Below are positions 1 to 64,000 of a DNA stretch of 64,000 nucleotides, piece by piece; position 1 is the first letter of the stretch; the number at the start of each line of letters is the position of its first letter. The notes below the pieces were generated by a model. It searched no databases. It had not been told where the DNA came from and saw only the letters and a program-made list of their open reading frames with translations. This DNA comes from Candidatus Latescibacterota bacterium (lineage in GTDB: Bacteria > Latescibacterota > UBA2968 > UBA8231), in assembly GCA_965197905.1 (NCBI GenBank), contig CBDAOB010000004.1, forward strand, positions 1,376,001-1,440,000, read 5' to 3'. The position numbers and the translations under genes were made by a program.

Positions 1-452
1 GCTTCGTCTTCCGCAATGCGGTTCCGGCGGTGGCCCAGGGTTTCTATCCCGATTCGATCTCCACCGACCTCCACACTACCAGCATGAACGGAGAGATGAT
101 CGATATGGTCACCACCATGTCGAAGTTTTTGGCGATGGGCATGTCGTTGGCAGACGTGGTTCGACTCTCGACCATCGGCGCCGCCCAGGTGATCAATCAT
201 CCGGAACTGGGGCACCTTTCGGTGGGCGCTGTAGCCGACGTGGCAGTACTCAAGGTGCTGTCGGGAAGGTTCGGGTACGCCGACGTAAGCGGCGGCAAAC
301 TGCAGGGCAACCAGCGTTTGACCTGTGAGATGACGCTGAAAGATGGCGAGGTCGTCTACGACTGGAACGCGCGCGCGGCGCTCGATTACCGTGAGATGGG
401 AGACCGCTACGGGCTTCGCGATGTCGATCACATCGTACTACCTGAATCCTGA
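1..452 (+). CDS. Amidohydrolase/dihydroorotase-like metallohydrolase, C-terminal part (5' truncated by window)
   Basis: Open frame from base 3; PDSISTDLH and GHLSVGAVADVAVL motifs typical of the amidohydrolase superfamily C-terminus. Confidence 0.8.
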   Translation, partial: FVFRNAVPAVAQGFYPDSISTDLHTTSMNGEMIDMVTTMSKFLAMGMSLADVVRLSTIGAAQVINHPELGHLSVGAVADVAVLKVLSGRFGYADVSGGKLQGNQRLTCEMTLKDGEVVYDWNARAALDYREMGDRYGLRDVDHIVLPES

Positions 453-492
453 ATCCGCATCCTAAGAGCGTTGTTTCTCAAAGGAAAGAGAC

Positions 493-1308
493 CTGGGAGT
501 ACTGTCTGGAAAAGCGGCTCTGGTAACAGGAGCATCCAAAGGAATCGGCAGCGCCACGGCGATCGCCCTTGCCGAAGCGGGAGCGGACGTGGCGATCAAC
601 TACAGCCGCTCTGACGACGAAGCTTCGGCGGTTGCCGAAGCATGCCGCCGCCATGGCGTGAGCGTCCGTCTCGCGAAGGCAGACGTCGCCGATAAGGGAG
701 AGGTCGATCGCGTCGTGAGTGAGACGATCGACGAATTCGGCGGACTCGACATCGCCGTCTCCAATGCCGCATACAGCGACCGTGAGCTGTTCTATCGGGC
801 CGATATGGAGGGCTTCCGCCGGACCATCGACGTGAGCATGTGGGGTCCGTTCTACCTGGCAAGGGCGGCGGCGATTCATATGGTCGATCGCGGCCAGGGA
901 GGCAACATCGTGGTGGTGAGCTCGCCCCACGCCAACATGGCCGTCCCTGGATCGACGGCGTACAACATGGCCAAGGCGGCCATCGATCATATGGCGCGCA
1001 CCGCCGCGGTGGAGCTTTGCAGCCACCGGATACGCGTTAACATCATCCACCCGGGGTGGATCGACACTCCGGGCGAGCGCAAGCACTTTTCGGAGGAAAC
1101 CATAGCCGAGGAAGGGGCGAAATTGCCCTGGGGGCGCCTTGGAAGGCCCGAAGAGATCGGGCGTGGAGTGGTGTTCCTGTGCGACCCAGCCAACGAATAC
1201 GTGACCGGAAGCACCCTCACCATCGACGGCGGTATTCAACTACCGTTCAGCCAGATGTACCGTCTGGAAAGCGCCCAAGCACAAAGGAAAAATCGGAAGG
1301 GTAACTAG
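493..1308 (+). CDS. Short-chain dehydrogenase/reductase (SDR), probable CTG start
   Basis: TGASKGIG NAD(P) motif lies upstream of the called GTG at 589; YNMAK catalytic motif; in-frame TAA at 463 with no ATG/GTG/TTG between; AAGGAAAGAG precedes CTG at 493. Confidence 0.85.
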   Translation: MGVLSGKAALVTGASKGIGSATAIALAEAGADVAINYSRSDDEASAVAEACRRHGVSVRLAKADVADKGEVDRVVSETIDEFGGLDIAVSNAAYSDRELFYRADMEGFRRTIDVSMWGPFYLARAAAIHMVDRGQGGNIVVVSSPHANMAVPGSTAYNMAKAAIDHMARTAAVELCSHRIRVNIIHPGWIDTPGERKHFSEETIAEEGAKLPWGRLGRPEEIGRGVVFLCDPANEYVTGSTLTIDGGIQLPFSQMYRLESAQAQRKNRKGN

Positions 1309-1310
1309 GC

Positions 1311-2381
1311 TCAGGTCACGGCCATGGTACGCAGGAAGCGATAGTGAGAGGCGACGGCGGCGGTAATCGACCTATAGTTGACATACGGGACCGAGGACTC
1401 TTCGCATGTTCCTCTGACGATCTTGCTTATCGCCGGATAGTGAACATGGCACACCTTCGGGAAGAGGTGGTGTTCGATCTGGAAATTCAATCCGCCGAGG
1501 TACCAGGTAGCCAGTCGGTTGCCGGTGGCGAAATTGGCGGTCGTCTCAACCTCGTGCACTGCCCACTCCTTCTCGACTTCGCGGCTGTCCGCATCGGGGT
1601 TGGGAAAACTGTTTTCTTCCAGCGCGTGAGCTAGCTGGAAAACCAGCGACAGCGTTAGCCCCTGGATCAGGTGTATGCCCACGAAAGCGATTGCTACATA
1701 CAGAGCCGGATGAAAAAGTAGCGGAATGGCGATCATATAGCCGTAGTAGACGACTTTGGACGAGATCAACACACCCCAGTTGGTTGCTGTTGTTTGCGGC
1801 ATCCTGTAGTTGAAGATGCGGCCCGAGATCAGGCGTCGGAAATCCATGGTCGTAACCCAGCTCAGCGTTAGAAAGCCATACAACAGGAAGGCGTAGAGAT
1901 GCTGATAGCGATGCCAACCCCGTCTGACCTGATTCGGACTCAACCGCAGCAAGCCACCGGTGTGCAAATCCTCATCGGCCCCGTGAATGTTGGTGTAGGT
2001 GTGATGGAGAATGTTGTGTTTGTGACGCCAGACCCTGCTGTTGCCGCCTGCCAGATCCAGCGCAAACCCCATGCTTCTGTTGATCAGCTTGCTGCTGGAA
2101 TAGCTGCCGTGGTTGCCGTCGTGCATGATGTTGAGCCCGACGAGGATAAATCCCTGGGCAAGGGCGAAAGCTGCAAGCACTGCCGTAAGCATGGAATCGG
2201 CGAGAAAAACAAGCGCGACATAAGAGCCCGCCAGCCAAGCCACTATAACGGCCGTTTTCACGTACAGGCGCCAGTTTCCGGTCGGCTTAAGGTTGTATTC
2301 TTGAAAATATTCCTCTACCCGACGGGAGACCACTCTCCTGAAATCGCCGCGCTCGGAAAACACCACCTTGTTCTCGGGCAA
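1311..2381 (-). CDS. Membrane fatty acid (acyl-CoA) desaturase
   Basis: Three His boxes HDGNH, HNILHH, QIEHH; hydrophobic segments. Confidence 0.9.
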   Translation of the reverse strand: MPENKVVFSERGDFRRVVSRRVEEYFQEYNLKPTGNWRLYVKTAVIVAWLAGSYVALVFLADSMLTAVLAAFALAQGFILVGLNIMHDGNHGSYSSSKLINRSMGFALDLAGGNSRVWRHKHNILHHTYTNIHGADEDLHTGGLLRLSPNQVRRGWHRYQHLYAFLLYGFLTLSWVTTMDFRRLISGRIFNYRMPQTTATNWGVLISSKVVYYGYMIAIPLLFHPALYVAIAFVGIHLIQGLTLSLVFQLAHALEENSFPNPDADSREVEKEWAVHEVETTANFATGNRLATWYLGGLNFQIEHHLFPKVCHVHYPAISKIVRGTCEESSVPYVNYRSITAAVASHYRFLRTMAVT

Positions 2382-2402
2382 TAAGCTAATGAGGTCCTCC
2401 TC

Positions 2403-3659
2403 TTAACGCCGGGCGCCCGTAGGTGTCGAACGCGCGCCCGTACCCCGCCCACGACCGAACCGGCGCTTGGGCTTGGGTGGCGCAACGCCGGGACGTCGCG
2501 ACGGTTTATCGCCGTGCATCGACGCGATGGCCGCAGAGTGGAACGGTTGATCGGAATCGGTCAGCAAGGAACTCCGCGTCAGCTTTTCTATACCACCGAG
2601 CAACGAGACCTCATCGGCGTTGCAGAGTGAGAGAGCAGTCCCCGCCGATCCTGCGCGAGCGGTGCGTCCGATCCGGTGAACGTAGCTCTTGGGGTCGTCT
2701 GGCATCTCGTAATTGATGACATGGGAGATGCCTTCGACGTCGATTCCCCGGGCGGCGATGTCGGTTGCTACAAGCACCTTGATGCGCCCGCGATCGAAGG
2801 CGCTCAAAGCTCGCTGCCGCGCGGTCTGGCTCTTATTCGAATGAATCGCATCTGCCGTGATCCCGGCTTTCAACAGCTGTTTCGCCACCTTATTAGCCCG
2901 GTGTTTTGTGCGCGTAAATACGAGGGCTCGTCCGGTGGTGTCGCGGCTGAGAATCTCCGTGAGCAGCTGGCGCTTGTCGGTCTGTTCGACAAACATGACC
3001 TGCTGGGTGATTAAATTGGACACGGAGGCAGGTGGTGTCACGGCCACCATCGTAGGATTCTTGAGAATATCAGAAGAAAGCTTGGCAATTTCGGCCGACA
3101 GGGTGGCCGAAAACAACATGGTCTGCCGATCGTTGGCTAGCGTGGCAATAATACGACGCACATCCGGGGCGAACCCCATATCAAGCATGCGATCGGCCTC
3201 GTCGAGTACCAAAATTGTTACCCCGCCCAGATCTGCGTGACCCTGGCGCCATAAATCGAGCAGGCGGCCAGGGGTGGCCACGACGACATCGGCGCGTTTT
3301 AATGCTTTGATCTGAGGGCCGCACGCAACACCTCCAAGTACGACGGCGGTGCGGAAGGACACATGGCGGCCGTAGGTGCGAAAGCTGTCATCGATCTGCA
3401 AAGCCAGCTCGCGAGTAGGGGCAAGTACGAGGGCCCTGATCTGGCCGGAATTTTTGGGACTTTGCTTAGCCAGCCACTGTAGGATCGGCAGCGAAAACGC
3501 CGCGGTTTTACCCGTTCCGGTCTGCGCCGTCGCCAGGAGGTCCTCACCGGCGAGGGCGCACGGAATCGCCTCCTGCTGAATTTCGGTTGGGCGTTCGTAT
3601 CCCTCCTCGGCGAGGGCGCGGAGTAGGACTTTGTTCAATGAGAGATTCTGAAACTGCAT
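2403..3659 (-). CDS. DEAD-box RNA helicase (RhlE-like)
   Basis: AQTGTGKT, PTRELA, DEAD, SAT, ARGID, HRIGRTAR motifs; ATG at 3659 after AGGAG. Confidence 0.95.
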   Translation of the reverse strand: MQFQNLSLNKVLLRALAEEGYERPTEIQQEAIPCALAGEDLLATAQTGTGKTAAFSLPILQWLAKQSPKNSGQIRALVLAPTRELALQIDDSFRTYGRHVSFRTAVVLGGVACGPQIKALKRADVVVATPGRLLDLWRQGHADLGGVTILVLDEADRMLDMGFAPDVRRIIATLANDRQTMLFSATLSAEIAKLSSDILKNPTMVAVTPPASVSNLITQQVMFVEQTDKRQLLTEILSRDTTGRALVFTRTKHRANKVAKQLLKAGITADAIHSNKSQTARQRALSAFDRGRIKVLVATDIAARGIDVEGISHVINYEMPDDPKSYVHRIGRTARAGSAGTALSLCNADEVSLLGGIEKLTRSSLLTDSDQPFHSAAIASMHGDKPSRRPGVAPPKPKRRFGRGRGTGARSTPTGARR

Positions 3660-3792
3660 GTTGCTCCTGTCTTGAGGATCCGAGATTACGGCGACGTGCA
3701 AACGGCGAGGCCATCAAGACAAACCGAAATGCCAAATATGGACGCAGAGAATCGCGGTGAGATAAAAGGTAGGTGTTTTTCTAACTGCGCGT

Positions 3793-3821
3793 AACATAAC
3801 GGTTATGTTTTAGTTACGCAA
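3793..3821 (-). promoter_or_regulatory. Sigma70-type promoter of helicase-desaturase operon overlapped by palindrome AACATAAC-G-GTTATGTT
   Basis: TTGCGT-17-TATGTT on minus strand; perfect 8-bp inverted repeat at 3793-3809. Confidence 0.55.
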
Positions 3822-3936
3822 GGCCACACCCTTGAGGTGGAGAGCTGTCCTGATTATATAGCCTTGGTCGGTCGTATAGGAGCCACAAGGGAGCCGAAGG
3901 CACCGTTCAACGCATCTGGCCGCGGAAAGGCGGGTT

Positions 3937-4992
3937 GTGCCAAGCATAGAAGTACTCGATAGCGGCATTCTCGATCACACCGATTCGGCCTTTCCGACCT
4001 TGGTGCGGTTGGACGACGGCGCCGTCATTTGCGGTTTCAGCAGGGGAGGTGGCGCCCATGTTTCGGGGGGCACCCACTGCTCGCGGTGCGCCGATGATGG
4101 GCTTACATGGAACTACCAAGGTGTGATTCTCGAACCTGAATCCGAACCGCTGCAGACCAATCATCTGCGACTCAGCCGCACCGGTGACGGGACGTTGCTC
4201 GCTTATGGCCAGCGCGATCTGAAGGCCCAAACCGCCGATGACGTGAAATACGTATCGTGTGATCCGGTATTGTGCCGCTCCGCTGACGAGGGCCGCAGCT
4301 GGTCGCCACCGCAGGTGATCCCGTTCAAAATACCCGGCCCATACGAGATCTCCAATCCCATAGTCGTCACGGAGGACAACCGCTGGCTGGCACCGGCGGC
4401 TACCTTCCACGAAGGCAGGTACGGTGAACGGGTCGTTCTGCACCAGTCCTCGGACCTGGGCGCAACCTGGCCGATCATGTATACCGTATTCGAGGATGCC
4501 AACCCGCACATCGGATATCTCGAGCAGAAGGTGATCGAATGCGAGCCACCCGGGCTGCTGGCAACGGCATGGGTGCAGGATTACGAACGCGACACCGATC
4601 TGACCAATCGATACAGCTTTTCGCACGATGGCGGGCGCACCTGGGATGGACCTCATGAAACCGGTATTCAGGGCCAGACCATGACACCGATCTGGCTGGC
4701 CGACGATCGTTTTCTTGTGCTCTATAACCGGCGTTTGGGCCAGCAAAGCGTGCAGATGTGCCTGGTACGGCCCGCCGGCGCCCGCTGGGACGTAGAGTTC
4801 GAAGCGACGATGTACGACGGCCATACCCAATTGGAGCTGACCAAAGAGGTCAGCAGCCAGGAGCAGATCGGCCTGATCCGCTTTGGCTTCCCTACGGCCC
4901 TGCGTCTCGACCGCGAGAATTTTCTGGCAACCCATTGGTGCGAGGAGGACGGCGCCTGCGCGATTCGTTGGACTCGGTTGCGTGTAACCTAG
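3937..4992 (+). CDS. Sialidase-like/BNR (Asp-box) beta-propeller protein
   Basis: Repeated SxDxGxTW-type Asp boxes (ADDGLTW, SADEGRSW, SSDLGATW, SHDGGRTW). Confidence 0.8.
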   Translation: MPSIEVLDSGILDHTDSAFPTLVRLDDGAVICGFSRGGGAHVSGGTHCSRCADDGLTWNYQGVILEPESEPLQTNHLRLSRTGDGTLLAYGQRDLKAQTADDVKYVSCDPVLCRSADEGRSWSPPQVIPFKIPGPYEISNPIVVTEDNRWLAPAATFHEGRYGERVVLHQSSDLGATWPIMYTVFEDANPHIGYLEQKVIECEPPGLLATAWVQDYERDTDLTNRYSFSHDGGRTWDGPHETGIQGQTMTPIWLADDRFLVLYNRRLGQQSVQMCLVRPAGARWDVEFEATMYDGHTQLELTKEVSSQEQIGLIRFGFPTALRLDRENFLATHWCEEDGACAIRWTRLRVT

Positions 4993-4996
4993 GAAG

Positions 4997-6346
4997 GTGA
5001 CCATGGACTGGACCAAAGAAGGTGGGGAAGCGGTTGATCGGCTCTGTCGCATGATTCGTTTCGATACCACCAACCCTCCGGGGAACGAGCTCGAGCTCGC
5101 CCGTGCCTTGGCAATGGAAATACGGCAAGAGGGCCTCGACGCCGAGGTGTTGGAATCACGGGAGAACCGGGGCAACCTGGCCGTTCGTCTGCGTGGGGAT
5201 GGCAGTGAGCGACCGATCCTGTTCTTGTCCCACCTCGACGTAGTGCCGGCCGAGCCGGATAAATGGACCCAGCCACCGTTCGCCGGCTCCGTTGCCGATG
5301 GTTACGTATGGGGCCGCGGGTCGGTCGACTCCAAGCTGACCGGTGCCGTGCAGCTGCAGACCTTGTTCATGGCGCATCGCTTGAAGCTGCCGCTGAAACG
5401 AGATCTCGTACTGGTGGCGGCAGCGGATGAGGAACAAAGCCAGGGGTTCGGGGTCGACTGGCTAGTGCAGAACCATCCCCGTTTGTTCGACGCGGAATAT
5501 GGGATCAACGAAGGGGGTGGATTTGCGGTAGTGATCGACGGACAACCGGTGTACGGATGTCAGGTGGGGGAGAAGGGGAGCGCATCGGTTGATCTGGTGA
5601 CTCGAGGGAAACCGGGGCACGGCTCGGTGCCCCACGACGAGAATGCGATCGTGTCACTGGGGCCCGTCCTGGCGCGCCTGGGCGCACGGAAGTTGCCTCA
5701 TCACCCGCCCCCCAGCGTGCGCGCATTCTTCGAATATTCGGCTCGGGCCCAGTCCAACGAGCAGGTGGCGGAGCTGCTGCGCGCGGTAGTCGATCCTTCC
5801 AGCTGCGACGTCGCCCTGGCCGAACTTCCGGTGTTGGAGCGCGACCGGCTGATGTTGGACGCCATGGTCCGCAATACCTGCGCGCCGACCATGTTGCAGT
5901 CAGGACTCAAACGGAATGTAATCCCATCGGAAGCCCGGGCTTGTTTGAGTGGGCGGCCGCTCCCAGGCGCCACTGAAGCGGAGTTTATGACCGAATTGCA
6001 CGAAGTCCTTGGCGATGCGGTGGAGCTGGACCTGACCGAACCGTTTCACACCGGCGTTGAATTCGATCACGAGACCCCCCTGTTTGGCGCCTTGACCACC
6101 GCGATGCAGGCGTTCGAGCCGGGTGCCACCGTGGTGCCCTATATGCAGACGGGAGGTACGGACGCGCGCTTCCTGACCGATTTCGACCTGCATATCTACG
6201 GGTTCATTCCCATGCGTCACGAGCCGGGTCCCGGGTTTTTCGAGTTGTGCCACGGACACGATGAGCGTGTGTCCGTGAGCAACGTGACCCTCGCGGTTCA
6301 GGTGTTGTTCGAAGCCGTGCGGTTACTGAACGGAATAGGACGTTAG
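4997..6346 (+). CDS. M20/M25/M40 family metallopeptidase/deacylase
   Basis: SHLDVVPA, GRGSVDSK, ADEE, NEGGG, GGTDAR, HGHDER motifs. Confidence 0.9.
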   Translation: MTMDWTKEGGEAVDRLCRMIRFDTTNPPGNELELARALAMEIRQEGLDAEVLESRENRGNLAVRLRGDGSERPILFLSHLDVVPAEPDKWTQPPFAGSVADGYVWGRGSVDSKLTGAVQLQTLFMAHRLKLPLKRDLVLVAAADEEQSQGFGVDWLVQNHPRLFDAEYGINEGGGFAVVIDGQPVYGCQVGEKGSASVDLVTRGKPGHGSVPHDENAIVSLGPVLARLGARKLPHHPPPSVRAFFEYSARAQSNEQVAELLRAVVDPSSCDVALAELPVLERDRLMLDAMVRNTCAPTMLQSGLKRNVIPSEARACLSGRPLPGATEAEFMTELHEVLGDAVELDLTEPFHTGVEFDHETPLFGALTTAMQAFEPGATVVPYMQTGGTDARFLTDFDLHIYGFIPMRHEPGPGFFELCHGHDERVSVSNVTLAVQVLFEAVRLLNGIGR

Positions 6347-6357
6347 GGGGTTTCGAC

Positions 6358-7383
6358 ATGCGACCATTTCTGGATTCGACGGAGATCTCGGATCAGCCTT
6401 CCGAGCTGAATGCGCGCATGGGACGAGACGGGTACCTATTCATTCGCGGGCTGCTGCCCCCGGCCGTGCTGGAAAGCTTGCGACTGCAGATGCTCGGCAT
6501 TGCTCGCGACGCAGGATGGGTCGCCACTGATTCTCCATTAGAGAAGGGGGTCGCCAATCTCGCCGGATTCTGCGTCGAGCCGGAACAAAAGTACATGCAG
6601 GTCTATGAGCACTTTTACCGCCTGGAGGAATTCCACGCCGTGCAGCATCATCCCAGTCTGCTCGGACTGGTGGAAAGAATGGCGGGAGAACCTATCATGC
6701 CCCACCCTAGCATTATCGGGCGCATCATCTTCCCCCAGCGGGAAGCGTATACCACGCCGGCGCATCAAGATTTCGTATCCGTGCAGGGGGCCGTCGACAC
6801 CTTTACGGCATGGATTCCTTTGAGCGCCGTACCGCCCCAGCTGGGAGGGTTGCAGCTCGCCGCCGGCTCTCATCTAAGCGGGGTGTACGATTTTCGGCCG
6901 GCGTTGGGTGCGGGCGGTCTTGAAATCGTCGACCCGCTCGCCGGCCGTTGGGTCAACACCCCGTTCGAGCAGGGAGATGTGCTTTTGTTTCACAGCATGA
7001 CCGCACACAAGGGCCTGCCCAACACCACCAACTGCTTGCGGTTGTCGCTGGATGCCCGCTTTCAGAAAATCTCCGATCCGATTGAAGCCGGCTGCCTCGA
7101 GCCGCACAGCCAGCCCAATTCCTGGGAGAAGGTCTACGCCGACTGGCAGTCCGACCGCCACCGGTACTTCTGGAGGAAGTGGGATCTACAGACGGTGGAA
7201 TTCGACGACTGCTACAATGAAAGGCGGGACCGGATGGCGCTTGAGATGGCGGCCAACGGAGATCAGCGAGCACGCTCGGCGCTGCAACGAATGGCCGCAC
7301 GCGACGACGACCTAGGCAAGCGCAACCAGGCCGAAGCGATGCTTGCCCGGCTGGACGGCCAAGAAGGCAGCCCCACGGCCTGA
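6358..7383 (+). CDS. Phytanoyl-CoA dioxygenase (PhyH) family Fe(II)/2-oxoglutarate dioxygenase
   Basis: HQD motif, GDVLLFHSMTAH, RLSLDARF. Confidence 0.85.
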   Translation: MRPFLDSTEISDQPSELNARMGRDGYLFIRGLLPPAVLESLRLQMLGIARDAGWVATDSPLEKGVANLAGFCVEPEQKYMQVYEHFYRLEEFHAVQHHPSLLGLVERMAGEPIMPHPSIIGRIIFPQREAYTTPAHQDFVSVQGAVDTFTAWIPLSAVPPQLGGLQLAAGSHLSGVYDFRPALGAGGLEIVDPLAGRWVNTPFEQGDVLLFHSMTAHKGLPNTTNCLRLSLDARFQKISDPIEAGCLEPHSQPNSWEKVYADWQSDRHRYFWRKWDLQTVEFDDCYNERRDRMALEMAANGDQRARSALQRMAARDDDLGKRNQAEAMLARLDGQEGSPTA

Positions 7384-7447
7384 AGGTGAAGAGACGCGGG
7401 TTAACCCCGCATCTTCGCAGTGATCCGATTAAATTCGCCGCCTGCAC

Positions 7448-8704
7448 TCAGGCAGGTGTCGTCGACTCCGAGCGCCGTACCGTTTGGCCGTTGCGCGTCG
7501 CCCCGTATAGCTGCTCGAACGCCGGGCCGCCATCGTCGACCATCACCTCAAGATTTGAGCCAGCTTCGCAAATCGGCATTCCGTCTCTGACATACGTGCC
7601 GTGTAGCACGGACTTGGAGGCACAACCGTAATACGTGACCTCGCCGCTGGCTCGAGAGTAGCGATAGAGATGTTTGGGGGGCTTCACGTCGTCGTGATCG
7701 ACGGCGTACTTGCGCAAGGCCGTTTCATCGACCTCGACACCGAGACCTGGTTCGTCGGGGACGGGGTAATAACCGCCTCGCACTTCGATCGGCTGCTCGA
7801 CCAGCTGGCTTTCCCAAATGTTCATGCTGGTGATCGATGGCCAGCGCGCATGGGAGCAAACCGCCGCGACGTGCGCCGCCCAGGTCGTGGTAATGCCCGT
7901 GCCGACCATCTGCAACCAGAACGGCTTGTTGGCCAGCTCACAGACGGTCGCCATTTTCAACAGCTCTTTTGCGGGACCCCCGAGAATAAAACCATCCGTT
8001 ACATCCTGCGTTATCGCCGTGGCTATGGGCGGATCGCCGATGTGCATCGCAATGGGCCGGTTCAACCGCCGGCGGATCTGCTGATTCCCAGCCACGTCTT
8101 TTTGCGGAATGGGCGTTTCGATCATCGCCACTTGCTCGTACTGCTCGAGGGATTTCAACAGCGGCAGCGCCTGCGCCGCCGTCACCAGCGAGCCGTTGAA
8201 ATCCAGGTCCAGGCGGAACTGAGGAGGAATAACCTCTATGATTGCACGAATTCCGGCGTGCAGATCGTACATTGTTCGGGTTTTGAGTTTTGCCGTCGTG
8301 TATCCGAGCGCTACCGCCTCCGCACACTGTTGGGCCCAGCCCGCGGCGGGCATGTCGATGGTCCACCAGGAGATGGGGCACCAGTCCCTCACCTTGGTGC
8401 CCAACAGCCGGTGAACCGGCACGTTGAGGTTCTTGCCCACCGCGTCGAACAGGGCGATCTGCACGGCGTATCCCAATTCGTCTTGCCACAGCAGCGAGGC
8501 GGCCTCTCTGCCAACGATCCTGTCGGCGACATCTACGGGTATCGCTCCCATCGCGTGTTTGACCGATTCCCCCCAGCCGACCACGCCGTTGTCCATGACC
8601 AGCCGGCACACCTGTATGATGCGCCATTGGGGAATCCAGTACTGCAGGTGGTCGTTGGTGTGGGGAACTTCGAGGGTTGTGATCTCTACACGTTCGATTT
8701 TCAT
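7448..8704 (-). CDS. Mandelate racemase/muconate lactonizing enzyme (enolase superfamily)
   Basis: GWGES, ALFDAVGK, KLK, LDFNG, C-terminal PDEPGLGVEVD. Confidence 0.85.
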   Translation of the reverse strand: MKIERVEITTLEVPHTNDHLQYWIPQWRIIQVCRLVMDNGVVGWGESVKHAMGAIPVDVADRIVGREAASLLWQDELGYAVQIALFDAVGKNLNVPVHRLLGTKVRDWCPISWWTIDMPAAGWAQQCAEAVALGYTTAKLKTRTMYDLHAGIRAIIEVIPPQFRLDLDFNGSLVTAAQALPLLKSLEQYEQVAMIETPIPQKDVAGNQQIRRRLNRPIAMHIGDPPIATAITQDVTDGFILGGPAKELLKMATVCELANKPFWLQMVGTGITTTWAAHVAAVCSHARWPSITSMNIWESQLVEQPIEVRGGYYPVPDEPGLGVEVDETALRKYAVDHDDVKPPKHLYRYSRASGEVTYYGCASKSVLHGTYVRDGMPICEAGSNLEVMVDDGGPAFEQLYGATRNGQTVRRSESTTPA

Positions 8705-8728
8705 GGCGAATACTCCCTTGCGCGATGC

Positions 8729-10228
8729 TCAGATCGTGACCGAGAATAATCGCGCTCTGCACAGGTGAAACCGCAGCGAAACCTGCCGGCCCTTGAGCTC
8801 GGACAGGTCGGAGCTTCCCTTCCAGGTTACGACCCGGTCCAGTTCATCCCCCACCAGTACGTCGGCCTCGTCGAACCCGAATCCGGCGAAGGGCTCCACC
8901 GGCTGCGGCGGCGTCACCGGTGGGTGAACGATCTCCACCCGTACCCAGCCCCCCGTTTCCGTTTCGTAGTTCAAACGCATCTCGCTACCGTGACAGTCCC
9001 GCTGCACGGTCGTGAAACGCGCTTCTGCCAGCGCTTCCAACGCCACTAACCGGTCCCGTTTCCACAGGGCCCAGCGAAATTCACTTCTCGGGTCCCCTTC
9101 ACCACCGTCTGCGGTATAGGTCAGGAAATCGTGGCGTTTGCTGGACCCTGTGAACAGCAGCGCCCACTCCTCGTCATTGAGGGCCACCAGATGGCGCCGC
9201 GCGTAGACCGACTCGTATTCGCCGCGCTCAATGATCGGCACGCGCTCGGGGCGGCTCCACAAGAATCCATCGCGACTGGTCGCCATCTGCACATCTACCG
9301 TGGAGGTGCAACGGTGATAGAACGGCAGGAACATCAGATGCAGATTCCCGTGAGGGTGGCGGCAGTACGCACAGCTGTAGACATCCACGTCGATGGGATC
9401 CTGGGGGTCAGGTTTGAAGACGAACTGCGGTTCCTCCCAACCCTGGTCGAACTGATTGGATGTGCTGCGGCGTATGCACCGGCGGCGCTCGGAATGCCCC
9501 CTGTGGTAGGCGACGTACTCGGCCTTCTCCTCGTCGTAGGTGGTGTAATACTCTCCGTCGAGGGTTAACGAACCCAAGTCTCGCAGCGGCGTTTCCAGGG
9601 CGGTCCACCGGAACCCGTCGGGCGAGACGGCGCCTTTGATGACCTGGTGCATCTGGAGCTTTTCCTTGATTTGGTCCGGCCCCATGCCCTCATGCTGCAT
9701 CGCCGTCCGCATTTCGTAGTAGTGCTCTTTCGTGAGGTTGGGATTTGCTTTGCCGTCGGCGAAGATCATGCCACTGGGCACAGTGGACTTGTAGCGTTCA
9801 CCTGGGGGCGCCGTTGGATCTTTGAACACACACCTGAGCCAGAAGTACTCGGTGGGGTGCAACAGGTTGTTGGCCGTGGAGCCGTTGTATTCGACCAAGC
9901 CCAGTTCCGGCTTGTGCCAGGTATACCCGTCGGTGGTCTCGGCGTACGCCTGATAGCTGATTCCGTCCTCACCCTTGCTCTGATACCAAACCTTGAGCCT
10001 GCCGTCGTCGGGAAAGGCGAAGCCCGGTATCATGCCCCCTCTCTCCCACGGATGTTCAGCTTCGCTGAAAATCGGCTCAGACCAGCGGGCGGGTTGTATC
10101 TTCAGCTGCAGCTCACCCAACGGCGGATCCTGAATCCAGCTGAGTCCGTCTTGCCCAACGCCACCGTGTCCGGCCCAGATGCCGTACCAATCGACGAAGG
10201 GGATGGTTTGAGGTTGCATCTGGCTCAT
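8729..10228 (-). CDS. Hypothetical protein, glycoside hydrolase-like beta-propeller
   Basis: AYAETTDGYTWHKPELG, SPDGFRWT, SRDGFLWS repeats; family assignment uncertain. Confidence 0.6.
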   Translation of the reverse strand: MSQMQPQTIPFVDWYGIWAGHGGVGQDGLSWIQDPPLGELQLKIQPARWSEPIFSEAEHPWERGGMIPGFAFPDDGRLKVWYQSKGEDGISYQAYAETTDGYTWHKPELGLVEYNGSTANNLLHPTEYFWLRCVFKDPTAPPGERYKSTVPSGMIFADGKANPNLTKEHYYEMRTAMQHEGMGPDQIKEKLQMHQVIKGAVSPDGFRWTALETPLRDLGSLTLDGEYYTTYDEEKAEYVAYHRGHSERRRCIRRSTSNQFDQGWEEPQFVFKPDPQDPIDVDVYSCAYCRHPHGNLHLMFLPFYHRCTSTVDVQMATSRDGFLWSRPERVPIIERGEYESVYARRHLVALNDEEWALLFTGSSKRHDFLTYTADGGEGDPRSEFRWALWKRDRLVALEALAEARFTTVQRDCHGSEMRLNYETETGGWVRVEIVHPPVTPPQPVEPFAGFGFDEADVLVGDELDRVVTWKGSSDLSELKGRQVSLRFHLCRARLFSVTI

Positions 10229-10311
10229 ACTCTTTCCTCGGAAGGAGGTTTATATGTTGGAGTAGGGGTTGGTCGACGACGACAGCCCGAACCTGCAAAC
10301 GTCTCAGAGCC

Positions 10312-11071
10312 TCACGCTTTGCGCCAGAAGTGCTCCAGGCTGTGTTGCGGCTTCCACTGCAGGAGGCGTTTCGTTTTCTCGTTGGAGAACTTTTGGTGGG
10401 GCATATCGGTGAAGATATTGAACGCCTCGCACCTGGAAGGAAGGGTGTTCAGATCCACATCCAGAGCACAACGAATCGCTTCCGCCGCATCTGCCCAGGT
10501 GACGCTGAACGGTGCGTAATTCTCTATCAGGTCGTCCGGATCGAAGAAATTGTAGAACAGAAACCACATCAGGTAGATCTCGTGATTCTCGGTGAATACG
10601 CGGCTCAGTTCCAGTCCCAGTGATTTCGTAAACGGGTACATGCCCAATCCGGGTTGGGGCGGCACGTCAGGATTGATGTTGAAATCGAAACGCTCGTAGT
10701 GATGTCCCTGAACGGTGAAGTGGGCGCCACTGCTGATGACTCGTCGAATCCCGTGCTGCACCGCCGCCGCCATGATATTGTAGGAGCCACACATTGACGT
10801 CGAAGGAGATCCGTCGGTCGTCCCGCAGCACCGAAAGATTCACGATGGCATCCATCCCGAAAGCGGCGTCCATGACCTGATCGGGATCGCTCACGTCCAC
10901 CTTCATGAACTCGCGTTTCTTCTGCTCCTCATCGGCGACGAAACCGGTCGTGTGATGGAAGACTCCGTGGGGATCGGCGAGATCGGTGAGGCGGAGATCG
11001 TAGCGCCCCGAAAGAACCCGCAACGCGTGGGGACCGAGCATTCCGTTGACACCCAGGACGAGTACCTTCAT
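10312..11071 (-). pseudogene. NAD-dependent epimerase/dehydratase split by a frameshift (likely assembly error)
   Basis: N-half (GVNGMLG...FDVNV) and C-half (GSYNIM...YPFTK) in different frames, joining at a TG repeat near 10788-10795. Confidence 0.75.
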
Positions 11072-11072
11072 A

Positions 11073-11792
11073 TCAACCCGCCATCACCGGATCGAAATCC
11101 ATGAGGTCCCGCGCCGAGCGGGTGGAGAAGCGGGCGTTGGCCACCGGGGATTGAACGTGGAACAATCCCCATCCCTTGGCCCCTGGCGCCGGCGGTCGTC
11201 CTCCCGAGGTGCGCTCGCGAGCGATGTCCCAAGCCAACCCCGATTCCACCGCCCGCACCGCGTCATCCAGATGCAGCCCGACCGTGCTGGGTGCTTCCTC
11301 GCTGCCGCGAAAGATCTCTCCGAAACGCAGGCATACGACGGTTATGCGGTTCTCGCGCACAAACTCCTTGCAGGTGAACTCGCCCAGGTGGTAGCACAGC
11401 TGATCGGTATCCGCGGTCGGGGTCGGCCTCCAGGTCTCGGTCACCCTCAGGTCTTCTCCGTATTTGGCCATGAGCGCCAGGGAGCTGAGAAACAGCGTGC
11501 GAGGCACGTGCTCCTGGCTGGCGGCATACAGCAGGTTGTAGGTCCGGCGGGTTGCGTGATCCAGCTGCTGCGCAACCGACCGCGAGGGATCGGTCGCGCC
11601 GCCGTGGACGATGGCGTCCATGCCGCGGACCAGTTCGTTGGTGGCGTCGTCGTGACCGAGATCGCACCGCACGAAGTCGCCTTCTATCTTTAGCTCCTCG
11701 GTGTCGGTGCAGCGAACCTCATGGTGGGCTGCGAGCTGCTGAGCCAGCTCTGCCTGCAACTCCCTACCGACATTTGTAACCAGGACCTTCAA
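11073..11792 (-). CDS. NAD-dependent epimerase/dehydratase-like protein (degenerate motifs)
   Basis: Rossmann-like N-terminus, GMDAIVH, FLSS, VCLRFG; same operon as neighbour. Confidence 0.7.
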   Translation of the reverse strand: MKVLVTNVGRELQAELAQQLAAHHEVRCTDTEELKIEGDFVRCDLGHDDATNELVRGMDAIVHGGATDPSRSVAQQLDHATRRTYNLLYAASQEHVPRTLFLSSLALMAKYGEDLRVTETWRPTPTADTDQLCYHLGEFTCKEFVRENRITVVCLRFGEIFRGSEEAPSTVGLHLDDAVRAVESGLAWDIARERTSGGRPPAPGAKGWGLFHVQSPVANARFSTRSARDLMDFDPVMAG

Positions 11793-11810
11793 GTCAACTC
11801 TCTGCGGTGT

Positions 11811-12083
11811 CTAGGCCATGACATCTACGGTGTTGCCGATCCCGCGCGCCTTCGTGAGCTGCTGGTTTTCCCGACCGCCTTCCCCGTTTGCCTTTGAGGC
11901 GCGGTCGCTCTGGTTGGGTCGATTCTCTTGCGCAATCTCGGACCGGTCCGCCGTGTCAGCTCGCTGTCGGCGGCGCTCCGCCTCGCGCTGACGGTCCTCT
12001 GCGGTGGTGCGCTCGACGTGATCTGTTACGGCCCCCGCCATCCGCGCGCTGGCAGCTCGCTCCGTTCCGGTGATTTCGGACAT
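11811..12083 (-). CDS. Small charged hypothetical protein ending GIGNTVDVMA
   Basis: ATG at 12083 with AGGAGG RBS; fills the intergenic gap. Confidence 0.6.
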   Translation of the reverse strand: MSEITGTERAASARMAGAVTDHVERTTAEDRQREAERRRQRADTADRSEIAQENRPNQSDRASKANGEGGRENQQLTKARGIGNTVDVMA

Positions 12084-12294
12084 TGTAGCCTCCTGATCGT
12101 TGGTCGACCGCTCAGGCTCCCGCACCTGGCGCTTCGAAAAAACAGCGGATCAAAAAAGTAAACCGCGGGGTGCCAGTTGTAAATCGAAAAGGTGACGACC
12201 GCGACCGGTCCTAGTTGCGTTGGAACATGAGTTGTGCATTCTATGGTAAGCCCCCGCCCGAGCGACCCGACCCTTTCTGAATGGAGCTATATCC

Positions 12295-12627
12295 ATGCTG
12301 CTGCAGATCTACTTCGCGGTAGAAACCGACAAGACATCCGAGTTTGAGCAGATGTATCAAGAAGCCTACGTGCCCGCCATGCAACGACAATCCGGATACG
12401 AAGGATCCAGACTGCTGAGGCTGTTTCCCCCAGCGCTCGCAACGGAGATCCAGGCGGAAGAGACGCCGTTCAACTACCAGATGGAACTGGTGTTCGACAC
12501 CGAGGAGAACCGACGCAAGTGGGCCGCCAGCGACGCTCACCAAAAAGTCTGGCCCATGGCCCAGGAGCTCGCCCAGCGAGTCGCCTGGCGCGGGTACGAC
12601 GTCGCTGGAAGGGATCGCCTTGGTTGA
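12295..12627 (+). CDS. Antibiotic biosynthesis monooxygenase-like dimeric alpha/beta barrel protein
   Basis: 110 aa, GGAG RBS, FEQMY...QSGYEGSRL...WAASDAHQ pattern. Confidence 0.65.
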   Translation: MLLQIYFAVETDKTSEFEQMYQEAYVPAMQRQSGYEGSRLLRLFPPALATEIQAEETPFNYQMELVFDTEENRRKWAASDAHQKVWPMAQELAQRVAWRGYDVAGRDRLG

Positions 12628-13622
12628 ATGACCGACCACTGCGCTGGGGGCTGCTGAGTACCGCGCGCATCAACTGCCGCCTCATTCCGGCCATTCGCTC
12701 CGCTCGACGCGGAGAGCTGTGCGCTGTGGCCAGCCGCGACCGCACTAGGGCCATGAAGTTCGCCGAGCGCTGGGACATCCCCCTAGCTTACGGGCGTTAT
12801 CAGGAACTGCTGGCGGATCCCGACATCGACGTGGTGTACATATCCCTTCCCAACCACCTGCACGAAGAATGGGCGATCAAGGCCGCCGAAGCGGGCAAGC
12901 ATATCCTGTGCGAGAAACCGCTGGCATTGACGACGACCGAAGTCGACGCCATGACAGCCGCCGCCTGGCAGAATCGCGTCGTGCTGCAGGAAGCGTTTGC
13001 ATATCAATTTCACCCGCAAACCCGCAAGGTCCGGGAGCTTGTGCAGGACGGCACCCTCGGCCAGGTTCGAGCTATGCGCGCCGGATTCTCCTTCCCGTTG
13101 AGCAACTCCGAGGACTACCGGCTGGATCCCGCCAGGGGGGGCGGCTCGCTGTGGGACATTGGCTGTTATGCGATCAGTTTCTTTCGGTTCATTCTCGAGG
13201 CAGAACCCACCGAGGTGATGGGATGGCAACAGCTTGGAACCAGCGGGGTCGACGTGAGTTTCGCCGGCCAGCTGCGGTTTTCTCCCGATGTTATTGCGCA
13301 ATTTTTCTGCAGTATTGCTACCGCCGCGCACCGCGAGTTCTCCATCTTGGGCACCGAAGGTTTGCTGCGTCTCGATCAGCCCTGGTTGCACGAGGTCGGT
13401 AAATCCGCCTCCATCTTCGTTGAACGGCTCGGCGACATTGAGAACAGGGCGGTCGTTTTCGAGGAGGTTGAGCCGTACCGTTGCCAGGTGGAGGGCATGG
13501 CCGCAGCCGTGCTCGACGGAGCGAGCCCGACCGTCTCCCTGGCCAGTAGCCGCGCCAATGTGACTGTGATCGAGTCCTTGTTCGAATGTGCACGCAGCGG
13601 AAGACCGGTTGCATTACCCTAA
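12624..13622 (+). CDS. Gfo/Idh/MocA family oxidoreductase
   Basis: WGLLSTARI, YISLPNHLH, HILCEKP, GGSLWDIGCY; TTG start overlaps upstream stop. Confidence 0.9.
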   Translation: MNDRPLRWGLLSTARINCRLIPAIRSARRGELCAVASRDRTRAMKFAERWDIPLAYGRYQELLADPDIDVVYISLPNHLHEEWAIKAAEAGKHILCEKPLALTTTEVDAMTAAAWQNRVVLQEAFAYQFHPQTRKVRELVQDGTLGQVRAMRAGFSFPLSNSEDYRLDPARGGGSLWDIGCYAISFFRFILEAEPTEVMGWQQLGTSGVDVSFAGQLRFSPDVIAQFFCSIATAAHREFSILGTEGLLRLDQPWLHEVGKSASIFVERLGDIENRAVVFEEVEPYRCQVEGMAAAVLDGASPTVSLASSRANVTVIESLFECARSGRPVALP

Positions 13623-13775
13623 TTTCGAAGCAGGGAGGGAGCCTGTTCCGACGAGGTGGCGCCAGATCGGCTCAAGAACCGGTGTTTGATCGATCTTTTG
13701 GATCGTCCCACCGGTTTGCACATCTATAGAGGGAGCCGTCGCTTTTCCACAACGTTTGAAGGATCGATCCTGAGC

Positions 13776-15497
13776 ATGCTCAATGGATCCGCTTTGCTGC
13801 TTGTTGGTCTCTGTGTCCTGACTGCTGGGCTCCTATCAAGTTGCGGAGACGATAAAAATCCTGCGTTCACAGCTCTAGAGAGCGATTTTTTCTTTCGCTC
13901 CCAAGAGGATGTCGATGAGTTTGCTGCCCGCGGATCGAACCTCCGCATTCAGGGGGGCGTGGTGGTGGAGAGCGCCGTCGTCAGCCTGCAAAATCTCGAG
14001 GGCATTGCCGTGATAGAAGGGAGCCTGGATATCCGCAGAACCACCTCCCTTACCGACCTCCGCGGCCTCGAGAATTTGACCAGCGTCGGTGGGGCGGTGA
14101 GGATCAAGGAGAATGCCCGGCTGCAGTCCCTGTGCGGGTTGAGCGGTCTTGCCAGCGTTACTCGCAATCTGGAGATCCGCGACAACCACGCCCTCCCGAA
14201 TCTAGACGGCCTGGAAGGGTTGCACGCCCTCGGCGCGGAATTGATCATCGATACGAACGACTCGCTGTCGAGCTTGGCGGCTCTGCGCAACCTCGAGTTC
14301 GTGAGTAGCCAGATCCATGTGAGGCTGAACCGATCGCTGCCCTCCCTGGACGGTCTGCAAGGACTGACCGAGATACACGCCAGCGTCAAACTGATCCTCA
14401 ACCAGTCGCTGGTCAGCCTGGAAGGCCTCGACAACGTCGTGGAGATCCGGGGCGACCTGGATCTGTTCTCGAATGTCTCCCTTACCAGCCTCGCCCATCT
14501 GGAGGCTCTGACGACGGTCGGCGGCATTCTGAACATCGCAGAGAGTCGTTTGACCTCGCTCGAGGGTTTGGAGAGGCTCGCCACGGTGCGTGAGCTGAGG
14601 ATTGCCGACAACGATGGATTGACCTCACTGCGTGGGCTAGACGCACTCAGTCGAATCTCTGTAGGCTTGACTATCGTTGCCAACGCCACATTGATTGATC
14701 TGAGCGGCATGACCAGCATGCAAGCTATCGATGGCGGTTTGCTCGTCGACCGCAACGAGGCCCTAACATCGTTGCGGGGGTTGGAATTCATCACCTCCCT
14801 CGGAAAATCGCTCACCCTATTTGGCAACGATCAGCTGGATGATCTGCAAGGTTTGCGAAATCTCACCGCGGTCGGTGGTCTTGTAGAAATTCGGCGGAAC
14901 CCCACGATGCAGTCGCTGGACGGGTTGGAGAATCTAGATTCCATCCGCACGGACCTGCGCATCATCAACAACCCGGCCCTGGTTTCGTTGGAGGGGCTCA
15001 GGGGATTGCGTATCGTCGGTGGCGACGTTGATGCGAGGGATAACGGAGCGCTCGCGACACTTACTGGCTTGGGATCGATACAAAGCGTAAAACACCTGAC
15101 GATTACCGGTCACCCCTTATTGACCCGGTTAGCACAAATGGATCAACTCACGCAGATCAGGGGGAATCTCACCCTTTCCTTGAACGCCGTATTACCGTCG
15201 TTGGCCGGCCTCAACCAGCTGGCGTCGGTGCAGGGATTTGTCGTCGTGTCAGATAATGAATCGCTGGCGTCGATGGAGGGATTGGAAAGGCTGACTTCGG
15301 TGGGGCGCTTCGTGACCATCAGCGGCAACGGATCTCTCGTCTCCCTGCAGGCGTTGCATCAGATCATGTCCATCGGGGACAAGCTGACCGTTCGCGACAA
15401 CCCGGCTCTTCCCCCGACGGAAGTCGATGCGTGGACCACGGCGTTGTCGGAACGGGGATTCGAAGGACAGACGAACGTGGGGAACAACGGATCCTAG
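13776..15497 (+). CDS. Lipoprotein with about 20 leucine-rich repeats of about 24 aa (receptor L-domain-like)
   Basis: Signal peptide with lipobox LSSC; consensus xSLxGLxxLxxVxGxLxIxxNxxL. Confidence 0.8.
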   Translation: MLNGSALLLVGLCVLTAGLLSSCGDDKNPAFTALESDFFFRSQEDVDEFAARGSNLRIQGGVVVESAVVSLQNLEGIAVIEGSLDIRRTTSLTDLRGLENLTSVGGAVRIKENARLQSLCGLSGLASVTRNLEIRDNHALPNLDGLEGLHALGAELIIDTNDSLSSLAALRNLEFVSSQIHVRLNRSLPSLDGLQGLTEIHASVKLILNQSLVSLEGLDNVVEIRGDLDLFSNVSLTSLAHLEALTTVGGILNIAESRLTSLEGLERLATVRELRIADNDGLTSLRGLDALSRISVGLTIVANATLIDLSGMTSMQAIDGGLLVDRNEALTSLRGLEFITSLGKSLTLFGNDQLDDLQGLRNLTAVGGLVEIRRNPTMQSLDGLENLDSIRTDLRIINNPALVSLEGLRGLRIVGGDVDARDNGALATLTGLGSIQSVKHLTITGHPLLTRLAQMDQLTQIRGNLTLSLNAVLPSLAGLNQLASVQGFVVVSDNESLASMEGLERLTSVGRFVTISGNGSLVSLQALHQIMSIGDKLTVRDNPALPPTEVDAWTTALSERGFEGQTNVGNNGS

Positions 15498-16276
15498 CTC
15501 TGGTCCTTAACCCGGTCCCAGACGCGATCCAGTTCCTCCAGGCTCAGCGCCCCCAACTCTTTCCCCTCCTCCTGCAGTACCGTTTCAACCTGTCGAAAGC
15601 GGCGCTCGAACTTGCCGGTGGCGCGGCGCAGCGCGTCTTCGGGACACAGCTTGAGAAACCGACCGACGTTTACAATGGCAAACAACAGATCACCAAACTC
15701 CTCTTCGACTTGCTCCTCTCCATCCGCGCGTCTGGCGTCGCGCAGCTCTTCCAGCTCTTCGGACACCTTCTCCAACGGTCCTTCGATCCGATCCCAGTCG
15801 AATCCGACGCGGGATGCCTTGCTTTGCAGACGCTGAGCACGCAGAAGCGCCGGAAGCTGCGGCGGCACCCCATCAAGGGCTGACGACGGATGAGGGGCGT
15901 CGTTGCGCTCCTCCTTCTTGATCCGTTCCCAATTGACCACCACCTCATCGGCATCGGCTACGGCTGTGTCGGCAAAGACGTGGGGGTGTCGGCGAATCAG
16001 CTTGTCGACGATGGCCCGGCACACCTGATCGATATTGAATGACGCCTGTTCGGTGCCTATCTGGGCATGGAACACGACCTGGAGCAGGAGATCACCCAAC
16101 TCGTTACACAGCTCTTGGGTGTCGTTCTCATCGATGCGCTCGAGGACCTCGTACGCCTCCTCCAGCAGGTAGGGTTTGAGCGACTCATGGGTCTGCTCGC
16201 GGTCCCATGGACAGCCGCTCTCGGAACGCAGCTGGGCCATAACCCGGACGAGGGCCTCAAAGGGCGATTCGGCCAT
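15494..16276 (-). CDS. mazG: Nucleoside triphosphate pyrophosphohydrolase MazG
   Basis: GCPWDREQTHESL, EEAYE, ELGDLLLQVVFH, KLIRRHPHVF, GFDW, EEFGDLLF. Confidence 0.95.
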   Translation of the reverse strand: MAESPFEALVRVMAQLRSESGCPWDREQTHESLKPYLLEEAYEVLERIDENDTQELCNELGDLLLQVVFHAQIGTEQASFNIDQVCRAIVDKLIRRHPHVFADTAVADADEVVVNWERIKKEERNDAPHPSSALDGVPPQLPALLRAQRLQSKASRVGFDWDRIEGPLEKVSEELEELRDARRADGEEQVEEEFGDLLFAIVNVGRFLKLCPEDALRRATGKFERRFRQVETVLQEEGKELGALSLEELDRVWDRVKDQS

Positions 16277-16277
16277 A

Positions 16278-16670
16278 TCAGTCGGAGGGTTCTCCGTCGA
16301 GTTGGGTGTACTTGAGGTTCTTCCCCCGGGCACTCTCCACCGGATAACGTTGGGCCGATAGCGCCATCTTCTTTCGCAGTATCTCGGTGGCATCGAGATT
16401 GAGGTTGTGACACATAAGCAGAACAAAATACAGAACATCGGCTAGTTCGTGGCCGATATCTTTTAGATAGGGCTCATCCTGCATTTTTTCAGCTATTTCC
16501 TCGTTGCTGAGGAAGCGGAAATGCTCCAATAGTTCTGCCGCCTCTATGCTGAGGCCGATAGCGAGATCTTTCGGGAAATGGTATTGGTCCCAGTCCCGTT
16601 CCTCAACGAACTGACGGACCATCGCCATGAGATCGGCAACCGTGCTGGAATCGTCGTTGGAGCTAGGCAT
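16278..16670 (-). CDS. MazG-like nucleotide pyrophosphohydrolase (dCTP pyrophosphatase-like)
   Basis: FVEERDWDQYHFPKDLA, EAAELLEHF, ELADVL, RYPVE. Confidence 0.85.
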   Translation of the reverse strand: MPSSNDDSSTVADLMAMVRQFVEERDWDQYHFPKDLAIGLSIEAAELLEHFRFLSNEEIAEKMQDEPYLKDIGHELADVLYFVLLMCHNLNLDATEILRKKMALSAQRYPVESARGKNLKYTQLDGEPSD

Positions 16671-16808
16671 TATTGGGGACGAAGAGCGGAGTGAACGCCC
16701 AATAAGGTGACGAGGTTCGCGCCTGTCAACCGGTCATCAGAGGCAGGGAACCTTTCGAACGCTGAGGATTTGTACTGTACTACCTCAATTCAGGAGGCGG
16801 ATGAGATC

Positions 16809-17687
16809 ATGGGGCGCAAAATCGGAATCCGCAGGGGTCGACGGGGGAAGCGGCATCTCGTTGAGGGAGATCCTGTGCTGGCTCGGTATTTGGAGGATAT
16901 CGCCGATTCGAGACCGCTGAACTCCAGCCAGGAAGCAGATCTCGCCCGCCGGATTCGCGACGGGGACGAGTCGGCGCGCAATGCGCTCGTGGAGGCGAAT
17001 CTGCGTTTTGTGGTTTCAGTGTCGAAGGATTACCAGAACCGTGGATTGACGCTCGCCGAACTCATAAGCGCCGGCAATGTAGGCCTTATGGTGGCGGCGG
17101 AGCGTTTCGACGAAACCAGGGGATTCAAGTTTATCTCCTACGCCGTTTGGTGGATCAGGCAGTCGATCCTACAGGCCGTGATGGAGCAGTCGACCGTCCG
17201 CTTGCCGGTCAACCGCCTCGATATGATGGCCAAGATCAGCAGGGCGCGGGAGGCCCTCCAGCAGGAGGGAAACAGCACCAACCTCGCTAACGTGGCGCGG
17301 GCGCTCGGGGCGACGGAAGAGCGGGTCGAGCAGACCCTCATCGAGAGCCAGCCTGTGCGATCCCTCGATGCGACCTTCGACGACGAGGAGGAGCGTTGCC
17401 TGCTGGATTCCCTGTGCGACGAGAATCAGCAGTCGCCGGAAGAGCTGCTGTTGGAGTATTCGAAGCGTGCTGACATCGATTCGGTGTTGTCTGATCTGAA
17501 CCAGCGTGAAGCCGAAATCGTCCGCCTCTACTTCGGCCTCGCGTCCGAACCGCCCATGACGCTCGACCAGATTGGGGTCCGCTTCAGGCTCACCCGGGAA
17601 CGGGTGCGTCAAATAAAGGAAGCCGCGTTGAGCAAGATGCGGCACCCCAAACTCTGTGCCTCGTTGCGGGCCCACGCCGAGCCCTAG
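16809..17687 (+). CDS. RNA polymerase sigma70 factor, RpoD/SigA family lacking region 1.1
   Basis: ANLRFVVSV, GFKFISYAVWWIRQ, LTRERVRQI. Confidence 0.9.
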   Translation: MGRKIGIRRGRRGKRHLVEGDPVLARYLEDIADSRPLNSSQEADLARRIRDGDESARNALVEANLRFVVSVSKDYQNRGLTLAELISAGNVGLMVAAERFDETRGFKFISYAVWWIRQSILQAVMEQSTVRLPVNRLDMMAKISRAREALQQEGNSTNLANVARALGATEERVEQTLIESQPVRSLDATFDDEEERCLLDSLCDENQQSPEELLLEYSKRADIDSVLSDLNQREAEIVRLYFGLASEPPMTLDQIGVRFRLTRERVRQIKEAALSKMRHPKLCASLRAHAEP

Positions 17688-17740
17688 TCCTAAGAAAGCG
17701 GCTCTCAGGGCCCGCCCTCCGCTAGCCCACCTCCTCGTCC

Positions 17741-17757
17741 TGGGCACGATTGTTGCG
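17741..17757 (+). promoter_or_regulatory. Putative sigma54 (-24/-12) promoter
   Basis: GGCACG-ATTG-TTGC with exact GG-N10-GC spacing, intergenic. Confidence 0.55.
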
Positions 17758-17851
17758 TGAAGTTACAGGAATCATTTGCACCAGTGGATTTGGTCAGACA
17801 CCGACGCCGGTCGCGACCAGAATTTCGATGCAGAGGGAAAATTTCACCTGC

Positions 17852-17878
17852 TCAAGAACCCCACGACACGGCCGATAA
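17852..17878 (+). promoter_or_regulatory. Putative sigma28 (FliA/WhiG-type) promoter
   Basis: TCAAG-N14-GCCGATAA, 30 nt upstream of ATG 17909. Confidence 0.6.
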
Positions 17879-17908
17879 TCCGGAGACGACCCCCTCCAAG
17901 GACTGCCG

Positions 17909-18031
17909 ATGAGATCCGCGCCCGAACATGGACTGACCGGTGAAAACCGTACGGTCGGAGTCAGCCTGCTGCTGTTTGTCGTCAGCGGTCTGTGCTGCGG
18001 TGTATTGCTAGGGTTGCTGGCCTCCGGCTAG
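17909..18031 (+). CDS. Unannotated 40-aa single-pass membrane peptide
   Basis: MRSAPEHGLTGENRTVGVSLLLFVVSGLCCGVLLGLLASG*; AAGGA RBS 6 nt upstream; below ORF-track length cutoff. Confidence 0.55.
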   Translation: MRSAPEHGLTGENRTVGVSLLLFVVSGLCCGVLLGLLASG

Positions 18032-18149
18032 TGCCCGTTCACGCTTACGCGTGGCGTACTACTAAGCTTCACATCCGGGAAAAAGGCCGCCGCCGCAGTG
18101 CCCGATTTTTCGGTTCCGCAGTATTGTCAGACACCAAATAAAACCGTTC

Positions 18150-18178
18150 TTGACGCCCGGAAATCGACACAGTATATT
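18150..18178 (+). promoter_or_regulatory. Sigma70-type promoter upstream of ParA-family gene
   Basis: TTGACG-17-TATATT. Confidence 0.6.
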
Positions 18179-18323
18179 GCCGTACCGAGGCGGTAACGTT
18201 GTCCTAGTTCAGATCAAAACACAGCCCCTTACAGCAGTTTCCAAGATTTTTTTTAGCCCCGGGACATGGTCCCGAGCGCGAGCCGTTCTTTTGGTATTCT
18301 CGCGATTGACGCGAACGGGCAAT

Positions 18324-19109
18324 ATGGGCAAGACCATAGCCATCGCAAATCAGAAGGGGGGCGTCGGCAAGACGACCACCGCCGTCAATCTGGCCGCCTG
18401 CCTTGCGGCGTCTGGCCACAAGACATTGTTGGTCGATATCGATCCCCAGGCCAACAGCACCAGCGGTTGCGGTGCCAGTTTCGACAGCCTGGAAGGATCG
18501 ATCTACGAAGTGTTGCTGGGCCAGGCATCGCTGGAGTCCATCGCTTGTCCGGTCGAACCCCCTCCACTTCATCTGGTTCCCTCCCACATCCGGCTGGCCG
18601 GCGCCGAGGTGGAGATGGCTTCGGTGATCGGCCGCGAGAAGAAGCTGGCGCGAGCGTTGGAGCCTGTGGTCGATCAGTATGAAGTGATCGTCGTAGACTG
18701 CCCGCCCTCGCTAGGTTTGCTTACCGTCAACGCGCTGAGCGCCGCCGATTCAGTTATTATCCCGGTCCAATGCGAATACTTTGCCTTGGAAGGGTTGGGG
18801 AAGCTACTAGGTACTGTTCGCCTCGTGCAACGTTACCTCAATCCGGCGCTGGAAATCGAGGGGGTCCTGTTGACGATGTACGACCAGCGTTTGCTGCTGT
18901 CGAGACGGGTAGCCACCGAAGTGCGGTCCCATTTCGGCCCCAAGGTGTACCGGACTGCGATCAAACGAAATGTCAGCCTCGCCGAGGCCCCCAGCTTCGG
19001 CAAACCGGTGATCCTCTACGACGCCATGTCCACGGGCGCTGAAAACTATACTCACCTGGCGGGGGAGGTCAGCGAGACCGCGTTGACGGAGCTAGCCGAA
19101 ATTACCTAG
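18324..19109 (+). CDS. parA: ParA/Soj family ATPase (no adjacent parB)
   Basis: [42 protein letters not shown]. Confidence 0.9.
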
Positions 19110-19286
19110 ATTCGGCCGCGGTCGTTGCTTACATGCGCATCCCGATCCCACCGGGAGCGCTCTTGCGCGATCGGTCCAAACCCCTAGCTTAGCCGACGGA
19201 CATGCCGCCGGCTATTCTTCCAGATTCCTGTCCCTCCGTTCGATGGTCGGCGCGCGAAGCGACTCCCACTTGCCCAGGAAGGCCGC

Positions 19287-19880
19287 ATGCTGGAAATAAC
19301 CCAGAAAGCGCAGCACAAAATATCAGAGCTGATCGCCCAGAGCTCGGAGGAGAACGAAAAGCTGGTCAAGGGATTGCGGGTGGGAGCTGAAGCCCGTTCA
19401 CCGCTCAAGGTTGATTTCCGGCTCGCCTTTATCGGGGACGGCCAGGAGAACGCCGATGATGAGGTGATCCCCTTTCCCGGGTTCGAGGTGTATGTGGATC
19501 CTGAGAGTCTCCCCTATGTGGAAGACGCCATCGTTGACTTCGTCGACGGCCTCATGGGGTCCGGTTTCAAGGTGGAGCGCAAAGACAAGGCGATGCCGAC
19601 CGCTTCCGGTCCCGTCGCCGAGCGCATTCAGCAGGTTCTCGAACAACAGATAAATCCGGCCGTTGCCAGCCACGGCGGTTCCGTGGCACTGATCGACGTC
19701 AAGGAGAATGTCGTGTATGTCGAGTTGGGAGGCGGATGCCAGGGGTGCGGCATGGCCGACGTTACGTTGAAACAGGGGATCGAGGTCGCCATCAAAGAAG
19801 CCGTCCCGGAAATCACCGAAGTACTCGACGTGACCGAGCACGCAGACGGCAACAATCCGTACTACCAGCCTTCCAAGTAG
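19287..19880 (+). CDS. nfuA: Fe-S cluster biogenesis protein NfuA
   Basis: Degenerate A-type N-terminal domain plus NifU-C domain INPAVASHGG...GGCQGCG. Confidence 0.85.
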   Translation: MLEITQKAQHKISELIAQSSEENEKLVKGLRVGAEARSPLKVDFRLAFIGDGQENADDEVIPFPGFEVYVDPESLPYVEDAIVDFVDGLMGSGFKVERKDKAMPTASGPVAERIQQVLEQQINPAVASHGGSVALIDVKENVVYVELGGGCQGCGMADVTLKQGIEVAIKEAVPEITEVLDVTEHADGNNPYYQPSK

Positions 19881-19914
19881 ACCAACCACCCTTCCCGCTG
19901 GGCAGATCCACCTA

Positions 19915-21324
19915 ATGCCAGCCGCCGCCCTGCGCGTTCTTCTTCTATCCACCTACGAGTTGGGCCGGCAGCCATTCGGCGTCGCCTCTCCGGCAGCCTG
20001 GCTGCGGCGCGCGGGATTCGCGGTCCAATGCCGCGACCTGTCCATTGAGCCACTGGAGGACGAGCTCTTCGAATCTGCCGATCTGGTCGCCTTTTTTCTG
20101 CCCATGCATACAGCAGCGAGGCTGGCGCTGCCGTTGATCGCCAGGGCACGGGCGCTCAATCGGGAGATCTACCTGAGTTGCTACGGATTGTATGCGCCCC
20201 CAAATGAGAGCTACCTGCGCAGCCTGGGTGTTGAGTCAGTGCTGGGCGGCGAATTCGAGCAGGGCCTTCTCGACCTCTGTCGTTGGGTCGAGGATGGGCA
20301 ACCCATTGGCAAAGAGATTCCGGCGATCTCCCTGGCGCGGCAGCGGTTTCAGGTTCCCGATCGCCATGATCTTCCGGCGCTGTCGGAATACGGCCAGCTG
20401 CAATACCCAGATGGATCTCTGCTCGAGGTGGGGTACACCGAAGCCAGCCGAGGTTGCAAACATCGGTGCCGGCACTGTCCCGTCGTTCCCATCTACGACG
20501 GCCACTTCCGCGTCGTGCAACAAGAGGTGGTGTTGGCGGACATTCGCCAGCAGGTCGAGCGCGGCGCCTCTCACATCACCTTTGGCGATCCCGATTTCTT
20601 CAATGGGGTCGGCCACGCCATCCCGCTCGTCGAACAGCTGCACCAGGAGTTCGCGGAAGTCACCTACGATGTGACGATCAAGGTGGAGCATCTGCTTAAA
20701 CACCGCGACCGATTGCCCCACCTGCGGGCGACCGGGTGCGTTCTCATCACCTCCGCCATCGAGTCAACCAACGACCATGTTCTTCGTCTCTTGCGCAAGG
20801 GGCACACCCGCGAAAACTTCCTCCGCGTTGCGCGGCTGTGCACCGATGTGGGAGTCGGCCTCAACCCGACATTTGTCCCATTTACACCGTGGAGCGGCAT
20901 GGCGGATTACCTCGATCTCTTGGCGACGATCGTCGAGCTGGACCTGGTGGAGCAGGTCGCGCCCGTGCAGCTGGCGATTCGCCTGCTGATTCCGGAGGGA
21001 TCGGAGCTGCTTGCCTGCGCCGAAACGCGGAACGCCATCGGTCCCTTCGACCCGGAGCAGTTGAGTTACCAGTGGCGACACCCCGATCGCCGTGTGGACG
21101 AGCTTTACCACTCCGTCTACAGGTCGGTTTGCGAAGGGGTGGCGCAGGGGCGCTCGAGAGTGCAGATCTTCGCTGATCTCTGGAGGTTGGCGCACGAGAT
21201 GGAGAACTGCCCGACCCCATTGCCCCGATCGGTCTTTGCTCCGCCCCCGGTTACGATACCGTTCATGACGGAACCATGGTACTGCTGAGCGGAACCGCCT
21301 GCTGAGCCGGTGGCTCTGGTTTAG
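19915..21324 (+). CDS. CUAEP-tail radical SAM selenoprotein (B12-binding-like N-terminus); TGA 21286-21288 probably read as Sec
   Basis: CKHRCRHC CxxxCxxC motif; C-terminus TEPWYC-TGA-AEPPAEPVALV-TAG. Confidence 0.85.
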
Positions 21325-21356
21325 ACCGAACAAAAACGACAATCGACGGGGTGGAG

Positions 21357-22586
21357 TTATTCGATCGCGATTGAAAGCGCCTCGTAAGCGGCGCGGAGCG
21401 CCCTCTCTACGGCGTCGGATGTCGCATCCCGGGCGAATATGAACCCGAGATAGCGGTCACCTTCGGGCAGGGGTTCCACGGGCGTCCCCATCGCGATACT
21501 GACGACGATCTCTTCCACCCCGGGCATCGTGCGGGCGGCATCTAATCCGTCGACTGCGCGCAGGATCCCGCGGCTGGGAACGGGAATCATCATAACCCCC
21601 GAGGCACCTCCCGTACGGAGGGTATCGACCGCCTGGCCGAGAGCGTGTCTGAGCACCACCTCCTCCAGGGAAATGTGGGCTTCGAAGCGCAGTGTGCGGG
21701 CGCACAGGCCCCCTATGGTGCGGGCGGCAATCTCCACGATCCAGACACCGTCGTCGTTGAAACGAAGCTCGGCGTGAATCGGGCCCTCCGTGAGGCCCAA
21801 CGCGCGGGCACCTTCGGCAGCCGCCGCCACCAACTCCTCTTGTAATCGCGGTTCGAGACGGGAGGGGGTTACATACAACGTCTCTGCGAAATACGGCCCT
21901 TCCAGCGGATCCGGCTTGTCGAACAACGCCAACAACTGCAGCTCTCCGTGTGCGAGCAACCCCTCCAGCGCCACCTCTGTTCCCGGGATGTACTCTTCCA
22001 CCAGGATCTTGTCTGCATCCACGCCGGACCGATCGGCAACGGCGGGGTGTGCCAGAATCCGGCGAATCCTCTCGAACGCGGCAGTGAACTGCACTTCGTC
22101 GTCGGCCCGGATCACTCCGCGGCTGGCTGCTAATCGAATCGGTTTCAAGACGCGTGGGAAACCCGGTAGCTGGTCGTTGGCCGGCCCGGCATCCGCGTCG
22201 CAGAGCACGATCTGGGGTGTCTGAAGGCCGGCGTCTCGCAGCGCACGACGCATCCGATATTTGTTGCCGGCGGCGCGCACGGAGGCGGGGCTATTGCCCC
22301 TCAGTGAAAGGGTCTCGCTGGCGCGGGCCGCCAACAGGGCGCTGTGATCGTCGACGCCGACTACCCCGTCGAGCGGCCAACTCCGGGCGAATTCCTCGAT
22401 CGTGTCTACCGCTGCGTCGAGATCGTCCAGGTTCACCGTGAGGGTCTTGTTCGCCACCACCGCGTCCAGAGCCTGAGGTTGCTCCGAAGCCACCACCACC
22501 TCGGCACCGAGCTCGTCGGCCGCTGCCAGAAACGGCGCCGCTTGATAGGTATAGGTGGGGAGGATCAGCAAAAGACGGGATCTCAT
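21357..22586 (-). CDS. ATP-grasp domain ligase
   Basis: NKYRMR, VLKP...ASRGV, VEEYIPG, HAELR, EIAAR; ATG overlaps upstream TGA. Confidence 0.85.
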   Translation of the reverse strand: MRSRLLLILPTYTYQAAPFLAAADELGAEVVVASEQPQALDAVVANKTLTVNLDDLDAAVDTIEEFARSWPLDGVVGVDDHSALLAARASETLSLRGNSPASVRAAGNKYRMRRALRDAGLQTPQIVLCDADAGPANDQLPGFPRVLKPIRLAASRGVIRADDEVQFTAAFERIRRILAHPAVADRSGVDADKILVEEYIPGTEVALEGLLAHGELQLLALFDKPDPLEGPYFAETLYVTPSRLEPRLQEELVAAAAEGARALGLTEGPIHAELRFNDDGVWIVEIAARTIGGLCARTLRFEAHISLEEVVLRHALGQAVDTLRTGGASGVMMIPVPSRGILRAVDGLDAARTMPGVEEIVVSIAMGTPVEPLPEGDRYLGFIFARDATSDAVERALRAAYEALSIAIE

Positions 22587-23569
22587 TCCGCTACGCCTTC
22601 CAGATGCTGAATGCCGAAACGCTTGAGGCGGTCGTGTAGCGTCGACCGGCTCATTCCCAACGTCCGTGCCGTGGCGGCGATGTTGCCACTGCATTCCTGC
22701 AGCGCCTCCCGCAGCTGCCCTTTGTCGACGTCCGCCGATGAAGCAGAAGGTGGGGGTTGCTGCAGACCCGCCAGATCGGCGATTTCGATAACCTGACCGG
22801 TACAGTTCAGAATCGCCCGCTTAATAGCGGCACTCAACTCACGTACGTTGTTCGCCCTCCATGGGTTCCGCCGCATCCAAACCATCGCCTCGTCGGAGAA
22901 ACCCTCTACCCCCTGACGACCGTAGCGCGTCTTGTACCGGTGGAGGAAGTCCAGGGCCAGAAGCGGAATGTCCGATGCGCGCTCGCGCAAGGGAGGAAGC
23001 GCGATCTCGTACTCGGCCAGGCGGAAGAACAGGTCCGGTCGGAACTGTTGTTCCAACATAGCTGATTGCAGATTCAGGTTTGTCGCCGCCACGACTCTCA
23101 GGTCCAACCCGATCTCCTTTGATTCTCCCAATCTGCGAATCACCTTTGCTTCCAAAGCCCGTAGCAGCTTCGGCTGGATGGCCAGGGGCATCTCCCCTAT
23201 CTCGTCCAGAAACAAGGTTCCGCCGTTGGCTTCCGCGAAACAGCCATCTCGCGCGGCGTGTGCGCCGGAGAAGGCACCCTTGCTGTGACCGAAGAGCTCG
23301 GCTTCCACCAGCTGCTCGGGGATTGCGGCCGCGTTGATTGCCACGAAGGGGTGAGCGCATCGCGTTGGATCGGCATCATGCACGGCTCGCGCGATCAACT
23401 CCTTGCCGGTTCCGCTCTCCCCTGCTATGAGAACGTTTATGGGGATTCCGAGAACGCGCCTGACGCTTTCCACTACCCCTGACAGGCCGCGATCGTATCC
23501 GATGATGTGCGAAAAATCGAACCCTCGATGTGTGGCAGCGGGTTTTTCTGATTCAACTCTGCCGTTCAA
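22583..23569 (-). CDS. Sigma54-dependent activator (AAA+ and Fis-type HTH, no N-terminal sensor domain)
   Basis: GESGTGKE, ELFGHSKGAFSGA, LFLDEIGE, FRPDLFFRL, C-terminal HTH. Confidence 0.9.
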   Translation of the reverse strand: MNGRVESEKPAATHRGFDFSHIIGYDRGLSGVVESVRRVLGIPINVLIAGESGTGKELIARAVHDADPTRCAHPFVAINAAAIPEQLVEAELFGHSKGAFSGAHAARDGCFAEANGGTLFLDEIGEMPLAIQPKLLRALEAKVIRRLGESKEIGLDLRVVAATNLNLQSAMLEQQFRPDLFFRLAEYEIALPPLRERASDIPLLALDFLHRYKTRYGRQGVEGFSDEAMVWMRRNPWRANNVRELSAAIKRAILNCTGQVIEIADLAGLQQPPPSASSADVDKGQLREALQECSGNIAATARTLGMSRSTLHDRLKRFGIQHLEGVAE

Positions 23570-23607
23570 AACCGCTCCGCTGTTTGGTAGTGGAAGTCGC
23601 TATTGGA

Positions 23608-23636
23608 ATTATGGTTCGCGGAAGAGCTGGACTCAA
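23608..23636 (-). promoter_or_regulatory. Sigma70-type promoter for activator/ATP-grasp operon
   Basis: TTGAGT-17-CATAAT on minus strand. Confidence 0.5.
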
Positions 23637-23926
23637 GGATAAAATTTTACGTTTTTGAACACTTTTTACGCTGGCGCGACACAAAATCGCCTGCCGTCGG
23701 TACCGCTTCGACGTGTACCGGTACCAGATCTTGCGGGTTGCGCCCAATTCCAGGTCTGCGATTTCCAACAAGGCCTGTGCCAACTCCTATCTACTTCCGT
23801 GTATTCGCCGAAACTTGCCCGCAGGTGAGAAGGTCACCCGTGGCGGGCGGGCACACATATTGCAGCGCGGCGAGGTGAATAGTTCGCATGGTTGTCACCA
23901 CCACCTCAAACCGATGGAGGTTTATT

Positions 23927-24988
23927 GTGAGCACCGCGAACCTAGAAGAAGATTCCAGCTTCCCCGTATCCGTTTCGACGTGGAACCCAGCTCCGCACAA
24001 TCACTCGAACCCTCCGGTCACGCCCAATCCCAATGTGATGATCACCCGCAATCCACTGATGCGGCGGTTGTTGGCTCAGCTCGATCAGATCGCAGGCGCA
24101 TCGGCGACGGTGCTCATCAGTGGCGAAAGTGGCACGGGCAAGGAGGTTCTCGCACGCGCCATCCACGATCGCAGCCAGCGACATCGCGAGCCGTTTGTCA
24201 GCCTGAACTGCGCTTCACTCCCGGATGGCCTGTTGGAAAGCGAGCTCTTTGGGCACGAGCGCGGGGCCTTCACCGGAGCAATCAGGCAGCATGCCGGCCG
24301 CTTCGAGGTGGCAAACGGCGGCACCCTGTTTCTCGACGAAATCGGCACGGCCGATGCCCGCGTACAGCTGCGGCTTCTCCGCGTATTGCAGGAGCGGGAG
24401 TTCGAACGAGTTGGTGGCTCGCGGACCCTACGGGTGGATGTGCGGGTGTTGGCCGCCAGCAATGTCGACCTCGCCGAAGAAATCGAAGCGCACCGCTTTC
24501 GCGCCGACCTTTACTATCGCCTAAACGTTCTCCCCCTCCACCTCCCGCCACTGCGGGAACGAGCGGACGACATTCCGCTTCTGGTGGAACACTTCTTGAA
24601 GAGGGCCGCCGAGCGGAACGGAAGGACCCTGCCCGAGATCGAGCCCGAGCTGATGGGGCGCCTGACCTCCTACGGTTGGCCCGGAAACATTCGCGAACTG
24701 GAGAACGCGGTAGAGCAGATGGTGGTTTGTGCCCGTCGCAACTGCCTTACGGTCCGTGACCTTCCACAAATGCTCCTGGACAGGGACGCGACGGAAAATC
24801 CCAATGAGCTAAGCGCTTCGAGCTTTCGTGAGGCGAAAGAGATGTTCGAGCGCCGCTATCTCTCCGCTGCCCTAAGACGGCATCACGGCGTAATTAGCCG
24901 CGTGGCGACCGACATTGGCATGTCTCGTAAGAACCTATATATGCGACTCGAGACCCTCGACATCGACTACGATCGGTTTCGCTCATGA
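23927..24988 (+). CDS. Sigma54-dependent activator (AAA+ and HTH, no N-terminal sensor domain)
   Basis: GGAGG RBS before GTG 23927; GESGTGKE, ELFGHERGAFTGA, FRADLYYRLNV, WPGNIREL. Confidence 0.9.
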   Translation: MSTANLEEDSSFPVSVSTWNPAPHNHSNPPVTPNPNVMITRNPLMRRLLAQLDQIAGASATVLISGESGTGKEVLARAIHDRSQRHREPFVSLNCASLPDGLLESELFGHERGAFTGAIRQHAGRFEVANGGTLFLDEIGTADARVQLRLLRVLQEREFERVGGSRTLRVDVRVLAASNVDLAEEIEAHRFRADLYYRLNVLPLHLPPLRERADDIPLLVEHFLKRAAERNGRTLPEIEPELMGRLTSYGWPGNIRELENAVEQMVVCARRNCLTVRDLPQMLLDRDATENPNELSASSFREAKEMFERRYLSAALRRHHGVISRVATDIGMSRKNLYMRLETLDIDYDRFRS

Positions 24989-26044
24989 GCCGCGGAGGGG
25001 AGTCACAGGTCCGCTGCTGAACCTTGTCATTTGCTCCTTGAGATAGGAGTACTGCTGGCCTGATTCGCCTTCGATCTGTAGCGCCTGCCGCATGACGGCA
25101 ATAGCGCGAGCGCTTTCTCCCTTGCGATAGAGTATCTCGGCGTAGGTGTCCAGGTAGACCACATTATCCTCGTCCGCCTTAACCGTTCGCAGAGAAAGAG
25201 TCTGCGCCCGATTCAGCTCGATGCCCTCTTCCGCATAGGTCCATGCGAGGTTGTTCAACACCAGCAGGTTGTCGCCATCGGCCTCGATCGCGCGTTCGTA
25301 GTAGGAGATCGCCTCGCGACGGAATCCGCCGGTGTAATACGAGCGGGCGATATCTACGGCACTGCTCGACGGCGTGCCGCTGGCCCGCAGCGCGCGCTCG
25401 AAATTCTCCGCCGCGGCCCCACCATCGCCGCGCTCGAGTTCGCACTCGCCCAATGATATCAACAGCTGAACATTCTCCGGTGCGATCTCCAGGGCGCGGA
25501 GAAGAACGGCGATCGCCTCGTCAACCTCTTCGTTTTTCAAAAGCAGCCGGCTCAATTGAACATGGCCGAATATCTCCGCTTCGTCGTCCGCCAGCGCTGC
25601 CTGGAGCAGGCGAATTCCCTCGTCAACTTCCCCCATCTCGGTATAGACCCAACCCAGGCTGGCCTTCGCCGCAGCGTCGTCGGGTTGGCGGTCGAGATGG
25701 CGTTGCAGAGTTTCCGCGGCCAGGTCGTAGCGGCCCACCTCCACAGTTACCCGCCGCAGCGCCGAGTGCGCCTGGTGATGGTCGGACCCCGTTTCCAACG
25801 CCTTTTCCAGCTGTCCATACGCCTCGTCGATTTTATTGAGTTCAACGCAGGCGAATGCGGCCATCAGAAACAACGAGCTATTGGGACCGCCCTGGCGGAT
25901 GGCGCGTTGGGCTTCGATCAAAGCGCGATCGAATCGTCTGTTCTTGAAATGGATCTCAGCCGACAGACGGTGATCGCCAGGGGCGCAGGGGAACTCGATT
26001 ACGAAGATGCCGCCCACAGCCAGGCATAGAAGGAGGTTTCTCAT
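24983..26044 (-). CDS. Exported tetratricopeptide repeat protein
   Basis: Signal-like N-terminus; TPR helices, LNNLAW and YLDTYA motifs. Confidence 0.8.
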   Translation of the reverse strand: MRNLLLCLAVGGIFVIEFPCAPGDHRLSAEIHFKNRRFDRALIEAQRAIRQGGPNSSLFLMAAFACVELNKIDEAYGQLEKALETGSDHHQAHSALRRVTVEVGRYDLAAETLQRHLDRQPDDAAAKASLGWVYTEMGEVDEGIRLLQAALADDEAEIFGHVQLSRLLLKNEEVDEAIAVLLRALEIAPENVQLLISLGECELERGDGGAAAENFERALRASGTPSSSAVDIARSYYTGGFRREAISYYERAIEADGDNLLVLNNLAWTYAEEGIELNRAQTLSLRTVKADEDNVVYLDTYAEILYRKGESARAIAVMRQALQIEGESGQQYSYLKEQMTRFSSGPVTPLRGS

Positions 26045-27289
26045 TCAATACTCGTGACGATAGGTGTAGATGTGCAGCAGGATGCCGATGGCCATGAAGG
26101 TCGCCATCATGGAGGAACCGCCGTAGCTCAGAAGGGGAAGAGGAAGACCGGTAACCGGCATTACCCCGATGGTCATGCCCACGTTCACGAAGACGTGATA
26201 GGTTACCAGTGCGGCGATGCCGATGGCGATGAGACTGTAGAAACGGCTTTGGGCCATGGCCCCAATCTGCAACGCTCGACCGATGAGAAGGACGAAGAGG
26301 GCCAAAACCCCCAGTGCCCCGAGGAATCCGAACTCTTCGCCGATGACCGAAAAAATGAAATCGGTGTGAGCAGCAGGCAGGAACTCGTATTTGGTCTGGG
26401 TGCCTTCGAGAAAACCTTTTCCAGTAAACCCACCCGAGCCGATGGCGATCTTCGATTGGATAATGGTCCAGCCAGTATTGAGCCGGTCACTTTCGGGGTC
26501 GAGAAAGGTGAGAATTCGGGCTTTTTGGTAGTCGCGCAGAAAACTGGTCCACAAATAGACGGTGATCAGGCCGGCGGAGAGATTGACCGCCACCATCGAC
26601 ACCGTGACCCAAAGCCGCGATAACAGCAGGTGAATCGCTACGGAGCTGAGGATGATAAAAGCGGCGAAAACAAAGGGAGCCGCCGCTTGCCAGAGCGGCT
26701 CGAAAGAGAAAGCGACGCTGAGTATGGGCGATATGATGAAGAAGATGAAAATGGTTCGCATCCCCGCCCAATAGAGCATCGGAAAGATGACGGCGCCGAA
26801 GGAGAGCGCGGTGCCCAGATCGGGCTGTCGCGCAATCAATGCCATGGGTACGAGCGCCAGTAGCATCGCACCGAGAAAACGGCGTATCCCGTTGACCTCC
26901 TCCGCGTTCGAGTCTCCCAGGTACCGGGCGAGGGCGATGATCGTGGCGATTTTGGCAAACTCTGAAGGCTGCAAGGTCAGCATGTCTCCCGGACCCAGCC
27001 GTAGCCACCTGGCCGCGACCTCGCCCGATCCCCACACCAGGACCGCCAGTAAGCTCAGGAGACTGGCCGCGTAGAGCGCGTATGCAAGTCCGTAGAGCAG
27101 CTTGTTCGGCACGTATGCGAGCCCGACGGCTACCCCGATCGACAGGACCGCGACTCCAGCCTGCCGTTGCCAGATGCCGCTCGAGAGCTGGCTGTGGAAA
27201 GAGACGCTGTAGATGGCGACGATCCCCACAACAACGGTCAGCATCGCCGTAGCCAGCAACATATAGTCTATTTCGCGGCTGAGTTTCAC
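26045..27289 (-). CDS. rodA: Rod shape-determining protein RodA (SEDS glycosyltransferase)
   Basis: LQPSEFAK, QPDLGT, YQKARI, AIGSGG, HTDFIF, GLPLPLLSYGGS; downstream of PBP2. Confidence 0.95.
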   Translation of the reverse strand: MKLSREIDYMLLATAMLTVVVGIVAIYSVSFHSQLSSGIWQRQAGVAVLSIGVAVGLAYVPNKLLYGLAYALYAASLLSLLAVLVWGSGEVAARWLRLGPGDMLTLQPSEFAKIATIIALARYLGDSNAEEVNGIRRFLGAMLLALVPMALIARQPDLGTALSFGAVIFPMLYWAGMRTIFIFFIISPILSVAFSFEPLWQAAAPFVFAAFIILSSVAIHLLLSRLWVTVSMVAVNLSAGLITVYLWTSFLRDYQKARILTFLDPESDRLNTGWTIIQSKIAIGSGGFTGKGFLEGTQTKYEFLPAAHTDFIFSVIGEEFGFLGALGVLALFVLLIGRALQIGAMAQSRFYSLIAIGIAALVTYHVFVNVGMTIGVMPVTGLPLPLLSYGGSSMMATFMAIGILLHIYTYRHEY

Positions 27290-27292
27290 GGT

Positions 27293-29059
27293 TCAATTCA
27301 TGGAGGCGGCTGCGTCTACGCGTTCACCGGCGGGACGATCAACGCCAGCATGAGATTCGAAATACGCCTCCATGGTTTGACGCGCGATGGGTCCGGCAAC
27401 GGAACCACCTCCTCCTCCTCCTTCCACTACGACGGCCACAGCGATCTCGGGATTTTCGTACGGGGCAAAGGCGACAAACCAGGCGTCGTCGTTGTCGCGG
27501 TTGGGCACCTGCGCGGTGCCTGACTTTCCCGCTACCGGAATGCCGTTGAGCCGAACTCGGGGGCCCGTGCCCTTTTCCCCATATACGACGCGCAGCATCG
27601 CGATCTTGGTGATCTCAAAGGTAGCCGGGGATATGCCTTCGATCCGCTGCAGTGGGACCGGTCTCCCGGAGATGTAGGGGGTCACGAGGTAGCCTCCGTT
27701 GGCGAGTGCCGCCACGTAACGAGCCATCTGAATGGGTGTCGCGAGCATGGCGCCCTGGCCGATGACAAGATTCATTAGGTGTCCCTGGGTCCAACCCTCT
27801 TTTTCCTGGTAATACTGGCGCGACGGCAACAATCCCGTCTCTTCGACCGGATCGAGGTTGATGCCGCTTATCTGGCCGAATCCGAATCGCGCCGCGTAGT
27901 CGCGCCAGGTCTCGATCGTGAGTATTTGCGCCAGATGCTGGAAGTAGATATTGCACGAGGCTTCGATCGCTTCGATCAGGTTGAGCTCTCCATGACCGTC
28001 CCGCTTAAAACAGCGGAACACGACATTGCCTACGGCGAGGGAGCCGGCGCAGGCTTCGAAGGTACTGAGCGTATCGGTTATGCCGGTCTCCAAAGCCGCC
28101 ACAGCAGCCACCATTTTCAACGTCGATCCGGGCGGATAGGTACCGGAAATAGCCCGGTTGAGCAATGGCTTGTTCTCGTGCTGCAGCAAGGTCGAGCGCT
28201 CCTCCTGCTCCTGGAAGGAAACAAACACATTGGGGTCGAAGGCAGGTTTGCTGGCCAGCGCCAGCACGGCGCCCGTCTGCGGATCTAGCGCCACGACGCT
28301 GCCCGCCAGGGTGTCGGGCAGGGCGCGCTCCGCGGCTTGTTGGACGGCCATATCGAGGGTCAATCGCAGCTCCCTGCCCGGTTGCGCCGGCTGTTCCCTT
28401 TCGGGAAACTCGTTTCGCGTTCGACCCCGCGCATCGACTTCGATGTAACGCACGCCGTCGCTTCCGTGCAACGTGTCTTCATACACCTTCTCGACGCCGG
28501 TCTTGCCGACAAAATCGCTGGCTACGTACGCTTTGTCGTGGTACTTCTGGAGTTCGTCTTCCTGGAGCTCTCCAACGTATCCCAAGACATGGGCCGCGAG
28601 AGTTCGATGGGGATAGGAACGCTGTGGCTCCACTTCGATACCGAGGGGCCATTCCGCCCGCAGCCTTTCCTCGACGATGGATACGGTGCGAAAATCCACG
28701 TCACGTTTCAGACGCGGCGAGCGCCAGTTGGGGTTGAAGGTTATTCTTCCGCCGCCAATGGCTTGTTGGAGTGCCGCAACCGCGTTCTTGTCATTTTCCA
28801 CCGTCGAGGGAATTAGAAAAATGGTGTGGGATGCCCGGTTGCGCGCCAGGACTTCGCCATCCCGCGCCAGCACCAGGCCGCGCGGCGCTTTGATTCTTTT
28901 TTGAGCGATGCGATTCTCGTCGGATTCGCGAGCGTAGTCCTCCGAGGTGGCGATTTGCAGGTAGAAAAGACGAAAGATGAGGATGGAAAACAGAAGAATC
29001 ACCGCGGCCAGCAGGCCACGAATTCTTGAAGCCTCGCTATTCTCGGTCGACGCCCGCAT
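27293..29059 (-). CDS. mrdA: Penicillin-binding protein 2
   Basis: STLK, SCN, KSG motifs; mreD-mrdA-rodA context. Confidence 0.95.
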   Translation of the reverse strand: MRASTENSEASRIRGLLAAVILLFSILIFRLFYLQIATSEDYARESDENRIAQKRIKAPRGLVLARDGEVLARNRASHTIFLIPSTVENDKNAVAALQQAIGGGRITFNPNWRSPRLKRDVDFRTVSIVEERLRAEWPLGIEVEPQRSYPHRTLAAHVLGYVGELQEDELQKYHDKAYVASDFVGKTGVEKVYEDTLHGSDGVRYIEVDARGRTRNEFPEREQPAQPGRELRLTLDMAVQQAAERALPDTLAGSVVALDPQTGAVLALASKPAFDPNVFVSFQEQEERSTLLQHENKPLLNRAISGTYPPGSTLKMVAAVAALETGITDTLSTFEACAGSLAVGNVVFRCFKRDGHGELNLIEAIEASCNIYFQHLAQILTIETWRDYAARFGFGQISGINLDPVEETGLLPSRQYYQEKEGWTQGHLMNLVIGQGAMLATPIQMARYVAALANGGYLVTPYISGRPVPLQRIEGISPATFEITKIAMLRVVYGEKGTGPRVRLNGIPVAGKSGTAQVPNRDNDDAWFVAFAPYENPEIAVAVVVEGGGGGGSVAGPIARQTMEAYFESHAGVDRPAGERVDAAASMN

Positions 29060-29062
29060 GAC

Positions 29063-29551
29063 TCAAGCGGGAATCAACCGATGGCGCAAGAGTAAGGCGT
29101 AGGCGATAGTCATACCCAACACGCCCGAATAAGCAGCCCGACCGAGCGCGTAGCGCAGCCAAAAAAACGGCACGTCGACGAGAGGAACGCCGCCGTAGCC
29201 GACGTAATATATCAGATCGTGCAACAGTACAGCGGCGACGACGAAGACGACCTGGACCCGCAGATTGTCGACCACGATCCCGGACCGCATCGATCCGACC
29301 GCCAGCACCACCAGAACGTTCACCAGGGCGTTGAGGCCGAGATTCTGGGGCAGGTATGCATCTTGCAAGAGGCCGACGAAAAGCGCCATCAGGATGGATT
29401 CCATCGGATCGACGACCAGGGCTATTAGAACCAGGGTGACGACGATCAGATCGGGAGCGATGTCCAGAATCTGCAGAGATTGAACCCACGTCGTCTGGAG
29501 CAGAAAAGCGAGAAGGAGCAGAAGGATTCGCCGCAGAGCGCCCAAGCTCAA
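29063..29551 (-). CDS. mreD: Rod shape-determining protein MreD
   Basis: 162-aa polytopic membrane protein, PDL and GLLQD motifs, upstream of mrdA. Confidence 0.85.
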   Translation of the reverse strand: MSLGALRRILLLLLAFLLQTTWVQSLQILDIAPDLIVVTLVLIALVVDPMESILMALFVGLLQDAYLPQNLGLNALVNVLVVLAVGSMRSGIVVDNLRVQVVFVVAAVLLHDLIYYVGYGGVPLVDVPFFWLRYALGRAAYSGVLGMTIAYALLLRHRLIPA

Positions 29552-31482
29552 TCAACTGTCGTCGTGGAGGAAGTCACCTGCAGCTTCATGCCGGCCAATA
29601 GGGTACTATTCAGACTGATGTTGTTGCGGCGAGCGAGGTCCTTGGCCGGCAGTCCGAACCTGCGGGCAATACCGTAGAGGGTGTCCCCTTTCACAACGGT
29701 GTACAGGGCCGCGTCGCTCGAACGGAGGGCCAGTTTCTGGCCGGGAAAAATCACATCCCCGTCGAGATCGTTCCAGGTCTTGAGCTCATGCAGTCCAATT
29801 CCCAGCTTGGCCGCGATTCCCCAGAGGGTTTCCCCGCTGCGTACGGTATAGGTCTCGCCCCCTGCGAGAGCGCGGGACAACAACCTGGGATTGCGTTTTG
29901 GAACCGACCGCAGCGACAGACGTTGACCGGGGAAAATCATGTCGCCGCGCACGTTGTTCAGCTTCCGCAGCTGTCTCACCTTGAGTCCGAAGCGGTGGGC
30001 GATGGAGGACAGCGAGTCCCCAGGTTTGACGACGTAGGCGGTGGAAGTGGTGCCAGATCCCGTTCCTTGAAAAGCCGGGATATGCAATCTCTGGCCCGGG
30101 AAGATGCGGTTTGGATTGCGCAGATTGTTGGCGTTTGCCACCACCCATGGTTTGACCCCGAACTCCGACGCGATGGTGGAAATGTTATCGTTCGGACGTA
30201 CGGTGTACTCGAACCACGCAACCTGCTTTTCGCGCGCGGGTAGCCGCCGATAGCAATCCAGGAAGCCTCCGGCCGCTCCGACGGGCACGCGCAAATCGTA
30301 CTTGCGTGAGCTGCGTTGTGGCGGCGTAGTGCCGCGACGCAGCTCTGGGTTCAGAAGCCGCAACGTTGTACGCGTCGTGCGGGCGCATTTCGCGGCTGAA
30401 GTCAGACGCAACGGATTGGGAAGTTCCACCTGCTCAAACGCCAGCGGCGAGTCCCGTTGGAGCCCGGTAAACCCGAAGAGCTCGGGCGCTTTCGAGATGA
30501 TGGTGGCCGCCATGAACAGCGGCACGTAGTTCCGCGTTTCCCGAGGAAGTTTGAGCTTCCAGTAGTCCCTGGTACTCTGCTTCTTTATGGCGCGACGAAC
30601 GCGATTTGGTCCACCGTTGTAGGCGGCAATGGCCAGACGCCAATCGCCGAATTTTGCATACAAACGTTTCAGGTGACGTGCCGCCGCCCGGGTAGACTTC
30701 CTCGGGTCGCGGCGTTCGTCGACCCAGTGCGTACGACTGAGTCCCTCCAAACGGCCGGTCGACTCCATGAACTGCCACATCCCCGCAGCGTGGGCACGGG
30801 AATACGCCTTCGGGTTGAATCCGCTTTCGATCATCGCCAGGTAGAGCAGATCCTTCGGCAGGCCTTCCGCCGCGAGAACCCGCAAAATGAGATCGCGATA
30901 TTTCCAGGACCGTTTATACCAGCTCATGTAGGTTTCGCGGCCTTTGGTTTGAAAGAAGCGGATGCTGGCCGCGACTCGAGCGTTGGCATCGATCGGCACG
31001 TCACAGTGCCGACTCAACTGGTGAATCCGAACAAATGGACTGGCGTCCTTTGGAAGATTTTCCAGTTCAGCTTCCGAGATTCCTTCGAGCAACAAAACCA
31101 GAGGGCTGTCAGGCGAGAAGTGCTCCAGGTGCGGCACCAGGCTCAGATAGGCTTGCTCCACTTGGCGGCGTAGCTCATCCGCGGTCTTATTGGCCTCGCG
31201 GTGAGCATCGTCTTCGGTATCGAACTGCCCCAACCGGTTGAAGGCAAGATCCAGCTCCCGCTGCGCCGCTGGGAACAGGGACGAATTGCGCGCCTCCGCA
31301 GCACGCAGAAGGTGCCAGCGGATGACGCGAATCATCTGTTTGGCCGATTCCGGGGTAACAGATTCAGCCAGAGAATCAATCGCGGCGGCGGAGGTTTCGA
31401 GAGATTTCCCGCGCTTACCCACCAAAGCGCAGGAGGCCAGCAACAGCAGCGCGCAAAAAGAAATCAACAGCAGACGCATCAT
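29548..31482 (-). CDS. MltD-like lytic transglycosylase lipoprotein with four LysM domains
   Basis: Lipobox LASC; AMIESGF, AGMWQFM, AYNGG, ETRNYVP; LysM repeats. Confidence 0.9.
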   Translation of the reverse strand: MMRLLLISFCALLLLASCALVGKRGKSLETSAAAIDSLAESVTPESAKQMIRVIRWHLLRAAEARNSSLFPAAQRELDLAFNRLGQFDTEDDAHREANKTADELRRQVEQAYLSLVPHLEHFSPDSPLVLLLEGISEAELENLPKDASPFVRIHQLSRHCDVPIDANARVAASIRFFQTKGRETYMSWYKRSWKYRDLILRVLAAEGLPKDLLYLAMIESGFNPKAYSRAHAAGMWQFMESTGRLEGLSRTHWVDERRDPRKSTRAAARHLKRLYAKFGDWRLAIAAYNGGPNRVRRAIKKQSTRDYWKLKLPRETRNYVPLFMAATIISKAPELFGFTGLQRDSPLAFEQVELPNPLRLTSAAKCARTTRTTLRLLNPELRRGTTPPQRSSRKYDLRVPVGAAGGFLDCYRRLPAREKQVAWFEYTVRPNDNISTIASEFGVKPWVVANANNLRNPNRIFPGQRLHIPAFQGTGSGTTSTAYVVKPGDSLSSIAHRFGLKVRQLRKLNNVRGDMIFPGQRLSLRSVPKRNPRLLSRALAGGETYTVRSGETLWGIAAKLGIGLHELKTWNDLDGDVIFPGQKLALRSSDAALYTVVKGDTLYGIARRFGLPAKDLARRNNISLNSTLLAGMKLQVTSSTTTVD

Positions 31483-32324
31483 GGCGCTGAGTTGGCGGGA
31501 AGGAGAATCTCGCCCCTGAGTTTCAGGGCGTTGTTGTAGGGGAACCCCCGGTTTCGAATCCGCTCCGCCAGCAGCTGAGCCTCCGATTCGTCGCGAAAGT
31601 TTCCCACTTCGACCTTGTAATAAGGTTCTTTGAAGGTGACGTCGATGTCGGCCCGCCGCAGGTCCCGCTGAGCACGTAGCTTGAAGCTTCTCGCCTTCTC
31701 GTGAACGAGAAACTGACTGAGAAGAACGCGCCAACCAAACCCTCGGACCATCTCTACAGCGGCCGGAGGCGGGGCGGCCTCCGCCGCCGGGGCAGCTTCG
31801 ACCGGTTCTACCGATTCCTCGTCAGCGTCAAGTTGGCCGGGTTCCCCAACCTGAACCACGTAGGCCGACTGGAAGGCGTCGTCAAGCGCTACAATCCTGG
31901 CGCGCAACGCCTCGGCTTCCATCTCTTCGGAGTACGCGCCAGCGCGCACGAGGAAGAGCTCGTTATGGCGGTCGACCACGAGCGGAACTTCCAACGTTTG
32001 CTGTAATTTCTGCGCCGAGGATTGCGCCGAAGACAAGCTGCTAAGAGCCATGATCTGAACGCGAAATACCGGGCCCTGTGGGACAGCCGCACTGTCCGGC
32101 GGCGCCGCAGCGGCGATGGCTTCAACCGACGGGGGCCGGAAGCGGGGTTGGATCAACAACAACTCTTCCCGCAGCGTTTCTGGATCGAACGTCTCCGCCA
32201 CCGCGTGCACCAACGCCAGCGGGTCGGACACCGAAACTCTGGCCAGCGTGGCGGCGGTGCCGCAACCCGACAGAGCACAGATCGCAAGCATACCTGCAAA
32301 TATCGTTTTGAAGGTCAAATGCAC
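31479..32324 (-). CDS. SPOR domain lipoprotein (two SPOR-like domains)
   Basis: Lipobox LSGC; FRVQI...VRAGAY and WRVLL...YKVEVGNF. Confidence 0.75.
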   Translation of the reverse strand: MHLTFKTIFAGMLAICALSGCGTAATLARVSVSDPLALVHAVAETFDPETLREELLLIQPRFRPPSVEAIAAAAPPDSAAVPQGPVFRVQIMALSSLSSAQSSAQKLQQTLEVPLVVDRHNELFLVRAGAYSEEMEAEALRARIVALDDAFQSAYVVQVGEPGQLDADEESVEPVEAAPAAEAAPPPAAVEMVRGFGWRVLLSQFLVHEKARSFKLRAQRDLRRADIDVTFKEPYYKVEVGNFRDESEAQLLAERIRNRGFPYNNALKLRGEILLPANSAP

Positions 32325-32346
32325 GTGTCCGTCTCGCGGTGACAAC

Positions 32347-33390
32347 CTATGACTCCTCCACCCAGTGCCGCAGTTGTTGTCCAAAGGGGGGCCGTGCGAC
32401 CCCCTTTTCGGAGATGATGGCGGAAACCAACCGATGAGGCGTCACGTCGAAAGCAGGGTTGTAGATCCCTACCCCTTCAGGTGCCGTGGCAACTCCGAAG
32501 CCACGGGATATTTCTTCAGCTTTGCGCTCTTCGATCGGTATCTGATCCCCGCTTTCGAGTTCCATGTCCAAGGTCGAAATCGGCGCTGCCACGTAGAAGG
32601 GTATGCCGTGCTCCTTAGCGGCGATGGCCAATCCGTAAGTCCCGATCTTGTTGGCGACGTCGCCGTTGGCCGCTATGCGGTCGGCTCCGACGATAACACA
32701 GTCGATCTGTTCCTTCCGCATAACCGCGGCCGCCATGCTGTCGCAGATCAACGTGACCTCCACCCCGCTCTCGTTCAGTTCCCAAGCCGTCAACCTGGCC
32801 CCCTGCAGCAGTGGTCTCGTTTCGTCGGCGAAAACCTTGATTCTTTTGTCTTGCTCGGCCGCCGCGTAGATGACTCCCAGCGCCGTTCCATAGTCCGCCG
32901 TTGCGAGGCTGCCGGCATTGCAGTGCGTTATCGCCGTTTGTCCGTCCTGCAATAGGGCGGCTCCGTGGTGACCCAGTTGCCGGCACACAGCTCGATCTGC
33001 TTCGAAGATTTCGTGCGCCCGCGCCAGCAACCGCGCGCAGATTTGATGATTGTCGGCGTCGGAGTTCGCCTCGAGAACTCGCCGCATCTGATTCAATGCC
33101 CAAAACAGGTTGACCGCTGTAGGGCGCGTCCCGGCGAGACGGTCCATCGAGTCGGCGACGTGAGTGCGGAATGCCGCCGGTTCGAGGTCGGCTCCTTCCT
33201 GGGCCCCAATCACAGCACCGTACGCAGCGGCAACACCGATGGCCGGAGCCCCGCGGACGCGCAGCTCGCGGATAGCCTCGGCAACGGTCTCCACGTCCTT
33301 GCATGAGAGGTAGGTGACTTCGCCAGGTAGACGGGTCTGGTCAAGGAGAACTAGAGCATCGTCTTCCCACTTGAGCGTTTGGATCGGCAT
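32347..33390 (-). CDS. mtnA: S-methyl-5-thioribose-1-phosphate isomerase
   Basis: VRGAPAIG, RPTAVNL, THCNAG, ETRPLLQG, NKIGTY, NPAFDVTP. Confidence 0.95.
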   Translation of the reverse strand: MPIQTLKWEDDALVLLDQTRLPGEVTYLSCKDVETVAEAIRELRVRGAPAIGVAAAYGAVIGAQEGADLEPAAFRTHVADSMDRLAGTRPTAVNLFWALNQMRRVLEANSDADNHQICARLLARAHEIFEADRAVCRQLGHHGAALLQDGQTAITHCNAGSLATADYGTALGVIYAAAEQDKRIKVFADETRPLLQGARLTAWELNESGVEVTLICDSMAAAVMRKEQIDCVIVGADRIAANGDVANKIGTYGLAIAAKEHGIPFYVAAPISTLDMELESGDQIPIEERKAEEISRGFGVATAPEGVGIYNPAFDVTPHRLVSAIISEKGVARPPFGQQLRHWVEES

Positions 33391-33391
33391 C

Positions 33392-33557
33392 TAGTGCCCT
33401 GTATCGGAAGTAGGCTTGTGAAATGAAGGCGCCGAGTCGCCCGGTCTGCAAGGCACGGGATCGAGGCGTATTGGTGAAATACGCCGAGTGAGCGTAACGC
33501 AGCAGATCGGGATAAATCGGCGAATTAATACAGGCATATTTTCGATACAGGGCACTA
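33392..33557. mobile_element. MITE-like element, 162 bp with TA duplication and terminal inverted repeats
   Basis: TA-GTGCCCTGTATCG...CGATACAGGGCAC-TA; removal restores rsfS TAG abutting mtnA ATG; folds as long rod. Confidence 0.7.
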
Positions 33558-33977
33558 TCTTCGTGCGAATTCGAATCCCCGACGGGCCTCGGGTGCCGGA
33601 TCCGGAGCAGTGCTGGATTCGAATTCGGTTCGGGGCGCATCGCCCCAGAGGCGCTCGAGGGCGTAAAACTCTCGCGTATCGTGCTGGAAAATGTGTACGG
33701 CAATGTCGACGTAATCCAATAGCACCCAACGTCGCTCTTTCAAACCTTCAACATGCAGGGGTCGTTCGTTCTCGAGTTTGAGCTCGCGCTCCACCGCTTC
33801 GGCCAGCACCTTTACATGCTGTGGCGAGGTGCCGGTGCACAAGAGGAAATAGTCGAGCAGATCGGTTACCTCGCGCAAGTCCAGGAGAACGATATCCATC
33901 CCTTTTTTCTCCTGGAGGGCCCCAACCATCCGCGGCATGTTCGGGCTCTCTATCGGCTTCGGAATTGTTTCGCTCAC
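33555..33977 (-). CDS. rsfS: Ribosome silencing factor RsfS (Iojap)
   Basis: EKKGMDIVLLDL, DYFLLCTG, WVLLDY, REFYALERLWGDA. Confidence 0.95.
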   Translation of the reverse strand: MSETIPKPIESPNMPRMVGALQEKKGMDIVLLDLREVTDLLDYFLLCTGTSPQHVKVLAEAVERELKLENERPLHVEGLKERRWVLLDYVDIAVHIFQHDTREFYALERLWGDAPRTEFESSTAPDPAPEARRGFEFARR

Positions 33978-34423
33978 TTGCCGTGCTCGAGTAGTTTGAG
34001 TTCTTTGTGGTCGTGGCCGATGATGATCGAAACGTCGGCTACGCTGTAGGAATCTACGGCGATCTGTTGGGCGTAGTTTGGCACTCCTAAAATCATCGCA
34101 ACCTGGAGCGCTTTGGACATGTCTCCGCGGCGATCCAGGACGATGGTTTCGAGGAAATTGAAACTTTCCGCATCACCTTCGTGGATTACGTCGATACCCA
34201 AATCGCGGGCTTTTCTCGTGAGTCGTGCCGCCGCCTTGGGCGCCCCGCAACCGTTCAGGACCTCGACCCGAATCGGGCGTTCTAGCTGCGGTGTCTTGAG
34301 CGGTACCTCACGGGGACCTGCTCCGCTTTCCAGATAACGCCAGGTAGAACCGGCCACCAAAACCACGCCGGCAACGCACCCCAATAGCCAAAGCGCCTTT
34401 CTCTGGACCGAACCCGCATTCAA
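33974..34423 (-). CDS. LytR C-terminal domain membrane-anchored protein
   Basis: N-terminal TM segment, IRVEVLNGCG, DVSIIIGHD; start uncertain. Confidence 0.75.
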   Translation of the reverse strand: MNAGSVQRKALWLLGCVAGVVLVAGSTWRYLESGAGPREVPLKTPQLERPIRVEVLNGCGAPKAAARLTRKARDLGIDVIHEGDAESFNFLETIVLDRRGDMSKALQVAMILGVPNYAQQIAVDSYSVADVSIIIGHDHKELKLLEHGK

Positions 34424-34888
34424 GAGAAGGTCAACCGCCTGTTTTGTAAAGGAGGACGGCGGCCAAACGGCGAGAAGTCTGGCCTTGGAGACGGAGAGAC
34501 CTGCGGGAGATACCAAAAATATCGCCGGCAACGTCGAATCTCAGCCGGCTGGCGGGATCGTCAGGGAATTAATTAAATGAAGCGTAAATAAGCTGTTAAG
34601 TCAACTAAAGAGAGGGCAATTCGGAGGTTGGTGCAGAAAGGCTGGCGCCGACGGCCGGGGGTGCGGAAAACGATTCGAAATCCGGCTTTTAGACGAATGA
34701 CAACCCGATACGCAGAAACAGGTAGGAAAAACTCGCGGCGGTAAGTACTCGGGCAAGCAGGTCGGAAGGGGTTTGGTGAGTCATGGTTTTTCGTTCGACG
34801 GTGAACAAATAAGCTACTGAACATTTGTATAATAGTGGACATTAATGCAGCTGCCAAGCGGGAAACGCGTCGGTAAGGATCGTCAGCG

Positions 34889-35842
34889 GTGGAACAGATA
34901 ACCGAGGAGGAGATTCGCCAGCACTTCGACATGGAGATGTTTCTCGACGCCTGTCATCGCGGATTCACCCTTTTTGGAACCGGTGAGCTGATCAATCCCG
35001 AACGCCGCGAATGGGTTGAAGCGGACAAGTCGTTCCACCTGGTAATGGAGGCGGAATGGAAAGAGCGCTACAAAGCGCGCAAAACCATCGACGAGCAGTC
35101 GGACGTGAGTACCGGGCGGTTGGGAGAGCGGCGCGCGATGATGACGCTGACGGATCTGCAGGCGGAGAGCGTGGTAGAGATGGGCGCGGACCTGGTCACG
35201 GATATGCGCACTGGGGCGGCCGCAGCATTGGGGCTGCAGTACCTTTGCCCCCCTTCTCTACGCCGCTTGGCAGTAATCGGCACCGGGCGAGTTGCCCTGC
35301 GTGCAGCACTTGCCTGCGACGAGCTGCACCAGCTCGAATGTATTGTGGTCACCAGCCGCAACCCGGAAAACCGCGAGCGTTTCGCCGCTCAAGCCAGCTC
35401 CGTCGCCAACGCCCGCATCGAACTCGCACCCGACGTCGACCGCTGCGTCGCCGATGCCGACGCCATCGTCGCGGCGGTGCCGACACCGCAGCCGGTATTG
35501 TCGAAAGCGCACGTGGAGGGAAAAATGCTGGTTGCGATCGGGGGAGATTCACGCACTCAGCAGCTTGCCCCGGAGATCCTCAGCGAGCAGATCATTCTGC
35601 CGGATCATCTGCAACAGACCATGAAGGCGGGCGAATTTCGCCGCGCGCAAGAAGACGGTCAGCTCGAGTCCGTTCGTTTTGCGCGAGATGAGAACGGGAC
35701 GGTTCTGAATATGGGCGATGCCGCCTGCGAACGATTGGGTGGCGTTCGACCCCAGGTGGTCTATTTGACCGGCGTCGCGGCCCTCGACCTGTGCGCTGCG
35801 GTCATGATCTACGAGGGGCTCAGAAAAGGGCGGAATATTTGA
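34889..35842 (+). CDS. Ornithine cyclodeaminase/mu-crystallin family protein
   Basis: TDMRTGAA, IGTGRVA, TGVAALDL. Confidence 0.8.
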   Translation: MEQITEEEIRQHFDMEMFLDACHRGFTLFGTGELINPERREWVEADKSFHLVMEAEWKERYKARKTIDEQSDVSTGRLGERRAMMTLTDLQAESVVEMGADLVTDMRTGAAAALGLQYLCPPSLRRLAVIGTGRVALRAALACDELHQLECIVVTSRNPENRERFAAQASSVANARIELAPDVDRCVADADAIVAAVPTPQPVLSKAHVEGKMLVAIGGDSRTQQLAPEILSEQIILPDHLQQTMKAGEFRRAQEDGQLESVRFARDENGTVLNMGDAACERLGGVRPQVVYLTGVAALDLCAAVMIYEGLRKGRNI

Positions 35843-38546
35843 AGGTCATGATGTAGTCCTGAGTCCCTCTGCGTTTGGCTTTGGCGCGACTGTCGTAGAC
35901 GTCCCAGCCGAACCCGAAAAGGAACCGGTCTTTGTAGAGGGACAGAGCCAATCCCATGGATACGGCGATGGAATTGTCCGTGGACAAGGCCTCGAGGACG
36001 TTCCCGATCGCCGTCAAATGCACACCGGAAATCGAAGCGTTTTCGGAATTGTGCCAGCCGGCGAACGCCAATCCGGGCAATCCTATGAGGCGCTCCGTCT
36101 CGCCCTTCACCTTGTTGCCATTCTTGTCGGTGTAATTCCGTCCCGGCCGTACCGTCAAGAACGAGACCAGCGGTTTGGCCTCAAACTCCCACTTCCACCC
36201 TCCCGCCTCCAGAACCTGGGACACAGTCTGCGGCGGTGCGCCCGGATAACTGCTGGTGGTCACCTTGATACGCGCCCGTTTTATGGCAGCTTCCTCCAGG
36301 CGCAGGCTCAATCCGTCTGCAAACACGGTTCCATGGCTCGATTCGTGGAGCTGCAGCTGGGTCCGTTTGGCGCTCCCCCTGGGATCGTAGTTGGCGTCGA
36401 GTTTCACCCATTCGATGTTGATCTTGCGACCAACCAGGGCGCGACGAAGTGAGTCGTCCATGGCGATGCCCACCTCGATCTTAGTTGCATCGCGCACGAT
36501 CACCGGGGTTCGGTTCCATTCGACATCGAGGGTGTCTTTGCTCGTCTTCCGAGTGGCGGTCACCATCGCGATCTCGGCCAGGTCGATGTTTCCCAGAGCC
36601 CCTTTGCCTCTTATCGGAATCGGACGCGCCTTGTCTTTCAGGTCGTTGCTGATGAGCAATATCTTCCCCAGCCGGTTACCCAGCACCTGCGGAGAAAAAT
36701 AGATCTGCACCCTGGTGGACTCACCGGGACGCAGGGTAAAGTTGTTCGGTTCGGCGTGTGCTTCCGGGGTCAGGGACCGGGCTTCGACACGCGATTCGGA
36801 GTCACCGCTGTTGGTGGCAACGATGGTGCGGGCTTCGCGTTTACCCAGTTCCACGTACCCGAATTCCAGGGGACCGGAGGGATGCAGCTCGATTTCGGCG
36901 GCCACGCCCGTGCCGTTCAGCAGCACCTCCAGGGTTTCGCTACCGTCTTCCCAGAACCCCTTCAGTTTGAGGACTTCCGACACCGTTCCCCGGTCGGAGG
37001 GACTGAAAGCGAGGTTGAGGGGCAGTGAACGCAAACCGTTGGCGGGCAGAACGAACTTGTTGCTCTCGCTCACCTGGGTATAGACGGCGAAGGCGTCGCC
37101 GGTTGACTTAACTTCATCCACGGTGAAATCGACGTTGCCGATGTTTAGAATCTCCACTATCTGGCTGCTGCTTTCACCGACGGCGATGCGGCCGAAATCG
37201 ACGGTAGAAGGATTCAGCTTGAGAAACCTTCCCTCCCCGCGAAGCGGCAACCGACGAAGACCTGATGCGGTCTCCACGATCACGTCGGCGGTGCGAGCGC
37301 CCAGCTCCCTGGGCGTGAAAACGATTTCGACCGCCCGGCTTTCTCCTGGCTGCAACAGTATCGATGGTGATTCGATAACGAACTCCGCGGCCGCGACACC
37401 TTCCACGTTCATCTTAACGGTGAAAGGCACCCCACCTCGGTTCCACAACAGAAGGTTCTCCTTCTGCTGCCTGCCGAGACCTGCACTGCCGAAATCGATG
37501 CGGCGAACGTTCAGGATCTCGATGATCGCAGGACTCGTCTGCGCCTGTGCTTTAATGGGGATCACCGTCAGCGGCGAAACGGGATCATTGGTAGAGAGAT
37601 TGAGCTTGCCGGTGACCTTTCCACTCAAATCCGGTTCGAACACCACCTCGAGTTGTAGCTGCCCACCCGGTGGGACCGACCGCAATGAGTCGGGACTCCA
37701 TGCCGGCGCGAACCCTCCACCGGAAACGGATGCCTGCGAAATCGTCAGGTCGGACGAGCCGCGATTGAGTATGGTTGCGCGGCGCACTTGTCGACTGCCG
37801 ACCATGACCGTTCCGAAATCCAGTCCCACTTCCGACAGCGGCGAGTAGAGTGCTAGCGGCGCCTGACCGCCAGCCCGCAACTCCCATTCCATTATAGCTG
37901 GAGTTTGATCCGCCGACCGGAGCACCAGGGTCGTGTGATAGGTTCCGGCCTTCTGAGGCGCAAATTCGAGTGCCAGTTCGACGATTGCCGCCGGCTTCAA
38001 TACCGCGCTTGGCGGCTGCGGAATGCGAAACCCCATCGTGGGGTTGGTTAGGTAGAAGCTGTCGATGGCCACGGGTACGGGAGAGGTATTCTCCAGCCGG
38101 ATGGTTCGGCGGACCGTCTCACCCGCGGTCGCGGATCCGAAATCGAGGCCTTGGCGGGGCGCGGGTGAAAGCCCGAGAACGGGCTGGACCACCTCGACGC
38201 GGAGCGCCACGGAGTACCGCTCTGATGTGAAAAGTTTCTTGACGGTCAGTTGAAGGCGACCTTCGCGAACACCTTCAGAAGAGCCTTCGAACCTGATCCC
38301 TATTCTGCGCTCCGCCCCGCCCTGGAGGTAGACGGTATCGACGTCTGTCGCGAACGACGTTCCCTTCAGGCTCAGTTCGATCTCGAGATCATCGTCCGTC
38401 ACGTTGCCCAGGCTGACTTCACCGTTTGCCGATTGGGCTACTTTGACCACCCCGAGATCGAGTTTTTCGGGAGTCGTGGTTAACGATTGCGCGAACGCGG
38501 AGGCGGCCAGGAAAAGGCAGGAAAGGAAAGCAACTACGACTGGCAT
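35820..38546 (-). CDS. Exported protein with six ASH/choice-of-anchor-D Ig-like domains and unknown C-terminal domain
   Basis: Signal peptide (AFA-Q); six repeats of about 100 aa, (L/I/V)(D/E)(F/L)G...N; ends in Phe. Confidence 0.75.
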   Translation of the reverse strand: MPVVVAFLSCLFLAASAFAQSLTTTPEKLDLGVVKVAQSANGEVSLGNVTDDDLEIELSLKGTSFATDVDTVYLQGGAERRIGIRFEGSSEGVREGRLQLTVKKLFTSERYSVALRVEVVQPVLGLSPAPRQGLDFGSATAGETVRRTIRLENTSPVPVAIDSFYLTNPTMGFRIPQPPSAVLKPAAIVELALEFAPQKAGTYHTTLVLRSADQTPAIMEWELRAGGQAPLALYSPLSEVGLDFGTVMVGSRQVRRATILNRGSSDLTISQASVSGGGFAPAWSPDSLRSVPPGGQLQLEVVFEPDLSGKVTGKLNLSTNDPVSPLTVIPIKAQAQTSPAIIEILNVRRIDFGSAGLGRQQKENLLLWNRGGVPFTVKMNVEGVAAAEFVIESPSILLQPGESRAVEIVFTPRELGARTADVIVETASGLRRLPLRGEGRFLKLNPSTVDFGRIAVGESSSQIVEILNIGNVDFTVDEVKSTGDAFAVYTQVSESNKFVLPANGLRSLPLNLAFSPSDRGTVSEVLKLKGFWEDGSETLEVLLNGTGVAAEIELHPSGPLEFGYVELGKREARTIVATNSGDSESRVEARSLTPEAHAEPNNFTLRPGESTRVQIYFSPQVLGNRLGKILLISNDLKDKARPIPIRGKGALGNIDLAEIAMVTATRKTSKDTLDVEWNRTPVIVRDATKIEVGIAMDDSLRRALVGRKINIEWVKLDANYDPRGSAKRTQLQLHESSHGTVFADGLSLRLEEAAIKRARIKVTTSSYPGAPPQTVSQVLEAGGWKWEFEAKPLVSFLTVRPGRNYTDKNGNKVKGETERLIGLPGLAFAGWHNSENASISGVHLTAIGNVLEALSTDNSIAVSMGLALSLYKDRFLFGFGWDVYDSRAKAKRRGTQDYIMTFKYSALF

Positions 38547-38575
38547 ACGGTAGACGGACTATTAACTGGGAGAAT

Positions 38576-38689
38576 AAAAAAGAGCGACCAACTCACCAGA
38601 ATGCCTCGCGGATATTTGTCGAAGTTCCACATTCGGAAGTTGTGGAAAACTTCCAGAGGGGCATTCCTTCATGAATTCAGGTCACTCTT
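38576..38689 (-). ncRNA. Candidate rod-shaped small RNA or structured leader, about 110 nt
   Basis: 5' AAGAGUGACC pairs with 3' GGUCGCUCUU followed by U-tract; nested inner stems; starts 7 nt after a -10 box. Confidence 0.55.
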
Positions 38690-38696
38690 AGGCGTC

Positions 38697-38725
38697 AAGA
38701 TACCGAAATTGAGAATGAGTGTCAA
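38697..38725 (-). promoter_or_regulatory. Sigma70 promoter flanked by inverted TTCATGAATTC boxes
   Basis: TTGACA-17-TATCTT; boxes at 38668-38678 and 38726-38736. Confidence 0.7.
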
Positions 38726-38812
38726 GAATTCATGAAACGTAGCTAAATCACTGCATCTTCTGTATTTGCGCCTTCTCTTCGAAGCTGGGCGGAGGGTTTC
38801 TCGCAGGTCTAT

Positions 38813-39656
38813 TTATGCCTTTGCTTCGACGGTTTCTACCAGGGACAGGAGAAAATGTTTCAGCTCGGGATCGCCGGCGGCCATGTAGAGACCGAACTTG
38901 CGACGCGCCCGATAATACGGCATCCTACCTCGCCGCAAAAAGCAGGCGGCACCGGCTTCTTCGGCGATCAGGGAGGGGGGGGCCAACATCGTGAACCTCT
39001 ACCTGGCGCGTGAGGTAGGCGCAGAGTTCTCCTTCAGACATGAGGGTGAGCACCAGAGCGGCGCCGATGGGATACTCCCGTGGATCGAGACGGGGTTTCG
39101 CCCCTCGTTGGTATTCCCGCGCCTTGGAGGATATGAACGCTCGCTGGGTGACAGCAGTTTGCGGTAGTGTTAACCGGTGGCGGCGGGAACCTTGTTGAAG
39201 ATAGGCGCCTTTGCCGCGGGTTGCCGTGAACAGCTTGTCTTCGGTGGGTCGTGCTACGATCGCCGCAATCATGACTCCTCGGTACGCGAGACCAAGCGAG
39301 ACGTGGTAGGGTCCGTCGCCCTTTTGGAAATGTAAGGTGCCGTCGATGGGATCGAGGATCAGCGCATAGTCGGAACCGCCTCCCTTGAACCTGCGTTTGA
39401 GGGGCGTATTCTCCTCGGCGATACATCTCACGTTGGGAAAATGCTGCAAGGCGACACCGAGAATGATGTCCTGCACCGCTCCGTCGATGGCGGTAAACGC
39501 TGCGGACGCGGTTTGGGCCATCGTGCCGATAAGCGAGGTGTCGGCTGACTTGCCCAGATTTGCCACGCGCCCGTAGAAGATCAGCGACGCTTCCGCGCAT
39601 TGACGGACAACCGGAAGCATGCTTTCCACGAATCGCTGCGGATCTATCGTGCTCAC
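38813..39656 (-). pseudogene. Inositol monophosphatase family protein with 3' homopolymer frameshifts (likely assembly error)
   Basis: AEE and LDPIDGT motifs; removing one C from a C8 run restores HDVGPPSLIAEEAG; a second shift at a G4 run leads to TAA at 38813. Confidence 0.75.
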
Positions 39657-39713
39657 TATCAGCTCGGATGTCGCTGGGTGTTGGAAGTCGTCCACCCGCG
39701 AACGCAGAACGCA

Positions 39714-39747
39714 AAAAGCCCGGTTGCCAATCTGCAACCGGGCTTTT
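39714..39747 (-). terminator. Rho-independent (bidirectional-type) terminator after molybdoenzyme gene
   Basis: AAAAGCCCGGTTGC-CAATCT-GCAACCGGGCTTTT. Confidence 0.8.
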
Positions 39748-39778
39748 CAAGGAACGTCACGCACCTGCTCCTTGGATA

Positions 39779-42093
39779 TTATCCAGCCGCCTCAGGCATG
39801 GTCTCGGCCCGTTCTCGTAGGGCCGCAACCAGCTTGTCCGGCGTGATGGGCAGGTCGGTCATGCGACAGCCGGTAGCGTCGAAGATAGCGTTGGCGATGG
39901 CGGCCATGGGCGGCACGATCGGCACTTCACCGACGCCGCGGATTCCGTGTGGACTGCCCGGATTGGCCACCTCGACGAGGATGGTTTCCACCAACGGCAG
40001 GTCGAGTGTAGTCGGCATCCTGTAGTCGAGGAAGGTGGGGTTGGCCATGCCGCCGTCGTCGTTGTAGAAGTAACCTTCGGTCAACGCCCATCCGATCCCC
40101 TGCACCGCTCCTCCTTGAATCTGCCCTTCCACGTAGCTCGGATGAATCGCCTTGCCGACGTCCTGAACGGCGGTATACCGCAGGATTTTCACCTTGCCGG
40201 TTTCCGGATCGACCTCCACATCCACGACGTGATCGGCGAAGGCGTTGCCCGGCCCGCTACCGATTACCGATCCACACCCTTCCAGCGGACCTCCGGTGCC
40301 TCTCTGTTCGGCGGCCACTTCCGCGAAAGTAAGCTGCTTTCCCCGGTCGCTCTTGCAGCGGAATCGGTTATCGGCGAACTCGACCTCCCCGTCGTCCACC
40401 TCCAGCTGGCGGGCAGCGCGGATACGCATCTTTTCTTTGATGTCTTCCGCGGCGAGAAAACAGGCTTGTCCGGTGGCGTAGGTAACCCGGCTTCCTCCCG
40501 TGCCGTCGTGATACGCAATAGAGTCGGTGTCGGCCACGATGGGGTTCACCTGGCTCGCGGACAGCCCCAAGGTCTCAGCGACGATCATCGCCATCGAAGC
40601 ACGGCTGCCGCCGATATCCACCGAACCCTCCAACAGATTTACGGTCCCGTCGGTGTTGACGCTGATGGTCGACGCCGATTGACCCCCACCGTTTGGCCAG
40701 AATCCGGAAGCAACGCCGCGCCCGGAAAAGGGTGCCCGAGGCCGATCGCTTTGATAGTGGTCGCTGGACACGGCGGCCTGCAAGGTTTCTTCAAATCCGA
40801 TCTTCCCGTAGGCGGTACCGTCGGTGCGCCGGGTACCTTCGCGGGCGGCGTTTTTGCGCCGCAGCTCTAGCGGGTCCATCTCCAGGTTTACCGCAATTTC
40901 ATCGATGACGCATTCGGCAGCGAAAGCGGCCTGGGGGGCTCCAGGGGCTCGGTATGCCGTTGCCTTGGGTTTGTTGGTCACCACATCGTACCCGTCGATG
41001 GCCACATGTTCGATGTTGTAGGGTGCCAGCATGCACCTGGCACCGGCGCCGACCGATGATCCGGGAAAAGCGCCGGCGTCGTACGCCATGTTCACCTGGG
41101 CGGCCACGATCGTGCCGTCCCGTTTGGCTCCCATCTTGATTCTGGAGGAAGTCCCCGGGGCCGGACCGCTGCCCTCGAACTCCTCGGTTCGGTTCATGGT
41201 CATCTTCACCGGATGCCCGGTCTTGTGCGACATCACCGCGGCTGCCGGCTCCATGTAGATCGGAAACTTGCCGCCGAAACCGCCGCCGATTTCACACGGA
41301 ATCACCTTGATCTTGGAGATTGGTAACTGGAGCACATGCGCCAGCTGCGCGCGTATCTGGAAGGGTCCCTGGGTGCTCACCCAGACCGTTATCGTGCCGT
41401 CTCGCTTCCAAAAAACCGTCGTATTGTGGGGCTCTATATACCCCTGGTGCACCATCGCTGTGTTGAACTCCCGCTCGACGGTCACGTCTGCTTCGGCGAA
41501 CCCCTTCTCCACATCCCCTACCACGAGCTGAATGTGGCTGGCGATGTTGCTCTTCTTCCCCGTGTCTTCTCCCAGGGATTTGGTTGTTCTCGCTTCGTCG
41601 AGAAGCGGGGCCCCGTCCGCCATCGCCGCGCGCAACGCAATCACCGGCTGTAGCGGTTCGTACTCCACCTCGATCAACTCCAACGCCTCTTCGGCGATAT
41701 GCACGTTGGTGGCCGCCACCGCCGCCACGGCTTGTCCCTTGTAGAGTACCTTGCCTGAGGCAAGAGAATTCTGCGCGAGTTCGCGAATATTCACCTGCGT
41801 TTCGCCGATGTCGGAGATCTTGTCGACGGTGGCCACCAGATCGTCGGCGGTGGCTACGGCGCGTACGCCGGGAAAGCGCAATGCCTTGGAGGTGTCTATA
41901 GAGATGATGCGGGCGTGGGCATGGGGGCTGCGAAGCACCTTGCCGTGGAGCAGATCGGCAAGCCGCACATCGCCGCCGTAGATCGCCGTGCCGGTTACCT
42001 TGTCGACGCCATCGTGACGTACCGGTCGAGTTCCGATAACGCTGTTTTCCCATCGCTGGTGAAGTCGGGATAGTCTCCGTACTTTGTCACCAT
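39779..42093 (-). CDS. Xanthine dehydrogenase/CO dehydrogenase family molybdopterin-binding subunit (5' frameshift near 42045)
   Basis: VIGTRPVRHDGVDKVTG, IGGGFGGK, AYRAPG, GQIQGGAVQGIG, RGVGE; AAGGAG RBS and ATG at 42093 out of frame by one base. Confidence 0.85.
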
Positions 42094-42219
42094 TCCGATT
42101 GAGCTCCTTTTCCCTTTCCTCTGAAAAAACCGCGGTTTAGAAGGATTCGAGCGTAATGAACCTAGTCTTTCCTGTCAATTCGCAGGCCGGTGTAGGATGC
42201 CTCCGCGGGCGGCGCGAGC

Positions 42220-42963
42220 ATGGCTTCCTTTGAACCCGACTACCTGTCCTCTGTGGACTCTTTTCGACTACCCCCAACCGAGGTGCACCTGTGGGGGTGT
42301 CGGTTGGCCGAAGCGTTTGATGCGTGCGACGGATTGGCGGCCTACCTCGACAACGGGGAGATGGCGAAGGCCAATCGGTACCGGCGGCCAGAGGACACCA
42401 CCCGTTACATCGCCGGACGCGGTCTGCTCAGGCTGATGCTTGGCAAGTACCTGGACCTGAACCCGAAACATCTGCGGTTCGAGTATGGTGCCCACGGGAA
42501 GCCGTATCTGGAGCATGGAAACGGACTGCAGTTCAACCTGTCCCACGCCGGGGATCTCGCGATGTTGGCCTTTTCCCAGGGTCGGCCCGTAGGAGTGGAT
42601 GTGGAGTCTCGTGAACGCGGGATTCGCGGCGAGGAGATTGCCTTTCGTTTCTTTTCACCGGCTGAGCAGGCACAGATGAGGGGATTTCCGGCAAAAGATC
42701 GTCCCGCCGCTTTCTTGCGTGGTTGGACGCGAAAAGAAGCTTTTATCAAGGCACGCGGGGAGAGCATTCTCAAAGAGCTCGGAAGATTCTCCGTCTCGTT
42801 GTCGCCCGGGGACCTTGCGCCAATTCGTGAGATCGAGTGCAATCACGGCGCACCGACCCGCTGGCGGATGCACACCGTCGAAACGGACAAATACTTGGCT
42901 GCCGTGTGCTGGGAGGGAACCGCAGATCTCAGCTGCCGACAGCTGTTTGACGGACCCCTCTGA
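42220..42963 (+). CDS. 4'-phosphopantetheinyl transferase (Sfp/HetI type)
   Basis: GKP, FNLSH, VGVDVE, WTRKEAFIKARG. Confidence 0.9.
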   Translation: MASFEPDYLSSVDSFRLPPTEVHLWGCRLAEAFDACDGLAAYLDNGEMAKANRYRRPEDTTRYIAGRGLLRLMLGKYLDLNPKHLRFEYGAHGKPYLEHGNGLQFNLSHAGDLAMLAFSQGRPVGVDVESRERGIRGEEIAFRFFSPAEQAQMRGFPAKDRPAAFLRGWTRKEAFIKARGESILKELGRFSVSLSPGDLAPIREIECNHGAPTRWRMHTVETDKYLAAVCWEGTADLSCRQLFDGPL

Positions 42964-42987
42964 CCTCCTCGCTGAGGCCATTTTTTC

Positions 42988-43016
42988 TTGACTTCCGCAT
43001 CCGGAACTCATATTGT
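42988..43016 (+). promoter_or_regulatory. Putative sigma70 promoter
   Basis: TTGACT-17-TATTGT. Confidence 0.45.
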
Positions 43017-43103
43017 ACCGAGTGGATAAGACTCTATTTTTAAAGAACCTTATTCACAGGTTCACCGGCTTCGAAGTGAGTGCCCCATCGGAGGAGGTGA
43101 GTC

Positions 43104-43624
43104 GTGCCCGAGAAGATGACAGAGTTATCAGCACAACAAGCCGGCATTGCCGCCAATGCGCTAGCACTCGCTGCAGGCAATTCCACTCAGCGTCGACAGG
43201 CTCAAGGTCAAATGGAGAGTCTGGTCAGCCGGATGGAGTCCGTCGCTCAGCGTATCTCTGCGCGAAATACGAGCGCCAGTCAACGATCCGTCCTGGTCTC
43301 GCGTTTCAACGATTTGACCCGGCGGGTCAACCTGATGGACGGGATTGTCGCCGGCGAGGGACAGGAAGGCGGGGTCGCCGGGCTTTGCGCCTGGGTAACG
43401 GACTAAGCCAGACGGCCGACGGCCCGGCCACAGGCACTGCCCGACCCACCAAAAGCGCTTCAAAAGCTGCGCTGTTCGCACGGGAACGCGGTCCAGGTGG
43501 TGGCCACGACATAGCGATCGCCGCCCAAACGGTGAAGGATGTGCGCGATGGCATACAACTCCAAGGGTTGGCGGTGATTGGCGCGCGCCGGAGTGCGGGC
43601 GCTGTGCTCGACATTCTCGCTTAG
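43104..43624 (+). CDS. Hypothetical helical protein, weakly flagellin-like, frameshifted at G4 run near 43371
   Basis: GGAGGAGGT RBS; N-half in one frame and C-half ending GAVLDILA in another; terminator follows. Confidence 0.45.
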
Positions 43625-43660
43625 GCCTGGCGGTAAACCCGACAGATACACTGCTTCGAG

Positions 43661-43685
43661 AGGACCCGGCTCCGGGTCCTTTTTT
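43661..43685 (+). terminator. Rho-independent terminator
   Basis: AGGACCCG-GCTC-CGGGTCCT followed by T tract. Confidence 0.75.
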
Positions 43686-43761
43686 AGTGTACGCGGTGGT
43701 GACTTGCCACCGGTGGCGCCGACATCGTCAGGTATTGGCTATTCAACTACTTGGAGGTCCA

Positions 43762-44700
43762 GTGAAACACCGAGTTCTTGCAGACGAACCCTTACCCGAC
43801 GACATCATGCAGCAACTGGATGCATCGTATACCGTTGACATATGGCTCCCGGAGCAAAGCGCCGATCTGCCAGCCTATGAGGCGTTGATAACCTATGGTC
43901 ACCCTCCTATTGACGGTGCGTTCATGGACCGGATGACCCAGCTGCGGCTGATCAGCAATTTTGGGGTGGGGGTGGACCATATAGACCTTGCTGCCGCCAA
44001 GGAGAGAAGTCTTCCCGTAGGGTTTACGCCGAATCTGATGAATGGCGCCGTCGCGGATATGACCTTCGCGTTGATGCTGGCAGCCGCGCGCAACCTTGTG
44101 GTCGGAGATCAGTACGCCCGCGGTCCGGAGTATCTCCACCTCGATCCAAGAATCCTGATCGGCCAGGAGGTTCACGGATCAACTCTGGATATCATCGGTT
44201 TGGGAAACATTGGATACGAGGTCGCACGCCGCGCCCACGGATTCGACATGACCGTCCTCTATCACAATCGCCATGCGCAAGCCGGCGTTGAAGCCGAATT
44301 GGGTGTGTCTTATGCGACATTGCCCGAGTTGTTGGCCCAAGCCGATTTCGTCGTCTTGACGGTGCCGCTGACGGAGGAGACGAGGCACCTGATATCGGCG
44401 GCGGAACTGGCGCAGATGAAAGCCTCCGCTATCTTGATCAACATTGCCCGCGGAGGGGTTGTGGATAAGGACGCCCTGCTAGATGCCCTGCAAAATGGAA
44501 CGATCGCCGCTGCCGCGCTAGACGTTACCGAGCCTGAACCGCTGCCTCGGGATCATCCCCTGCTGAAACTGGAAAACCTCGTGCTGACACCTCACTTGGG
44601 TAGTGCCGCGGGGGCCACGCGACGTGCCATGGGGAGAATGACCGTGGACAATCTCGAGGCCGGGTTAGCGGGTCGAGAGTTGCTGCAGCGGGCAATCTGA
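43762..44700 (+). CDS. D-2-hydroxyacid dehydrogenase (glyoxylate reductase-like)
   Basis: GVGVDHID, IIGLGNIG, INIARG, LDVTEPEP, TPHLGSA. Confidence 0.9.
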   Translation: MKHRVLADEPLPDDIMQQLDASYTVDIWLPEQSADLPAYEALITYGHPPIDGAFMDRMTQLRLISNFGVGVDHIDLAAAKERSLPVGFTPNLMNGAVADMTFALMLAAARNLVVGDQYARGPEYLHLDPRILIGQEVHGSTLDIIGLGNIGYEVARRAHGFDMTVLYHNRHAQAGVEAELGVSYATLPELLAQADFVVLTVPLTEETRHLISAAELAQMKASAILINIARGGVVDKDALLDALQNGTIAAAALDVTEPEPLPRDHPLLKLENLVLTPHLGSAAGATRRAMGRMTVDNLEAGLAGRELLQRAI

Positions 44701-44758
44701 ATCCTTTTGTTTGGCACCGCATCCCACCTATTGACATCACCACGGACCGGTTACCGAC

Positions 44759-45694
44759 ATGGTTGAATCAACCCACTACAAGGTCATAATCATTGGCTCG
44801 GGACCCGCCGGCCTTACAGCAGCACTCTATGCCGCACGCGCCGACCTGGCCCCATTGGTATTGGAAGGCACCCAACCTGGTGGCCAATTGACCATCACCA
44901 CCGATGTGGAGAACTACCCCGGCTTCCCGGAAGGGATCATGGGGCCGGAACTTATGGACAAGATGCGCGAGCAGGCTGTCCGATTCGGCGCCGAATCCCA
45001 GTTCCAAACGGCAAGCGCCGTGAATCTGAGCGAACGACCCTTCCGAGTTACCGCGGGAGGGAACCAGTTCACCGGCGATACGGTGATCGTTGCCACCGGA
45101 GCTTCGGCTCGTCTGCTGGGTTTGGAATCGGAAACGAGATTGATGGGACACGGCGTCTCTGCCTGCGCCACCTGCGATGGCTTCTTCTTCCGCGATAAGG
45201 AGATCGTGGTAGTGGGCGGCGGCGACTCCGCCATGGAAGAAGCCACCTTCCTCACCAAGTTTGCGTCCAAGGTGAGCGTCGTTCACCGGCGGGATGAATT
45301 TCGCGCCTCGAAGATCATGCTCAAACGGGCCCAGGAGAACGCGAAGATCGACCTGGTCACGAATGCAGTTGTGGAAGAGATCCTGCAACCGAACGGCGCG
45401 TTGACCGTGTCTGGAGTACGGCTTCGCAACACGACCACCGACGAAACCTGGGAGCATCCATGCGAGGGTGTCTTCATGGCTATCGGGCATACACCCAACA
45501 CGGAGCTGTTTCAGGAGATCTTGGATATGGATGACCAGGGCTATATCGTCACCAAAGCCGACAGTACGGCGACGAATATCGACGGCGTTTTTGCGTGCGG
45601 TGATGCGCAGGACCATGTCTACCGGCAAGCGGTGACGGCGGCGGGAACCGGCTGCATGGCCGCCATTGAAGCGGAACGCTACCTATCCCACTAG
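44759..45694 (+). CDS. trxB: Thioredoxin-disulfide reductase
   Basis: [38 protein letters not shown]. Confidence 0.97.
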
Positions 45695-45733
45695 AACCTG
45701 GCGCCGACCGCGTCGCCAGGTTGGAGCAAACGG

Positions 45734-47173
45734 CTAGGCCCCTAGGTCTTTGTAGAGTTCCGCAAACGCTGCGACGATGATGTCGACGGTGTCCGCCGTG
45801 GGCGGCGCCGAGATGTGGTAGGATTTCACCGCAGAACTAACAGACATGCCTCCCTGTTTCACCGTCTGCGCCGATGGCCAATAGGCCAGCACCCCGTTGC
45901 AGTAGCCGGCGAACAGCGTGACCAGGGTGTCCGACAACGCCTTCACTCCCAGGCCGATCTCCACAAAAGGCTCGCCCGGCATTCCGGCGAAAACGAAATC
46001 GTCAATCCGATAGCCGACGATCTCGAAATTCAGGTGTTCGCTGGTAATGCCTGCCTCGACCTTGTCGAGGACGGTTTTGGTCCAGCTCTGGGTCATCAGG
46101 GCAGGATAGGTCTGTCTCGGGGGTGCCCCGGAGGTTTCGAGCTCCTTCAGTGCATTCTCCGCCGCGTCAAATTGCGCCCTAGCTTCTGTCGCCGTTGGAA
46201 GCGGTTGCAACGGCACCTCTATGTTTCGCTGCGCCACCCGAAAGAGATCGTGCCCCGGACCGTCCTGAAACTCCTTGTGATATAGGGCCAGAGCCGAGAG
46301 CGAAGCGCCGACCTCGCGCACCACTTCGTGAGGGCGGGTTTCGATCTCGAAGAAGGCCTTGGCGGCGGCGGCTCCCACCTGCCCGCCCATACGTTCCATT
46401 TCCGAACTATCGTGTTGGAGGAACGACAGGGCCGCCTGATTGCCGGCGGCCCCTGTGAAATAGAGACATGTTGCTCCCGTCGCGGCCTCCACGACACGAC
46501 GGGTCACGCCGGGAAAATCCTGACTGATCTGATACCAACGCTGACCCATCACCACCGGGTGGGCGGCGTATCCGGTTACCACCGCAACCGGATTTCCGTC
46601 CAGATCGTCCACTCGCAACACCTCCACGTTGTGATCGGTGGTACCATCCGGATTGCGCCCTACCAGCACGCGACCGTCGTCGTTCAGTTCCTCGCGATTG
46701 ATGGCCACAGCCGCACAGCTGCGGCCGCTGCCGACCCGCGCCGGCTGCGCACTGCGATCCGCATCGGCGGCAGCGGCGGCCAGTTGTCTCTTGAGATTCG
46801 CGATATAAAAATCCAGCGCGGCTCTTTCATTGGTGTCGCCTCCAACGTCGTGCACGCCTCCCAGATTCCCGCGCGAGGTGCATGGACCGTTGTGGGTGTG
46901 GGTGCATCCCACCGCCACCTGTGCAGGAGGTACCCCGACTGCGGCTCCGATTTCCTGGCGGATCTTTGCCACTAAATCCATGTCGAAGCCGATCAGATCG
47001 CAGTCTACCAGGACGACCTTCGTGCTTTCGTCGGCGAGAACGAGAATCGTCGCCAGCAGATTGGACTCGACACCCCGCGCACCTTCGATTCGGCTCATGA
47101 TGCCTTGCATGCGAAATCCTGCGGGTGGCGTTATGTCGATACGTGCGATTCCGGCTTTCAACATTGAACTCAT
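45734..47173 (-). CDS. Neutral/alkaline ceramidase-like metallohydrolase
   Basis: DITPP, THTHNGP, YAAHP, SQDFPG, GAAGN, PGEPF. Confidence 0.75.
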   Translation of the reverse strand: MSSMLKAGIARIDITPPAGFRMQGIMSRIEGARGVESNLLATILVLADESTKVVLVDCDLIGFDMDLVAKIRQEIGAAVGVPPAQVAVGCTHTHNGPCTSRGNLGGVHDVGGDTNERAALDFYIANLKRQLAAAAADADRSAQPARVGSGRSCAAVAINREELNDDGRVLVGRNPDGTTDHNVEVLRVDDLDGNPVAVVTGYAAHPVVMGQRWYQISQDFPGVTRRVVEAATGATCLYFTGAAGNQAALSFLQHDSSEMERMGGQVGAAAAKAFFEIETRPHEVVREVGASLSALALYHKEFQDGPGHDLFRVAQRNIEVPLQPLPTATEARAQFDAAENALKELETSGAPPRQTYPALMTQSWTKTVLDKVEAGITSEHLNFEIVGYRIDDFVFAGMPGEPFVEIGLGVKALSDTLVTLFAGYCNGVLAYWPSAQTVKQGGMSVSSAVKSYHISAPPTADTVDIIVAAFAELYKDLGA

Positions 47174-47397
47174 CTGCCATCTCCTTTCACCCGTTCCAGC
47201 CTCTCTTTTCTTCGCCCGTCGATCCCCGCCGAATGCGGTCTCAACCATAACCGTCCCGCCGCTGCACACAAGGGCACCAATGCTACCCGGCCGCAGCGAT
47301 CTGACCGCCGCCGGCCGATTTGCAAGCTTGTCAACCGGAATGGGAGTACTTAAGCTTTCTTCCCTTTTCAGATCCCGCTTTTCCAAACCTCATCCCC

Positions 47398-48516
47398 ATG
47401 CAAAAAAACGTTCGCCTACCGCAGGTCGAGCTGAACATGGAACGGGTCCAGGTCGCTCGCTGGCTTGTCGATGTCGGCGAGAGGGTAACGGTCGATCAGC
47501 CCATTCTGGAGGTGGAAACACAGAAGGCGACGGTAGAGGTACGCAGCATGGACGCCGGGTTCGTGCGTCTGAAATGCGTAAGCGATGCAAACGAGATTGG
47601 GGAAGGAGCATTCCTCTGCGTGCTTACCGACAACGCAGAGGAACCCTTCGAGGGTCCAGCCGCTGCGCACCCGCAGACCTCGGCAAAGGTGCCCACGGCA
47701 CCAAGAAACGCAGGCGCGATCGAGCTGGTCGCGAAGCCGACGAGAATCGTGCCCGCTGCGCCGGCGGCACGACGGCTGGCCAAGGAACTCGGCATCGACT
47801 TGACCGCCGTGGCTGGTAGCGGCCCCGGAGGGCGGGTGACGGAAGCGGATGTGCACGCCTTCGATCAGAGCTGCGACGACAGCACAACCGGCGCATGGAT
47901 ACCGATCGATCCGGTGCGACGAGCCCTGAACGATCAGATGGAGCGATCGTTGCGTGCGATTCCGCAGTTCCACCTGCGCCGCGAGATGGACGTGACTGCG
48001 CTGATGGCGGAACGGTCGAGCACTACCTTTACCCATCGACTCATTGAATGCACCGCTGCGGCGTTGAAACGACACCCAGCATTGCGCACTAGCATTGCCG
48101 ACAACAAACTCAAGGAACAGCCGATCGACGTCGCGGTTGCGATGCAGTCGCCGACCGGTTTGGTGGCGCCGGTGCTGCGCAACGCGGATCAACGCAGCCT
48201 GACGGAGATCGCCGCTGGGGTCAGAAGCCTGGCGCAGCGTACCGATGAGCTAACGCGCGAGGAACTCTCCAACGCTCCGTTTGCCATTTCCAATTTGGGC
48301 ATGTTCGGGGTCGATTCCTTCGACGCCTTCGTCTTCCACGGTCAAACGGCGGTTCTCGCCGTCGGCAAGACGCGACGTGAGGAGGACAACAACGCGGTCG
48401 CGTCCTTCAGCCTGGCGTTGGACCACCGTGTTGTGGACGGCGTGGAGGGCGCCAAGTTTCTGGCCACGCTGCAGGAAGAAATCAACGATTTTGAAGTTCC
48501 TCGAACATCAAAGTAA
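47398..48516 (+). CDS. 2-oxoacid dehydrogenase E2 (dihydrolipoamide acyltransferase)
   Basis: Lipoyl domain EVETQKA, E3-binding PAARRLA...GSGPGGRV, catalytic DHRVVDG. Confidence 0.9.
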   Translation: MQKNVRLPQVELNMERVQVARWLVDVGERVTVDQPILEVETQKATVEVRSMDAGFVRLKCVSDANEIGEGAFLCVLTDNAEEPFEGPAAAHPQTSAKVPTAPRNAGAIELVAKPTRIVPAAPAARRLAKELGIDLTAVAGSGPGGRVTEADVHAFDQSCDDSTTGAWIPIDPVRRALNDQMERSLRAIPQFHLRREMDVTALMAERSSTTFTHRLIECTAAALKRHPALRTSIADNKLKEQPIDVAVAMQSPTGLVAPVLRNADQRSLTEIAAGVRSLAQRTDELTREELSNAPFAISNLGMFGVDSFDAFVFHGQTAVLAVGKTRREEDNNAVASFSLALDHRVVDGVEGAKFLATLQEEINDFEVPRTSK

Positions 48517-49684
48517 ATCGATCCTCTCCCAGTTCGGGCTGGAGTTTACCCAACCGGTGGTCGTGGCAACGGCGGCGGCAGCTGCGGTAAGCCGGTTGAA
48601 CGCCAAGGCGGTGCTCAAAGCCCAGGTCCCCGTGGGGGGACGCGGCAAAGCCGGAGCGGTCAAGATCGTTGAATCGGTAACCACCGCCGAGACGGCCGCT
48701 GGCGAGCTCCTAGCCATGCAGTTGGGCACGCAACCCGTACGCGAGGTGTCGGTGGAACCGTTCGTCCCGATCGAGCGGGAGTTCTACGTCGGCGTCACCT
48801 GGGACCTGGCGGCGAAACGACCCATCGCCCTATTGAGCACGAGCGGCGGCATCCACGTCGAGCAGGAAGCGGCCGGTTCCTTTGCCACCAGACACCTGGA
48901 CCCATCAGCGGGACTGGCCCCCTATCAGGGACGTCAGATGGCGCACGAAATCGGCTTGTGCGGGCGGGTCTTAGCCCAAGTTGGCGCCACGATCTCGCGC
49001 CTGTCCCACGCGTTTGTGGCGTTGGATGCGGTAACGGCGGAGATCAATCCCCTGGTCATCGACCCCGATGATCACTTAATAGGTCTCGACGCGCGATTGG
49101 AGATCGACGACGACGCCGGATACCGGCAGACGAAAACGGTGGAACGGTTCGGTCACGCGGGCACCGGGGCCGGCGATCGACCCCCGACCCCGCTGGAGAC
49201 CGAAGCGGAACGGATCGACGCCATGGATCACCGCGGCGTCGCCGGCCGTTTGGTGGAATTCGACGGCAATCTGGGACTTTTGATCGGCGGTGGTGGAGCC
49301 AGCCTGACCGTATTCGATGCGGTTTTGCACCACGGCGGTCGTCCAGCCAACTATTGTGAGATCGGCGGCAATCCGACGGCGGAAAAGATCGCCGCCCTGA
49401 CCACCCTGTTGTTTTCCAAGAAGGGGATTAAGAAACTCGGGGTGATCATGAACGTGGTGAACAACACCCGGGCTGACGTCATAGCAGAGGGTGTCGTCGC
49501 CGGCATTCGCGCCGCCGGGTTGGAGCCCAAGGAAGCGATTGCGGTGTTTCGGGTGCCCGGGTCCTGGGAGCCGGAAGCCCAGAAGATCATGGCCGCGGCA
49601 GGGGTCGCGGCTCAAGGCCGAGAGGTTTCTCTCGATGGGGCAGCTCGACTCGCGGTCGAAGCGTCGGTTGCCGATGCTGCTTGA
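48491..49684 (+). CDS. Succinyl-CoA/citryl-CoA ligase-like beta subunit
   Basis: TTG start (MKFLEHQSK), KAQVPVGGRGKAG, EINPL, GGGGAS, PANYCEIGGNP. Confidence 0.85.
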   Translation: MKFLEHQSKSILSQFGLEFTQPVVVATAAAAAVSRLNAKAVLKAQVPVGGRGKAGAVKIVESVTTAETAAGELLAMQLGTQPVREVSVEPFVPIEREFYVGVTWDLAAKRPIALLSTSGGIHVEQEAAGSFATRHLDPSAGLAPYQGRQMAHEIGLCGRVLAQVGATISRLSHAFVALDAVTAEINPLVIDPDDHLIGLDARLEIDDDAGYRQTKTVERFGHAGTGAGDRPPTPLETEAERIDAMDHRGVAGRLVEFDGNLGLLIGGGGASLTVFDAVLHHGGRPANYCEIGGNPTAEKIAALTTLLFSKKGIKKLGVIMNVVNNTRADVIAEGVVAGIRAAGLEPKEAIAVFRVPGSWEPEAQKIMAAAGVAAQGREVSLDGAARLAVEASVADAA

Positions 49685-50549
49685 CCCCGAGGCTGAGGTC
49701 ATGGTTCAGGGTATTACCGGTCGCGAAGCCAGCAGCATGGTGGAGGATATGCTTGCGTATGGCAGCCGTGTTGTCGCCGGAGTAACCCCGGGCAAAGGCG
49801 GTCAGAAGGTGTTTGGGCTTCCGGTATACGATACCGTCGCGGAGCTGATGGAGCATCATAGTCCCTCTATCACCGTGATCTCCGTCCCGGCGCCAGCGGT
49901 TCTCGACGCGGCGTTGGAGGCGTTCTGTTTTCCTCTAGAGGTATGCTTGGTAATGTCGGAGCGGGTACCCCGCCTCGACACCTGTAAGCTGGTAGTTGCG
50001 GCTGAGGTGGGCGGGTGTACGGTGATCGGTCCCAATTCGTTGGGGCTCATCCGGCCCGGCATCGCCAAGCTGGGCACCGTGGGTGGCCGGCTCGACAACG
50101 TGCAGCGCTCCTACCGCCCGGGACAGGTCGCCGTGCTTTCCCGCAGCGGCGGCATGACCACCGAGATCGCCAGCTTCCTCACCAGCCGGGGCATCGGCCA
50201 GAGCATCGCCGTGGGCATTGGCGGCGATTCCATTGTAGGCGCCAATTTCCTGGAGCTGATCGAACTGCTCGAAAGCGATGAGCAAACCAGCTCGGTGGTT
50301 ATCTACGGCGAGCCCGGCGGCACCGCAGAGGAAGACCTGGCTGCAAGGCTCATCGAAAAGGGAAGCCGCCTTAAGGTGAACGCCTTTCTTTCCGGAAACT
50401 TCGTCGACGACCTGGAGGGGGTACGTTTCGGCCATGCCGCGGTCATAGTTGAAGGCGGCCGCGGTTCGGTGGCGGGTAAAAAGGCAGCGCTACGGGAGGC
50501 GGGGGTATTTGTGGCCGACGAGTTCGAAGACATAACTAGGGGGCTTTGA
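49674..50549 (+). CDS. Succinyl-CoA/citryl-CoA ligase-like alpha subunit
   Basis: VQGITG, GVTPGKGG, IGPNSLG, SRSGG, GIGGD, phospho-His motif RFGHA. Confidence 0.88.
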   Translation: MLLDPEAEVMVQGITGREASSMVEDMLAYGSRVVAGVTPGKGGQKVFGLPVYDTVAELMEHHSPSITVISVPAPAVLDAALEAFCFPLEVCLVMSERVPRLDTCKLVVAAEVGGCTVIGPNSLGLIRPGIAKLGTVGGRLDNVQRSYRPGQVAVLSRSGGMTTEIASFLTSRGIGQSIAVGIGGDSIVGANFLELIELLESDEQTSSVVIYGEPGGTAEEDLAARLIEKGSRLKVNAFLSGNFVDDLEGVRFGHAAVIVEGGRGSVAGKKAALREAGVFVADEFEDITRGL

Positions 50550-50550
50550 T

Positions 50551-51306
50551 ATGAGCGACTTTTGGAAGACCTCCATATCTCGAGTGCAGCCGGGAGAGAT
50601 TCTCGTTCGTGGGTATCCAATCGAGCAGCTGATGCAGCGCTGTTCGTTCGGCGATGTCGTCTACCTTCTGTTGAAAGGCGAGCTGCCCGCCGGCGCCGAG
50701 GGCAAGATGGTGGGCGCGTTGTTGGTCTCATGCTGTGAGCACAGCCTTGCTTCACCCAGCGTCGACGCTGTTCGATTCGTGGCTTCCTGCGGCGTTCCGT
50801 TGCAGACCGCCGTGGCTGCCGGCGTGAGCGCCATCGGCGATGTTCATGGGGGCGCGATGGAACCGTGTGCCGTCATTCTCAAGCAAGCGGTGGCCGCCGG
50901 AAAGGACGCGGATGAAGTCGTTAAGGAGTTCCGCGCGAGCGGTAAACGCATGCCGGGATATGGACACCCCGTGCACCGCCAACAGGACCCGCGGGTCGTC
51001 GCCTTGTTGGAACTGGCAGCGAAGTGGAGTATATCCGGTCCGCACACGGCGTTGGCGCGCGACCTCGAACGCAGTCTGGAGCGGGAACTCGGTCGGCGCT
51101 TACCGATGAATGTCGACGGTATCATTGCCGCCTTGCTCTGCGACATGGAGATCGATCCGGCGTTGGGCAAGACCTTCTTTATCGTCAGCCGTGCCGCCGG
51201 ATATGCCGCTCACGCTCATGAACAGACCACCGCCGAGCGGCCCTTCAAGGCACCGGGCATTGAAGAGATCACCTATACCGGACCCGAGAAAAGAGACGTT
51301 CCCTAA
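50551..51306 (+). CDS. Citryl-CoA lyase-like protein (short citrate synthase fold)
   Basis: 251 aa; WKTSIS, RGYPIEQL, HGGA, PGYGHPVH, DPR, NVDG. Confidence 0.85.
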   Translation: MSDFWKTSISRVQPGEILVRGYPIEQLMQRCSFGDVVYLLLKGELPAGAEGKMVGALLVSCCEHSLASPSVDAVRFVASCGVPLQTAVAAGVSAIGDVHGGAMEPCAVILKQAVAAGKDADEVVKEFRASGKRMPGYGHPVHRQQDPRVVALLELAAKWSISGPHTALARDLERSLERELGRRLPMNVDGIIAALLCDMEIDPALGKTFFIVSRAAGYAAHAHEQTTAERPFKAPGIEEITYTGPEKRDVP

Positions 51307-51357
51307 GACAGAACGGGAATCGAACCCAGAGGAAGGCGACCAAGCCAAGGAGTAGCG

Positions 51358-52335
51358 ATGAGTGCGCGTGAACTGACCATGGCCGAAGCCATCAACGAGG
51401 CGATACGCCACGAGATGCGCCGCAATCCCGAGATCATGTTGCTCGGCCAGGACATCGGCGCCTACGGGGGAACCTTCGGGGTCTACCGCGGGATCTTCGA
51501 CGAGTTCGGCGAGGACCGGGTCAAAGACGGCCCGCTGTGCGAGGCTGCCACCGTCGGTTTCGGCATAGGACTGGCGTTGAGCGGAATGCCCACCATCGTG
51601 GAAATCGAATTCTTCGACTTCATCACTCTCGCCTCTGACGCCCTGGTCAATCAAGCGGCAAAGATGCGGTACTTCTACGGGGGTCAGGTGAGTGTGCCGC
51701 TCATTTTGCGGGCGCCGATCGTCAATCGCTTGAGTCTCGGTGCGCAGCATTCCCAGAGCCTGGAAGCCTGGATGATGCACATTCCCGGTCTCCGTGTGGT
51801 TATTCCGTCCAATGGCGCCGACGCCAAGGGACTGCTACTGACGGTGATGCGGGAAAACAACCCCACTCTCTTCATCGAGAACGTCCGCCTCTACGCCGGC
51901 AAGGATGAGGTGCCCGAGGCGGATGAGGCGATTCCGCTGGGAAGGCTGAGAGTGGCGCGGGAGGGTGACAACCTGTCGATCGCCTGTTACAGCGGCATGG
52001 TCAAACCGTGCCTGGAAGCAGCCTCGGTGTTGGAGCAAGAGGGAATCCGATGTGACGTGCTCGATTTGCGCACCCTGTCTCCCCTCGATACCGACGGCAT
52101 CTGCGAATCGGTGCGCAAGACCGGGCGCCTCGTGGTAGCCCACGAAGCGGTCAAAACCTGCGGACCGGGCGCAGAGATCGCGCAGGTTGCGATGGAAGGA
52201 GCCTTCGATTACCTGCAGGCACCTATTGCTCGAGTCGCCGCCAAGGACCTTCCAATTCCGACGGGAGAGCTGCAGAGCGAAGTATTCCCCGACGCAGATG
52301 ATGTGGCGGCAGCGGCGCGGTCGGTGATGGCCTGA
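51358..52335 (+). CDS. 2-oxoacid/acetoin dehydrogenase E1 beta subunit
   Basis: GQDIG, NQAAK, GAQHSQSLE, DLRTLSPLD. Confidence 0.9.
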   Translation: MSARELTMAEAINEAIRHEMRRNPEIMLLGQDIGAYGGTFGVYRGIFDEFGEDRVKDGPLCEAATVGFGIGLALSGMPTIVEIEFFDFITLASDALVNQAAKMRYFYGGQVSVPLILRAPIVNRLSLGAQHSQSLEAWMMHIPGLRVVIPSNGADAKGLLLTVMRENNPTLFIENVRLYAGKDEVPEADEAIPLGRLRVAREGDNLSIACYSGMVKPCLEAASVLEQEGIRCDVLDLRTLSPLDTDGICESVRKTGRLVVAHEAVKTCGPGAEIAQVAMEGAFDYLQAPIARVAAKDLPIPTGELQSEVFPDADDVAAAARSVMA

Positions 52336-53318
52336 TGACGAACGAAAGGAAAGAGATGAGTGAGGACCTGAGTCTCGATACCCTGCTGGAGTGGTACGAG
52401 CAGATGTTGAACATCCGGTATTTTGAGGAGAACGCGGTCAGCAGTTTTCGCAAGGGGTTGTTCGGCGGCAGCACGCATCCGCAGATCGCCCAGGAAGCCA
52501 CGGCGGTCGGCGCTGCCGCGGCGCTTCAACTCACCGACCAGGTTCTGGCCACCTATCGCGGCCACGGTCACGCCATCTGCCGCGGCCTGTCGCTTGGCTC
52601 CATCATGGCCGAACTGTTGTGCAAGAGCACCGGTTGTTGCGGCGGCCGTGGTGGTTCGATGCACCTGTGCGACACGGAGCGCGACTTCTGGGGCACCAAC
52701 GCCATCGTCGCCGCTCACATCCCCATCGCCGCCGGCATCGCCCTGGCCAACCAGCGGCGGAAAGACGGTCGAGTGGTGGTTGTTTTCTTCGGCGACGGAG
52801 CCACCTGTGAAGGCGCGTTCTTCGAGACCCTCAACATGGCCACCCTGTGGAAGGTACCGCTAGTGCTGGTCTGTGAGAACAACGGGTACGCCATCTCCGT
52901 CCCCACCTCCAAGGCACACTCGGTTTCGGAGATTGCGGATCGCGCGTTGGGATTCGGCTTGCCCGGAACCTCGGTGGACGGGAACGACCCGATCGCGGTC
53001 TACGAAGCGGTGGGCGCAGCGGCCGAGCGCGCCCGCAACGGCGAGGGGCCTTCACTGGTTGAATGCCGCACAATTCGCTGGGAGCGACACAGCGCCATCT
53101 CGTCGGGCGCCTACGACAACGAGGAGGAGGCGCAGAAATGGAAGACGGTGGACCCGATTCCCCGCTTTGAGAAGTTGCTTGCCGAGCGCGGCGCGCAGGG
53201 GGTGGTGTTGGAGGAGATCCGGCAGCGCGCCAAAGCCAGAAACGATGAGGCTTTGCAGTTTGCCATCGACAGCCCGACGCCGGCAGCGGAAACCGTGGGA
53301 GATTTTGTGTTCTCATGA
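52335..53318 (+). CDS. 2-oxoacid/acetoin dehydrogenase E1 alpha subunit
   Basis: TYRGHGH, GRGGSMH, TPP motif FGDGA...ENN, VDGND. Confidence 0.9.
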   Translation: MTNERKEMSEDLSLDTLLEWYEQMLNIRYFEENAVSSFRKGLFGGSTHPQIAQEATAVGAAAALQLTDQVLATYRGHGHAICRGLSLGSIMAELLCKSTGCCGGRGGSMHLCDTERDFWGTNAIVAAHIPIAAGIALANQRRKDGRVVVVFFGDGATCEGAFFETLNMATLWKVPLVLVCENNGYAISVPTSKAHSVSEIADRALGFGLPGTSVDGNDPIAVYEAVGAAAERARNGEGPSLVECRTIRWERHSAISSGAYDNEEEAQKWKTVDPIPRFEKLLAERGAQGVVLEEIRQRAKARNDEALQFAIDSPTPAAETVGDFVFS

Positions 53319-53414
53319 TGGAAACGGTCACTACTGTGCCGGCAATGTGCCGCCTTGACCGGGGCTGCCTAAAGTCGCTTAATCAGGCCGACATTCTTGT
53401 GGAGGATAACTGAG

Positions 53415-54803
53415 ATGAGCGAATCATCGACGGCGGCGGCCAAACTAGCCGCCTTCTGTGCCGATATCCGCTGGGACGACATACCGTTGGAAGTACGGGA
53501 ACGGACGAAAGACTTCCTCCTCGACTCCCTGGGTGTGACGTTCCGGGGCACCCTCGAGGCCTCTAGCAAACCGGGCGTCGACTACGTCCGCGGCTTACAG
53601 ACCGACGGTCCCTCGTCCGTCATCGGCGAGGGGTTCCGCACCAGCGCGCCGTGGGCTGCTCTTGTCAACGGCACCGCCGCCCACGCCATCGAAATGGACG
53701 ATGTCACCAGCGAATCTTCACTGCATCCGGCGGTTTGTGCCATACCGGCCGCAGTCGGTGTCGCAGAAGAACGGGGCGCTGATGGGGCAGCGTTGGTGGC
53801 GGCGATCGTTGCCGGTTACGAGGTCACCCTGCGGGTTGGCAACGCCCTGAATCCCTCCTCCGCATATCAGCGAGGGTTCCATCCCACCAGCGTTTCAGGC
53901 GTTTTTGGAGCTGCTACCGCCGCCGCCCATATCATGGGGCTGAATGCCGCTCAACTTACCGACGCCCTCGGCATTTGCGGGTCCATGGCCTCTGGCTCTA
54001 TGGAGTATCTAACCGACGGCGCCTGGACGAAGAGAATCAACGCCGGATGGGCGGCACACGCCGGTACGGTCGCCGCCGGTCTCGCCGCCGCCGGTTTTAA
54101 CGGGCCACCCACCATTTTCGAAGGACCTCATGGGTTTCTCACCGGATTCACGGACGAGCCGAAAACAGCGCGCCTGTTGGATGATCTCGGCGACTTCTAT
54201 CAGATCCAAAAGGTGTCGATCAAGCCCTACGGTTGTTGCCGCTACAACCACGGTATCATCGACTGCATGTTCGCCTTGAGGGAAGAGCACGGCATCACGC
54301 CGGAGCAAGTCGAGAAAATCCGCTTTTCCGTGTTGTCTGCGGGCAGAGACATCGTCGCCGAGCCCATCGAGCAGAAACAGGCGCCCGAGAACGTCGTCGA
54401 TGCCCAGTTCTCCGCCCACTTCGCCGCCGCGGTCGCCCTGGCGCGCGGGGTCGCCGACGTCAATCAATTCACGCCGGAGAGTATCCAGGATCCGGTCCTC
54501 CGCGACCTCACCGCCAGAACGGAGCATCACTTCAATCCGGAGATCGACCGCCTCTATCCGCTGCAGTGGCGAACTGAAGCCGAGATCGAGCTGCGCGACG
54601 GACGTGTTGTGGCCACCGAAATCGACCACGCCACCGGTGAGCCCGAGAATCCGGTTCCCCGCGAGGACCTAGTCGAAAAGTTCATTCTGCTCGCGGAACC
54701 ACTCCTCCAAGGAGTCGCGGCTCAAGACCTGACCCGTCAGATCCTTACCATCGACCGCGAACCGGGCGGTTTCGAGATCGTCATGAGCACCCTGCGGCGT
54801 TGA
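53415..54803 (+). CDS. MmgE/PrpD family protein
   Basis: NGTAAHAIEMDD, LHP, GYEV, GFHPT, IFEGPHGF, KPYGCC, AQFS. Confidence 0.9.
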   Translation: MSESSTAAAKLAAFCADIRWDDIPLEVRERTKDFLLDSLGVTFRGTLEASSKPGVDYVRGLQTDGPSSVIGEGFRTSAPWAALVNGTAAHAIEMDDVTSESSLHPAVCAIPAAVGVAEERGADGAALVAAIVAGYEVTLRVGNALNPSSAYQRGFHPTSVSGVFGAATAAAHIMGLNAAQLTDALGICGSMASGSMEYLTDGAWTKRINAGWAAHAGTVAAGLAAAGFNGPPTIFEGPHGFLTGFTDEPKTARLLDDLGDFYQIQKVSIKPYGCCRYNHGIIDCMFALREEHGITPEQVEKIRFSVLSAGRDIVAEPIEQKQAPENVVDAQFSAHFAAAVALARGVADVNQFTPESIQDPVLRDLTARTEHHFNPEIDRLYPLQWRTEAEIELRDGRVVATEIDHATGEPENPVPREDLVEKFILLAEPLLQGVAAQDLTRQILTIDREPGGFEIVMSTLRR

Positions 54804-54977
54804 AGAGTTGCGACGGTTGTCCATGCGTGCCGGACTCGGGGCTCTGAGGCGGCACGTAGGCATTCCGAGTCTTGTGGCACCGACGTGGATTAGTCTATCT
54901 TTTGTGGTTTTCAAATTAGCATCGATGAAGTGAGTCCGATTCCGGGCTCTTGGTCAAAATCGACGGAGGCGTTAAGA

Positions 54978-56108
54978 ATGGCATTACACGAGGCGGTCAA
55001 GAGAGTGCTGGCTGCGAAGGGCGACAGAAAAAATGACTTCGAGCGGTTAAAAACCACACTGGCACTAAAAGAAGCCGATTGCGTCCCTGCCTTCGAGATG
55101 AGCATCGAGCCGGAGATCAAAGAACTGTTCATGGGACGTACACTAAAAGGTCACGCCGATGAGATGCAGTTCTTCCAGCAAGCGGGTTACGATGCCTACC
55201 CGGTGGCCCTAACAGTCATCAGCGTGCATCACAAACGCCGGGAGACGGAACGGACCGAGCAGGTGGATGTCACCCACACGAAAACGCGGACCTACAAGGC
55301 CGAGCTCGAGGCCTACACCGAACGCTATTGGGCGGAAATGCATAGGGGTGTAATAACCACCAAGGAAGAGTTCGCCGAATTCGACTGGCCCGACCCCGAC
55401 AACCTCGATTTCTCCGTCCTCGACGAAGTTGCCCCACTGCTTCCCGACGGCATGAAGATCAGCGTCATCATCGGCAAGATCTTCACGGGCGTCTGGTTCA
55501 TGATGGGACTGGAGACGTTCATGCTCGCCTGCATCGACGATCCCGAGCTCATTGAGATGATGTACGAGAAGGTCATTCCATTACAGCAACGCGCCATGGA
55601 AGCCGCCATGGCACATCCGGGGGTGGGCATGAGCTTCCACGCCGATGACCTGTCCGGCAAGAACGGGCCTCTCGTCCACCCGGACCACTACAAAAAGTAC
55701 GTGTTTCCCGCCTACACGAAGATGGCTGAGATGGCCAAGGCCGCCGATAAGCCGATGGTGTATCACACCGATGGCAAAATCGATATGATCATCGAGGAGT
55801 TGCTGGCCACGGGCATCGACGGGTGGCATCCGATCGAGAAGCAGGCACACGACATCAATGAGGTGAAGGCGGAGTACGGCAACCGCATCGCCCTCCTGGG
55901 CAACATCGATCTGCAGTATACCCTCACCAAGGGGACCCCCGCAGAGGTCGATGCCGAAGTGCGCGAGCGCATCCGCGACCTGGGGCCGGGAGGCGGTTAT
56001 TGTGTCTCCTCGGGAAACTCGATTCCGGAGTATGTCCCCATCGAGAACTATGCGGCTATGCTCGAGGCGACCTACAAATATGGCAAATACCCCCTATCAC
56101 TGAGCTAG
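54978..56108 (+). CDS. Uroporphyrinogen decarboxylase/MtaA-CmuA methyltransferase family protein
   Basis: ADDL, YHTDG, LLGNID, GGGYCVSSGNSI; adjacent to corrinoid protein. Confidence 0.8.
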   Translation: MALHEAVKRVLAAKGDRKNDFERLKTTLALKEADCVPAFEMSIEPEIKELFMGRTLKGHADEMQFFQQAGYDAYPVALTVISVHHKRRETERTEQVDVTHTKTRTYKAELEAYTERYWAEMHRGVITTKEEFAEFDWPDPDNLDFSVLDEVAPLLPDGMKISVIIGKIFTGVWFMMGLETFMLACIDDPELIEMMYEKVIPLQQRAMEAAMAHPGVGMSFHADDLSGKNGPLVHPDHYKKYVFPAYTKMAEMAKAADKPMVYHTDGKIDMIIEELLATGIDGWHPIEKQAHDINEVKAEYGNRIALLGNIDLQYTLTKGTPAEVDAEVRERIRDLGPGGGYCVSSGNSIPEYVPIENYAAMLEATYKYGKYPLSLS

Positions 56109-56116
56109 GACCGGCA

Positions 56117-56854
56117 ATGGCGATCGAGAACGAAGGAATAGAAGAAGAACTGGAGTGGGTCGAGGACCCGACCGAGAACGCGGATCTACGGGCGATCTTC
56201 GAAAGGGCGGATCCCATAATGCAAAATATCGCCTATGGCGTGATCACGGGCGAGCAGGAGACCTGCGATACCTTGACGAGAAAGGCCATTGACGACGGTC
56301 TTGATGTGCACACCATCCTCGACGATGGCCTGATCGCCGGAATGTCGGTGGTGGGGGTGAAGTTTCGCGACAACATCGTCTTCGTGCCCGAGGTGCTCGT
56401 CTCCGCCCGCGCCATGAAGGCGGGTATGGCCCACATCGACCCGATTCTTTCAGACTCCGGTATCGAGAAGATCGCCATCGTCATCATGGGCACAGTGAAG
56501 GGCGATCTTCACGACATCGGCAAGAATCTGTGTATCATGATGCTTAACGGAGCGGGTTTCGAGGTTCACGACCTGGGCGTCGATACGGGCTCTGAAGAGT
56601 TCATCGAGGCGGTGAAAGAACACGACGCCAAGATCGTCGGCATGTCAGCTCTACTGACAACGACGAGTATCAACATCGGCAAGACCATTCAAGAGTTCAA
56701 AGAAATCGGGCTTGGAGATGTGAAAACGATGGCCGGTGGTGCCGCCTTGAATCAAGAGCTAGCGACTGAAATGGGCTGCGACGGGTACGGCAGAGACGCC
56801 ATCGCCTGCGTCGAGAGAGCCAAGGAGTTCGCGGGAGTTCGCGAGCCTGGGTAA
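56117..56854 (+). CDS. Corrinoid (cobalamin-binding) methyltransferase protein, MtaC/MttC-like
   Basis: FVPEVL cap domain, GTVKGDLHDIGKN, DLGVD, MSALLTTT, GGA. Confidence 0.9.
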   Translation: MAIENEGIEEELEWVEDPTENADLRAIFERADPIMQNIAYGVITGEQETCDTLTRKAIDDGLDVHTILDDGLIAGMSVVGVKFRDNIVFVPEVLVSARAMKAGMAHIDPILSDSGIEKIAIVIMGTVKGDLHDIGKNLCIMMLNGAGFEVHDLGVDTGSEEFIEAVKEHDAKIVGMSALLTTTSINIGKTIQEFKEIGLGDVKTMAGGAALNQELATEMGCDGYGRDAIACVERAKEFAGVREPG

Positions 56855-56933
56855 CCTGGGCGGTCGGCACCGATAGCTCCGGTTACTCGCATCCAGGATG
56901 GAGTCGTCCCACAAAGTGCGAGGATAACCGCTG

Positions 56934-57761
56934 CTACAGAAGTGGTGCGATCGCATCCCGCATCTTGATCGATTCGGTCATGACGTCGCATTTGTCCATC
57001 TCCAACCAGTGCGGTTCGTGCTCGTATTCCAGCGTTAGGTACCCTTTGTATCCGGCGTCCTTCAGCATGCCCACCGCCGCCGGGAAATCGATCTCTCCAT
57101 CCTCCCAGCGAGCCTGGATCTGGGTGCTGGACCCCTGGCGCAGGTGAAAGTGCCCGGTAAACGGCACCAACGGGTCCACGTCCGCCATCTTGTATCCTTG
57201 CACCGTGAAGTGGGCGTAGTCGAGGGCCAGGCGCAGGTCGGGGTTCTGCTGCATGAATTCCAGCACTTCCCGTGGATTCTCCAGCAACCCCTCCACGTGG
57301 GGTTCGAAGGTGAGCGGGATCCCCGCTGCCGCCGCTACCGAAGTCATCTCCGACAACACCTCTGCCGCTAGGGACATCGAGTCTTCGTGGCTCATCCCCT
57401 CCTGATCCACACCGGGAAGAATGAGGAGTGATTTGATGTCCGCGGAGTTGCAGCAATCGAGAACCTTCCTGAAGGTCTCCATGTTGCGCTCGCGCACCGA
57501 TACATCCTTCGAGTTGATGGCTCGATCGGCGAAATCCTCTCCAAAGAGATAGAGCAGATTGCTCAATTCGATTCCAGGCTCCTTGAAGCGACGGGCTTGA
57601 CCGGCCGGATCCTTTTCAATATCCGCGGGGTCGATCTGGGTGCCGGTGATCGCGAGCAGATCGATCGCTTCCACGCCCAGGGCGCGCCAGATGTTGGCTG
57701 ACTCAACCAGGTTGGTACCTACAAAAGACCAGGCCGCTCCTGACAGTTTGATATCACCCAT
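56934..57761 (-). CDS. Sugar phosphate isomerase/epimerase (xylose isomerase-like TIM barrel)
   Basis: FEPH, LDYAHF, HFHLR, GYKGYLTLEY. Confidence 0.85.
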   Translation of the reverse strand: MGDIKLSGAAWSFVGTNLVESANIWRALGVEAIDLLAITGTQIDPADIEKDPAGQARRFKEPGIELSNLLYLFGEDFADRAINSKDVSVRERNMETFRKVLDCCNSADIKSLLILPGVDQEGMSHEDSMSLAAEVLSEMTSVAAAAGIPLTFEPHVEGLLENPREVLEFMQQNPDLRLALDYAHFTVQGYKMADVDPLVPFTGHFHLRQGSSTQIQARWEDGEIDFPAAVGMLKDAGYKGYLTLEYEHEPHWLEMDKCDVMTESIKMRDAIAPLL

Positions 57762-57812
57762 CGCCTATTCCTTTCTATTGGTAGATCCACGGATAGTTCG
57801 CAGAAACCCCGT

Positions 57813-58619
57813 TTACTCTGCGGTGCCGGGAACCGCTGCGGTAGTGCTCAACAGACCCCCTTCCACATCCAGGGCGACGCCCGTGATAAAATCCGAAGCG
57901 TCTGAGAGCAAGAACATGATTGCGTTGACGATGTCCGCTTCGGTTGGGTTTCTGCCGAGAGGGATCTCGGACGCTGTTGCGGCGAGGATATCCTTCGGAT
58001 TTTTGCCCGAAGAACCTTCTTTCCAGTCCAACACCGTCTTGCCCATCCCGGTAGTGGAGACCCCCGCTGGGCAGACGCAATTCACCGTAACGCCGGCTGG
58101 TGCCAATTCGCCGGCGATCGATTTGGTCAGTCCGACGACGCCGAACTTGGCCGCGGTGTACGCCGTGATGATCGGCCAACCGATCTTCGACGCGTCCGAG
58201 CCGATGTTGACGATGCGTCCTCTCCGGCCGCTCTCTCGCAACAAAGGCGCGGCTGCCTGACAACAGAGAAATACGCCCTTGAGATCGACGGCGATGACGC
58301 GATCCCAATTCTCCTCTTTGACCTCGTCAAGCGGGGCGAAATCTATCACGCCGGCTGAGTTCACCAGCGAATCCAGCCCCCCAAAGGCGCGGCCACAGGC
58401 GGCCACCGCCTCCTGAACAGACGTTTTCGAGGTCACGTCCAGCTCCAAGGGAAGCACGCTGTCGCTCGCAAGCTCTGTTTTTGCTTTTTCCAGCTGGGCA
58501 GGATCGATGTCGCCGATGGCCACCTGCGCCCCTTCTTCCAACAGGGCTTTGGTGGTCGCCAGGCCAAAACCATTGGCTCCGCCGGTGACCAGGGATTTGC
58601 GTGGTTCGGATTCAGACAT
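57813..58619 (-). CDS. Short-chain dehydrogenase/reductase
   Basis: TGGANGFG, VNSAG, YTAAK. Confidence 0.9.
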   Translation of the reverse strand: MSESEPRKSLVTGGANGFGLATTKALLEEGAQVAIGDIDPAQLEKAKTELASDSVLPLELDVTSKTSVQEAVAACGRAFGGLDSLVNSAGVIDFAPLDEVKEENWDRVIAVDLKGVFLCCQAAAPLLRESGRRGRIVNIGSDASKIGWPIITAYTAAKFGVVGLTKSIAGELAPAGVTVNCVCPAGVSTTGMGKTVLDWKEGSSGKNPKDILAATASEIPLGRNPTEADIVNAIMFLLSDASDFITGVALDVEGGLLSTTAAVPGTAE

Positions 58620-58673
58620 TTTCTCACGTCCTCTACTAGCGTGGGACAAGTCCGTATTCACGTTCAATTCTGC

Positions 58674-59804
58674 TCAGCTATCGAAATAATATTTCTCTAC
58701 CGCACTGTCCAGAATGGTAACGCCTAATCCCGGCGATTCTCGCACCGACAGATATCCGTCTTGTTGAACCCATGGATCGGACACCAGCTCGTGCTGCATG
58801 GGTGACTCGTGGGGTTTGAAGTCCATGGACGCGGCATGGGTGGAGTTCGCCATCAGGTGGACGCTGGCGGCGGTATTGAGCGCGCTGCTCCAGGTATGGG
58901 CACTCCATTCGAGGTTCTCTGCTTCGATCAGTTTTATAACGTGCCGACAACCGGTGATTCCGTGACAGCGCCCCGGATCCATCTGTACGACGTCGACCCC
59001 ACCGGATTGGAGCAGCCGCCGGTAACTCTCTACGTTCCACTCGTCTTCTCCGGTGCCGACGTTGGTGGCAACGGCGGCGCGCAACCGGGCGTGCCCCTCC
59101 AGATCGCTGGGAAAAAGCGGTTGCTCGATCCACCGGAGGGCATACGGTTCTAGGTCCCGAAAACGTTGAATCGCCGTGGGCACGTCCCAGATGTTCCACA
59201 CCCCAGGGGTATCCACCACCAGGTCGATCTCTTCGCCGATAAGGTTACGCACCTTGCCGACGACTTCGATATCCTTTTTGCGGTCCAGGCCGAATACCGC
59301 TTCCGGCTTCATGCCCCACCCGGCTTTGACGATCTGATACCCTTCATCCACCATGAAGCGGAACTCGTCGAGAGTCCAGTTGAAATCCTCCATATCGAAG
59401 ATGATCGAAGCCATGGCAAGGACGCGATCATGGAGCTGACCACCAAGAAGATTGCAGACCGGCAATTGAAGCAGCTTTCCTTTCAGATCCCACAGAGCCA
59501 TGTCCACGGCGCTCACCGCGAAGGCGGCGATCCCCTCGGGACCATACCACCAGATCCGTTCGAGCATCTTGTTCCACAAACGCTCGACCTCAAGCGCCGA
59601 CTCACCCACGAGCAAAGGGGCGTAACCCTGTTCGACGATGATCTTCGTCGCCAACGAGGACTCGCGAAATTGCGAAATGCACTCGCCCCATCCCGTCGTA
59701 CCGTCTTCCGCTTCCACCCGCGCCAGGGTTATGTAACGCTCAATTCCCTTGTAGTGCGGCTCGGGGTACGCCAGCGGGAAAGCCTGAATGCTCTTGATTT
59801 TCAT
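58674..59804 (-). CDS. Mandelate racemase/muconate lactonizing enzyme family protein
   Basis: GWGEC, DMALWDLKGK, WIEQP, GEDE, SAH, PGLGV. Confidence 0.9.
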   Translation of the reverse strand: MKIKSIQAFPLAYPEPHYKGIERYITLARVEAEDGTTGWGECISQFRESSLATKIIVEQGYAPLLVGESALEVERLWNKMLERIWWYGPEGIAAFAVSAVDMALWDLKGKLLQLPVCNLLGGQLHDRVLAMASIIFDMEDFNWTLDEFRFMVDEGYQIVKAGWGMKPEAVFGLDRKKDIEVVGKVRNLIGEEIDLVVDTPGVWNIWDVPTAIQRFRDLEPYALRWIEQPLFPSDLEGHARLRAAVATNVGTGEDEWNVESYRRLLQSGGVDVVQMDPGRCHGITGCRHVIKLIEAENLEWSAHTWSSALNTAASVHLMANSTHAASMDFKPHESPMQHELVSDPWVQQDGYLSVRESPGLGVTILDSAVEKYYFDS

Positions 59805-59809
59805 CGGGT

Positions 59810-60847
59810 TCACTCCTGGTGATGAGTGTATTCCTTAGCGCCGGGCCGGCAGTGGGGCAAGGGAAGATCTGCGATGGTCAAAAACCCGGCCGCGGCCTGC
59901 ACGACTCGAGGGATGCAGCTGGCCAGCATGCCCGCAGTACCCAGCTGCGGATTGCAGCCAGGGTTCAAACGCAAGCGCAGCGGATTCGAACCTTCGATGT
60001 CGATGGTGTCCTCTGCTTGGAGGCCGAGCGACGGCAAATCCACGTGCGCCACAAACTCAGCTTCTATCCAGGGACGATCGTCCAGAAATCCGGTGACGCG
60101 CTGAGTAAAACCTGCCGTTTGCCCGCGCTCAATCCGTAGCTGACTGCCGGATGTGGCGCCAGTAGCGAGATGGGGTTCGAACTGTTTCGTTATTCGTTTC
60201 AGATCGCATCCCAAACACTTGGCCACCATATTGAAGGTTTGCGGGAACCCGATATTCCTACGGACGGTACCGTTGGCTACACCCGCGTCGAACTCTTCGC
60301 TCGAATACCCCAAACCGAGGCGGCGTTGGACCGTCGCGCTGAATCCGGAGACGTCGACCACGCGGCGGAAAGAGATCTTCTCCACATCCCAGCTGATAGC
60401 GCTGGCGGTCAAAAACAGCGCATCGAAGATGAAACCGGGGTTTAGGCCGGCACCCAGGACACTCACACCGCGTTGGCGCGCAGCGGCGTCGATTTCGTCG
60501 CTTAGCTGTTTATCGGTAGACCAGGGATAAGCCGCTTCTTCAGCGGTGGTGAGCACGTTCAATCCGCCCTCGATACCCTGGCGAATGTCGACGGCTACCT
60601 CGCGGAGAAATGAAGTGGTAGCGATGAGCAGAATTTCCGCGTCCTGACCGAAGACGAGATCGCGTTCGGTGCTGATCGCCACGCCCAGTGGTTCGCTACC
60701 GGCGTGGATGCCCAAGTCTACTCCCGCGTAGTCGGCGTTCCGCGTCAAGGCGCCGACAATAAGGATTTCTTCTCTTTTTTGCAGGAGGCGGGTGAGGTTT
60801 TTGACAACACCTCCCACGCCTGAAAAGATGAGTCGCGTCTGTGACAT
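59810..60847 (-). CDS. 2,4-diaminopentanoate dehydrogenase/dihydrodipicolinate reductase-like amine dehydrogenase
   Basis: NVLTTAEEAAYPW, GAGLNPGFIFD, IPRVVQAAAG. Confidence 0.75.
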   Translation of the reverse strand: MSQTRLIFSGVGGVVKNLTRLLQKREEILIVGALTRNADYAGVDLGIHAGSEPLGVAISTERDLVFGQDAEILLIATTSFLREVAVDIRQGIEGGLNVLTTAEEAAYPWSTDKQLSDEIDAAARQRGVSVLGAGLNPGFIFDALFLTASAISWDVEKISFRRVVDVSGFSATVQRRLGLGYSSEEFDAGVANGTVRRNIGFPQTFNMVAKCLGCDLKRITKQFEPHLATGATSGSQLRIERGQTAGFTQRVTGFLDDRPWIEAEFVAHVDLPSLGLQAEDTIDIEGSNPLRLRLNPGCNPQLGTAGMLASCIPRVVQAAAGFLTIADLPLPHCRPGAKEYTHHQE

Positions 60848-60921
60848 TTCAACCGTGGTGATGGCCTATCAACCTTGCGAATGGGTAGTTATCGTGCCCT
60901 TCGATGTCAACCGAGCGCGGG

Positions 60922-61746
60922 TCACCTCGAATCTGCTTCGAGAACGCGATGTTCCTTCAGCCAGTCTGCCAGCGGGAGATTCTTAGCCCACGTGCCCTCG
61001 GGATTAAACAGCGCCCTGCGAACCGGATCGCACCGATCGAGCAGATGATCGACGGTCATCGACCCGCGAGGTCGCAGCCAACGATAGCTGTAGCCGCAGA
61101 ACAGTACCTTCCGTGTCAGCTGGGACCGATTGGGGCTGGCGGCATGCCAGAGTCTGCGGTCGAAAATGACCGCCGAACCAGCCGGCAATTGGAGCTCCCG
61201 GGCAACGTGCCGCTCTTCGCTCAAATCGTCGATGGAAAGGTCGTTGGTCAGATGACTGCCGGGAAGAACCATGAAGTTCGCGGACCCGGACTCGGTGGTA
61301 TCGGTCAGAAAAAATGCCACCTTGAGCGAAAGACGCGGCCGCGGGACAGTCTCCAGATCGGGATTGATTTCGGCACTGTCCTGATGCCAGTTCAAAGCCG
61401 CTTCCAACTCCGGATCGCCAGCCGGCAACGGCGGAGTCACGGTCATCGCCGTGTAGTAGAGCTGGACGTTCCAACCCAGAAGGTCCCACACCTTGGGGAA
61501 GGTGCGCGGCCAATCCACCAACTCGAGGAAAATCTCATCCTTGCCGACAAAATCCAGCTGTTGGACCCGGTCGTGGGGATTGGAACCCGCTTCGTCGCGG
61601 TGCGCAGCATCGACCCGGTCGACGGCCGCTTCCAAACGCTCCGCGAGCGACGGCGGCACGGCCTCGGGCAATACGAGAAAGCCATCCGCCTCGAATCGAC
61701 GAACTTCCTCCGCTGTAGCACGATGATTGAGAGACTCGAGGTCCAT
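60922..61746 (-). CDS. PhyH family Fe(II)/2-oxoglutarate dioxygenase
   Basis: WHQD, VLPGSH, GSAVIFDRRLWH, TRK. Confidence 0.88.
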   Translation of the reverse strand: MDLESLNHRATAEEVRRFEADGFLVLPEAVPPSLAERLEAAVDRVDAAHRDEAGSNPHDRVQQLDFVGKDEIFLELVDWPRTFPKVWDLLGWNVQLYYTAMTVTPPLPAGDPELEAALNWHQDSAEINPDLETVPRPRLSLKVAFFLTDTTESGSANFMVLPGSHLTNDLSIDDLSEERHVARELQLPAGSAVIFDRRLWHAASPNRSQLTRKVLFCGYSYRWLRPRGSMTVDHLLDRCDPVRRALFNPEGTWAKNLPLADWLKEHRVLEADSR

Positions 61747-61749
61747 TAC

Positions 61750-63198
61750 CTAACCCGCCGTCAATCCTGCATATACCTCGCGTCCACGGCGAAAAAGCTC
61801 GCTTACGTTCTGGCGCTGTTCGTCATTGTTGTACCTGCCAACGGAATCGATCCACGCGATGGATTCGTCAATGGAACCGAGGAAGAAGCGTGCCGCTTCG
61901 GCGCGCTCGCTCGCAACCTTGCCCCCTCGCATATAGATCGGGCTCGAGTGGGCGTAGAGGGCATGGCCGAAGCTGTCTCGCGCGCGCCCCCACAACCGAG
62001 CCGCTACCCACCCATCGCTCTCTTGGTCGAACTGGTGCCGCAACTGTCCTTCCCGTTGTCCCACTTCCCACTCCCAACCCTCAACGACGGTGCCGTTCAC
62101 CACTAATTCGACCCGCTCCACCGGATAGTGGGAGCGGAAACCAGCTTCTATCTCCACGGTTTTCGTGCCGCTCAAATCGACGGTATCTCCCATGGCAGCA
62201 CCGTTGGCGCTGAGCTCGATCGCCGGTCCGTTGGTGATGAAGGTCCGACCGGCCTTCATGCCCGCGATCCAGTTGGCGTAGGAGAATTGCTCTTTGCTCT
62301 CCACGTAAACCCGGTTGTTGGAGCAGACGAACCAATCGGTGCCGGTGGAGGCGGGCAGCTTGAAACCACAGTTCAGGAGCTTGTACCACAGGTCGTATTC
62401 GGGGTCCATCCAGAACGGATCGAACAGATTGAACGCATCCAGCTTGCCCAGAGCCGCCGCCACCGGCGCTTCCATTCCGCGTCCGTTGTGACACCAAATC
62501 ACAATACCTCCCTGATCGCGGGCCTCGTCGCAGCAGAAGCAGAGCGGTGGATAATCCGGGTCGAACTGCGCCGCCAGTATGTGTCCCCTCGAGACCGGCT
62601 GCACCAAGTTGCGGATGTTGAGGAACATGACATGCCCGTAGCCCATGGTCCACGGAGATTTTTCGCCGTAGTGACGATTCTCCTCACCGATGTCGAGCAC
62701 GTGGTGGGCGGTGGTAAACTCGTTCATTACCCCGATCGGATATTTGTTGCTGGCGTACGGCAGCTGACGTCGGTCGAGCACGCTTACGACGGTCACATTG
62801 TACCCCTCGACGCTGCAGTCCACCGCCAGGCGATCATCCGGGCGGGTTTCGTGTTCGTTGTAGTGGATATGGGTGTTCCCTGGGTACCAGTTCTTCTCCT
62901 GCGGAAAATACCAGCGCTTCAGCGGGATCTCCACGTCGACGATACCGTTGGCCGGGACCTCGACCACGAGCCGTTGAGGTTCGTATTCGGTGCCCCGCTC
63001 CACCAAAACGTCTGCCCTGCCGCGGTCCGCCTTGACCTCGAACTCTCCCGAGGAAAAGAAAAACGAGGTGCCCGGACCCTCTTTTAGAAGCGCTTCTTGC
63101 GGATGCGAAAAAACGCCTCTCGAGGTCAGGACGTGCACCTTGGCGTCGATCGGCTCGCCGGTCCCGGTGTCTACAATCGTTCCGTGAATCCTACCCAT
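61750..63198 (-). CDS. CehA/McbA-type PHP-like metallohydrolase
   Basis: ERGTEY, GNTHIH, GEE, WCH, ASTGTD, GRTFITNGP, AHSSPIY. Confidence 0.75.
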   Translation of the reverse strand: MGRIHGTIVDTGTGEPIDAKVHVLTSRGVFSHPQEALLKEGPGTSFFFSSGEFEVKADRGRADVLVERGTEYEPQRLVVEVPANGIVDVEIPLKRWYFPQEKNWYPGNTHIHYNEHETRPDDRLAVDCSVEGYNVTVVSVLDRRQLPYASNKYPIGVMNEFTTAHHVLDIGEENRHYGEKSPWTMGYGHVMFLNIRNLVQPVSRGHILAAQFDPDYPPLCFCCDEARDQGGIVIWCHNGRGMEAPVAAALGKLDAFNLFDPFWMDPEYDLWYKLLNCGFKLPASTGTDWFVCSNNRVYVESKEQFSYANWIAGMKAGRTFITNGPAIELSANGAAMGDTVDLSGTKTVEIEAGFRSHYPVERVELVVNGTVVEGWEWEVGQREGQLRHQFDQESDGWVAARLWGRARDSFGHALYAHSSPIYMRGGKVASERAEAARFFLGSIDESIAWIDSVGRYNNDEQRQNVSELFRRGREVYAGLTAG

Positions 63199-63380
63199 GT
63201 GTCCTCGCTCTCGTAGTGTCCCGCCAAGGGACGTTGACGATGGACGAATGGCCCGCTGATTCTAGTGCGAATCGTGATCTTGCGACCCGGTGCATACGGT
63301 GGCGGATATTCACCTTTGGGGCAAGTGCGATGGCAGCTGTTTGTCCACGCGGATCGCCGACGCTATTTTCCCTTGTTGTT

Positions 63381-63833
63381 ATGGAAGGAATCCCAGGGGC
63401 CAATTCGGGGTTGGTTCGTTTGCGCCTATTCTCGGATCCCGCCTGCCCGCTGTGCCGCCAGTTTCGAAAGTGGATCGATCACCTCGATCGCGAGGGTCTG
63501 ATAGAGATCGTGGCTCTTGATGATCCGCGGCTCCCTGAGCGTTTCCCCCAACTCGACCTAGAAAGAGCGAAAGAATTCTTGACGGTTTGCGACCGCCTCG
63601 GGCGCATGCACGAAGGGGTTGAAGCGATGCGGCAGCTTACCCGTCATTTGCCGGGGCTCAGGCGACTTCAATGGGTCTACCGCCTTCCCGGCGTCACACC
63701 CACCTTGCGCGGCGTCTACCGCACGGCCCATCGCCACCGCAAGAAACTCTGTCTCAGTTGCGGGGAGAAGTGGATGCCCTCTCTCAAGTACAGCCGTCGC
63801 AAGAAGAATTCCCGCAGCCGGCGATCTCGCTGA
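63381..63833 (+). CDS. DCC (DUF393) family thiol-disulfide oxidoreductase-like protein
   Basis: DPACPLC (DxxCxxC) motif; start uncertain. Confidence 0.7.
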   Translation: MEGIPGANSGLVRLRLFSDPACPLCRQFRKWIDHLDREGLIEIVALDDPRLPERFPQLDLERAKEFLTVCDRLGRMHEGVEAMRQLTRHLPGLRRLQWVYRLPGVTPTLRGVYRTAHRHRKKLCLSCGEKWMPSLKYSRRKKNSRSRRSR

Positions 63834-63934
63834 CTCTTCGCGGCGCAGCACCACAGTCACCAGCAGACGATCTTGATCGCAGATACCTTACCGGCTAGAT
63901 TCCCCGGTCCGAATTGCGACCTAGACATCAGGCA

Positions 63935-64000
63935 ATGATCAATATAGAAATCAAAGCGCGGTGCACCGACCGCGAGCGGGCGGAAGAGAGTTTGACTGCG
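63935..64000 (+). CDS. CYTH/class IV adenylate cyclase-like protein, N-terminus (truncated by window)
   Basis: MINIEIKARC matches the CYTH N-terminal motif; only 22 codons visible. Confidence 0.55.
   Translation, partial: MINIEIKARCTDRERAEESLTA

Follow-up and report, generated by a model that had tools for sequence, protein, structure and literature searches.

A radical SAM gene of Candidatus Latescibacterota that seems to stop at a TGA triplet directly after the residues WYC continues in frame beyond it, and this raises two questions: is the TGA read as selenocysteine (Sec), and what could an enzyme of this kind do with a vicinal Cys-Sec pair at its C-terminus? The gene lies in a 64,000-nucleotide stretch of DNA, hereafter called the window, where it occupies positions 19915–21324 of the + strand. 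Its reading frame opens with an ATG at 19915, reaches TGC at 21283–21285 and TGA at 21286–21288, and continues through 11 codons (AEPPAEPVALV) to a TAG at 21322–21324, giving a product of 469 aa with Sec at residue 458. The preliminary description of this locus had read the end of the protein as WYC-U-AEPPAEPVALV, which is exact by both sequence and translation, and a public contig, possibly the source data or source sample itself, showed zero differences from the window over 20952–21469.

Family Membership

When the TGA was read as Sec, the protein matched NF040546, the family of CUAEP/CCAEP-tail radical SAM proteins, with 600.2 bits over residues 8–467, relative to a curated cut-off of 500 bits, and the C-terminal C-[U/C]-A-E-P motif of that family was present as WYC-U-AEP. 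Judged by its sequence, the protein is a new member of NF040546 with no family-level difference; a local quirk of its tail is the replacement of Gln by Pro (EPVAL vs. EQLAL). It consists of a Rossmann-like N-terminal domain and a radical SAM barrel, and its CxxxCxxC motif (C181, C185, and C188; 20455–20478, + strand), the predicted site of the [4Fe-4S]-SAM cluster, was conserved without exception in the 87 family rows and in the three rows of the ArsL family. The gene is single-copy in its genome, and the nearest named homolog, which is 70% identical and labelled as uncultured Gemmatimonadaceae, shows no difference, where compared, from the copy in a genome of the same genus (G001).

At least 562 matching stretches occur among species genomes, and members of the family are frequent among bacteria of soils and sediments. 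The available text of Haft and Gwadz 2022 (10.1101/2022.07.06.499078), the single pertinent paper found for NF040546, CUAEP, or CCAEP, lists the family as uncharacterized, in agreement with the earlier statement that it has no assigned reaction, and suggests that CU motifs interact with heavy metals.

Selenocysteine or Stop

Homologs were taken from the best 80 of at least 562 species-genome loci and from 11 other carriers among 60 relatives, and 90 were counted after removal of the window's own copy and one duplicate row. At the UGA column, 80 of these 90 homologs have TGA and ten have TGC or TGT, and the column is followed by AEP in 82 and by SEP in eight, that is, by [A/S]EP in all; the extension has the identical length of 11 codons in 53 of the 80 homologs with TGA. 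The full Sec machinery is also encoded in the genome (6.69 Mb, 91% complete), with selA, selB, and selD over their cut-offs and a tRNA-Sec (selC), and its selD carries an in-frame TGA of its own. Among the relatives, selA was present in 12 of 12 carriers of the radical SAM gene (55 of 61 genomes overall), and it was found in three of the ten Cys-form genomes, several of which are incomplete. In a FastTree tree built without the tail, and leaving out L025, L054, L057, and L067 (which are without the N-terminal motif), the window's own copy, and one duplicate, Cys forms fell at ~7 separate places among the Sec forms, with starred branches that do not force more than one origin of the Cys forms.

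Selenocysteine is very likely inserted at the internal UGA, as suggested by the NF040546 score above cut-off, the full Sec machinery, and the Sec/Cys pairing, and both the selenoprotein call and the family assignment of the preliminary description are borne out. Its wording of a “hidden” selenoprotein was too strong, since the family is already curated as a (seleno)protein; the Sec call is routine, and the tail is missed only by gene callers that stop at UGA. On a Thermomicrobium roseum plasmid (L128, 6935–8416), for example, the listed family CDS stops at TGA though AEP follows in frame. No tRNA genes were found in the window, and a promoter and terminator scan at the locus yielded nothing informative above chance.

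The SECIS Hairpin

A hairpin GAGCC-GGT-GGCTC had been reported 15 nt after the UGA, and it does lie at 21304–21316 (+ strand), where its core (GAGC/GCTC, with loop G at 21309) coincides with a family-conserved SECIS hairpin that covaries across 76 distinct Sec tails. In these tails, the family stem (columns 17–22/28–33; 6 bp with a 5-nt loop) was 88.4% paired with 65 two-sided changes, and its covariation of 0.41 compares with 0.21 in shuffles, 0 of 500 of which were as high. Slid controls of the same stem, which weigh more than the shuffles because related sequences can beat shuffles, were 44–54% paired with a covariation of 0.12–0.20. The AACC/GGTT extension proposed for the hairpin had to be abandoned, being unconserved, 40% paired, and devoid of two-sided changes. 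The loop G occurs in 76 of 76 Sec tails and in five of ten Cys tails, and the full 4-bp stem together with the loop G in 58 of 76 (most of the others are bulged) and one of ten, respectively; of the 181,817 TGA triplets in the genome, 212 (0.12%) are followed by a 4-bp stem carrying these loop letters. A loop-G hairpin 16–37 nt after the UGA, the criterion used for a SECIS element, is present.

In this particular gene, the family hairpin is not the dominant predicted fold, because a rival 9-bp hairpin (21302–21324, + strand; loop UGGCU at 21311–21315) is 4.5 kcal/mol more stable, with predicted energies of −7.0 kcal/mol for the family hairpin and −11.5 for the rival helix (21302–21310/21316–21324). 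The family hairpin has a pair probability of ~0.01 here vs. >0.5 in each of the 75 remaining Sec tails, and the rival, which includes the real stop codon, dominates in one of the 76, this gene only; four synonymous changes separate it from a sister species (L108). The rival could possibly represent a register shift or a weakened Sec insertion. There is also a very slim chance that the UGA of this strain now acts mostly as a stop, with the family SECIS outcompeted and the product ending at WYC. Besides the low pair probability, the −7.0 kcal/mol of the family hairpin is slightly short of a −7.5 limit, one of four constraints in the bacterial SECIS consensus as given in the accessible part of PMC13188914. 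Such a loss is at odds with the intact state of the tail peptide, of both loop letters (G and U), and of the 11-codon extension, and with the complete Sec machinery. Moreover, the rival hairpin itself satisfies all four constraints, with G second in a 5-nt loop, a 9-bp stem, a distance of 22 nt from the UGA, and −11.5 kcal/mol, and therefore a SECIS-like structure exists either way.

Relationship to ArsL

After NF040546, the next-best family was ArsL (NF040542), at 280.2 bits over residues 8–410, which falls short of that family's cut-off of 450 bits; the next after ArsL reached 44 bits. Three ArsL/RCCLKC plasmid proteins are 31–34% identical to the CUAEP protein over ~410 residues and share its two-domain layout, and their vicinal C-terminal Cys pair, the first two Cys of RCCLKC, aligns with Cys457-Sec458 (TGC TGA; 21283–21288, + strand). 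The 87 family rows have 138 columns conserved to at least 95%; all three ArsL proteins share the residue at 66 of these, and the 72 that differ include M64-H65, C275, and the EPWY motif. The two families differ further in that the CUAEP tail offers two chalcogen ligands (Cys-Sec) vs. the three Cys of ArsL and is preceded by ~47 extra residues, and in that ArsL is encoded in ars operons, whereas the CUAEP gene sits with a ligase and Fe-S genes. No third tail Cys occurs in the 87 family rows, and none of arsM, arsQ, and arsN1 was found among the annotated window neighbors. By the three criteria of score, tail, and locus, the protein is not an ArsL.

Nevertheless, what has been reported for ArsL provides the closest guide to function. 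ArsL cleaves SAM to methylthioadenosine and an aminocarboxypropyl (ACP) species (Yao 2024), and its As(III)-binding tail is required to form the C-As bond but not to cleave SAM (Yao 2024; available text of Serrano 2026). The same available text of Serrano 2026 has arsenite bound by all three tail Cys, an arrangement that a two-ligand CUAEP tail cannot copy, and cites the loss of activity in single Cys-to-Ala changes. By analogy, the CUAEP protein likely works like ArsL. In the accessible part of PMC13598754, an ArsL “MCCA” mutant is the most efficient on methylarsenate; we take “MCCA” to mean that CC is retained and the third Cys replaced, an interpretation not spelled out there. If CC is kept and the third Cys lost, the mutant mimics the CUAEP tail and therefore points to methylarsenite.

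All three of the ArsL loci viewed lie among ars genes, and two of them have an ATP-grasp gene of their own. Two Bacillota ArsL-type clusters (L129, 3430–4964; L130, 3124–4674) encode both a CMD protein and an ATP-grasp ligase, a gene content hinting at an arsinothricin dipeptide; no paper was found that links an arsinothricin dipeptide with an ATP-grasp enzyme.

Structure and the Cys-Sec Tail

A PDB sequence search with the protein gave no match at E 0.01. Its AlphaFold model (36 sequences) had a pLDDT of 91.2, with values of 74 for residues 451–460 and 55 for residues 461–469 of the tail, and the fold matches listed for it were AprD4 (PDB 6fd2), OxsB, MgmA, and TsrM, with no ArsL entry among them. 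These four proteins are 14–18% identical to the CUAEP protein, and since the fold is common to all of them, it shows no function. To our knowledge, none of the four has a Cys-Sec tail. C275 precedes strand E275–283 of the barrel model, and it was considered as a putative third metalloid ligand.

The N-terminal domain could conceivably bind B12, with His65 near the lower axial position, in which case the protein would be a cobalamin-dependent radical SAM methyltransferase acting on a metal(loid) at the tail. A weak PF02310 match (20.3 bits, below the cut-off of 32.1), the fold matches to OxsB, MgmA, and TsrM, the invariance of H65 in the CUAEP family at a position where ArsL has Phe, and HgcAB-like corrinoid genes beside two loci are all consistent with such a role. 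It is highly unlikely all the same, as a methylated product would leave the amino-acid ligase with nothing to do, and as the AprD4 and ArsL homologs have Rossmann-related domains that do not bind cobalamin, according to the available part of PMC12931638.

As for the tail itself, P449, E453-P454-W455-Y456-C457-U458, and E460-P461 are each at least 97% conserved, which, together with the pLDDT of 74 at 451–460, points to a docking motif carried by a variable linker. The “flexible arm” of the preliminary description is only partly apt in this light. Among the redox, metal-binding, and Se/S-carrying functions that had been offered for the tail, metalloid binding is favored over generic redox because the matching Cys tail of the sister family ArsL binds As(III), and Se carriage is disfavored because there are Cys-Cys forms, with selA found in just three of the ten genomes that have them, some of which are incomplete. 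It is conceivable, though unlikely, that the Cys-Sec tail swings as a redox couple, restoring the reduced state of the active site or quenching a radical, the substrate being an organic compound (an amino acid) that subsequently goes to the ligase. AprD4 is only 16–18% identical, however, and ArsL, a far closer relative, binds its substrate with the aligned cysteines; in addition, no thioredoxin, glutaredoxin, or reductase occurs among the annotated recurring neighbor clusters (87 representatives).

The ATP-Grasp Ligase Partner

Convergent with the radical SAM gene is one for a predicted ATP-grasp partner of the L-amino-acid-ligase type (21357–22694, − strand; Pfam ATP-grasp_4, LAL_C2, and ATPgrasp_N), whose start is likely the ATG at 22586 and which passes no NCBIfam cut-off; the preliminary description had overlooked this partner. 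Its orthologs (E < 1e-100, at least 51% identity) occur in exactly 12 of 61 related genomes, the radical SAM carriers, and in none of the 49 others; these genomes are not independent, and the carriers are scattered over nine genera besides the patchy background of family f1. Three genomes (G038, G040, and G056) have both genes in unlinked positions, and seven other related genomes hold only distant ligases of 31–32% identity. An ATP-grasp ligase was found within 8 kb in 56 of 81 loci (53 of the main type and three fused to GNAT), these loci being the window and the best 80 of at least 562, several of which stop at contig ends.

The partner's best solved relative is BL00235 (PDB 3vot; E 5e-36), which has the same LAL three-domain layout and from which it is far more distant than from its own orthologs. 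BL00235 makes Met-Gly and Met-Met, as described in the available part of PMC6920838, and Met is an ACP-bearing amino acid. Unlike BL00235, the partner has an invariant Cys after the R-x-x-G-G loop, namely Cys331 of an R-x-I-G-G-L-C loop (21702–21704, − strand), a candidate site for binding a thiol-loving side chain. This Cys is present in 50 of 50 main-type and three of three GNAT-fused partners (53 full-length sequences, with three fragments left out); the same position is Ile in both ArsL-linked ligases, which are 25% identical to the CUAEP partner, and is not Cys in BL00235.

Five apparent fusions of the radical SAM protein with the ligase, among eight longer homologs, were dismissed as assembly artefacts that provide no fusion evidence: in four the WYC tail is missing and the reading frame shifts at the junction, and in the fifth a frameshift lies within the ligase portion. 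At L016, L053, and L070, the ORF is extended far at its N-terminal end, and these extensions had no Pfam match. Fusions of the ligase to GNAT were observed at L047 (9340–14745), L024 (9375–11426), and L086 (11748–13646), two of them with Cys-rich C-terminal ends.

Gene Neighborhood

An nfuA-type Fe-S carrier gene (19287–19880, + strand), scoring below the NfuA equivalog cut-offs, lies 34 nt upstream of the radical SAM gene in the same direction and is probably co-transcribed with it, so that the order in the window is nfuA, radical SAM gene, and then the ligase gene on the opposite strand. nfuA is directly upstream in 12 of 12 relatives bearing the radical SAM gene, and in this genome it is the sole copy and far from the SUF operon. 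NfuA was rejected as a dedicated partner because the gene occurs in 54 of 61 relatives, and it is better taken as a mark of co-regulation with Fe-S upkeep. The SUF operon (G000 C4:1145902–1152030) ends with sufT and an Rrf2 gene; nfuA follows sufT/Rrf2 in related lineages, and in this genome it is ~243 kb away with the radical SAM gene. Elsewhere in the window, sigma-54 interaction and Fis-type domains occur in two divergent ORFs (22583–24988), both with a very short N-terminal region.

Across the same 81 loci, the genes within 8 kb include those for YggX (38 loci), aconitase (14), NfuA (11), MoaA (nine), and DUF169 (seven), and YggX or NfuA is nearby in 49, never both; YggX was not found in this 91%-complete genome by protein or Pfam query. 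The SUF operon, Rrf2, SufT, and NadA recur as well, and gene orders differ between phyla. Given such company, the tail might instead carry sulfur or selenium, as a persulfide or selenosulfide obtained via SufS or NfuA, in which case ACP transfer would yield (seleno)homocysteine and the ligase a thiol or selenol dipeptide that protects Fe-S clusters. The recurrence of the SUF operon, Rrf2, SufT, NfuA, YggX, aconitase, MoaA, and NadA beside the gene argues for this proposal, as do the trapping of the ArsL ACP species by dithionite as homocysteine sulfinate (Yao 2024; available text of Serrano 2026) and the use of Met by BL00235 (PMC6920838, available part). It is nonetheless distinctly unlikely, with nfuA being a general housekeeping gene in the relatives and, as regards a selenium product, with Cys-Cys forms persisting where selA was not found (seven of ten genomes). 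Radical synthesis of homocysteine from SAM is, moreover, wasteful beside the ordinary SAH route.

Arsenic resistance genes are nearly absent from the 81 loci: with an ars query set that excluded Acr3, arsC was found at one, arsR-like genes at two, and arsM-like genes at two, while arsB, arsQ, arsN1, arsH, a permease, and an aquaporin were found at none. Likewise, no exporter or self-resistance gene is conserved at CUAEP loci. A dependence on arsM was discarded, there being no association (four of 12 carriers vs. 12 of 49 non-carriers), and since ars genes are near-absent and arsM does not track the radical SAM gene, a plain arsinothricin cluster is ruled out. Two ArsM-like methyltransferase genes of this genome (C4:1959417–1960556 and C4:1572790–1573548) are unlinked to the locus.

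Proposed Mechanism

By analogy with ArsL, we give about an even chance to a reaction in which an ACP group is transferred to a soft metalloid bound by the tail, most likely trivalent arsenic, and dipeptide formation follows. The Fe-S cluster of the radical SAM enzyme would cut SAM to give the ACP group, which would then pass to the metalloid held by the Cys-Sec pair. ACP-type cleavage is in itself quite probable, and a tail-bound metalloid as the acceptor would, given that cleavage, be equally so; that the acceptor is arsenic specifically is a tentative suggestion overall, for which methylarsenite is favored because the CUAEP tail has two ligands and ArsL three. The resulting amino acid would then be built into a dipeptide by the co-occurring ligase, and the pathway would serve to remove a thiol-poison metalloid that threatens Fe-S enzymes, with Sec sharpening binding or reactivity and yet being replaceable by Cys. 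According to the available part of PMC10699150, exposed [4Fe-4S] clusters are taken apart by soft metal(loid)s; its passage on aconitase damage names Cu, Hg, Ag, Cd, and Te, not As. An ArsL-like mechanism has to contend with the missed ArsL cut-off, the lack of a third tail Cys, the 72 conserved columns at which ArsL differs, the scarcity of ars genes, the want of a conserved exporter or self-resistance gene, and ArsL-linked ligases that are only 25% identical to the partner and are without its loop Cys.

In a broader form, which we consider rather doubtful, the locus would make an organoarsenic or organometalloid metabolite through capture of methylarsenite or another soft metalloid by the Cys-Sec pair of a selenoenzyme, formation of a carbon-metalloid bond with the ACP group of SAM, and a dipeptide cap added by a Cys-bearing ligase, outside resistance operons and in connection with Fe-S upkeep. 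No less doubtful is the range that this reading would entail, with the two enzymes forming a pathway widespread in Acidobacteriota, Gemmatimonadota, Chloroflexota, Methylomirabilota, and others. No paper connecting CUAEP proteins, ArsL, and the ligase was found in the literature outside subscription journals and bioRxiv supplements. The relationship to ArsL, the close co-occurrence with the ligase, and a tail with two ligands make the function of the family testable, and, if the proposal is true, the outcome would be a natural carbon-metalloid-forming selenoenzyme and a new metabolite for arsenic cycling.

Loci with Organometal-Type Genes

The predicted gene content of a minority of CUAEP loci (L040, L044, L071, and L047) points to organometal chemistry. 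At L040 (9603–13915), the CUAEP gene is followed by genes for DUF169, a CpaM methyltransferase, and an HgcAB-like fusion, the last being over the cut-offs of both NF043040 and NF043039 and CpaM also above cut-off, and an additional radical SAM gene is present along with one for a VioD-like enzyme. The same gene clusters (DUF169, CpaM, and the HgcAB-like fusion) occur at L044 (9521–12255). At L047, the ligase-GNAT fusion is accompanied by ArsR, CMD, a PLP decarboxylase, DUF169, and a MerR-type regulator. Finally, in Nonomuraea sp. (L071, 8010–14582), a CCAEP gene precedes genes for a methyltransferase, an aminotransferase, and a 2OG-dioxygenase-like enzyme, together with two MerB-like genes and DUF169, and this locus, from a cultured actinomycete, is a candidate cluster for an organometalloid natural product.
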